Below are positions 1-50,891 of a stretch of 50,891 nt of DNA, piece by piece. The stretch is from NCBI GenBank assembly GCA_026025795.1, contig JAPEUG010000091.1, positions 1 to 50,891 of the forward strand, given 5' to 3'. Each line of letters starts with the position of its first letter. Within the stretch, counting starts at the first letter, position 1. The notes beneath the pieces are model-generated. The model was not told where the DNA came from. It saw only the letters and a list, made by a program, of their open reading frames with translations, and searched no databases. The stretch comes from Thelocarpon superellum (lineage: Eukaryota). The position numbers and the translations under genes were made by a program.

Positions 1-3000
1 TCGACCGCGACGATCTGACGCCTTCACCAGCACGGCCCGCCAGCTTGGCTTCGCACATGCTGGCCCTGTAATTTGACCTGCCCACGATGACGGGTTACAC
101 GGCACGAGGTGAAGCACTGGAGGCGATCAAATGACTTTGGCATTGTCGCACCACGCCCTCCACACCACACAGCACACAGTCACGCTACAACGAACGATTC
201 TACTTGTACGGGTGGTGTGTGTTGTACGGGTGTCTGGTAACTACGGTACTCTAACGGTACGCATCCTGGTACTGCCACGCTCCATCCTTGCCGCAAGGCG
301 CCACGGGAGGATCGGCCCCAAGGCGAGAAGACACCGGGCACCCCCATCTCTTCCAGCACGAGTAGAAACACGATCAGCGCGTCGCGTCGTCGTCACGTCA
401 CGGCCGGCGAGGCGGTCGAAACATGTCAATTTACCAGCCCGCGTCGTTGACGCACACCCGTTCCATTGGTCCTCGGCGCGGCCGCGGCCGCGTCCAGTAG
501 CCCTGCGGGAAGACCGTCGTCTTCGGAATCGGCAATCCGTGGCAGCTGGACGAGTTCGTAGGGCTATCTCAGGCGAAATTACAGTACAGGGTCTCCGAAC
601 TGACTTGCATGCTAAGCTAACGCTCAGTCCTCATCTTAGCTCGTGCGACGGACCATTCGCCTGCTGGCGTTATGAGTGGCCAGCGCTCGGAAGTCAATCA
701 CCCAGGCCATCTGCTCGGCTCCCAGCGCCGAGGACTAATGCGTACTCGTACTTGGAAGTCTCTGAAGTGCTCGTGTCAGGCCGGATAAATTACCGAACGG
801 AGGCCTTTTCCCACCCCTCCAAAGCTCTCGCCTGCGCCAGGCGGGCAAATTTGCTGCCTTGAGCGCTTAGCCAGTCCCTAACTTTGGAGCTGAGGACCTG
901 TCAAATCATGACACGAAGGCTAGCTCACGTTGGTCGGCGGGAGCCGAACGGCTCTAGGGTGGGATACTGGCCGCTCGGGGCACCCGAGGTTGGGCACGAC
1001 GCTAGGCGGTCGAGGAGAGAGAGAGATAGGTGGAGTCCGAGGGCACGAGCGAACATGCACGCCCTCAGGAGACCGATATAGAGATGGACGGAGGCGGGCC
1101 AGGATCGTGTGATCATTAGTCGTGGAGGCTCGGGTTGGCGCGCGAGCACCGCACCATATCACAGCTGCTATACATGGCCCAAATCTTTTCATCGATGTGC
1201 CTTGACGAAGCTCCTATCGCTCTAAGACCCGCCATGGTATGAATACGCTGGGGTGTTCCTTTCGCGCGGGAGGCACCAGGTGGTGAAGAGGTGAGTGAAA
1301 TAACAGCGGCCTGCCCGCGCTCTAGTTAGCCCTACAGCTTAAGGTTCATCAGAATACGAGCACCGCTCGGAAGATTAGACCTTGAGAGCGGATCGATTGG
1401 AGGCTGGAGGCGTGCTCCTGCCAGCGTTCCGAGACCCTGGCTTCTCGGATCTTGAATGACTCCCGCAGGGCTGACCATCCCGGCACATTCGGAATGGGAC
1501 TGGGTGCCTGAATCGCGTCCAATACGTCGGGACGCATGCAAGTGCTGGTGCTGGACCGCGTGCAGCTTTCCTCGCCTTCGCGTTCTGTACTAAGGGAGAC
1601 GGATGTGTAATTTCCGTCGACGAGGAAAGTGGTGTCGGGCACGCCACTGCTGCTACTACGATCCACTTTCTCCTACGCAGAATCCGCAGTAGCGTGGGCA
1701 AAGAGCGGTTCAAAGGCCTCGGAGAAGGGGACGAAGTTGCTCCGAGGCACGGAGCGCCAGACCTGTTCCTCCGTCTTACCCTACGTCAGCCGAATGCTCT
1801 CATTGACGCATATTTGGCGTCCGCCCAGCTTCGATCAAAGCGACGTTCAGCTCTGCCAGGTCTAGTGCAGGTCCTGAGCAACAACATGACGTGAAGAGAG
1901 CATATCAAGAGGGCGAGCGAGCGCTGCGCAGGTCGGTGTCGCCATCTGGCAAATGCCGCGTGCATCGCGCCGATTCCGCGACAGCTTCTCTGGTCGTTCC
2001 CCTGCGAGACTCCGTCCATGGCCCACGGCCGTGAATGGCCGTGGATGGCCACGGTGGACCGGCCGCCGCCGCGCGGCGTCACGCCCAGTCAGCGGCCGTT
2101 ACGCTTTGTCACCTCGGCCTCCCAGCCGCGTCTAGACACCCCTGCCACGAAATCTCCACAACAAAGCTCGAACCACGGTAAGGTCCAGCCGGGCGACGCC
2201 CACTTGGGGCCTATTTGTTTCACTTTGGTCCGTCTCATCTCTGCTTGACCAAGCAGCTGGGCGAGGGCACCACCGGCTTTCAGACATCACATAGCTGCTA
2301 CGGTCGGCGGCTCCGTAGGTTGGGTCAGCCCCCGTCGTACTTCGTACTTCGTCTAGGGCCAGCTGTGCGTCTGCCACGTCCACGTCTAACGCGCAACACA
2401 GTACAGCTGTTGGTGGAGCTAGTCATGAACCGGAGAAATCCGTCTCTCGGTCGCCGCATGCCGTCAACGCCGAGCAACAGCGGGAGGAGCAGTCACGCGG
2501 AGCTGGGCTCGTCCCACGACACCTACAAATAGTTACAGCCAAATGGTCCAATTGGCTTGCAACTGAATACGGACCCTCGTCGGCGTGCACTGCCAGCCTC
2601 CAGCATCGAGCAATCAAGCTTCGCCCAGTCGAGCCCTAAGCCTGGTCTTGACGCGCGAGTTCGGCTGCGGGCGCATGGCTTGGCCGTGCACTGCCATGGC
2701 GACCGTCCGGGCGTGGAAACTTAGGCCCGAAAGGATCGGAAAGCGACCAAAATAATAACGGTCGGAGGCCGCGCACAGATGAGCGCACCTCGGACCTGCA
2801 AGGCGAGACGAGCGGACTCCAGGGGAGGGAAAGCTTGGCGCCGTGCTAGAGGCCGATGATCCTGGTCAGGACAGGAAGAGCCGGCGGAGGATGGATCGTA
2901 GTCTGTCCCGGCCAATGGCTCCGCTGGCTGGCGCGCCCTAGCAGAGGCACGCCAACGCATCCGTGAGGCACGACCCGAGCTACGCAGCTGGGATGGCTTC

Positions 3001-3981
3001 GCTTCAGGCTCACGGCATGCCGATCTCTATGTTAGTCCATCCCAGCATCGGGGCCTACGAGTACGGCCGTGAGATACCCTGGTCCTTCGCGCCCTCTCCC
3101 GGACATGGCAACGTGCTTGACCATGTCCATCCACCACCACCCAACCACCACCCATCCCCTCCGTCCCCCCCCCGGTCGGAGGGCCGATCGTCCTTGCGCG
3201 GCCGACCAGGATGCTACGTCCCTGGTCGATGCAGTGCGGTCTCGTGAAGCCGGCGGAGCCCGCATCCCTCCGCGTGGTGTCGGCCGCGATAGGCTCGCGC
3301 GTGCCAGAGATCCCGGCCTGGCAGCATCGAGGGGGGCTATCGCAACGGGAGGCCCGCACGCCCGTCCACCCTCCGTCGTCCACATACTGGGACGAGCAAT
3401 CCCACACGGCGCGCCCGCCGTCGGCCCCCCTCAGCCCTAGCCCCGTTGTTGCTGGCGTGGGAGGTCGGTCCGGGCCAATGGGCCGTACCCGATTCTACGA
3501 CGCGGCACCAACGCTCCCCATGTCGCCGTCATCCACCGGATCTCAGCCGCATGCCGGATGCTTATTTTCAGAAGCACGCTTGTGCAGCGCCTCCATCTGC
3601 ATGTCCGCGCTCGTGCGAGTGGGCGCGTGCGCCTGCCCTCCCCACGGACAAGCCACCATGCTCCTCGATCTGTTTCATGTTGTCCGCCGACGCTGATGAG
3701 AGGCTCGATGCCGGGGCTACTGGTCCGGGCTACCCACCCCGCTCCCTTCCCTACCTCGCCTCGACAGCCGCTGACGGCAGATCCATGATTAGGTTGAGTC
3801 TAAGGCCGACTCGGCGTGACCCCTTCTGGTGTGCTACGGCGCCCATGGTGCGATCCGGACCGCCAAGTTCATCTCCACCCGGCCTGTTTCCCTTCCTATC
3901 TATTTCTGAAACACAACTTCGATCACCGCCCTCCCATCCTCCATCCAACGTTCTTATATCTTCGCTGGCCCTCCTTCCATC

Positions 3982-6963
3982 ATGGACCACCCCAGCACCT
4001 CTACGAGCATCGTGTTGCCCTCAATTGAACTTCCAGCACGCTCTGGGCCGTTGGCACCGCATTCGCCACCCGCTTCGCACCGCGAACCTCCCTCGACTCA
4101 CCATTGCCCATCCTCTTCGACTCGCCCCTCATCCCCCCAACCCTTCTCCGTCTCGAGATCGCCGCCATCGCGCCACTCGAGCGCCCGGTCCATCTCGACG
4201 GTCCGTCACCCACCCCGCCGTAGGTCCGTGGCCCACCCCGCGGCCGCCATGAGATCGCAGACCGGTTTGCATCAGCTCGACGACCGACTTACCTATACGC
4301 CCACCACCCACCGCATCAGCCGGGCAAAGAAAGGGAAGCGCGTCCACGCGTGCACGGAATGTAGCAAGGTGAGGCCCGCGCTGAGATAGCGGCGCACATC
4401 TACCGTGCTGACGGAAGACTAGATCTTTACACGTGCCGAACATCTCAAGTACGGGCTCCACGGGCCTCCTGGCCTTGCTTCAATGAGTGGCTGACCGAAG
4501 TCGTGATGCGCAGGCGACATAAGATGAATCACAACTCCGAGGCGCAATACCGATGTGATGTGAGTGGTTGTGCGAAAGCCTTCCACCGCGAAGACCTCCT
4601 CAAGCGGCACAAGGAGCGACAGTGAGCTCGCCTTGAACCCATCGTGTGGCTCCATCTCCGCTGACCCGGTGCAGCAGCGAGATGCTCACGGGTGGGAGCT
4701 CGTCCGGCATGCTCTCCAGCGCCAGCTCCAGTCGGCGTCCGTCGAGCACCTTCTCCGTGTCGAGCGCCAGCTCCATCCCTCCGGCCACGTTTGCGGCCTC
4801 GCCGACCTACTACCCGCATCCTGTCTCAGACACGTTGGGCCCCGAGGCCATGCCTTACATCACATCGGCCATGGAGCTCTCCAGTACCGCCCCGCACGCG
4901 TCGATGCCATCGACTACGCACGCGACCGATCCTAGCCTGCTGGCGCCACTGGCGATTCCGACGACGTCGGCCGCTGGGCCAGGAGCATATGTGCCAGACC
5001 TCTCATACGCCGGCTCCGATGAATCCCCATTGCAATCATCCAGCTCGAGCTGCTACTCGGTAGAAGTGGCGCAGTCGGGCTTTCCTGCGCCCGTGTTCGG
5101 GGTCCCGCCGCGACCGCGGTCGGATTCGGCCATGTCGGCGCCCGAGCCGTACTACTACTACTGCAAGTCTCCGCTGTCGGGAAATGCCAATCCTTTGCCT
5201 TGGACGGTGGAGGAAGCGGCGCCCGCGCATGCTCCACAGGTGCTGAGCAGCCCCTATGAGGGGTCCTTCCTTCCCACAGTGGGTACTCCGCCCCCCCAAC
5301 GACGGTCGTGGACCCTGGCTCATGATGTCGCAGTACCAACCCGACGGGTATCCCATGCCGCTGTGGCCGGAGGTTCCCTTCCAGAGCTTCGGCACCTGAT
5401 CTTGGGTAGCACGAGCGTGTGCGCCAATCCGCCCAGTCTCGGCGTCGACGTCTTGACCGTCGCCGACCCTTTTCTGGACCTCTACTGGAAGCATTTTGAT
5501 CCGTCGGTGCCCATCATCCACCGCCCGTCCTTTTCGTCCAAATCCAGTCCGGCGCTCGTGGTGGCGGCGATGGTGGCTATTGGCGCCCAATTCGCCCGAA
5601 CCCAGCAGTCGCGACCGTTCGCTGTGGCGGTGCACCAACGATGCAAGGAACAGCTGTCCGGCGTGAGTCTTCCTCCCGCGAGGATGTCCATGGACGCAGG
5701 CTGACCACGCGTGACAGCATGGAAACATTACCAGCCGCTCTCCCTTGCCCAACATCCAAGCCGTGCTTCTCTTGGAGTACTTTGGTCTCTTCCGGGCCAA
5801 GCGCATCGATGTGCAGGCGTCGGCCCACTTCCGATCCCTCTACTCCAGCGTAAGTCTCCGTCGCCCCACGGTGTCGGACCGCTCTGACGGGGATGCAGCT
5901 GTTTGAAGACCGCAACCGGCGGTCGACCGACCCACTGGCACGGCTCCGCTTGTCCCAGAGTAAGTCGGCTCGGCATGACGTGCGCCACGAATGGCTGCGC
6001 TGGGCCGATCTCGAGGCGCGACGCCGCCTCACTCTGGCGGCCTTCATCCTTGACGCCCAGCAAGCCAGCTTGTTCGAGCAGGATTTCTGTCACGCCCCGA
6101 CGACACGAGGTCACTCCAACCTGTACGCGAGTTGCCCAGAGGAGATTTGGGCGTGCGCCACCGCCGAGGGGTGGACCACGCATCAAACGGCGCTCACCAC
6201 GGTGCATCCCCAGCGCCGGCTTCCGGACATGGCGCGGGCCTTCCTCGAGTCCGACGTGGAGGAAAAAGGGCGCTCGGTCTTTGACGGCGCCGCAGTTCTT
6301 GCCTTGATCATCTCGTCTCGTGCCGCGTCGCCGCACGCACCGCTGGTGGACGAGCGACTCCACCAGTGGCGACGACGGGTGGATCCAAGTCGCCATGGCC
6401 TGCTCATCACCTACCACGCCTACCTCCTGGGCGGCGACACCCCTCTCCGAGACCTCTTGGCGGTGACGGGCGAGACCTGGGTTCTGGGGCAGAAGCTCAG
6501 TCACCCGGCCGAATTTGTCGTGGCGCGGACGCGCCTCCGGACGTGGGCCGAAGGTGCCAAGGCGAGGGCAACGGTCGGGCATGCGGCGCAGATCCTGCAG
6601 ATTGCCGCGGATGCGCAGAGCAACGGGCAGATGCTTCTGCTCGGGGGCGGCCTGCACGAAGCATGGTGCGTCTACGTTGCGGCCCTGGTGTGCTGGGCGG
6701 TTGGTGCGGCGCTTCGGACGACGATGGAGCCAGCATTGCCGATGGCGGAGGATCCTGCCCGGGAGATGCGCCAGTATCTCCGGGCCATGACCAGGTCGTC
6801 CGGGGAAGTTGATGGGCTTGGACCTGACGCCTGTCCTCTCCTGGCCCGCACGGCTGGCACGCTCTCTTGTGTCCGCCAGTGGCTGCAAGGCTCGATGAGC
6901 GGACTGTTGAAAGAAGGAGAGGAGGTGATGAGGAAGCTGGAGCAGGGACGTATCGAGCTCTGA
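3982..6963 (+). CDS. C2H2 zinc-finger transcription factor with a C-terminal fungal-specific TF (middle homology) domain; spliced
   Basis: Exons 3982 (or 4249)-4368, 4423-4448, 4514-4621, 4675-5662, 5718-5849 and 5899-6963 join in frame across GT..CTGAC..AG introns. They give two C2H2 fingers (HACTECSKIFTRAEHLKRHKMNH; YRCDVSGCAKAFHREDLLKRHKERH), then FLDLYWKHFDPSVPIIHRPSF, LVVAAMVAIGAQF and WADLEARRRLTLAAFILD, typical of the Fungal_trans region. The start is ambiguous; ATG 4249 has a GCCGCCATG context. Confidence 0.9.
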
Positions 6964-7309
6964 ACGTGGCGTGGCATTGCATTCCCGCATATTTAGACCT
7001 GTCAGCGTTGACGACCAGTCACGAAGATTACGATTGTTACGAGCATTTATGAATATGGGAGAACTTGAAGTAACTACCAGTACTGCGATAGATGCCCCAG
7101 GATCATGGCCCATGGTCTGAGGAGCCGCCGTACACTCGTTCGCCCTCTCTGAGGTAGAGGCAGTAATTCGTGTTCCCATTGTGGCGCCAGGGGTTCCACA
7201 AATCGTCCCAGGTCGGGAGCTCGCATGCTACCAGCACTCACCCGCGCCAGTCCGAACCACCGCTGACCTGTCAGCAACGCCTTCCACACCCTCAGCTCGA
7301 TCTCATCGT

Positions 7310-7393
7310 AACACCATCAACACCATCCACATCATCCACATCATCCACACCATCAACACCATCAACACCATCAACACCATCAACACCATCATC
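7310..7393 (+). repeat. 9-bp tandem repeat (CAACACCAT/CCACATCAT variants, about 9 copies) just upstream of the OTU gene
   Basis: Seen directly; reads (STP/STS)n in the OTU frame. Confidence 0.9.
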
Positions 7394-7433
7394 GCCAAGA
7401 CCGATTCCCTCGGATGTAGCCGACACGCCCACG

Positions 7434-8429
7434 ATGGACGAGCCAGCCTTGTCGATGCACGCCAGGCATCGGAAGGAGCTCCGAGATCTGCAATCGCGCA
7501 TCACGCAGAAGAAGAAGGCGGCGAGCAAGAGGAACCGGAAAGCGGTCAATGCAGAATGCGACGAACTTGAGCGCCAGACCACGGAGAGACACGCTACAGA
7601 GACGACTGGATCTGGCGGAGCCGAGGCTCTTCGGACGGCTGAGGATCCCTCCGATGGCGACAAGGGCGTGTCGCATGGGGAGACGGATCGTCTCGACCCG
7701 ACGCTGGATCCTGCTCTACACATGTCCAAGCTGGACATCTCGAGCCCGTCTGCTCAGGAGCCCGACAACGCCTCAGCGACGGCTCCAGCACCAGCCCAAG
7801 AACCCGCCATTGGCTCGGCAATGGCTCCAGCGAGGAAAGGCAACCGTCAGAAAGCGCGGCTCGCACGCCGTGCGGCGGAGCAGGAAGCCCAAGCAGCCGA
7901 GGCCGCCGCCGAAGCCGCTGATCTACCGGATCTACGGGAGCAGGAACGCATCATGATGGAAGAACAATGTGAGAAGTATGGGCTGCGGGAGGTGCAGATT
8001 CGACCCGACGGCCATTGTCTCTACTCCGCCGTGGCGGATCAAGTGACGCAATTGGGCCTGTGGCCACCGCCCTTGGTCTCTCCTAGTATGTCGTTGGCGG
8101 TGGGCAAGAACGCCGCGCCCGACTATCGAGCTGTGCGAGCAGTCGCGGCAACATATATGACGGACAATCCGGACCCGTTTGAGCCATTTCTTGAGGAACC
8201 GCTCGCGAAATACACACATAAAGTCCGGGACACGGCAGAATGGGGCGGCCAGCTGGAGCTGCTCGCCTTGGCGCGAACGTTTGGCGTCGAGATCGACGTG
8301 CTACAAGGCGACGGCCGGGTCGAGAAGATCGAGCCTCTCACGACGAGCAGCGTGGAAAAGATGTGGCTGGCGTATCATCGACATCACTTTGGTCTCGGGG
8401 AACATTATAATTCGCTTCGAAAGAGATGA
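7434..8429 (+). CDS. OTU2: OTU-domain deubiquitinase, Otu2/OTUD6-like; single exon
   Basis: N-terminal RHRKELRDLQSRITQKKK coiled region, catalytic IRPDGHCLYSAVADQ, TAEWGGQLELLALA and His-box GLGEHYNSLR. First in-frame ATG is 7434; the ORF-track start at 7170 is a GTG. Confidence 0.92.
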   Translation: MDEPALSMHARHRKELRDLQSRITQKKKAASKRNRKAVNAECDELERQTTERHATETTGSGGAEALRTAEDPSDGDKGVSHGETDRLDPTLDPALHMSKLDISSPSAQEPDNASATAPAPAQEPAIGSAMAPARKGNRQKARLARRAAEQEAQAAEAAAEAADLPDLREQERIMMEEQCEKYGLREVQIRPDGHCLYSAVADQVTQLGLWPPPLVSPSMSLAVGKNAAPDYRAVRAVAATYMTDNPDPFEPFLEEPLAKYTHKVRDTAEWGGQLELLALARTFGVEIDVLQGDGRVEKIEPLTTSSVEKMWLAYHRHHFGLGEHYNSLRKR

Positions 8430-8490
8430 TAGTTGAGGACTCAGGATGGCGTAGAGGAGGCGGCCGCCGGGGCCACCCACGTTGTGCCAC

Positions 8491-9432
8491 ATGCCGCCAG
8501 ACACTCGCCTGATCGGTTCCTCTGCCTGCTTCGTGAGCCCGTATCGGATGCCATCGAGCGATGTCGTGCAGCGGCAGTAGTAAATGACGGTATAGTCTAG
8601 TCATCACGCAGGTTACCGGCTTCATCATACGGGAGCTCTTCGCCAGGGTGACCAATGTGCCCTCGATATAATGTGTGGCCGGACCCCAAAAGGAGAGCCC
8701 TGGGCCGTCGGTTTGGCCGAGGAGGATTTGACGCAGATCAATTGTCCGACGAGATTCAACGATGAAACTTCCGCGTGCCGTCGGGTCCAGGCTGGATGCA
8801 GCAAGGGTGGGATGGCACAGACGACCTAAGAGTGACGCGTTGGCTGAGTTGAGACGCCATGGCGTGCATCATGAGGCGGGCAGCGTGTAGTCATAGATGA
8901 GATCAGATCACATCTCGCGTCTCCCAAGCTTCTGACGCCATTCATCCTGGAGGGAATCGCCGTAGATGAACGTGATGCACCCCGGCCCTTCAGCCGGATC
9001 TTTCGTCGGATAGTTGGGAGCATGAACACTCACAGGTCCCGCGCAGCTTGGACGGCATGCTTGGCGATCTCCAGCCAGCGGGTATCATAACCCAAGCTCG
9101 CGAGGAGGACGTCGTATCCCTGCTGCACCCCGGCACCAGCGCTCTCTTCCGGCGCCGCATCTTGTCCATCGCGTCCTTCCTCCGCCGAAAGGGGGGGTCC
9201 CTCAGACACATCTTGTCGATCAGCGTCTCCCAGCGCCCAGTGTGGTATTCCAAACATATCGTTTCGATCATTGTTGGCATGTTCCAGTGCAGGATTGGGC
9301 TGCCCTCGATCCAAGGGAGGCGAGTAGGGAGATTGCCAGATGCGGTCCCAGCCTTCGCCGAGCGCACTAATAGGGTGCTGGCGTAAAGCGCGGCAAGCCG
9401 TTCGGTCACTTGGGGATTGTTGTGCTTGACAT
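8491..9432 (-). pseudogene. Decayed thiol/halide S-methyltransferase (TPMT family)
   Basis: Family-like blocks appear in colinear order but in different frames: GEGWDRIWQ..DRGQPNPALE, RRKRALVPGC, GYDVLLASLGYD..LEIAKHAVQAAR, ITFIYGD, DLIYDYT, CAIPP..PAWTRR, LICV, PFGVRP, GHPGEELPYDE, RWHPIRAHEAGRGTDQASVWRH. There are several frameshifts, in-frame stops, and an intron relic at 8826-8883 whose donor reads CT instead of GT. Confidence 0.85.
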
Positions 9433-9744
9433 ACGCACGGGGGCCTCAGGTAAGCTGTAAAGGCTGCCGGACTTTCCACCGTCTCCAACTACAGGCGCGC
9501 GGCATTTGCTGGGTGGCTGTAACTCCGGCTACAGTACCTCACGGTGGTCCAGGCCTCATACCGAGGATTCGTACCTGTACTGTAAGCGGGGTGGCGGGGC
9601 CTCGTGCTAACCACTCGCATCTAAGCACCGTTAACCACTTTTGACATCACCGGTGTCCAACATTACTCAGATTCGAAGTGGCGTTCAGGGGCGGACGTGA
9701 CTGCAACATGGCATCGCATTCGTCTATTCTCTTCACCAGATACC

Positions 9745-10930
9745 ATGGTTCTCACTCTCAATTTGACGGCACCCAAAAAAGCGGGTTCGCCGGCCGACCC
9801 GCGGGGATCCATTCGTCCATACCGCGACCGCGCTGGTCAGTCCTGGCTGTCCAGTCGCTCTTCCACGTCCGTTGCTTCCGGACAAACAATATTGCCGACG
9901 GGCCTGACCTCGGATCCATCGGATCCACCGGATCCATCGGATAGTCTAGCATCCACCGGGTTTCCTGCTGCGTTGCGATGTTACCCGTAGCTACCTCTCT
10001 TCCAACCTCTACCTGATGACGGGTCACGATCTAGGGCTGACATTCTTTGCAAATGTAGCATCACCAGATCTCTGATCCGCTCGTTGGATCTCAATGATAT
10101 ACATGCGCTGTCTCTCACCAGCCACGAGATGCGGAATACGCTGCTCCCGAATCGAGCCACGCTGGTGACTCATTCGCTCCGATGTCAGAACGACGCTGCT
10201 GCACCAACGTCCCTGACAACGAGCCGAGGCCGAGCGAGCCACTGCGCGAGAGACATGGTGGGGGCATGCCAGCGATGCCGCGGGATCGTGTGTCGGGTAC
10301 GTATCCCTCCACTCGCCGCACTCTCCGGCCCAGCCAACCCATGACCAACGATCATGGCAGAACTGCACTTCCAAAACCTCCTCCCACGCGCTGGCAGCAC
10401 GGTACCGACGGCTCTGCCGCATATGCGTCTCGGCGCCCATCACGGCGCACATCAGCGCGGCCCATCCAGCATGCACATGTGCGGATACACCACTGTATCT
10501 CTGCCGGATGTGCGGGACGGTGATCCGCGCCGCGGACGTGGCGTACGCATGCGGCTGGACCTGGCGAGCACGATACGGCATGGCGGCGCCTGCGCACGGC
10601 GCGCTCACCGTGTCGGGCCTCAGCACGGGCGTCGGCGCCGGGAGCCAGGGCGTCAAGTGTGGCGCGTGCGAGCGCTGCATGGCGCGCGTGCCGATCGTGG
10701 ATGAGGACGGGGTCAAGGGCGTCGTAGGCGCCGTCGTCGACGACCCGGCCAAAATCATCCCCGTCACAGACGGCTCGGTCTACACGCTCACGGATCCGGA
10801 TGACGGGGAGCGCTCGTGGTGCGCGTGGTGCAAGGGCATTATTCCAGGGAGAGGTGATCTGGACGCTTTACCTGCGCTGGAGAAGAGGAGCGGGGCGGTG
10901 GCGAAACAAGACTTGCATGATAAAATGTGA
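9745..10930 (+). CDS. Conserved-type fungal hypothetical protein with an F-box-like N-terminal motif and multiple CxxC (putative zinc-binding) motifs; spliced
   Basis: Exons 9745-9986, 10059-10296 and 10361-10930 join in frame. They give CYPITRSLIRSLDLNDIHALSLTSHEMRNTL, CARDMVGACQRCRGIVCRNC, RRLCRIC, CTC..LCRMC, GWTWRARY, CGACERC and RSWCAWCKGIIP. Intron 1 has an atypical GTAGCT donor, so exon 1 is less certain. Confidence 0.75.
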
Positions 10931-11048
10931 TGTAGGGACGGCAGAAGAAAAACGTATAGTAGGATAATTTCGGGTTATGAAGCTGTGAATTTACCAAACC
11001 TAGCGGATGGAAGCATGGGAGGTTGAGAGAAGAGGAGAAGTGGAGAAG

Positions 11049-12862
11049 TCATGAAATCTCCGTCTCACGCCATCTAGGCCCGAAGCGTCGCAGGGCGACG
11101 ATGGTACCTACGCCACTGACGAGCGCCCAGAGCCCGAGAATCGTGAAGAGCCAGCCGTTTCCGAGCACCTGGTGCCTCTCACTTCCACTTCCACCACTCC
11201 CACCGTCGATAAGAGGCGCAGTGACGATCCCGCCGACGGCCGAGAAAATGTTGCGCACGAAATTATTCAGCGCGACGCCGGATGAGGATTTGCGCGGGGG
11301 CATGAATTCCGTCAGCATCGTCGTCGACGTGCCGAAGATGATCATGCTGCCGATTCCAAAAAAGAAGTTGGCTGTCATCTGGGGGAGAGATACGTGCGTT
11401 AGGGAAGAAATTCACTTGAGAGCGTAGTGGGAGAGAAAACAGAAGAGAGAGGAGAGAGGGGTGGAGCATGGTGGAAATGAAACTTACAGGAACAGCCCAA
11501 ATCACTCTATACTCCACCGCCCAACCATACCATACCAGTGCCACGGGATACATGATCGCGGCCAGCCAGGCATTCTCTCTCATGCGATCCTCCGGTCGGA
11601 AGATCGGTCTCCCTTTCTCGTCGTATCGGCCGGCCGCGCGTGCCTCGCGGTCCATGATGAAGTCCGTCCATCGGCCGCCGAGATAGGATGCGAGGAAGTA
11701 TCCAAGCGAATTGGGAATGTAAAGCAGGCCGATGATGATGGTGGAGAAGTTGTAGGGTGTCTTGGAAAAAGTGTCCTGGATCGACACATTCAACACGTAG
11801 AGAGAGCCAAAGGTGATGCTCGCGTAGTAGACGGTGATCAAGACCGCCGGATGTCGGAGATACAAAATGACTTTGAGCGGGTCGATGAAGATGCGCTTGG
11901 CCACCATGATGCGTTTCTTCGTGACTTCCTGCACCTTCTGCCGCGTCGACGTCCGACTGAGAGTGGCTCCGGACATCGTGGCTTCTCCTGCTGCGCGGGG
12001 CCCAGAAGACATGGCACACGCCTTCAGCGTCTCAGGGAGGTAGAAAACGATGGCCACCCATACAATCACGCCCCATATGGCGAGAAACCATGTGGTGGCT
12101 CGCCAGCCCCATCGTTGTGCCAAGGCACCGCCGATGATCGGCGCCAGTAAAGGTCCGGTGAGTGGACCCAGGTAGAAGATGCCCATGGCCTGACCGCGTT
12201 CTCGGGCTTCCCAGATGTCCGCGATCGTTCCGGCGCCCACCGCTTGGACGGATGCAGCTGATCCTCCAACGAGGATCCGCATGACGATCAACATGCTGAT
12301 GGAACTGCTGACCGCACACACGATGTTGAAGCCGATGAACAAGGCAAAGGAGATCAAGTAGATGCTCCGTCGGCCCTGTGTCTCCGAGAACGATGACCAC
12401 CAGAGGGGGAAGATGGACATGGCCAACATGTACAAGGCGACGGACAGGTTGGTGATGGTTGGAGTGGTGTGCAAATCTCGGGAGAGCTCAGGTAAGGCGG
12501 CTTGATGGGGTCAGTACATGCACGATGAGGAACAGGAGGATCATGCGGCAATCCCACGTACGGAAAAAGATGGCACTTCCCATGGGCGCCGCCGCCGCTG
12601 CCATGGCGATGATGAAGGTAATGAACCATTTGACCCTTCGGCTGTATTGATAGGGATCTGTGACTTCCGGCACAAGACTGAGGCGTCCCAAGAGGCCCCT
12701 TCGCTGGCTGCGAGGAACTTCCGCTGCTTCCACGGCTTTATCCTGGGGAGGCGGGGCTGATGGATCGTGCACCTCGAGATCTGTCAGGGCCACAGCTGCC
12801 GCTGCAGGAACCTGGCCAGGTGCGCCGCAGCCCGAGGCCGTGGCAAGCTCGCCATCTTCCAT
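11049..12862 (-). CDS. MFS drug:H+ antiporter-1 (DHA1; Dtr1/Qdr-like) transporter; spliced
   Basis: Exons 12862-12562, 12500-11488 and 11378-11049. Motifs WSSFSETQGRRSIYL, GAGTIADIWEARERGQAMGIFYLGPLTGPLLAPIIGG, WGWRAT..LPETL, PEDRMRENAW and ALNNFVRNIFS; about 12 hydrophobic segments. Confidence 0.93.
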
Positions 12863-13874
12863 GATGGGACGGAGAAGCGGCGGTTGCTACAAGCTTCTGC
12901 TCTGGAGACGGATGAGATACATGGAGAGGATCAGTCTTTGCATCATGATCGAGTCTGCAATAGACACCGGGACAGAAAATGGGACGCGATGGAGGCTCCA
13001 TCACGTCCAAAACGCAAACCATCCCGACCGGCGGGGCTAGAGATGCCGCGAAAACCGAACCGACGATGCCCTCATCCGTGCGCTGCCACTTAGGCCAATG
13101 GAGAAGGATTAAAACGTTCGTCGTTAGGTAACGATCGGATCGTGCACTGGTCGGCCCGAGGTTTCGCGTTGCGTTGGGTTCAGCATGGAGCCGGCTGGTG
13201 TCCGTGTGGCGCCGTAGGGAGCCCTACCCGAGAGCGCCATTCGAGGCGTTGGGGGCCGTTGCCGACCGATGGCGTCGTTGATGGCACTAACGTCGGATGC
13301 GTCTCGGGTAACCGTACCGATGGCACTTGCCGGTATGAACCAGCTGACCTGCAAGTAGAGCAGCCCGATTTTGCAGTATTTCTTGGCCTATAGTCTGCAT
13401 CGGTACGTAGGCCCATCAGGCGTTCTCAGCTGCTCCTGTCACGTGAGTGATGCGCTAGCATCCGGTCCACCCCACCGACGGTCGAGACCCCGTCGGTGGC
13501 TGAGTGACGACAAGATCCGGGATGTGGAGAGCTCATGCCGCTCTGCATGCATCGCTCCCTCGTCGGAATGGATGTCAGGCGAGTTCCCTCCTTCACAGCA
13601 GGACACAGCAAAAACTTGGAGTTGTCGCAAAGCCCTTGGACCTTTTTGCAGTCCGAGATGATGGCGTTCAGTCTCTCATCCTTCTTTCACGCCAGAAATA
13701 TCCATTCAGAAAATGACGAGTGGTGCTTTTCCCATCCATTGCAGTCACGAATCCTGTTCTCGCTGTGACTCGGGAATAAATCGGACTTTCCCCTGCATGC
13801 ATACAGCGGCTATCGCTACGTGATGCGGCTCTGAGGCCTCGAATGATGCTCGATCAAGAGCTCTCCCTGAACTC

Positions 13875-16299
13875 ATGAGATTCCTCCTTGTGTCCCCCAT
13901 CTCTGGTCGGCTTTCACAACACGAGACTTTCTGCGCGTTGTCGGCGAGCGACAGTCACGCTAGGAACCACACAAACCCACTTTCACTGCGCCTAAGAGCA
14001 GTGGCTTCCGAGAACCGGCTCACACCGTGAGCCCCCTTCGACCGGACCAGAGCCGCAGCAATCAGCCGCCGGTTGGTGTTTCAAAAGCCTTATCATAACT
14101 GGCATGATGGATTTGTTTTTCACGAGAACCTGAGTATGCGCGTCTAACTATGAAGACCCAAAGGACCCCATGGTGGAGATCAGCATGGCCCCCGACGGCT
14201 GGCAAGCGGAGAAGTAACCCAAACGTCCGTCTCTATGGCGCAATGAAGGGGCACGCGACTCAACGACTTGAAAGGCCAGACATCGATGACACGGGAGGAG
14301 TTGTGGTAAAATTTTACTGAGATCTGTAGCCTGGAAAGATCGACCTCATGGGCATACGGTGCAGACTCATGGATCGTGTCAAAAATGATTTCTCTACCCG
14401 ACGATTTCCAAATGTGGATGGAGCATGACAAGGCCTGGCAGCAGCACGAGACGCATCTCACTGATGGACCCGCGCGCTACCCGGTGAAGAAATCGCGATA
14501 TTGGCTGGATTTCCAAGATCATGGCTCAAGGAAACCACTGAAGATTGGGATGGATAAAACTGACTGCAAGACCTACAGGGGCTTCCGTGAAGATCGAACT
14601 CCCGCCGGCGGAGTGGAAAATCCACCCGCAACAGCAATTGACTCTTCGTTTCAAGGCCACAGCTTTGGCGACACGGTAGTGTTAGATGAACCGCCGCCGA
14701 TAGCGATGACGATGATTGGATGGGCTCACGAGCTTGCCTCCTCGGTTGTGGACACCGATGCGAAATCGGTTCCCGCTATCTCGCAAATTCCAGATGCTGC
14801 AGGTGTGCTTGGTGTTGCCGCGGCCTTCGTGTCTATCCTCTTCATCATCTTTGATTTCACGCACGGCGATCCCGTGGGGGGAGCCTGGGGTATCGCCGGG
14901 CTAGCGGCTGCGGTGCTCCCTGCCTTCTTCGGCGGCGGAGCCTTCCTGATAGCCACGGAAGTCCCGATCCTGAAGCTGTTTGTCATTCTATCAAGCGTCA
15001 TCTCGCCGTTAGGGAATCTCCCGACACTTCATAATACCAGAGAAATCGTCCAAAGTGCAATGTTTGGTGATGCCATCCTCTCGGGTAACGAGAATGTCGC
15101 GGAGGAGTCAACGGGCAGCCAGGCGATCCGAACTGCGTCGTCTTTGTACGGGCCCGGGACCATAGCTCGCAGCTTGAAGTGGGGCAACTTCCAGGCCGTT
15201 ACCTTTCTGCTCGACCAAAACGATGGACATTCCATGAAGATCCCCGAAATCGCCGCCGCCTTTCAGATCACCAAGCCCGCCATCGCTAGCGGAAGCTCGG
15301 AAGCGACCGCCACCATACACTGCGAACCAGAATGTACCCGATGGGGCTGCTAGACTATCCGGGCGAAGCACTGCCTCCGGCTCACTTCTGCTCTTGACGA
15401 GAGTAAGATCATGCTCCAGACCCTGAATGAGACAGCCGCTCAGGTCCGGGATCGGATCATTCCTGCGCCGGGCGGAGACTGTCAGTTGGTCAGTGGCGTG
15501 AGCGGGACTGAGTACTCCAATTACAAGTTGACCCTCCATGACGTCCCGGCTGCCATCGCGTGCAATATGAATGCCTCGATGGACATTGAGGGCACCGCGA
15601 TTTCACAACGATACATCAGCAGCCAATCTCCGGCCCTGGCGGCCAATGGGTCGTCCTCGACCGATGGCGTTGTCCACCAGATTGCAGTTTCGCCGGCCGT
15701 GGGATTCGCCGAGGTTCTCAATGCTACCAACTCCCTGTCTCGACGGCGAAGGTGGCAAGATCTGCCTTCTCACTGGGAGCTACGCCGCACGGAGCGGAAG
15801 CCGAGATTTCGACGGCAGCAAAGTGACTTCGCTCACGCTGCCTGCCGGCGCCTCTCTCACCATCACGCCCACCATCTTCGGGGCCGGACGCGTCGTCGAC
15901 AAAGACTACGTCTAAACCATCAACCAGACCGCTGACGATGCAGGTTTCGGCAACCGCATCAACTTTGAGGGAAAAAGGCCCGTCAGCTTAACGTGTCGGT
16001 GCCGTACATAGCACCCGCCTCTTGTAGCGTGTTTATTCACTGCGCCACAGTTTCAAGGTGACGTGCAATGCTACGGGCCGGGTGGCGGCAACGTCAGCGT
16101 CTAGATGATGGACCGGGCCGGGTTCATCTCCATCCACGGCGACGCTTCCGCGTGGATTTACGGCCAGTACTAGGGCGACGCGGCATCGCAAGACGCCACT
16201 GCGTCGACTCTAGACCTGAAGGATGAGTTTGATGGTGTGAAGGAGCGCTTTGATAACAAGATCAAGGCACGCCTGCTTACCGGGCCCTCGTCATCCTGA
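13875..16299 (+). pseudogene. Decayed gene for a probable secreted protein with a central hydrophobic helical region and a C-terminal beta/gamma-crystallin-like domain
   Basis: ORF 14376-15353 continues in the same frame past TAG 15351 into 15411 onward and shifts frame near 15735. It then runs to TGA 16297 through stops at 15913, 16009, 16102 and 16171, reading ACLFTAPQFQGDVQCYGPGGGNV..ISIHGDASAWIYGQY*GD. The 5' limit (ATG 13875, MRFLLVS) is a guess. Confidence 0.65.
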
Positions 16300-16977
16300 C
16301 GAACGCATATATGCACCGATTGGAGCGTTTCGGGACGCATGGGCATGTTTCACAACAGGCGAGACGGCGCTCGCTTCTTCGCGGGCGGGTTGGATATCGT
16401 TTTGATGATCTGCGACTCCATTCGTGGATGTCCTCCAAGCCAGGTGGAGTCCAGAGATGGCGGACGCCAGGATCGCCTTACCGTGGAAGAATTAGTCTCC
16501 GTCTTCGTATACCAATCAGAGACCTCATCTCACTTACCACAAATACCTCTACCAAGACCGGAGACGGCGATGTCTCTCAGTTCGATTCGTCATCAAGATG
16601 AATGATGACGTTGGCTTGCGCAGGTACGAGAAGATCGGCGGGGCACAGACGGACCAATCAGAGCGCGTACAGCTGACGTCACTAGCCCCTATTCCATCCC
16701 AGTGTCGACCAAAACAATCCATGTGATTGCAGGGGCAGAAGGGTGGGTTCGCGGGTCGAGCGGTGTTAGTCTGAACAGGAATAATTTGTAAAGGTGCGGC
16801 GAAAGCACCGGTGGCGACACATTTCAGTGTCGACCACCAAAACGTGACTAAGTAGCTATATACCGGGTATAGTAATATCTAGTAGAAGTAGAAATATGGG
16901 TAAACTTTTGCCCAGTTGTGGAAAAATCCGCCCCCGTCCCAATCCCAACTCCAAACCACATGCGCCGGAAACCGAAT

Positions 16978-18872
16978 CTATACTTTTATGGACATGACCA
17001 AACGACGTGAGAGTGGTGTCGTTCGACCGGAGATGAAGCTGCCCGCGGGACTGCGCGAGAAGGAACGAGCGGGGCTTCGGCTGGCACCTCGCTTGCTGTC
17101 GGCTGAGATGGTCGAGGTGGGGCTTTGTCGGCCGCTCGCAAGGCTGGCGGGGCTCGTTCGCCCACTCAGACTCGCTTGACTGGCCTCTTCCAACTCTTGC
17201 ACTTGTGCCACTTTCCACGCCCGTAGCAGCCACATGCACACCGCTGCGCACACGTACATGCACCCGGCGAAGATCTTGACGGAGAAGAAATTGCCGCCCG
17301 TGACCTGGCGAAGTTCGAGGGCGAAAGGCTCGGCAACTGCACACAGCACAAGGTCAGCCAAATGAACGAGCGGGCCGCGTTCGTGATGTCACCCACAGGT
17401 CGTCGGAAGGACGATGGCCAGCCACACTATGGAAAGGCCAGACGAGAGATCCTTCAGCTCTAGCACCTCGGAAACGACCGGTCCCACCGCCTAAAAGAAA
17501 GTCAGTTTGGGACGGCTCGAAGTGATGGTGCGGGGATCACGAACGGCCCAGAATACCCCGCAGATCGTTCCCACCACCAGTGCGAAGGCGATAAGGATTT
17601 CGAAGGAGCTGGCGAAAATCCACATGCCGAAGCAGACTACCGCACACGCCATCGTGGTGAAGCCGGCGATGTTGAGTCGGCCGGCGGAGTCGCTGAAGTA
17701 GCCAACCACGGGTCGTCCGATGCCTTGGCCTGTGGCTCACGGTCAGCCGCCACACCAGCGCACGTCCCGTCCGGCGCGGGTTCTTACTCAGATTCAGCAG
17801 GGCCCCAATGATCGAGCCTTGCTGCGCGGTCAAGCCGATGCTTCTTGCGTAGTCGGGCAGAGAGAAGAGCAGGACGATGTATCCCAGCATGCTGAAGACA
17901 CTCCATCCGAGCACCAGCCAGAACTCCGGCTTAGCCAGCAGTCGGTAATCGAAGGCGCGCACCGTCGTCCCGATATGCTCATTCCGGTCCTTGATCAGCA
18001 GGGCGCAGACGCTGTTCACCACCAACTGGACCAAGGCCAAGATGCGGAAGGTCCACGCGAGCCCCAATGTCGTAATCATGGCGCCAGCCGCAAGACTGTA
18101 TACCAAACCTGACCGGACCTTGTTCAACCAGAGTTCCTGAATAGGCGCGCAGGAGGAGGCTTACCGCCAAAGCCAGACCCGGCATTGCCGATGCCATTGG
18201 CCAGGCTGCGTCGCTCGTGAAACCACTGAGAGATGATGCCGGCGGAGCCCACATGCTGGAAGCCGATGCCCCAGCCCAAGCAGAGGCCCTGGGTCAAGAA
18301 CAGATGCCATTTCTCCGTGGCAAAACTTGCGCCGAACAATGCGAGAGTCTCAAAAAACACCCCGACGAACAGCGTGGTCCGCGTGCCCCATAACCGGGTG
18401 ATGGTGTTGGCAACGGGTGAGACCATAAGACATTGACTGTAAGAAAGACCACCAATGAAGGCATAATCCAGGTATGTGGCTCCGGCAAAGGTGTTGTTGC
18501 TCAGATAGTAGGCCAAAAACACCCCGTAGGACTGCGAGCGCAGAGCCAGCGTTAGTCGACCGCTGCGGTGACACGAGACTCGGCATCCACGTGCGCGGTT
18601 ACACCGGACCGGACTCGGGGAGGAAGGGCTGCACGCACGCTATTGATGCCCCACGAATGGGCGTCGATGAGGAAGCAGCAGGCCACGCACACCCACCCGT
18701 AGCCTCCATCGGGGGACGATGATGGCTCGGCGTCGAGGGACAGGACGGACTTCTCTTCGTCGTCGTATGCAAGGTCCTTGGACTTCTCGGACAAGACCAA
18801 GGAGAGTGGCGGGGACGGGGACCGGACCTGGCCGGGCGTGGCCACGGGGAGGGGCTTGGTGGGGAGATGCAT
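16978..18872 (-). CDS. MFS monocarboxylate-transporter homologue (Mch/MCT family); six exons
   Basis: PDGGYGWVCVACCFLIDAHSWGINS|SYGVFLAYYL, SQWFHERRSLANGIGNAGSGFGG|LVYSLA, SMLGYIVLLFSLPDYARSIGL, GRPVVGYFSDSAGRLN and AEPFALELR. The introns join in frame (18638-18532, 18164-18109 and three more, the last with a GTGGGT donor at 17396). Confidence 0.92.
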
Positions 18873-20396
18873 CTTTCCGAGCTGCAGCAAAGCACACACA
18901 GCTCACAAGACAGGCACGCGAAAGCTGTCTTATTGGTCTAAGCTATGTGAAGATGGCTACCTCGACAGGATCCGCGAGGGTGCCTGGCGGAGGACTGGCC
19001 GATATTTACATTGACGCCGTACCCAGCTCGGTAGCCTCCCATGTGCGCGGCGGTACCGGCCCCCAGTCTTGTCAAAGCGCGAACATCGTGCATGAACCCA
19101 AAGCACGCAACGCGCTGTTCCCGGCCAGGTGGATCAGGCGCGACGCTGGTGGTTTGATAATCCCAGAAATTGGATGGAGTTATACTGGATCGCCGGCTAA
19201 CGGCCAGGGTGGGTGGCATAGCCGGGAGTTGGGGGCACGCTCACGACGGCGCATAAGCGTCATGACGTCTGTGAGCTAGTGCAAACTCTCGAGGGGCACC
19301 GAAGCCGAAAGGAGGGCCAGCGTGGCCACTGGGCCCAGCACGATAGCCTTTCGCTTGCCTGATGCCAGGCGCCATCGGTCTCGGAGCGACAGGTTCGTGT
19401 ACCCCCCAGGTCGCATGAACAATGTTCATCAGATGCATCGCCCGTCCGATGCGCTGCCGGATGAGCACGTTGTCGCCCGGGCAGCACGCTCTCGTCATGC
19501 CCCCCCCCCCTCTCGGGCCCCTCGCGGTCAAAAGCCCACTTTCGGCCGCCCGCCACGCTGATCCGGTCCGGTGTCACTTCCGGCCTCGCCAGGCCCGTCC
19601 ATGCTGCCCCGGCTCTCCATGTGCGGACGGCGTGCGGCGTGCGGGTCCAGTAAACGCGGCCAACGTGGCTCGCTAGCCGTAACGTCATGCATCGAGGGCG
19701 CCCGGCGAGTTGACGAGGCGGGCGCCCGCCACCCCTCCACCCCTACCGCCCGCCGGACCGCTGCCGGGCCGCCGACCGGGTCTCGAACAAAGACGAATCA
19801 TGGCCGTGACTGGCCCAAAATAGCCGGCGTCGCTCACCGTATGTCGGTAGCGAACTCAAATCAAGCTACCCAGCCTCCGCGCGCTTCCCCCAAGCCGGAT
19901 GGCCCGCCGTCACGCCGACCGCCGGCGCCCGGTCTTATCTACCGAGGTGGTACTGGGGACGTGGTCGCGACAGGTCGCCGTCGCCCACGGTCATCCCCAC
20001 TGTGGCGGTTGAGCCGTCTCTCTAGCTGCCGGAGGCCGGCTCCGACCCACGAAAGCCTATCGATACACCACCCTCCTCATTCTGATCGCATGAAGGGATT
20101 GGATGCCCGCTCATCTATGCTTCGCTAGTCGCCCACGCATGGGGGGTGGTGGATGGTGGGTGGTGGGTGGTGGGTGGAGGGTGAGTGGGGCTCGCGTGCC
20201 GGCCTGCTGTCGCGTGGAGATGCTGCCATGGGCGTTTGTTTGGTCCACGAGCGCCAACGCCTCGCAACCGCCAGGCCCGGAAATTGGGCGACCCTGCATC
20301 GCACACCGCGCCTCCAGCAGCAGTTCGGCCGTCCTGCCTCGATGCGCAACCTCCCGGCGAGCTCGGGGGAAGTGGTAAAAGGTAGAAGGTGAAAGG

Positions 20397-20440
20397 AGCG
20401 GCGTAGCGGCGCAGCGGTGCAGCGGCGCAGCGGCGCAGCG
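20397..20440 (+). repeat. 8-bp tandem repeat (GCAGCGGC-like, about 5 copies)
   Basis: Seen directly in the intergenic sequence. Confidence 0.85.
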
Positions 20441-23400
20441 ATGGAAGTAGTCAAGATGTACCGTGCAGGTGCGATCTTCAGCCCGACCGAGAGGAGTTTG
20501 GCGAGTCGGCTAGAGTGCCCACCACCCTCCACTCTCGGCGCCATGGGTTGCTCGTGTTTGATGTCAAATGGTCATGCATCATGGACTCGCGTGTGCTCAG
20601 ACCGCCGTGTTCCAGGTTGATCTCGCGCTCTCACCACGTGCGAGATGCGACAGGCCCCCAACAGGCCTGCCAACGGCCTCGAATGAGGCCAGGATGGATC
20701 CGCGACTGCCCCTGCGTGTCCACATCTCCCGAATCGCTGGTACCGGGCGTCGGCATGGACCACCTCCAAGCAAATGCCACGCGGCGAATCCTTCGGCTCT
20801 CGGTCGTCTAGCCGTATGGTCCCCAAGCGGTCACGCTAAGCCGCAGCTGCCCCATCCACGCAAACGCCCATGGCATTCGGCATCCCACCTCGAATCCAGG
20901 CTTCGGGTCCGCCCTCGGTTCTCGGCAGGTCCAGGACCGGCTCGTCATCCACAATCTCTTACGTGGAGGGTGTCTCGACCCACCGCTACATCGTATGCCG
21001 CGCACGCCGGTCCTCCTCGGCAAGCCACGATTTGGTTCACGATGGAGGCTGGTGGAGAGTGGAGCCACGGTTCGCAGTTTGCGGTTCGCGGTTCGCGGCT
21101 CGTCACTCGCATCTCGAGGCCCCTTCCGGCATGCCGTGAACGAGCCTAATGCTGGACAACGGCGGTCGATCCAGCCACCCATGGTTCCCGTCATTTCGGC
21201 AATAAGGAAGGTGGGCGTGCGTGCGAAGCGCCGCATACGCTCATTCCGACGGGATTATTGCCTTTCACGCTTCTTAGGCACAGAGTTAACGTACACGTGT
21301 GCAGGTCGGACCAGCCATCCATCACCCATGTGGCTAGCAAAACAATAGTATTGTGCCTCTTCGGTTTGCATCCCGGCAAACCACGCGATGCACGCTCTTT
21401 CTGACTTTCTCACCGCGTGACCGTTGCCCCCTCCGGGCCTGCAGGCTATTCCGACCGTCGAACTCTAAGTTGCACACTCGAGCATCAGGAGATTTGTGGG
21501 CATTGACTCGAAAGCGCTCATCTTGTCCCGCTCGCGATGGCGGTGGTGGTGATGTCGCTCGGACGACTCGATCACCCTTGTCCCCCAAAATAGAACCACG
21601 CTGCAGGTGATTGTGGCAATTTGATTAAGGGGACAATGGTGCCGGATGTGATGTGACGCCGAATGGTCGAGAAGCAATGAAGATCGACGACGGGTCGATC
21701 AGCGGGAGTATCCCTGAGGCTAAGGCGAAAGTGACAGGGAGCAGGGTCGACACGCTGTGGCGGGGAGATCACGAATAGAGCACGGGAAGGAAGTCGGCAA
21801 GCAGGGGCGACGCGAGTCCCGAGCCCTTCCACTCTCACCCGATGACGCGAAAGGACTTGTCAGCATGCCTCGGACATGTCTCATGTAATGCAGAGCGGGG
21901 CGAAGATGCGCAAGTATGCAAAGGGACGCAAATAGGATCGCAAATTATGGATCGACAGGCAGATCAGGCAGATCACGTTTCTGCAAGTTTCACGTTAAGT
22001 GAGCCTCTCGCCTAAGTCACTCCCCTACTTCTCGCGTATGGCCGAGCGACCTCCGCCTCTGGTCCGCGTAGCGAGTGAGGGAACTCTCGCTTGAGTTACC
22101 ATGGGTGGCGGTCGCCTGGCGGGTGGCTGGCCAGTGCAGCGGAACAAGCGACATCGGCCCGCGGGTTGCGCCTGATCTTGCGCCTTGGTTGCTCGACTAC
22201 CGTGCGAGCACGCCTGCGCCGCCGCCTCCGTGATCGACGCCGTCGTCCCCCTTCGTTCGCTCGCCTGCCTCTTCGCCAAGCCCTGCCATGCTCTCGCCAC
22301 GCCATGCTTTTCGCTCGCGCTGGCGCTCGTCATGCTCTCGCTCGCGTCCGACCACACGCAACATGCACCTGCGAAACTGCGCCGACCGATGGATCATCGG
22401 CCAACTTGCCATTCCTGCGATGGAACGTGCGCGGATGGAACCACCCCTTGTGCATGGTTGCCAGATGAAGGATGCAGCAGTACGGAGGAGGTTACGGATG
22501 TGCAGCACGGAGTCGACACTACAATCCCGCTACCGTTACCATTACGAATACTTGGACGCTGCATGAGCGCACCAACGCCACCAGACCTGTGCTCGTATAC
22601 GCGCCGCGCTCGCATCGCTCCATCCTGACCTCATCATCTCATCATCAGCCGGATACGACGACGCGGTCGAATGATGACCTTGCCACGGACGGGTTGTGTT
22701 GGTGGGGCTGCGAAGTGGTGTGTGGGGGAAGCGGCGGTGCGGAGCGGGCGCGGCCGGCGAGAGAAGAGGGTCTCGGATGCAAACGTGCGAGAGATGTTGA
22801 AGTGGCGGGCGTGTGCAGGCGCACCGGCAGACGGACATGTTTGCGCGCGTGCTCAACTCAGCCGGCGGGGCGCCATCACCAAAAGTCCCGCAAGATTCGA
22901 TGGGTGTCGGCCAAGCCGGAAAGGACTTCCGTAGTCAGCCTCGGCGCCAGCCAGCCAATCCGGGAAGCACCCGAGGCCGCGGGAGGCGGGGCTGGGGGCG
23001 TCGCTCAGGTGGGGTCTGGACGGCGCTCGTATCGGTTGGCTGATGTTTGGCTGGTTGGTTGGTCGGTGGGATGGTGGGTGGCATGGAGAACTCCGTGTGA
23101 CATCCGTACCCAACCACATTGTGCTTCCGCGGATGACGTGGAGCCATGTTCATCCCGGTAGCGATGGTCCGCATCGCGTCCGTTGGTTGGTGCAAGGTGA
23201 GTGGCCGGACGGTTGCGATACCTATTGCAGTAGTCGCCGCCCGACGAATACGATAGTCCCGATAGATAGATCTCGACGGTTAGACCGCGCCGTCTAGGGA
23301 GCGCCACCGCCGCTTGTTGACTTCGCAACTGTTGAACTCCACCCACCTAGCTACGCGCCCAAGACCCTAAGCGAATGGCTTTGGGGTAGTGGATGGTGGC

Positions 23401-26108
23401 GGCAGTGGCGGTGGGTGGACTGTGGGCTGGAGCGGGGCTCCTCTGCAGTCCTAGCGTCTGGCGAGCGCACACGTCCCCATCCGATAATTTGGGAACGACG
23501 TTACTTTTCAACCAAACTTGTCAGAGGTGCGCCTATACCCTCCGTCCAGATGGTCAAGTATGGTAGGCAGCCAAAATACTTTTGCTCAAGTCCATCCATC
23601 CACACAACACCCATGCCCCATCTCCTCAGAGATGCCGCCCTGTCGGTGTGCTGTGTGATTGCTCGAATTATCGACAACGGTTGCATCACGCGGCACGCGC
23701 ACGCGGGGATCGGTCATCGGCCATCGGCCGGACGGAATGTGGGCATTTACTGCGGTCGGGATCTCATTCCATCTCGTGCGTTGTGTTGCCCCTCCATTCC
23801 CTCCCCCCCAGGCCTCCAGGAGACTTCCACTGTCAGACATGCCAGCCCGCCAGTACTTCCGTGCCACGCGACGGCTTACTGCGAGGTCGCTTGGATGGCT
23901 TGAATAAGCCGCGCATTCGCCTGGCCGCACACGCAGTTGCCGCTTCTCTGGGGCGAGCTGGCGCGTCGCAGCCAGGATAAAATGGCACTTTATCCTGCCG
24001 ATCGTCGAGTACCCGATAACTATGTATTGGCGCAGGTTGACTTGTAACTTTTGTGCCGTACCAGGATTTGCGTGCGCAACCCACCACCCTTCTCATCCCA
24101 AGTGAAGTAGTATTCGGACTTTCACCTATGCAGTCGTGCAAGCGGTCTTGACACATCCCGAGGCTACGAGTAATAGGCCCCAGCCACGCACTATACCCGA
24201 TATGCTCGCAGTGCTGCTGGTCGGTTATCCCCGCCCACGACGTGCATAGGTGCAACATTCACCCCCAGCCCCTCCGGCCCTTCCCAGTAAGTAGTGAGGC
24301 TAGTTAGTCATTCGCCATTCCGGTACACGAGCGGTAGAGGGCCAACCGGATGACAATCTTTACCAACGTCATGGTCATGCTGGGACGGCCGGGACAGAGA
24401 CACTGTCTCGGTCTGGGGCTATTTTGACCCTTCGGAATGCGGCATTGCAGGACACGGTGGGTTAGTGATGCCGTCACTTTGCCGCCTCTCACCCGTGTGG
24501 GGCTGATCACTGCACGAGGGTGCGTATCTGATTGAGTGCGCATGTGTGTCTGTCTCAGGCCAAGACTGGGATACGAGCCGGTCTGTCCGGCTGAACCAAG
24601 CCGCGCCGCAGCAAGGGCCACAACCGCCACCCGTACTGGTACTGCGCCGCGATTTGGCGTCATTCGCAAGCAATATCCAAGCAGGAATCTGGCAGGGATC
24701 TCCAATCGTCATCGCACGAAATAGAGCGTCATGGCTAAGAGCTACCAGTCGTATTCCCTGTAGCTCTTGGCGCAAATCTGCACGCATGCATTGAAGAGCG
24801 GGCAAGTTCGCATCACGCACGCATGGACACTGTGTGATGGGGTCCAGCCCGCGCATTGCCCACTTGACAAATTACGTCGCAATGCACGCGAGAGCTACCT
24901 ACTCCGCACTTAATTACCGGTAGGATAGTTGGTTCGTTATTCCAAATTGAACCGAACAGGAGGCATCCGCGTCTTTCCACCAGACACTGGTCGCCTGGCC
25001 GGACGAACGTCCCGATCATGCCGGTCGGAACGTGGGACATGGTACGTGGTGGTGTTTTGATTATGCCGGATCCTGCCTGCCTGCCAGTGCCGCGTGGTCG
25101 AACGGAAGCCGGTCGGCCGGTCGGTCGGGTATGAGTGGAACTCTGCCGCGTCGTTGTGGCGAAGGGGTAACAGATTGGTTTCAACTCTGCCAGGCGAGAA
25201 AGGGAGGAGGCGAGGCATGCGGGTGCACACGCGAGATCTACAACGGGGACGGGGTTCGGCGACGGCGACGTGTTTCACACGGTCTTTTGCCACTCCTATT
25301 CCTTTTGCTGACTGGCGTCAGTAGCGGCTGGGTAGAGACAGTAGCTAGGTAGCGATCTATCATCTTACCTCAGAGGTGAAGGACCCTCCTATCCGTGACC
25401 ATCTCAGAGAGGGTCGCAAGAAGAGAATTACAGGGGACGAGAAATTGATGCGAGTTATGGGGAGGAATCTACATGCCGTTCTCCAGGACGATTACGACGA
25501 CCGCGGTGCCATCTCATGTCATCTCATCTCGTCCTTCCTTTTCGCCTTTCGAGAAGCTTCGGAATTACGTGCGCAAGTGCTATGGCAAGGGCAAGTGCCG
25601 CACAGGGCAGGGTTTCGACGCCGTCGTCAAGGGACTGTAAGGAAATAGTTGCGCCACGCCGCGACGCCGTCGCCTGGTCCCGGGATTGCGTGGCCCTACG
25701 TCGTCTAGACCTGGCCGGCGCGAAGAAGGAGCCTCCTCTCATTTCAATTGCTTCTCTGGCCTGCCCCTCCTCCTTCTCCGCGGTGCTTCTGGTGCTTCTA
25801 GTGATTCTCTGCATCCGTACCACCTAGATCATGCGGGACCCTTGCCGGCTTTTCTACGTCACTCTGATCGTGATTGCGACGCGGTGACATTTTCATGTGC
25901 TGTGTGGATACCGTACTGAATCCGTCAGCGCAAACCGTGACATCTCATCGTAGTCTTCACGAGGACAAAGGCGGCAAAGGCCGCGTAGGCGATATCTTTG
26001 AGGGGATATTCATTAATATTCATCTTCACTGTCATTCGTTACGGTCGTTAGATGTCGTAAAGTATATACATGAACACATGACATGAACATAACATATGTA
26101 CGCAGACG

Positions 26109-27687
26109 CTATCGATAGCCTCGTAAGAAGGGAAGGTCGAGCTCGATGCTGACTCGCCGTAAGGGGAGACCCTTTTCAATGTCTTGCCACGTCGTTCGGT
26201 ATTGATTTCGGTCGTAGATGGGCTCGATGTCTCTCATGCCGAACTTCTCGTCTTGTTTCAACAGAGGCGACATGCTCTGTGAATGACTGAGAGAGAAGGA
26301 CCGCGAGTGAGGCGTCATGATCTCTTGGTTGAGTAGGGTTGGATCGCTCTGGAACGCGGTCATGTCGAAGGAATCGCCGTTGGGGTGGCTGGGCCAGGAA
26401 ATCTTCAACTTCGACCACCGACTGCTGTGGCTGTCGCTGTAGCCGCCGCTCGAGAATCCGAATCGTTGCATGAAGAGGCTGCGAAGACTCGGGAGACATG
26501 CGCAGATGATGCCAAAGCAGCATTCCACGTTGGTCCAGTTCATAAGATTGACACCATCCCCTATCGCGATCGATCAGCACCGGCGCCCGCGGGGGATAGG
26601 CACGGGTAGCTTACAGGTTGGGTCGGTGGTAGTGCCGACAAGCACCCACATGTATTTGAGTCGCACAATACTTGCGATGGTGGTCCTGTTTCACTCCAAG
26701 TCAGCCCGGGGACCTCTTCCGGCGTTTCCTGGTCGTGGGAGGCAAGCGCACGTACACAACCCCAATGAGGAAGATGAACAAGATCCCAAACTTCTCTCCT
26801 CTCCTCATCTTGAGCTTCAGTACGATCGGGACCGGGAGGAGCAGGAGGATCAGATCCGTAAAGACATTGAGACCACCGTTGAAGTTGTAGTACACCTCCG
26901 TGTCAAAGCAGGTGCCGGCGCCGCCGATCGCGCGATCCCAAAAATAGCTGATGGGGTTGCAGGTGAAGAGGGCGGCGAAGAAGGCGCCCGTGAACCACAT
27001 CACCATGAGCGTTCCCAGGACCCACAGAAAGACGCGGACCCGATGGATGGGGAAGACGCGGTGGTAGAACATCAGAACCGACACCTTGGTGAGGGGAAAT
27101 TGGAGGGCGTAGATGATCTGGGTGACGTAGGAGTTCTGTACGACCACATCTTAGCACCTCGCGCCGAACGCCTGAGCCGGACAACTCACGATCAAGAAGC
27201 TGCGCGTCTCGGGAATGCCGATGATGATGGCATGTCTTCCCAGGCCCTTCTTGAACACTGCGCGGCCAGTGGTCAGTCGAGCGTCCTGACGAAGTGAACG
27301 AAGCGCAACTCACTGATGCTGGTGTTAATCAAGTTGCCCAGTGCGATGAACTGCATGCTCGTCAGAGGGACCAGCACCTCGCGAGGCGCGCAGAGGAGCG
27401 CCTACCAGGCAGAGACCGATGAGGTAGTCGTCCTTGGCCAGCTGCACGCTTGCAAAGCGCCGCGCTTGGAATCGGAAGAAGACGGCCAGGGCAGCGAGGG
27501 AGAAGAGGACGACATTGACGGCCAAGGCCTCGGGGCCGCGGTTGTCCGACGGATGCGCAAACTGGTATTCGATGTTCGCGAGACCCTCGGGCGTCAGGCT
27601 CGCGATCTGGGCGGGCGTGATGCCGGCCAGCGCGTCCGACGGGATGGGAGGCAGCGAGCTGAGCGGAGGCAGCTGGAGGCCGGCCAT
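26109..27687 (-). CDS. PTH11-like (fungal rhodopsin-domain, non-CFEM) integral membrane protein; six exons
   Basis: Exons 27687-27406, 27350-27314, 27257-27190, 27135-26756, 26685-26615 and 26560-26109. Motifs AVFFRFQARR..LAKDDYLI, GLGRH, LTKVSVLMFYHRVF, FTCNPISYFWD, NVFTDLILLLLPVPIVLKLKM, IASIVRL, DPTWD and WTNVECCFGIICACLPSLR. Confidence 0.92.
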
Positions 27688-28227
27688 GGTCGACGTCGGC
27701 GATGCGGTCGACGACGCATGGGCCACCTGGGTCGGCTCCGTGAGGATGCCGGCGGCGTGGCGTGGGCCATGTTTATAACGGCGGCATCGACAGAGCAACG
27801 TGCATGACCCGAGTCGATCTCATCTCGTCCCGTCTCCACCACCGCTAGTGCGCTGGAGGGGGACTAGTCGAAACGTGAGACCAGGGGAAGAGGGGACACG
27901 GGCCACTGGAGGGGAGCCGTAATGTCGCTGGACTCTATGCAGAGCAGCAACTGCTGCAAGACAGGTCACACACCCACCGTGCCCGGATGCGCTTCCCGTA
28001 ATCTAACCAAGGCCAACGGAGCCTCCAACAGCGTATCAGGGTGCGATGGCTTTATCGCTCGAGCGCACCGCACCGGCGGTGTTATCGGCCAGGATGCAGC
28101 CGGCTCATCTACGCACGACTCGGTCAGGACTTGGCCATCGCATCCTCTCAGGGCGACGATCAGTCGCAGTTCATCATCAGGTCGGGGTGTCCGATGCAAC
28201 CTCGGCGCAGGTACAGGTATCCCCCTT

Positions 28228-28257
28228 CTCCTCCTCCTCCTCCTCCTCCTCCTCCTC
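28228..28257 (+). repeat. (CTC)10 microsatellite
   Basis: Seen directly. Confidence 0.95.
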
Positions 28258-28737
28258 CGTCTCCTCTTTCTTCCCGTGTCCGGCTGGCCAGGCGTTGTGT
28301 AAGTAACTTTGGCGGCGCCTCGGTTGCAGATACCGACATCGAGCGAGGGCCGATGGTGCTGTGATCGACGGTGGGAGGCAGAGGACACGAGCCCTCCCAC
28401 CTTTCGGCTGCCAACCGACCCCAGTGCGGATCGCTCAGGCACTATGTCCGTGCGGCCCTCGTGGGCTACCCGCTCCTCGCTCCCTCCTCCTCGGCGCTGG
28501 TGGGCGACCGTACGAGGAACAAGGGTGAGGTATAACGACCAAGATATAGGGAGCCGCGACGAACACGTAACGGCTGGCTCGATGGGGCATGGGAGTCCGT
28601 AGCGCGATAAACCCCCGATGCCGAGCACGAGTATTCTGCCTGCCCGGGAGCGCTATCAGCACGCAAGACACCACGCACGACACTGGAGTGGTCCAAGGTG
28701 CGCCTCGCGCGTGGCGCTGCGATCACTCGCCAGAATG

Positions 28738-28786
28738 ACTCGCACTCGCATTCGCACTCGCATTCGCACTCGCCTTCGCACTCGCA
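28738..28786 (+). repeat. Hexamer microsatellite (TCGCAC/TCGCAT, about 8 copies)
   Basis: Seen directly. Confidence 0.9.
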
Positions 28787-29402
28787 GGCGGGCGGGACTT
28801 TTCCCCACCCACCATCCGATACGTGAAACGCGTCGTGGGTGGCGAAACCAATTGCTTCTCTCGGACTTGGCCCACCAACTAGAGAATGGCTGGGGGCCGA
28901 AACATCCGACCGGTGCGGCGTGGGCCAGATGCGAGCGGTGCGAATCCAGAGCGAACCCGCTAGGAGCCCGTAAGAACGAGCGCCAGTTGGTGCGTCGATC
29001 CACCCACCGCCCCACCACCCCAGCCCCTTAACCGGTCCCGGGCGGGTTGGCACCACAATTGCGCCACTGGAGCGTGCGAGGTGCACCGCGCACGCTATCG
29101 GCCGTCGCTTCGATCAATCAGATTGTTCACTGGCGCCCGGACAATTCCAGGTTTACTGTCCGGGTAGTGCGCCTCGGTGAAGACTTCCCGGCCCACACAT
29201 TGCGGTCGCGCCAATCAAGGTCCAGCAGGCTTCAGTGTGCACGGGTGACATCGACTTGCGCCTTTGGGCCATAAGCAATCTTCTCTATCATCCGCTCTTT
29301 GTCGCCCGCACCGTCGTGCCTGTGGCCAGGTCTACACGCGTTCACGTCCGCTATTGACGGTTTGAAGACGCTTCGGTCACTGCTTCGTCAAGCAGCCGGG
29401 CG

Positions 29403-31243
29403 CTATTTGAACTGATCCTCCGTCACCCCCTTCCCCATCGCACTAGTGCTGCTCACCCCGCCAGTCACCATTTTCAGCATGTTGTCAACGTAGTTGGCCC
29501 CGCTCCATTTCTGGTGCGTTACCACGTCGATCTTAGCCTCCATCTCAGGTTCCTGCACCAGCTCGCCATAGGCACGCATGCCTTGCTTCGAGTAGGCCTG
29601 CGCGAACCGGTCCGAGATGAGCGCGGTCGTGTGGAGACCAGCCAGCGTGATGAATTGCCAGCAGTACCCAAGCTTGGCCAGCCGCTTAATGTACGTCTCC
29701 TGGTCGTGCCGGGGCATGGCAGTCTTCCAGTTGAAGGACGGAGACAGATTATACGCGAGCCTGCGTGGACCCATTAGCGCCAAGGTCGGACAACATCGCG
29801 GCGACGGGTATCACCACTGACTTTTGCTCGGGCCAGACGGCGTGCACACCCTTCGCAAATTCTTCCGCCTGCTGATAGTCGGGCAGCTTGCTCTCCATCC
29901 AGATTAGGTCAGCGTACGGGGCGAAGGCAATGGCGCGGTTGATTGCGCAGCCGCAGCCGCCCTGGTAGCGGTAGAAACCCTCGCGCGTCCGCGGACACTC
30001 CCAGTCCCAATAAATATCGACGCCAGTGATCCCTTTCGCGATCGCACGGGCTTCGGCATTGCTCTTGCCCTTGGCCGTCTCGAGGTACTCTCGAACGAGG
30101 CCCTTCTTGTTCACATGCACGCCAGCGTTAATGGTATCCACCACAGCATCGCCGAACAGCTTCAGACCCGCTTGCGCATTCCATTGGTCCTCGATGGCTT
30201 GAAGGTCGTCCCCCGATTTTCCGGCCTGTTCCGCCGCGACCATGAGATCATTCAGCGGCTGAAGGGCCGGGTTAGTCGAGCCCAAGATGAACGCGTGGTC
30301 TCGCTGGTCAATCGTCGACGTGATGAGCGTCGCAGCTTCCGAGTCGGTCCGCGCAACGGCAAGCAGATCGGTGCCTAGACATGGCTTCGCGTCAGCGCCG
30401 TCGTCCCCTCCAATCCGGAAGGCTCCCGACCCATGATATCCGCTTGAGCTCGAATGGCCACCAGACGATTGATATGCTCGCTGATGGGCACGAGCACCTT
30501 GCCGGCCATATGCCCACACTTCTTGGTGCCAGGCGCTTGGTCCTCAATGTGGATACCAGCCGCGCCCTTCTCGATGAAGAGCTTCGTCAACTTCATGACG
30601 GCCGTCAGTCCGCCATGACCCGTGTCGGCGTCGGCAACAATGGGTCGCAAGAAGTCGGTGTTGGCCACCTGGCCTCGCTTGGATTTTGGGGTCGTCAATC
30701 GCTCCTCACGCTGCTTCCGGTCGTGGAAGAGCTGGGCCATGAAGAGGTGCTGGACCTTGTTGGGCACCGTGTTCTATCCAATGTCAGCCTCGAAGGCACA
30801 TGGCATCTCGGCACATGGCTGACCATGGGGTAATCGGCAAGGTCTGGAGAGGGCTCGTCGGTCGAGGAGGCGGTGGAGGAGCATTGCCAGCCGGAGACGT
30901 AGACGGTATCCAAGTACTTGGCCATCTGCGTGACCATGACGGGGTCCAGACATCCGTAGGTGAAGCTCGCGTCGGCATCCTGATCGGCGAGACGAGGGTC
31001 AGCCGGCGGCGCCGTCACGCATTGGCGCTCGACACCTACCTTGAAGCGTGCCTCGAGGATGTTCCACAGCTTCTTGCTTTGCGCATTGCTGGGATACTCA
31101 ATCTTCATATTGCCCCGCTTGGCCACGATCTGTTCGGCGGTGAACGGTCTTTTCGTCTGGCGCCAACGGGAGCCCGTCCACCATTGTTTCACGGCGGCCA
31201 CATCCGCGTGGTAGGCCTGCTCCTCGTGTTCCAGGGAAGCCAT
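29403..31243 (-). CDS. ICL1: Isocitrate lyase (glyoxylate cycle); five exons
   Basis: Exons 31243-31040, 30979-30824, 30773-30431, 30374-29822 and 29760-29403. Motifs [28 protein letters not shown], catalytic [17 protein letters not shown] and terminal [10 protein letters not shown]. Confidence 0.98.
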
Positions 31244-31403
31244 GTTGGGGCGTTGCGAGATGGAGGATGGGACGAGGGGAAAACGAGGAGTCACGATTAC
31301 TCTAGAGACAGGCTACGATGACAGCATCAACGTTGGTCGAAGTGGGGTCATGGAAAGGAAAGATCGAATATCGCATAGCGTTTGGAGCCAGTGCCCGCGC
31401 CCG

Positions 31404-31830
31404 CTCGGCCGAGGGGCACCGGGTTTGGCCGAGGAAGTTGGCTACGGCACATGACACGCGACCTCCGCTTCTCTCAGGGACCCGCCCAATCTCTGCCCCG
31501 ATCCAGCCCGGTCAAGGCGGACGTGGCCGTGGGACGACATGCGGCCCCGTCATTCTCATGATGTGCCGCGCCCAGCGTCCATGCCGCTGAGGTTGCTACA
31601 GCTCTTGCTCTTGCTGCAAGAATGGGCCTGCATGTGGGGAATGCTCCGAGCGAGGCGATTTGCATGTGATTTGCCCCTCCGCAACTCGCCGAGTCGCTTC
31701 CGAGGCCAGCCGAGGTGATCCGTGCGTTTCGCTTTGCTCTCCTACCTGAGCAGCGGCAAGGGTGCTCACGGTCAGGTGATGACGATGACTTAATCACGTG
31801 ATCCTCATCCGAATCAGCCCCACCCTGGAG
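31404..31830 (-). promoter_or_regulatory. ICL promoter with four CCTCGG (FarA/FarB/Ctf1-type) sites and several SYGGRG (CreA-type) sites
   Basis: On the + strand, CCGAGG occurs at 31409, 31429, 31700 and 31710. CreA-type matches are GTGGGG 31634, CCCCAC 31818 and CTGGAG 31825. This fits the known fatty-acid induction and carbon catabolite repression of fungal ICL genes, but short motifs are common in GC-rich DNA. Confidence 0.55.
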
Positions 31831-32141
31831 CTTCCCGATTTGCTTGAGCGGTAAAGTTGTGCGTAAGCTAATTTGAGTGCTATTGCGGCCGAGCTCGTAC
31901 GCCAAACTCAAGACATGGATGTAGGCTCCTAAAACGCTTGAAAACAAGAAAAGCCGTGCTTGAGGGTATCACCAGGGGCTTTGAAAATCTCCCACCCGCA
32001 ACTTGATATCTATCTTCATGAGTTCATTTCCGGTCATACCCAACGTTTTGACGGCCGGTCACCCAACCGTGTTGTCCTGGAGGTGCAAGAGCTCTTTGAT
32101 CGTCGTCAACACCCTTGCTTCTTGATTTGCACGGCACACCG

Positions 32142-34587
32142 TCAGATGGAAAGCGCCTCCAGCTCGGATTTCGTCGCCTTGCTAAAGGTCTCGTAGGGCG
32201 TACATGCGCCAAGGGCACGCTTCATGTGCGCTCGCACGATTTCTAGGCCGTACACATAGCTTGCGTTGACCCAGCCGAAACTACCACATCCCGAATATCA
32301 GCTACGGGCCTCAAGCTCACGGAGAGGATTGCTACTCACCCTTCTCGCGCGACGCCTTTGAAGTCGCCACCCTGATTGCCATATTCCGCCTCGACCTTGT
32401 GCGGATCCACGGGCCGGGTGACGTCGTATTTCTCGACCACGACGCCATTGAAGTCGACAAAGGCTTTGGTGATCATGAAAAGCCATTTGTACGCCAGTCG
32501 CTCGGCGTCTTCTTGATAGCCGTAGCGGAGCAAGCCTGTCCATGCGAGCATCTGCTGGGGCGCCCATCCGTAGGGAAAGTCCCACTGGCGGTTGGGTCGG
32601 TCCAAACCGATGACACCGCGCGACTGCTCCGTTCCGGACACCAGACCGCCGTAAGCTTCAAACTTGGGCAGGGCCCGCGAGACCAGTAGAGAGGCCTGTC
32701 GCGGGGATGCGAGGCCTGCCCACATGGACCAAAAGGTCGTCGCGCTCTCGTACGACGTCTGACGCTGTTCGACCGTGTCGTAGTCAAAGTACATGCCTTC
32801 AGCCTCGTTCCAGAGATACCTGTCTATGGCGGCCTTGCGCTTCTTCGCCCGTCGGTCCCACACGGCCGATGTCTCGACCTGGCCCTCCTTCATCCCGCGC
32901 GCCCGGAATTCGGCCGGGATCGCGAGCTTATCCCCAAAGATGCTGTGAATCGTGCGAGAAATGTCGGTCTCGTACTTGTAGAGCAGGGCATTCAGATCAA
33001 TGGTGGCGAGGTTGGCGCAGACACGCTCGAGTCGATAGGACGTGTCGTGACCCGACTCTCGCACCGCACGGTCGTGCAAAAAGTACTCGTCTAGTTCGGA
33101 CTCTTGCACCTGGCCATGGTTGTAGGCCTGCACGAAATCGTTGAAGGACATGTTGTGCTTCTCCGCGTAGGGCTCGAGAAGGTGGGTGAAATGCGATGCC
33201 TCTGTCTCGGGCGGCACACCCAGCCCGGCCGGCCGGTATCGCGAGAGTCCCGTGGTCGGGTCGAGTCTCGGTTCGGTCATCCATACCTGGTGGTACTCCT
33301 TGATGGCGGCCAAGAGGGCGGTGCGGAGGAAGTCCACGGCACCGGGTTCGTGCTTGATCCTTTCATAGACGCGCAATGCCATGTCGGTGAGGAAGGGAGG
33401 TTGTGAGCGGCAAAGATAGTACGAGCGGTTGGCGTTGAGGATCTTGCCGTAGTGTTCGATGCAAAAGCAAAAGTTGCGCACCATGGATTGGGCCAAGTCG
33501 ACACGATCATTGACCAACAGACCCAGGGACTCCATGTAGCTGTCCCAACCATAGAGCTCATTGAAGCGTCCTCCGGGGACGACAAAGGGGACCCCCTTCA
33601 TGTCTTTCTCTCCCGTCTTGGGATTGACGTGCTCATCCATCGCCACGGCCAGGAGCCCGGGCTTCGCATTGAGATCCCTCACATATTCGGAGGTGATCTC
33701 GCCTACCGGCAGCCACTGCACATCGAGACGCAGTTCAGGCTGTTCTTTAGCCACGCGAAGATAGTAGGCGTGTTGTTCCGGAGCGCCTCGGGGCACGTAA
33801 ATCCGTGGCCGAGGGTCATTGGTCCAATCTTTGGGATCGCGGCCCACTTTCTCGATGACGGAGGCATCGATGCGTCGAGTCAAGCCATCCCAGAAGGAAT
33901 GCTTGATCAAACGCGAGAGGCGGCTAACAGGATTCTCGTTCAGACGCGACTCATCCAAGATGACGTTCGTCCTCCCGAAGTCTTTGGCGAGGGTCAGCTC
34001 TTGCAGCAAGTTGGACAACATGTAGGTGGTGCGGATGTCAAATCGGTTGTGCCCGCCCGAGCCGACCGTGCCCAAGGAGATGATCTATGCGACGGTGTCA
34101 GCGTGGTGTTCTAGGTCAGCGTGACGCAAGGTGAGGCACCTTCGGGCCACCATCTTCTATGGTGATTTGCATATTGTGGTCGGTATCCTCGCTGGCCAGC
34201 AGCTTTTCGAGCGTAGCGTCGACATTGATAAGAAACCGTCGTGGCAAGTAGGAGGCCTCATCTGCCAAAGCATCAGTTACGAGCACCGTTAGACGTCAGG
34301 ATCCCACTCACCATGGCTGCCTCGTCGACGGCGAACCTCAGTGAGCGGAGGGCCTTCCTGTTTCCTCTCGCCGTTCAGGTGTATGGACTACCTCTTGTCA
34401 GGACATGTCATTGAACACGGGCGTTGTTGGACGGCGCAGAGGGTCATATGGGCTCACGCACGGTCGAGAAAGTCCTCGTCCGTTTGATCTTATGGTCTGC
34501 GTCATCGCCATAATAAATACTCGCGTCGGAGAAGGGATCGGAGTCGCTTGGAATTCTTCGATGCGATGTGGGCACTGGCGCACTCAT
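32142..34587 (-). CDS. NTH1: Neutral trehalase (GH37); five exons
   Basis: Exons 34587-34462, 34387-34312, 34261-34140, 34084-32340 and 32280-32142. PKA-type motifs RTRTFS and RRGSHD, Ca-binding [51 protein letters not shown] and EGFGWVNAS. Confidence 0.98.
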
Positions 34588-37500
34588 GATACGATGTCGG
34601 CCGTGTACGCTGGTTCAGGGGACCGTGACTTGACGACAACACTATTGAGTGTGGTAAGAGAGTCAATGATGTCAGGGGGTGGATGAAGTTGCTGCTGAGG
34701 TCACCCGACCTTTGCTGAGCTTTTCACGTCAGCGGCAATGAGCGGAAGATAACTTGTCACAGATGTGACGCTACTCCTAGTAAGAGGGGCCCTGAAAAGA
34801 CCGTCCGGCTGAAAGAACAGCCAACAGAGTAAGCGTGAAGCGAGGATTTGGTGGCTAGGCCCGGCACGAGTGGGGTGCTGGACGTGGGAGTTGGGGAGCA
34901 GAATGCGATCTCATAGGCCACGCGGGTTGCCATCCCACGTCTCAGGAGAGTATGGTACGATCCTCCTGCCTTAGCAGTCACGCAAGGCTGGCCCCGGCGG
35001 GTTTGAGTCGCTTGATCTCTTTCGGCCGCGCTATCCGGCCAGTCCGTCATATTTCGCGAGCGATCCGACCCCTGGTCCGCGTTTCCTGGAACGCCTTCGC
35101 CAATCGGAAAGGCAGACCCTGTCATCCTGGCCACGTGATCGGGTCGCCGTAGGTGTCGATCAAGACAGCTGATTCACGCGAAGGGAAATGCGACCTCAGC
35201 TTGAACCATCGCTGCAATCTAAGCATCATCCGGCGGGGGAGGCGGGAGGATTGACTAGCTATAAGATGTGGTCGTCCCGGTCCCAAGCTATCGCACCGAA
35301 AGAATACAAGCACTTTGGCCACCTACACGTCATGTCTTTTGTCTTGACAGCCCGCAGCGCTAGTTTCGAATGCTTGCTTTTGGTCTCAGGCCTATCAACG
35401 AGAAAAATCCTCATAACTGCGATTCTCCTACCAGCATGTGGTTTGGCCTGCAAATCCCATGAGCGCAGCATTCGTCGCAAAGCTCCGCCGCGTTGTGTTC
35501 TCGCCATCCGAGTGACAGGAAAGGACAAAGCTTTGGCTTCCTTGCGGTCCCCGTTCCATATCCGTGCAGATTCCCATATCTCACAGATTCCTCCGAGCAT
35601 CATTCGCCTGCACTCCAATCCCGTCCGCATCTGTACCTCGAAATCATTCGCGCTCTGCATGTCATTGTCGCCCCACTTGGAAACGCTGGCCGGCCAAGCG
35701 CTGCCCAACATCGGCCGTTAAAGCGTGCAAGATTGCGCATACCCTACTTTTGGCTCATCTTCACAACGTGCTCGAAGATAATGGTCGATGGGCGACATGG
35801 ACACATATGGTGGCCGTGTGATCATGAGTTGATATGATGTAACACCAAGGCCGCCATGGTCAGGGCTCAGTTGTCCTGAATCGCCCTGAATCGTCTCCAG
35901 AGTCAACGCGTGCTCCGAGTGTGCTGCAATTGAATCGATTCGCTGTTGCGTGATTGGTCCGACTTGATATAAGAAAGACTGGTCGTATGGGTCATGGCTC
36001 AGCGCGTCGGCGCTCTTTCCATGTTGAGCGAGGGTCTGCCGAGCCCGGTTCATCCTCAATCGATCCTCTGCGGATAACTCTGCTTGTTGCGAGGCCTGCT
36101 CACAGTGTCAGCCCATAGTCCGATCCTTGTGCGGCCCACCCGCTGCTCACCGCGAGTTGATGGGCTTGCTGTGCGTTGAGTGCATCTGCATTGAGATAAC
36201 TCGGAGATGTCTGCACGCCAGAAATTCCCAGCCCTGGACCGTTGTACTGCGTTTTTCCCCGAGAAGACGCACTCGTTGACCGGTGCACGACCAAGGAGGA
36301 CGTCGTGGAGTGGGGGCCGGGAGCTGCCATGGACGGGTTCTCTCACTGCGTCAAGGATCCTGCGCTGAATACAGATCTGCCAACGGTACACAGGCTCGTC
36401 ACTTTCGTCCACCCGAATGGGGTTTGGGATTAGAGAGTCCACTCACTGCTTCACGACTGCAATCTTGCCGGCAACGAATGAGCAAGACGATAGCACAGTG
36501 AGCCCAGAAAAACGGCGCCGTTGCGGACCAGCCCCTCGCAGTTCCTAGCGTCAGGAGAGCTTCTCACAAGAGGTAAGGGAGACAGGGAGACCACAGGCCG
36601 ATAACAAGGTACGGAAGCCGGGCACCTTGATCTGATTGGGGATGTAGGGGCTGCTGGAAGTCGATGTCGAATAGGTGCAGGAGCTGGTGGCAACAATAAG
36701 TGCTGCTCCTTCGCGACTTGCAATGGGGACGGGGGCTACTTATGTGCGTTGAGGGTCTCCAAGAACAGTCCAGTGCTGGAACAGACCGGCGGGCCCCCTT
36801 CGAGTCCCCCAGCGATTGGCCGAGGGTGGGAGCAGAGCAGAACCAGTGGGGCCACTGAGAACAGAGCGGGAACAAGGAGGGACCACACGGTTCAGCGCTT
36901 TTTCTATGGCTCTTCTACGCTTCCTCCGATCTGGTACCGCACTGGTACCGCACCAGGATCATAGGGGCTTGCGGCGCTACGGTCCCGCCCAGCCCGATCG
37001 CCAGTTAGCTGGGCCAACTGCGCACCGGGTTCGCCTATATCTTACCGGCTCACGCGCGAGGCGTGCATGACACCAGACGACTGGGTCAATCGGAACGCGA
37101 GAGCCGACTTCCGGGGATCGGGACCCTTTCTGTAGAATGTTGCCTTTGCAGTGAGCCTCTCAGACGTGGACCTACGCCCCGCGAATGCGTGGATAGAAGA
37201 GAGAAGCCAGATTCGCCAGTTCGACCTTCTGCAGGGTGAGGACGGTGGCGTCGCTAGTGATGGACCACGTACCTGCAACCAGTGTAGCCTTCGACATCCC
37301 CGCGCAGCTTGGATTCATGGTCCGCGTTCGTTGCGAGAGCCTCATCTTTTCAGAGATGATTGTAGTAGATTCTCTGGTTGGAGATTGCCATAGGTGAGCG
37401 AGGTTTGTCCGACACGGCGTCACTGGTTGCCATTGGGCGGCGACCCGGCCGCTGAGCCGCGTGAGATCATGGACATAGTCACTATCCTTGCACCCATGTT

Positions 37501-40500
37501 TGAGGTCCACCCATCCGCCGCCTCAGGCCCACCCTCCCTACGCCACCGCCCGAGACGAGAGTGTGCCCGATTCTGAGAAAGCTATCAAGGAAAGCTATAC
37601 ATATTCTCGGCAGATGCTTGAAGCGGCAAAGGCGACACGTCAGCCGTCCTTTGTGCTGGCGACATGGCGTCAGATGGCGCTGCATTACAGGTAGCCTGCC
37701 ACGACTAGAGTCGAGGCACCTTGCGCTCTCTAGGAAGGAGAGTGCGTACAAGCAATGAGTGGCAGCCGAGTCGATTTGGCGTTACGCCGTCTGTGGTACA
37801 ACGAATACAGGACCTACGCACAGTATGCGAGGCTTGCATCGAGTTGGTGGCGTGTAGCCCCGTAGGATCTGCACAATCCTCACGTGGCAGCCACTTTTAG
37901 CGGGAGCTAAGACCGGGGAGGGGGGAGGGGGCTCCTCGCGCCGTTCCAGCCGTTTCCCAGAGTGACGTTGGCGCTAGGAAGGGATGACTTATTGAATTAC
38001 TAGCGTAGGGCGATGGATGACAACGCTAGAGGCTGGAAGATGAGCACCAGAGATTTGTAGAATGGAACCGAACAGGACTTTCATCAGTCCTGCATACCGC
38101 TGAATCGATCTGGACTCTTCCGCTTACGCTAACATGGCGCGGGTGGGTATGAGTAGCCGCGCGATGTGGATAGCGTGGCCCCCTGTGTTGTCCAGCATGT
38201 GCTGTGGCGCGGTCTCGCCAAGTGCCTCGTCGCCCTCGGATCTCTGACATGCAATCGTCGCTGACCCCGTGCGCGGGGCTGCGGGCGTGCCTCTACTAGC
38301 GCTGCTTCCCTAGCGTATGATGTTCGGGGCCCACGAAGGGTATGCATGGATGCTACTGGGACAATCATCATTATCAAATGGGGGCGGCCACCTTGGGTTT
38401 AGGTGGCCCACATCTTCAGCCATCATTGTGTCTACCTTGTTACGAAGCGAGGTGGTTTCATCGAACGTGGGCGACAAGAGCCGCTGATTTACCTGTGCGA
38501 GGGTGGCGCCAGTTCGCTGAAACGGTCTTCATAGGTCGGGACCGCGAGAGTAATCCTGTGGTCCCCCCCTAGTCGAGTCTAAGTGGACGGCAAGATCACT
38601 GGCAGCGGGCGTGAGACTAAGGGCCTCCCACGAGGGAGGGCGGCTAGCTGAAGGTTATTCGTGCTATTTCATCGCCTGCATTCCTCGCCGAGAGTGTACT
38701 TCGTACATGCATATGCAACCCACGTTTGGTGCAGACTGGCCTGGGCCGTGCTCCCCGCGCGACCCGACGGAAGTACATCGGCTCCCGGGGATGCCGGCCT
38801 AGGGTCCGTTACTAGCTGATTGGGCTGCATAACCCCAAATGAGGCCACTTGATTGGCGAGCGTGCCGTGGGGTCCAGTCTCAAACCGATCAGCTATGTTC
38901 CATGGAGACACGTATGATGACGAGAGGCAGGTAGAGTGCACCGGGATGATCGGAACGTCGTCAGCCGGCAACGTTGTGGAGGCATTCATGTCAGCACAGT
39001 CACCGGCCAGACGCCGTCCGTTCGTCCCAGTACACCGTACCTGCCTCATCGATCCCGAGCTCACGGACATCACGAGCGTTGTTTCGTTCTCCTCGAGCCT
39101 AGGAACAAGATGAGGCTCGGCGCTAGGGGATACATATTCAGACCTGGCATTTTGGGGACCCATGTTAGGCAGCTAGCTATGCAGGTCGGCGTCGGTAGGA
39201 AGAGTCGGTGTCGCTGCTTGCTGATCGATTGGCATAGACCAAGCCTCGAGAAATTCCTGGATTCGGGCAGTTCGGCCGCACGTCTGCGTAGCTTGGTTCG
39301 AGCGGGGCAAAGCCGGTTACCACGGTTGTGGAGAGAAAAATGACGTGCACGGTCTCAGAATCACCACCGCATTGAAGTTGGAACTCGACCGATTACCGAA
39401 CGCCCCAGCGGGAGGGGCCTGTCTCACTTTGTTTGTACTACGGGACAGCACTCGGTTCCTTCCTTCCACTGCCGCCAGCGGGAACCTTTCGTTTATCGCC
39501 CTCTACCAGTAGTACCCGCGTCCTGTGCCTTGCCTCGAGCATGGCGTAGATTGACAGAGGCAGTTAACTTACTCGCGCAGTCCAGTGAGTGACATGTGCG
39601 AAACACTTCACGCTACCTCCCATTGCTGGGTTGTAGCGAGTGACTCCGCGTCGCCGGAACCCCGCCTCACGATTTTGGATGAGTCCTTCACCGCCATCCA
39701 GCCTTACCGGTCCCGGCACCTCTTCCTACTGGTCCAGAGATGCGACGTGCAGATTATCCCCGGGCGCGCCCGGGGAAGCAGGCCGTCGTCCCGGAGATGT
39801 AGATGCTCTACCGTGGTTGAGCCGTCGCCCCAGTCGAGTAGTATCCATGGTGCCGGTATTGCCTTATCGTCGCCGTCCGTCGACCCATTCTGCGGGAAAC
39901 GGTCTCGAGAGTTTAAGCATCGCTCGGGGAAGCGGGTGAAGTTCCCCCAGGGGCATCGGCACCAATGGGCGTCGCTGCCCCAGCACGTCTTCCCGGCTCG
40001 CTTGTGCCCAAGCCTTCGGACTGAACCGATTCCATGGCGTCGGGCTCCTCTGAGGTCCGAGCTCCAGAGCTTAATCGCCCTGTCGCCCATCGCCTTTTCG
40101 CCCGGGCCGTTCCCAGCCCCGGCACAGATGTCAGACGACGTCGGGCGGTCGCGTCATCTCCAAAGATGGCAGGAAGCTAAGTGGGGATGCTGCGTCATCT
40201 TGGAGGTACCGAAATCAGAGGCTTGAGAGCAGCCTGCGCCGCGGATTAGGTCCAGGATCCCGAGGCCGGCGCTCAGACCCCTAGGCTTCATGCTCACGAA
40301 CTTGGCGCCGCCGATCAAAGTTGCCATCCGGCTCCCCGACTAATGCCACAGTGGGTTTGGGCCACATCCTTGCCTCATGGGCACGCACCATGACCATTGT
40401 CCTTGTCGCATCGAGGCTTGATCGTAACCGGTGACGCAGCCCATTCACCCTATTTGCCCGGTGGGGAACTGATCCGTCTTCCCGGAATGCAACAGGTGAT

Positions 40501-41207
40501 ATCGCTTTAGTGTCCGGCCGGAGGACGGTCCTTCTTCCCCATGGCAGATACTGGTTTCCTCGATGTTGGCTCGCCCGTGGCCACGAACCATTGGTCCCGC
40601 GACAAACAAGCGGTCAGCAGCTTATTCTAGGCTGCTAACTAGTGACTACGAAGGAAATCTTCTCGAGGAACGTTTCTTGGAGACTACTGTGACCTCGCGT
40701 AGCCTTGTGTTCTGAGGCGTAGTATTTCGCCTGATGAGCAACCCCGCGCCCTCTGCCTTCTCCTGTCTCGTCTCGTCTTCTCCTCTGGCTTACAAATTAC
40801 ATCTTCGTCCGGCGCTCATTGCTGACAATATTGCCAGTATAAGACTAGGGCCATTGAAGCAGCAAGTAATTCGCAAAGTAAAGATGTTTAATTCCTTTCT
40901 AGTACGAGAGAGAAAAGTAACCACTATGCGCCGTTGACGAAAATTTTTGCAACATATTCTTTCTCCCTCAAACTGTCCTCACGAATACACGGATTCTGAA
41001 AATCCCATCTCTACCCGTCTGCACTTTACGACGGGACGAATTGGAAAAGGGAGAGGTCTTTACAGACCTTTTTATTACAGTCCAGATTCGTACTTCAGTT
41101 TATTGGTGAGACCTCGTTCCCGTGTTGAGAGCACGGAATCATCAAAACCCTCCGATTATTACCCCGATTCTCCTTCATGTTTGCGAGCGGATGCCTCGTT
41201 CACTTTC

Positions 41208-42100
41208 TCACTTGCCAGCAGAGGCCGTCATGGCCTTGACGTTGGTGAAGAATGTTTCCTGACGATGGGACTCAAACGAATCGTACCATTTTTTCGCATC
41301 GCCCACGGGGATCTCGGTATCGCCACGCACCAGGCCGGCGTAGGCATCGTCCGTGAATTTATCAAGCGGCATGCCGCCCGCCGGGCCTTTATAGTCGGGT
41401 TGGTGTTTGGCGTCATGTAACTCCGCTACAAGAAGACATTTCCGTCAGATAGATTCCTCTCGAACACAGAAGCCGATGCATTGGAAAAACGAGGCATAAG
41501 AAAAGAGAATAGGGCAGGGAGCCACTTACTGTCCACCATGGGCGGGAAAATCTCCACCACCGCGACAGCACTATCTTTAACCTGCTGACGAAAGACGAGG
41601 AGGAACTGATGCAGGGCGGCTTTGGTGGCGCAGTAGTTGGGACAGCGCAAGATGGGCACGAGCGCGAGCCCCGAGCTCATATAGACGAGCGCCGACCTGG
41701 ACTTCTTCGCCTGCAGGAAGGGGAGGAAAGCCTTGGTCAGGTGGATGTAGGACAGGTAGTTGGTGGTGAATTCCGTCTCGACCTGTTCGAGATCGACGGA
41801 ATCCGGGTGGGCGAAATCGGTGCCGCGCTGGATGCCCGAGTTGAGTATCACGCAGTCCAGGTCTGGGTGGGCTTTCGTGATCTTGGCTGCAAAGGCGGGG
41901 ATCTCGGACAGGGCGTTGACGTCAAAGGTGACCGCCGTGGCTTTGTCGCTGCCGTGCGACGAGACGAAGGCGTCCAGTCGTTCTTGTCGTCGTCCGACTG
42001 CAATCACGCTGCCTCCTTCCTGGGTTATCCGTGCTGCTAGGGCTTCGCCAATGCCTGAGGTTGCGCCGAGAACCAGCGTCTTGTGATATGGGAACGGCAT
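41208..42100 (-). CDS. Short-chain dehydrogenase/reductase, DltE-like; two exons
   Basis: Exons 42100-41530 and 41425-41208 around a GTAAGT..TAG intron. Rossmann motif GATSGIG, NSGIQR, SSGLA, catalytic YCATK and PPMVDTELHD. Confidence 0.93.
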
Positions 42101-44337
42101 GATGATGGTGGAAGTGCGATGGACAAGATACGGTCGATTGTGATGCGGCTCGGGAGGGCACAAGGAAGAGAGAATATGGAGGTGAACGGCACGACCTTCT
42201 TGCTTACTGTATGATTGAAATACGGAAGGCAATTTGAAAAAGCAAATCATCCTGCCCAAGTACGCTGGACCTCCTGTAGCGAATGTTTTGCCATGACGTT
42301 GTATGTATGACGTTATCGATTGATCATGACGTCGACTGAGCGTCAAACGACGCTAGATCCAAGCTCTATGATGCCTCTCCCGCAATCATTGACAGGATAC
42401 TGTCAACTGCCTTGCGGACATGATCTGTGCGGCCGCTCACGTAGCGATAGAGTAGTGCTCGATGCTTTCGAGGATTCCTAGAGTCTGGAGGGCTCCAAGG
42501 TTACGGGCTGTTTGGCGCGAGTTGCTCCGTTACGTGATTACTTAGAGTTGTCCCCTACTTAATCCCACAATCACCGTCTCGTGGAGGGTCACCCATCGAA
42601 GCGACATTAGGAAGTCTCCCGTCCGTCTAACAGGCGCCGAGCTCTACATACTCATGTCAGCGGCGGAAGTCACACTCATGTCAGGGTAACCAATCCACAT
42701 CCTTCCTCCGCCAGGACCACAAGCTCAGATGATAGCACCCCACAGAGAGATATAAGCTCCAACGGCCTCGCTGTAGTCTCGCACGCTCACTGGCTGAGGC
42801 TCCGGGATTACACACCATGATCACCGGGTAATGTATTTGGAGTGCTTCCCCAACGGAGCGTGTCTCGAGAACGGACCGACGATGCGTTCAACTCTAGGAT
42901 CCGGTACGAACTTCACCATGCGCTCGCCAAGCTAGTCGCTGCTACTATTCTCCTTCTCTGTGCAAACACGCCAAGCCAATCAAGGCACAGCTTGGATGAG
43001 CATGCTGGAGTGGCAGTGGATTGGGCTTGCAAAAATTGGGAGGGGTGCAATGTGGCAAGGGTTGAGGTGTTACGTCGTGGAGCTAACCGAGGTGTTTCGG
43101 CGTCCAGGAGAAAGACTGGATCGCAACAACTTTGGACAGATGTAGATGACCTGAAATCTCACCCACGGTCATTTTACTGTCTTCAAGGTATGCGAAAGTC
43201 CTCTTAAGTTCTCAGGTTCCATGATGAATAAATGATCTTGGTGACGCCGTCGTGTAAGCCATCCGAGAGAGTGACCGGAACTTATCAGCCGACTGGAAGC
43301 ATCGGAAGCTTCTAAACGATAGCTTTATCTATGTGGTAGAGCCGTACAGTCCAGCGTGTCATATGGTCATCGGTGTTTGCAGACGGACGACCGTAAGAAC
43401 GGTGCTTGGAGCTGAGCGCACCCACGGGCAGATCTCGGCAGGTGAGACGAAACAGGTCGGATGATGGCGTAAGGAATTGATGGTAGATCAGCACTCGTTA
43501 CTCGTAGTGGGGTGGGAAGGAGGAAAATGATTGGCTGCGTATGCCGCAGGCTCTTAGCGAGGCGGCCCGCTCCGTCCGGCCCGTACTCGTAGGTGGCTCG
43601 CTCGGCTCCGCCTCGTAATGCTTTCAGCTTCGGTAAGTCCAGCAAGGAAAAGTCGCCAAGCTAAGCAGGGCCTTTCCGATGCCATTCCTGACGCTCGTAC
43701 GAGTGATAAGTAGAGAATACAAAATACGGAGTACGGACTGCGGACGACTACGAAACCAAGAACAAGGGCCAACATCGATCGGTACTTGTATTCTACACTT
43801 GACACGGCGGAACGTCGGGCACGGTTCCTACCAAGCGACCAGGGCCAGGTGGGTGGGGCTGCTTCTTCGATGTAGCGTGACGGCATCCACATGCGAGTCC
43901 TCACCTCGTTTCAAACGGGCGCCGGCGGACGGTGCCGGCGTCGATGCTGGCGACGTCGGCGGTGCTAGCGTCATCGTTTCTTTTCCATCTGTAACCCGTC
44001 GTACAACAGGGCGGATGATTCCCGCGAAAGCATCCCGCGGAGCTGTCTGCCCTGCTTCCTGCAGAACGCGACCGTTCCGGTGGCGGTTGCATTGATAGCC
44101 GTGCTGGCTCATCCTACTGTGGCCGCCCCTGCAGGACGCGAGACGCAAGGCAAGGTAAGGTAAGGGGGATGGGGATGCAGTGGAGTGCATGGAGGGCGAA
44201 AGCAAAAGCAAAGGTGAGAGCAAAGACGCAGGCAATGTGCCTTCCCTACTTCCCCGGTCCGAATTGCCCATCGGATACGGATTTAAACCAGCCGACCCGA
44301 CATGTCATGCGACGCGACGGGTGGACTATTTATGTAT

Positions 44338-44386
44338 TGCCTGTCTGCCTGCCCGCATGCCTGCCTGCATGCCTGCCTGCTTGCCT
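44338..44386 (+). repeat. Imperfect (TGCC)n microsatellite
   Basis: Seen directly. Confidence 0.85.
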
Positions 44387-44553
44387 AAAGGGAAGGGCTA
44401 GGGGCTCGGGGCTAGGGTCTCCAAGCTCCGGTCAGGACGGGAGAGGGGGGATGCGGTCACACGACGGAAGCTCGGCTGCTTCGGCGTTGCTTCTCTGGTG
44501 TGACGGCGTCGGTGGGACGACGGGGGCCGGGATAGCAACGCTTGACACTTCGC

Positions 44554-44579
44554 CGACGAGCGACGAGCGACGAGCGACG
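44554..44579 (+). repeat. (CGACGAG)3+ tandem repeat
   Basis: Seen directly. Confidence 0.85.
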
Positions 44580-45177
44580 CGGGCGACGGCGGGCGACGGC
44601 GGGTCGGAGCAGGATCGGACGGGTTGCCCGTCACTCGCTGCGTTCCACCGGCACCAGGACCATGCGTGTTGTGTCAGATGGCGCGGCCGGCCGTATGCGG
44701 ATGGGTGGCTTGGCGCGGCGCACATGTGAGGCCAGCCATGCGACGACGGTTTGGCGTGTCGTGTGGAATGGCACCGTGCTGGAGAGGCCAGCGCGTACGA
44801 CGTCGGTTATGCAGCTTTGGACGGGCTAACCTACGGAGTTCGGTCCGGACGACGCGTCCCGGCCAGGGTGGAAGGTCCGGAGCGGGCAATAACGCGCGTG
44901 GAAGTCGTCTTCTCCTATTGGAAATCGGGGTATTCCACGCCGGCGTTCGATTCACATCCGGCACGTCTCAAAAGATGCCATGCGTCAAAATCGGATACAT
45001 CCCTCATGAATGTCGTTGTGGTGATGACCCACCGATGAAAATGGGTACCATGCTGTCTACACCCGGCAGGGCATTACACCAGACAGGATCGTCAGAAATC
45101 TCCGCTGGTCAGTAGTACAGGGGGATGACGCAAAGTCCGCCGTGACGCCATGAGGTGGCGTGGCACCGGCGTGGCCT

Positions 45178-46794
45178 CTAACCGTCCCGTTTTCCTCGCT
45201 TCCAGTCGCGCAACTCGGCCGACACCTGCGCCACCCATGCCGATGCCGTCCACCGCTGCGCAAGGTCCTTCTTGAGCGCACCGCCAAGCGCCCGATCGAC
45301 CAGCTTCCCCTTCATCACGCGCGAGGCCTGCTCTCCTTGGCGAACGGTGTCAAGCGGGTGTCCATGACGCGCCAAGGCCAGTTTCTGATAGCTGCTGCTC
45401 ACGTTGGCGTACAGGTCCTCGCCGATGGCGGGCACTAACAGCGTCGCGGCCAGCGCGTAGATGTCGGCCGCGGGAGTAGCGACGGCCCGCTCGCCACTGC
45501 GGTGGTGAAAAGCCTCGAGAAGCTCGGGTGCGGTGTAGGAGGTCGTGACTGCGCTGATCTCCTCTTGGTCCGTGCGGTCCTGCATGACGTGCGAGGAGGA
45601 AAAGTCACAGTAGATGGGGTCGAGCACCGGGCCATGCTCGGCGAAAGGATCCGTGGGCCCGGCGCGACTGACTCGCAGGAGGATGTTCATGGGCTTGACG
45701 TCACCGTGCACGACCTGCTCGCCGTGAAGAAAGTCGAGTCCGGCGACGAGGTGCGTGGCGAAGTGGAGCCACTGCCGCGGTCCCACCAGAGGCTCGAGCA
45801 TGGACTGGGTGGAAAAGTCGTCCTTGACCGAGCGCGCGCGTTGCTGGGTGAAGGCCGCCAGGGTCAGCGGGAGAGCTTCGAAGACGAGCGAGTTGCTGGC
45901 GCCGTCAAATCCGAAAAAGGAGACGACGTGCTGTTGTGCTTGGCTGACGCGCGTGGCCGATCCGGAATGTAGGTAGGTCAGGATGCGGGCCTCTTTCTGA
46001 AGAATGGGCTTGGGATCCTCCAGAGTCTTGGCGAGCGGCGACTTGACGGCAATGATGCGCGGGCCGGTGGCGCCTTTGGGGCCCGGCCCATATGGCGACT
46101 CCGGGGGGGATGGGAGTGATGGATCGAGGGTCGAGGGGCGGGTGGTGATGGGTTCTCGATACAAGGCTTGATAGACGATGCTCCAAGCCCCTTTCCCATA
46201 TTCGGTGAATCCACGCGACGTGTCACCCCGGAGCTCGTAGCGGCCTCGGAAGGTGCGGGGGGCCATGCTGGACGAGTAGACGACGCCACCGATTTGCTCG
46301 GGCTCGAGCGGGCGTGCAAAGTCGCGGGCATCTGGAAGGCGGCTGGGGTTGGGCACGGTGCGTGTGTCGGCCAGGCGGACCGGAGGCTTGTCGCGGGATG
46401 ACGAGACGCCCGAAGAGGGAGGACGTGGGGCATCCAGCTCTCGAGCATACTTGGTCTTGCCGCTGCTCGACCGTTTCGTGCTCTGGGGCGTGGCTGGAGG
46501 GGACATGATGGCCAAATCAGACTTGCGGGTCCGCGACGTCAGCGAGACGGAGCTGGTGGGGGGTAACGAGGGCATGGTCGACTCGGACTCTATTTGAGCA
46601 GCAGCAGCCTCCTTCACGACACTGTCGTCCGTGGAGGAGGGCGATGGAGGGCTGAGGGAGCGGCCAGGTGCAGAGAGCGAGACGTCGTCGGGCGACTGCG
46701 CGGAGGTGGTGCGCACGGCGAGATTGGGTCGGAAGGCCAGGGTGCGGGAGATGTCGATGGGCTTAACGGTGGAAGAAGGGGAGGGAGAAGACAT
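45178..46794 (-). CDS. Atypical Ser/Thr protein kinase with a long Ser/Pro-rich N-terminus; single exon
   Basis: YGKGAWSIVY (Gly loop), IAVK, KEARIL (helix C Glu), VVHGDVKPMNILL, YCDFS, TTSYTAPE and ADIYAL. Confidence 0.88.
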   Translation of the reverse strand: MSSPSPSSTVKPIDISRTLAFRPNLAVRTTSAQSPDDVSLSAPGRSLSPPSPSSTDDSVVKEAAAAQIESESTMPSLPPTSSVSLTSRTRKSDLAIMSPPATPQSTKRSSSGKTKYARELDAPRPPSSGVSSSRDKPPVRLADTRTVPNPSRLPDARDFARPLEPEQIGGVVYSSSMAPRTFRGRYELRGDTSRGFTEYGKGAWSIVYQALYREPITTRPSTLDPSLPSPPESPYGPGPKGATGPRIIAVKSPLAKTLEDPKPILQKEARILTYLHSGSATRVSQAQQHVVSFFGFDGASNSLVFEALPLTLAAFTQQRARSVKDDFSTQSMLEPLVGPRQWLHFATHLVAGLDFLHGEQVVHGDVKPMNILLRVSRAGPTDPFAEHGPVLDPIYCDFSSSHVMQDRTDQEEISAVTTSYTAPELLEAFHHRSGERAVATPAADIYALAATLLVPAIGEDLYANVSSSYQKLALARHGHPLDTVRQGEQASRVMKGKLVDRALGGALKKDLAQRWTASAWVAQVSAELRDWKRGKRDG

Positions 46795-47654
46795 GACGAT
46801 GGCTGTGGGGGATGAGCACCCTCGCCGAGCTCGAGGCCAGCGCCCGCCGTTCTACGACCGATCCAGCTATTCACGAGTAGGCGCATCCATGGTCCGGCGA
46901 CGGAAGTGCCAGTTGTGACTCCCGAGACTGACGTGGACGCAGGCAGAATTCCAATGTCACCCAGTCCTCCCAGGTCACCCAGCTCGCCGAGCTTGTCCAG
47001 CAGGAACTTGGTGGCACCAGACGAAGGAGACGAGGGGAGGTGACGAGGAAGAGAAGCCAGAACTGGGAGCAGCAAGTGAGGAGGACACGACGACGCAGGC
47101 GTCCGAAAACGGAGATCAGTACATGTGGACGACAGAGGGAACGCCACAGGGTCTGTGACGAGGAGCAACGTCGTCGCGCGTCTCCAAGCGACGGCGGCGC
47201 CGCTCCAGCCGCGGCTTCATGGAAGTGGGCGTTGCCGTCATATCGCGACGTGACGAGGGAGGAGCCCGGAGTGGGGATGGTGCGGGGCTCAACGAGCCTA
47301 GGGGTCAGGGAATCAGGGAATCCGGGAAGTAGGGAAATCTGGGTCGCAACGACCTAGTTTCGACCAAGGACAGGTCTCCTTGGGTCCTACCAGCTACCTA
47401 CCGAGGTGTGATGAGACGTTGGCCGGGGGTGGCGACTACTACCGGAATATCGCTGGGGCCACTGCACCCGGACGTCGCAGTGGAAGCGACGCGAGCCATC
47501 AGCTAGAAGCTCTGGAGCTTGCACCCTCGCGCCACTTCGCCACGGTGGAGTGGTGAGTGGTGAGCGGTAACGCGAGGTAGCGTGACGCTGCGCAACGTGC
47601 GACGCCTTCGTTTCCTACTGGCTCGGACAGTCTCGGGCACATAACGGCCAGGAT

Positions 47655-47678
47655 CGTACCCGTACCCGTACCCGTACC
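47655..47678 (+). repeat. (CGTACC)4 hexamer repeat
   Basis: Seen directly. Confidence 0.9.
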
Positions 47679-48449
47679 AGGGCAAGGGAGGACGAGAACG
47701 CATAACAGCCACTAATCTGGAGCTGCTCACCAAAGCAAGACCTGTGCAAATTCGCACGGCGCACGGCGAAGCCACGGGGTTTGCAGTATCATTGATGAGT
47801 CGTCCATCAGGCAAGCAAGAAATGGGAGGCCTCGCGGATCGAGGACCGACCAAGCCTCGCCATCCCGCCCAGCCACCAGCACAAGTTTCGTGGGTCAGCG
47901 CAGCCCGGAAATTGGCGGGAAGTCACCCTCCCATCAGCTAGATGACTTGCCCAAGAGCTCCTGGAGATACCCGGCACTGCCCTCACAAGCCCCTCGGCCT
48001 GCGGCGACCAAGCATGGCTCCGTGCGCGGAGGCGCGGCGAAGCGCCTCGGTCAGATTTGCTAGACCTGTACGGTACAGACCGACAGGACAGGAGAGGGAG
48101 CTTGACCTGATCCTTGTGGCGCCTTGCTGCAGGTGCGATAAGGCACCTCGACCGAAGAAGCTGCTTGCTGCGAGAGACGCGCCAGACTACGGGTTCGGAA
48201 GACGGAAGGCCCGCCACGCCCTCGACGCGAACGAAGCGACGGGCGACGCAGTAAGGCGGCAGACGATGGCACTACTAGCGACCCTACCCATCCACAGCAT
48301 CGGCTCTTCACGCCGCGCCGATGCTCCTTCTGCATCGGATTACGGACGAAGGCCCGTGATTTTCTGTAGCAACGGTCTTGGCAGCAGCAATACTATGTAT
48401 TTGAACAACCTCCGTAACGCGCGATGCACGCTGCGTTCATCTCATTGGG

Positions 48450-50891
48450 CTACAGCGACAGCAATCTTTTCAGACCCGACAGGGCCACGTTTTTGATGGC
48501 CTGAGGGACCTGCGTTCTCTCATCCTGAGGCCGGGACCGGCGAGGCTTCGAAGCGGGCACCGGCTTCCTTCCTCCGTCTCCGCCGGTGGACCTAGCCGGC
48601 TCCCCTCCGGCATTCTTGCTCTTGGTCTTAGCACGCGATCGCCCATCATTCGATCCCCCACCGCTCCCACGGCTAGATCGCGTTTCGCCGCGCGTCCGGT
48701 GCCCACGCGAAGACCGATGCTCCCCGACGCCGGACATGGCGGACTTGGTGCTGATCAACAACGGTCGCTTATTCTCTGAGGCCGCATTGAACAGCTTGGG
48801 TCGCTTCAGCTTCGCTGACGCCTCCTGCTCCGGCGTTCCTCGGGATCGCCGACGACGCGATGACCGCTCGGGTTTCACGAGCCCGTCGTCGTCGGGCTTC
48901 GCTTGCATCTCGTCCTGCACAGCGCCACCCTCATCTCCCGCCGCGGCAGTGGCTCCTTCCTCCGCCAGGGCAGCGTTGAGAGCCTTGCGTGCCTCCTTGA
49001 TCTGACGTCGCGCCTCTTCTTCCTCCGGCGTCCGTCCGGTCTTCTGCGAACTCATATCGCTGCTGCGACGTCTCCGAGGGCGTTCCTTGGGTGCATCTGC
49101 AACGCTCCAGACGCTCGTGCCACTCTCTCGTCGTCGAGGTTTCTGTACCTCTTCCTCAACAGACCATCCTCCGAACCAAGATGATCTTCGCCGTCGTTGG
49201 CGTTTCTCTGACTTTGACAGGTGCGGAATGTTTTCCGGAACTTCTTGAAGGGCGGCTTTGGCGTCAATTGTCTCTGCCGCGACGTCTTGCGCTTTGCTTT
49301 TATCTTCATCTGCCGTCGACGCTCGCTCGCCGCTAGGTTCTTCCTCTGCTGTGACGTCCGTGGGGGCAGGTTCCGCGACTGGAGATTGATCTGAAGAATC
49401 GGATGCCGACACTTCCGGTAGCGGATCATTCGCCTGGACGACCGGCGGTGCGACTGGTGGGGTTTTGTCCGTAGGCGGAGTCTCGATCGGAGCGCTGTCG
49501 GCTGTGGTGGTCTCAGGCGGCGTGCTCTTGTCGGCTGCAGGTTCAGTCGCGGGAGCACCAGAAGTGGAAGCATTAGCGGCGGAGGTTTCGGCGGCCGAGA
49601 GGCTGGCAGCAGGAGCCTCAACAGCTGAGGTCTCGGCAGGAGGTCCATCAGAAAGAGTAGTGTCGGCAGGCGGGTCGCTAACCGGAGCAGTATCGGGTGC
49701 CGAGGTCTCGTTGGGGGCTTTTTCTTCTGGGGCGCTTTCAGCTGGCGGTGAGACTTCAGCTGTCGTCTCGATTGGCTCCTCGGTGCCCTCGGAATGGCCC
49801 ACACTGGCTTCTGGATTTGGCTCTGTGTCTGCAATTGGTGCTTCAGGGGCTGGGGGCGTCTGTTCTCCTTCGCCCCCCTCAACTGCAAGGCTTTTTGTCA
49901 CCTCCCTGCCTCTCGCACCGTCTAAGGCTGTCTCTGCCTCGATATTTGCCGGAAGCTTGTTGACCGTCTCCTCTGCGGGCGCATTAGGTAGGACTAGGTC
50001 TGGGGCGTCATTGTCTCCATTCTTCTTTCGAGAACGTGTCTTCCCACTCGATCGTTTTGACACTTTCTCTGCCGCCTTGCGTTTGTGTTTTTCCTCCTTT
50101 GTCTCGTTGATCGCCTTGTCGTCGACGGGCTTTTCTTCTGTTCGCATTTCGCCAGCGGAAATGATATCGGCCGACTTATCTTCAGCTGGCTTCTCGGCCG
50201 AGATCGCTTCGGAAGGATCGTCTTTCGGGGTTTCTCCGGTCGTTTCCTCAGCAGGTATAATTTCCGTAGGTCTGTCATCGGCCGAGGCCTCTTCGGCCGG
50301 CTTCTCGATAGGAGTCTCCTTTTCGGGCGTTTTGTTTGCAGGAATATTTGCCGAGGGTTTCACTTCGGTGGGCTGCTCCTCCGTGGCAGCCACTTCATCG
50401 GGTCTTCCCTCGTCAGGGTTATCAGATTTGCCCTTCTCATAGTTCTCCTCCGTAGCCTTCTCCTCGGGCTTCTCTTCTGAAGCCTTGTCTTCCGAACTCT
50501 CAACGGGCGTGTCGGATGGTGGCTCCTCTCCGCCGGTGCCACCAGTAGGCGTTTCATCAATGATGGGTGGATTATCAGACGGCTTGCCCTCGCTAGCCTG
50601 GTCATGGGCGGGATCATCGACCGAAGCGCTCTCAGCAGCTTCCTCTTCTGGAGGAGCATCCTTGACCTCGACTTCAGGATCGCCCTTTGCCTCATCGTCC
50701 TTCATTTCCGCCAATGGCTCAGGGGCAAGAGCAGGGGAAAGTTCCTGGAAGACTTGATTGATGGCGGGAATGCCTTTCGGCATCCTTCTCTTGGATGTGC
50801 CGCCATTCCGAGAGTCTCCGGCGGTTGCCTTCAGTCTCAGCGGATCACGCATGGTGACTTTGCGAGTCTCCGGCGGCCATAGCTCAAACTT
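48450..50891 (-). CDS. 3' part of a large, acidic, Glu/Pro/Ala-rich low-complexity protein with a basic C-terminal tail; probably begins beyond the window
   Basis: The 800-aa ORF stays open upstream of ATG 50852 to the window edge (KFELWPPETRKVT-MRDP). Composition is typical of a disordered protein; no domain recognised. Confidence 0.75.
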   Translation of the reverse strand, partial: KFELWPPETRKVTMRDPLRLKATAGDSRNGGTSKRRMPKGIPAINQVFQELSPALAPEPLAEMKDDEAKGDPEVEVKDAPPEEEAAESASVDDPAHDQASEGKPSDNPPIIDETPTGGTGGEEPPSDTPVESSEDKASEEKPEEKATEENYEKGKSDNPDEGRPDEVAATEEQPTEVKPSANIPANKTPEKETPIEKPAEEASADDRPTEIIPAEETTGETPKDDPSEAISAEKPAEDKSADIISAGEMRTEEKPVDDKAINETKEEKHKRKAAEKVSKRSSGKTRSRKKNGDNDAPDLVLPNAPAEETVNKLPANIEAETALDGARGREVTKSLAVEGGEGEQTPPAPEAPIADTEPNPEASVGHSEGTEEPIETTAEVSPPAESAPEEKAPNETSAPDTAPVSDPPADTTLSDGPPAETSAVEAPAASLSAAETSAANASTSGAPATEPAADKSTPPETTTADSAPIETPPTDKTPPVAPPVVQANDPLPEVSASDSSDQSPVAEPAPTDVTAEEEPSGERASTADEDKSKAQDVAAETIDAKAALQEVPENIPHLSKSEKRQRRRRSSWFGGWSVEEEVQKPRRRESGTSVWSVADAPKERPRRRRSSDMSSQKTGRTPEEEEARRQIKEARKALNAALAEEGATAAAGDEGGAVQDEMQAKPDDDGLVKPERSSRRRRSRGTPEQEASAKLKRPKLFNAASENKRPLLISTKSAMSGVGEHRSSRGHRTRGETRSSRGSGGGSNDGRSRAKTKSKNAGGEPARSTGGDGGRKPVPASKPRRSRPQDERTQVPQAIKNVALSGLKRLLSL

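Follow-up and report, generated by a model that had tools for sequence, protein, structure and literature searches.

A probable alternative intron with overlapping reading frames in a C2H2 transcription factor gene of Thelocarpon superellum

Contig JAPEUG010000091.1 of Thelocarpon superellum (assembly GCA_026025795.1) was analysed over its 50,891 nucleotides, and this whole stretch is referred to here as the window. It carries a gene for a zinc-finger transcription factor on the forward strand, and the locus raises the question of whether one short segment of this gene encodes the ends or parts of two different proteins. An original prediction, made from the letters alone, had proposed a latent, stop-free intron with tandem donors inside exon 4, which could switch the factor between a zinc-finger-only and a full-length form and leave the bases behind it coding in two frames. 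The reading we favour, at a probability of about 0.78, is that the element at 5279–5333 is a genuine and old alternative intron, where a first donor would give a short factor and a second donor, or retention, a long one, and where the overlap would be under selection in both frames.

The gene runs from the ATG at 3982 to the TGA at 6963 and contains five constitutive introns of 54, 65, 53 (or 56), 55 and 49 nt. Its product is a transcription factor with two C2H2 fingers and a Fungal_trans domain (PF04082). Exon 1 (3982–4368) encodes an N-terminal extension and the start of zinc finger 1 (PTTHRISRAKKGKRVHAC). It is followed by a 54-nt intron (4369–4422, GTGAGG..GCTGAC..TAG), by exon 2 (4423–4448, zinc finger 1), by a 65-nt intron (4449–4513), and by exon 3 (4514–4621), which completes finger 1 and then encodes finger 2. 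The third intron (4622–4674, 53 nt) ends in a CAGCAG acceptor, and use of the second AG gives the 56-nt intron of the public model. Exon 4a (4675–5278) encodes a Ser/Pro-rich disordered linker with pLDDT < 50, common to all isoforms. The remainder of exon 4 (5400–5662) holds the start of the Fungal_trans domain and would be 3' UTR in the short mRNA. A 55-nt intron (5663–5717), an exon inside the helical domain (5718–5849), a 49-nt intron (5850–5898) and the last exon (5899–6963), with the rest of the helical domain and the TGA of the long isoform, complete the gene.

The N-terminal fingers are present: PF00096 is annotated on protein P0001, the finger residues are almost invariant in the orthologue alignment, and the exon 3 fragment by itself gave a zf-C2H2 match for finger 2 (E 0.0037, below the Pfam cut-off). 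The PF04082 match has an E value of 4.2e-10 (39.6 bits, the cut-off being 23) and begins at approximately 5474. The public protein M1838_006155 from Thelocarpon superellum is identical to the window product across the queried region; its 794 aa are counted from a Met further downstream (4251), and a 51-nt intron is spliced out of exon 4. In the predicted structure, residues 92–299 of the long form are disordered, residues 301–310 form a confident helix, and a confident all-helical region extends from residue 326 on, consistent with its neighbours in the Atlas. A Foldseek search of the PDB gave no match at E <= 0.001.

The candidate alternative intron is 55 nt long (3n+1), lies in phase 0, is stop-free in the long frame and occupies the same position as in orthologues. 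Its first donor, GTGGGT (5279–5284), its second donor, GTACTC (5283–5288), the branch-like GCTCAT (5318–5323) within the heptamer GGCTCAT (5317–5323, branch A at 5322), the acceptor CAG (5331–5333) and the early stop TGA (5397–5399) were all found where they had been predicted, on the forward strand. The two possible lengths, 55 and 51 nt, do resemble those of the constitutive introns. Removal of 5279–5333 gives a protein of 396 aa with the C-terminus YQPDGYPMPLWPEVPFQSFGT before the stop. Removal of 5283–5333 keeps the frame, as does retention, and the resulting products have 884 and 901 aa, respectively, counted from the ATG at 3982. The early stop at 5399 precedes PF04082, and the whole fungal transcription factor domain is thus dropped from the short product, as anticipated. 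The term zinc-finger-only does not fit this product, which retains approximately 200 aa of disordered linker and gains a new tail.

Whether this arrangement is particular to Thelocarpon can be judged from orthologous proteins. Searches gave 37 matches of similar length from several classes of Pezizomycotina. When the best 33 long orthologues were aligned, either a gap or a read-through insert of about 15–19 aa was found exactly at the position of 5279–5333, so that this alignment and the metagenome loci described below both bear out the predicted intron and early stop at a shared position. Among 17 read-through models, 15 identified by pattern and two by eye, 16 begin with V-G, which corresponds to a G at intron base +4, and one begins with V-C. 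Furthermore, the residues of 24 of the 37 long proteins are compatible with a Y-P-x-P-x-W encoded in +1, also in cases of widely differing long-frame residues; three of the 37 could not be located in this test, and the background was 21 of 25,811 positions. Searches for short proteins gave 206 matches; among the 120 listed, 105 have 270–420 aa, and 68 of these 105 have a C-terminal end of the form Y[PRL]x[PSTQ]xW.

The original prediction had also raised annotation as two adjacent genes, and this was found in two species. In Phialophora macrospora the short protein (PV04_05240) and a domain-only protein (PV04_05241) are annotated as neighbours, and the public annotation of Talaromyces marneffei holds both one long protein and the pair EYB26_004080 and EYB26_004079. 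The T. marneffei models show both junctions, P0013 and P0169 being long and P0196 being short with a separate P0170. Logan and JGI proteins look like ORFs called without regard to splicing (P0177, for example, runs through an intron). Three Logan proteins (P0038, P0052 and P0145) nevertheless contain the short junction, on contigs of 1.4–2.9 kb, and are therefore most likely derived from cDNA. P0052 matches the donor-1 product of metagenome locus L014, and the Thermoascus model P0030 corresponds to the use of donor 2.

A scan of metagenome DNA yielded 79 loci, 34 of them domain-bearing, 34 with fingers and tail without a domain match (short-only), and 11 truncated or distant. A tail profile was built from the tails of the 105 annotated short proteins, with 15 bits or more counted as a match. 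By this measure 22 of the 34 domain-bearing loci have the tail just 5' of the domain, with a conserved overlapping Y-P-S-P-x-W, and the tail frame is shifted by one base from the long frame in all 15 of these loci whose frames were read out. The other 12 domain-bearing loci are without the tail (<= 6 bits), and all are more distant homologues. In 10 of the 11 short-only loci examined an ordinary donor occupies the corresponding position, and there the long frame either soon runs into a stop or bears no domain. Searches of 19 of the 34 short-only loci with six domain profiles gave no domain downstream; 13 of these had at least 2.3 kb of flank.

Two splice designs were recognised, in 15 distinct domain-bearing loci plus the window. 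In the tandem-donor design the donors are 4 nt apart, the intron has 55 or 58 nt and the long frame through it is stop-free. It is found in the window and in loci L004, L024, L014 and L044, these five representing about two lineages; in L014 another intron intervenes in the long frame. The double-acceptor design, found in 11 loci, has one donor, acceptors 10 nt apart and two branch-like motifs, and the seven of these 11 loci that were checked have their best matches among Chaetothyriales or Pyrenula proteins. Each design offers one choice that leads into the long frame and another that leads into the tail, which ends 26–36 codons past the conserved Trp in 11 other loci and 11 codons past it in the window.

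These loci also bear on the possibility that ordinary splicing always gives the short protein and that the downstream domain belongs to a separate gene or has a separate start, as the adjacent gene pairs annotated in the two species might indicate. We consider this highly improbable. The long frame is open and conserved across the overlap, a region that precedes every in-frame Met in the separate models; the stop-free 3n+1 intron is present in all five tandem-donor loci, and the in-frame first acceptor is kept in the double-acceptor loci. An alternative intron joining both outcomes in one gene remains the preferred reading.

The splice signals suggest how the choice between donors may be balanced. 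Donors were compared by their base counts at +4 and +5. G is found at +5, as in donor 1, in 55 of 59 constitutive donors of these loci, whereas T, as in the weak donor 2, is found in 1 of 59. Latent is thus probably the wrong word for this intron, since donor 5279 is consensus-like and the short form may be the default product. The presence of tandem donors was correctly predicted, but means little alone because the consensus GTRAGT itself has a second GT four bases in; this GT at +5/+6 occurs in short-only genes as well, and the idea that the tandem GT is remarkable by itself was rejected. The informative feature is the rare G at +4. All five tandem-donor loci have it, as compared with 1 of 7 loci of the double-acceptor design, 1 of 11 short-only loci and 2 of 59 constitutive introns. 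The +4 base of donor 1 is at the same time the last exon base for donor 2, and its conservation as G suggests that donor 2 is in use or that donor 1 is held weak. A position-weight donor score that included exonic bases was discarded as biased: it sampled few intron positions and gave negative values for two introns of the gene itself.

The branch site is weak, with CTCAT in place of the CTGAC found in all five constitutive introns. Its branch A lies 12 nt from the end of the alternative intron, as compared with 11–20 nt in the five constitutive introns. The same heptamer occurs in L004, and the branch of L024 is GCTTAT. Elements resembling a latent intron are scarce in the window's long stop-free frames, with just 2 per 16,002 nt including 5279–5333, and among the GT..AG pairs of 45–80 nt in exon 4 a branch-like motif was found for acceptors 5333 and 5409 only. 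A weak branch together with a conserved open intron would favour intron retention too, and P0003 may be a retained-intron cDNA. It would be expected that the short form is the default spliced product and that the long form arises both from donor 2 and from retention. The original prediction had cited GTGGGT at 17396 as a working donor elsewhere in the window. That sequence lies on the minus strand at the 5' end of a 60-nt intron; with a GGCTGAC branch in this intron and a stop upon its retention, use as a working donor is plausible.

It might instead be that Thelocarpon superellum makes the long form alone, by retention or from donor 2, and that donor 1 and the +1 motif are relics or coincidence. 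The public model does choose donor 2, the models of five close relatives retain the intron, and P0003, which seems to be a cDNA-type ORF, keeps it as well while lacking a downstream intron that its relative P0219 enters (intron loss being the alternative explanation). Gene finders, however, prefer the longest ORF, and the +5 bases speak for donor 1 over donor 2. In addition, L004 and L024, whose identity to their best-matching proteins is only about 40%, share all of the first 12 bases of the intron (5279–5290) with the window. Production of the long form alone is therefore regarded as very unlikely, and use of both outcomes as the better account.

The original prediction took 5334–5399 to be dual-coded, and this is backed by the orthologous loci, where the synonymous sites of the long frame are frozen. 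At fourfold sites of the long frame within the overlap (12 loci, 18 codons) 242 of 293 pairwise comparisons were identical, as against 78 of 279 at the domain start and 43 of 169 in a second downstream control (8 of the 12 loci); these are descriptive contrasts without P-values, because the pairs share ancestry. Near-invariant fourfold columns numbered 7 of 11 in the overlap and 0 of 8 in the control. Amino acid identity in the overlap was 0.50 in frame 0, 0.48 in +1 and 0.37 in +2, and the corresponding control values were 0.65, 0.34 and 0.36. Stops were found in the +1 frame of one locus of 12 (the window's own end) versus eight of 12 in the +2 frame. The 12-locus set excluded near-duplicates (L003, L005, L006, L013, L015, L017, L046, L047, L049, L050 and L052), the 12 distant tail-less loci, the 34 short-only loci and the 11 truncated or distant ones.

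In the window itself, the dual-coded segment at 5334–5399 has 66 nt. Its +1 frame encodes the 21-aa short tail followed by the TGA, and frame 0 encodes linker and the first helix of the long form. The motif YPMPLW (5349–5366) is in register with the Y-P-S-P-[ST]-W of orthologues, and the long-frame helix SLPELRHLIL (5375–5404; residues 301–310, pLDDT 84) overlaps the end of the short tail. Given the disorder at 92–299 and the helix at 301–310 in the structure model, the short-frame motif would thus lie above a floppy stretch of the long protein, and the long-frame helix above the end of the tail.

The window's own evidence for dual coding is weaker than that of the family. An HMM of the tails of annotated short proteins did not detect the window tail in the window's six frames, and the tail's PSSM score was -2.2, compared with 26–43 at other loci, with a rank of 198 among 101,706 12-mers of the window. 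When the long frame was recoded synonymously in 100,000 trials, however, the observed tail score was matched in 0.26% and the motif in 0.17%, whereas in the reverse recoding of the short frame the long-frame score was matched in 38% of trials. The register of the tail is set independently by the long-protein alignment, and in that register the window keeps Y, P, P and W, while the long-frame residues above them have diverged more (score -13.1).

These observations have to be weighed against an explanation that accepts the architecture in the family and takes it to be decaying in Thelocarpon, with a mostly functionless tail and a short mRNA that mainly lowers the dose of the long factor via NMD. 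The window tail has only half the length usual in the family and goes undetected by the family profile, and the early stop lies 263 nt 5' of the next intron and 1,460 nt 5' of the long stop (a 3' UTR of 1.46 kb), which fits an NMD target. The full motif, moreover, cannot be encoded in P0003 and P0219, which are close relatives known here as protein sequence only, nor in P0221. On the other hand, Y, P, P and W have been kept although different residues now lie above them in the long frame (VSHAAVA versus IPLSDLD; recoding P=0.002–0.003), and the orthologue from T. impressellum, with the long-frame residues LSVSPVV, is still motif-compatible. The short form of orthologues is, furthermore, annotated from, or assembled as, abundant mRNA. 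Decay in this lineage is accordingly judged unlikely, though less so than the other two alternatives.

At the level of the sequences, the intron, its two frames, the dual constraint in orthologues and the persistence of the short form by itself in some lineages are apparent, and we infer that both mRNAs are made in Thelocarpon superellum. Splicing from donor 1 would yield a short factor composed of the two C2H2 fingers, the disordered linker and, from the +1 frame, an aromatic and Pro-rich tail. The long factor with the helical Fungal_trans domain would result from retention or from splicing at donor 2, which lies four bases further 3'. The bases 3' of the acceptor would then encode both proteins and be selected in both frames, and NMD may trim the short mRNA. 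The original prediction had offered two functions for such a switch, an uncoupling of DNA binding from the regulatory domain or the triggering of NMD. NMD alone is disfavoured, for the short tail is conserved and is the sole product in several lineages. The short form would thus be a real protein, more than NMD bait, and the existence of short-only genes excludes NMD as the purpose of the arrangement across the family.

As to what the two proteins do, the composition of the tail offers a clue. W, F and Y make up 16% of family tails, 5% of the linker and 24% of the window tail, and the family tails are almost without basic residues. Aromatic-rich composition with few basic residues is usual for activation motifs. 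In Zas1 of Schizosaccharomyces pombe, the fingers together with a short aromatic activation motif suffice for function, and the PF04082 domain binds that motif, with shielding suggested by the authors (PMC6028546). Taken together, the aromatic tail and the behaviour of the fingers, motif and domain in Zas1 incline us slightly to the view that the short form may act as an unshielded activator and the long form, bound to the same DNA sites, may be restrained by its helical domain, so that the splice ratio would set the output. The long form would then be restrained or signal-dependent and would compete with the short activator for the same sites.

Zas1 resembles the window gene in combining two C2H2 fingers with PF04082 and in being alternatively spliced. 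Splicing of Zas1, though, preserves the frame, and what it adds is a third finger (845 versus 897 aa); the available parts of the Zas1 papers (PMC6028546, PMC5034255) describe no frameshift, overlapping frame or natural truncated isoform. Zas1-type alternative splicing of the window gene was considered and rejected: the retained 51 nt encode 17 aa without a Cys/His finger pattern, approximately 200 aa past the fingers. Alternative splicing also changes which domains are present in another fungal transcription factor, Xlr2 of Trichoderma virens, which differs in that a microexon controls the DNA-binding domain; overlapping frames are not described in the accessible part of that paper (PMC11121469).

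The finger region also identifies an orthologue in Aspergillus, AN5659 of A. nidulans (Afu4g13600 in A. fumigatus; P0104, 314 aa). It is annotated as short-only, and an alignment made by eye pairs its C-terminus with the short tail. In the accessible text of the paper on this gene, expression is reported as hypha-enriched and a deletion strain was made, a colony phenotype being singled out for another gene only; that text makes no mention of splicing or isoforms (PMC12306176). It may be, and we offer this only tentatively, that the two products and not the splice signals are what has been conserved in a so far undescribed group. Some lineages would make the pair through donors 4 nt apart or by retention and the Chaetothyriales-like loci through acceptors separated by 10 nt, and at least three lineages (Aspergillus/Penicillium, dermatophytes and some lichen fungi) would have lost the long form, with the overprinted frame left as their sole C-terminus. 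If true, the path from regulated factors to zinc-finger activators without the domain, such as AN5659, could be traced. As public annotation gives one isoform per genome or a split gene, knock-out and tagging studies may miss half the biology.

Overlapping frames that yield two proteins are established in XBP1/HAC1, GNAS XLas/ALEX and INK4a/ARF, which belong to protein families unrelated to the window gene. In XBP1 a frameshifting splice alters the C-terminus of a transcription factor, and XBP1/HAC1 is cut by IRE1 and not by the spliceosome. Long-lived dual-coding regions are rare among eukaryotes. A study from around 2023 in Neurospora, probably from the Jedd laboratory, is reported to have described conserved dual-coding regions arising by alternative splicing in fungal C2H2 zinc-finger factors. 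These reportedly include a tandem C2H2 factor with a long isoform that carries a fungal transcription factor domain and a frame-shifted short isoform, the two having opposing roles and an overlap under selection in both frames. A literature search whose coverage left out most subscription papers did not find this study, but it is fairly probable that the family-level phenomenon is already in print. The two splice outcomes that read the same bases in different frames, in the window and 15 further loci, are shared with the system reported there, and the window gene is probably another member of these dual-coding fungal factors. Its overlap can be traced through several fungal classes, among which splicing follows two mechanisms and one of the products has repeatedly been lost, and may thus provide a natural test of how overlapping frames originate, share constraints and resolve.

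The public model of the window's factor gene (database protein M1838_006155, P0001) is probably truncated at its N-terminus, since an in-frame ATG is found about 90 codons upstream of its start at 4251 and an N-terminal extension comparable to the one encoded at 3982-4250 is present in many orthologues. Intron 3 ends in a tandem acceptor, CAGCAG (4672-4677). Its second AG is the one taken in the public model; choice of the first adds a single Ser.

The two Exophiala sideris models, P0016 and P0162, comprise a main model that keeps both the alternative intron and a stretch of roughly 25 residues following the fingers, and a "variant" model from which the intron is spliced out and the stretch is missing. 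This second difference is possibly another alternative splice in this factor family. In the ORF calls P0039, P0209 and P0121 the intron has a length divisible by three and its read-through runs into the short tail. Genes of this type cannot produce the long form by intron retention, and a second splice site would therefore be required, if the domain is present.

At the position of the window's short-frame stop, all six proteins compared (P0001, P0002, P0003, P0219, P0220 and P0221) carry L-[IM], a protein-level comparison that is compatible with a common, earlier short-frame stop in Thelocarpon and its relatives. Among the metagenome loci, a Penicillium-like short-only gene (L031:3775-4000) has the conserved tail at its end and is intron-free at the alternative site, which we read as intron loss. 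Other short-only genes (L028:3967-4010, L062:3989-4050 and L034:3989-4030) hold remnants of the long frame, exemplified by SPIPISISYLG and SISISLSYMDG, that stop after a few codons.

Elsewhere in the window, an OTU-like deubiquitinase ORF without introns (7437-8429; PF02338, E 5e-21) is closely preceded by nine copies of the 9-bp repeat AACACCATC (7310-7391, 94% matches), across which the reading frame stays open. The 60-nt GTGGGT intron at 17337-17396 on the minus strand belongs to a putative membrane transporter gene, judging by the appearance of the translated product.

The distant homologues L038 (3925-3990), L053 (3960-4040) and P0031 have neither intron nor tail. They carry an aromatic, acid-flanked W-L-F-D word upstream of the domain, which resembles what is described for the short aromatic activation motif of the Schizosaccharomyces pombe factor Zas1.
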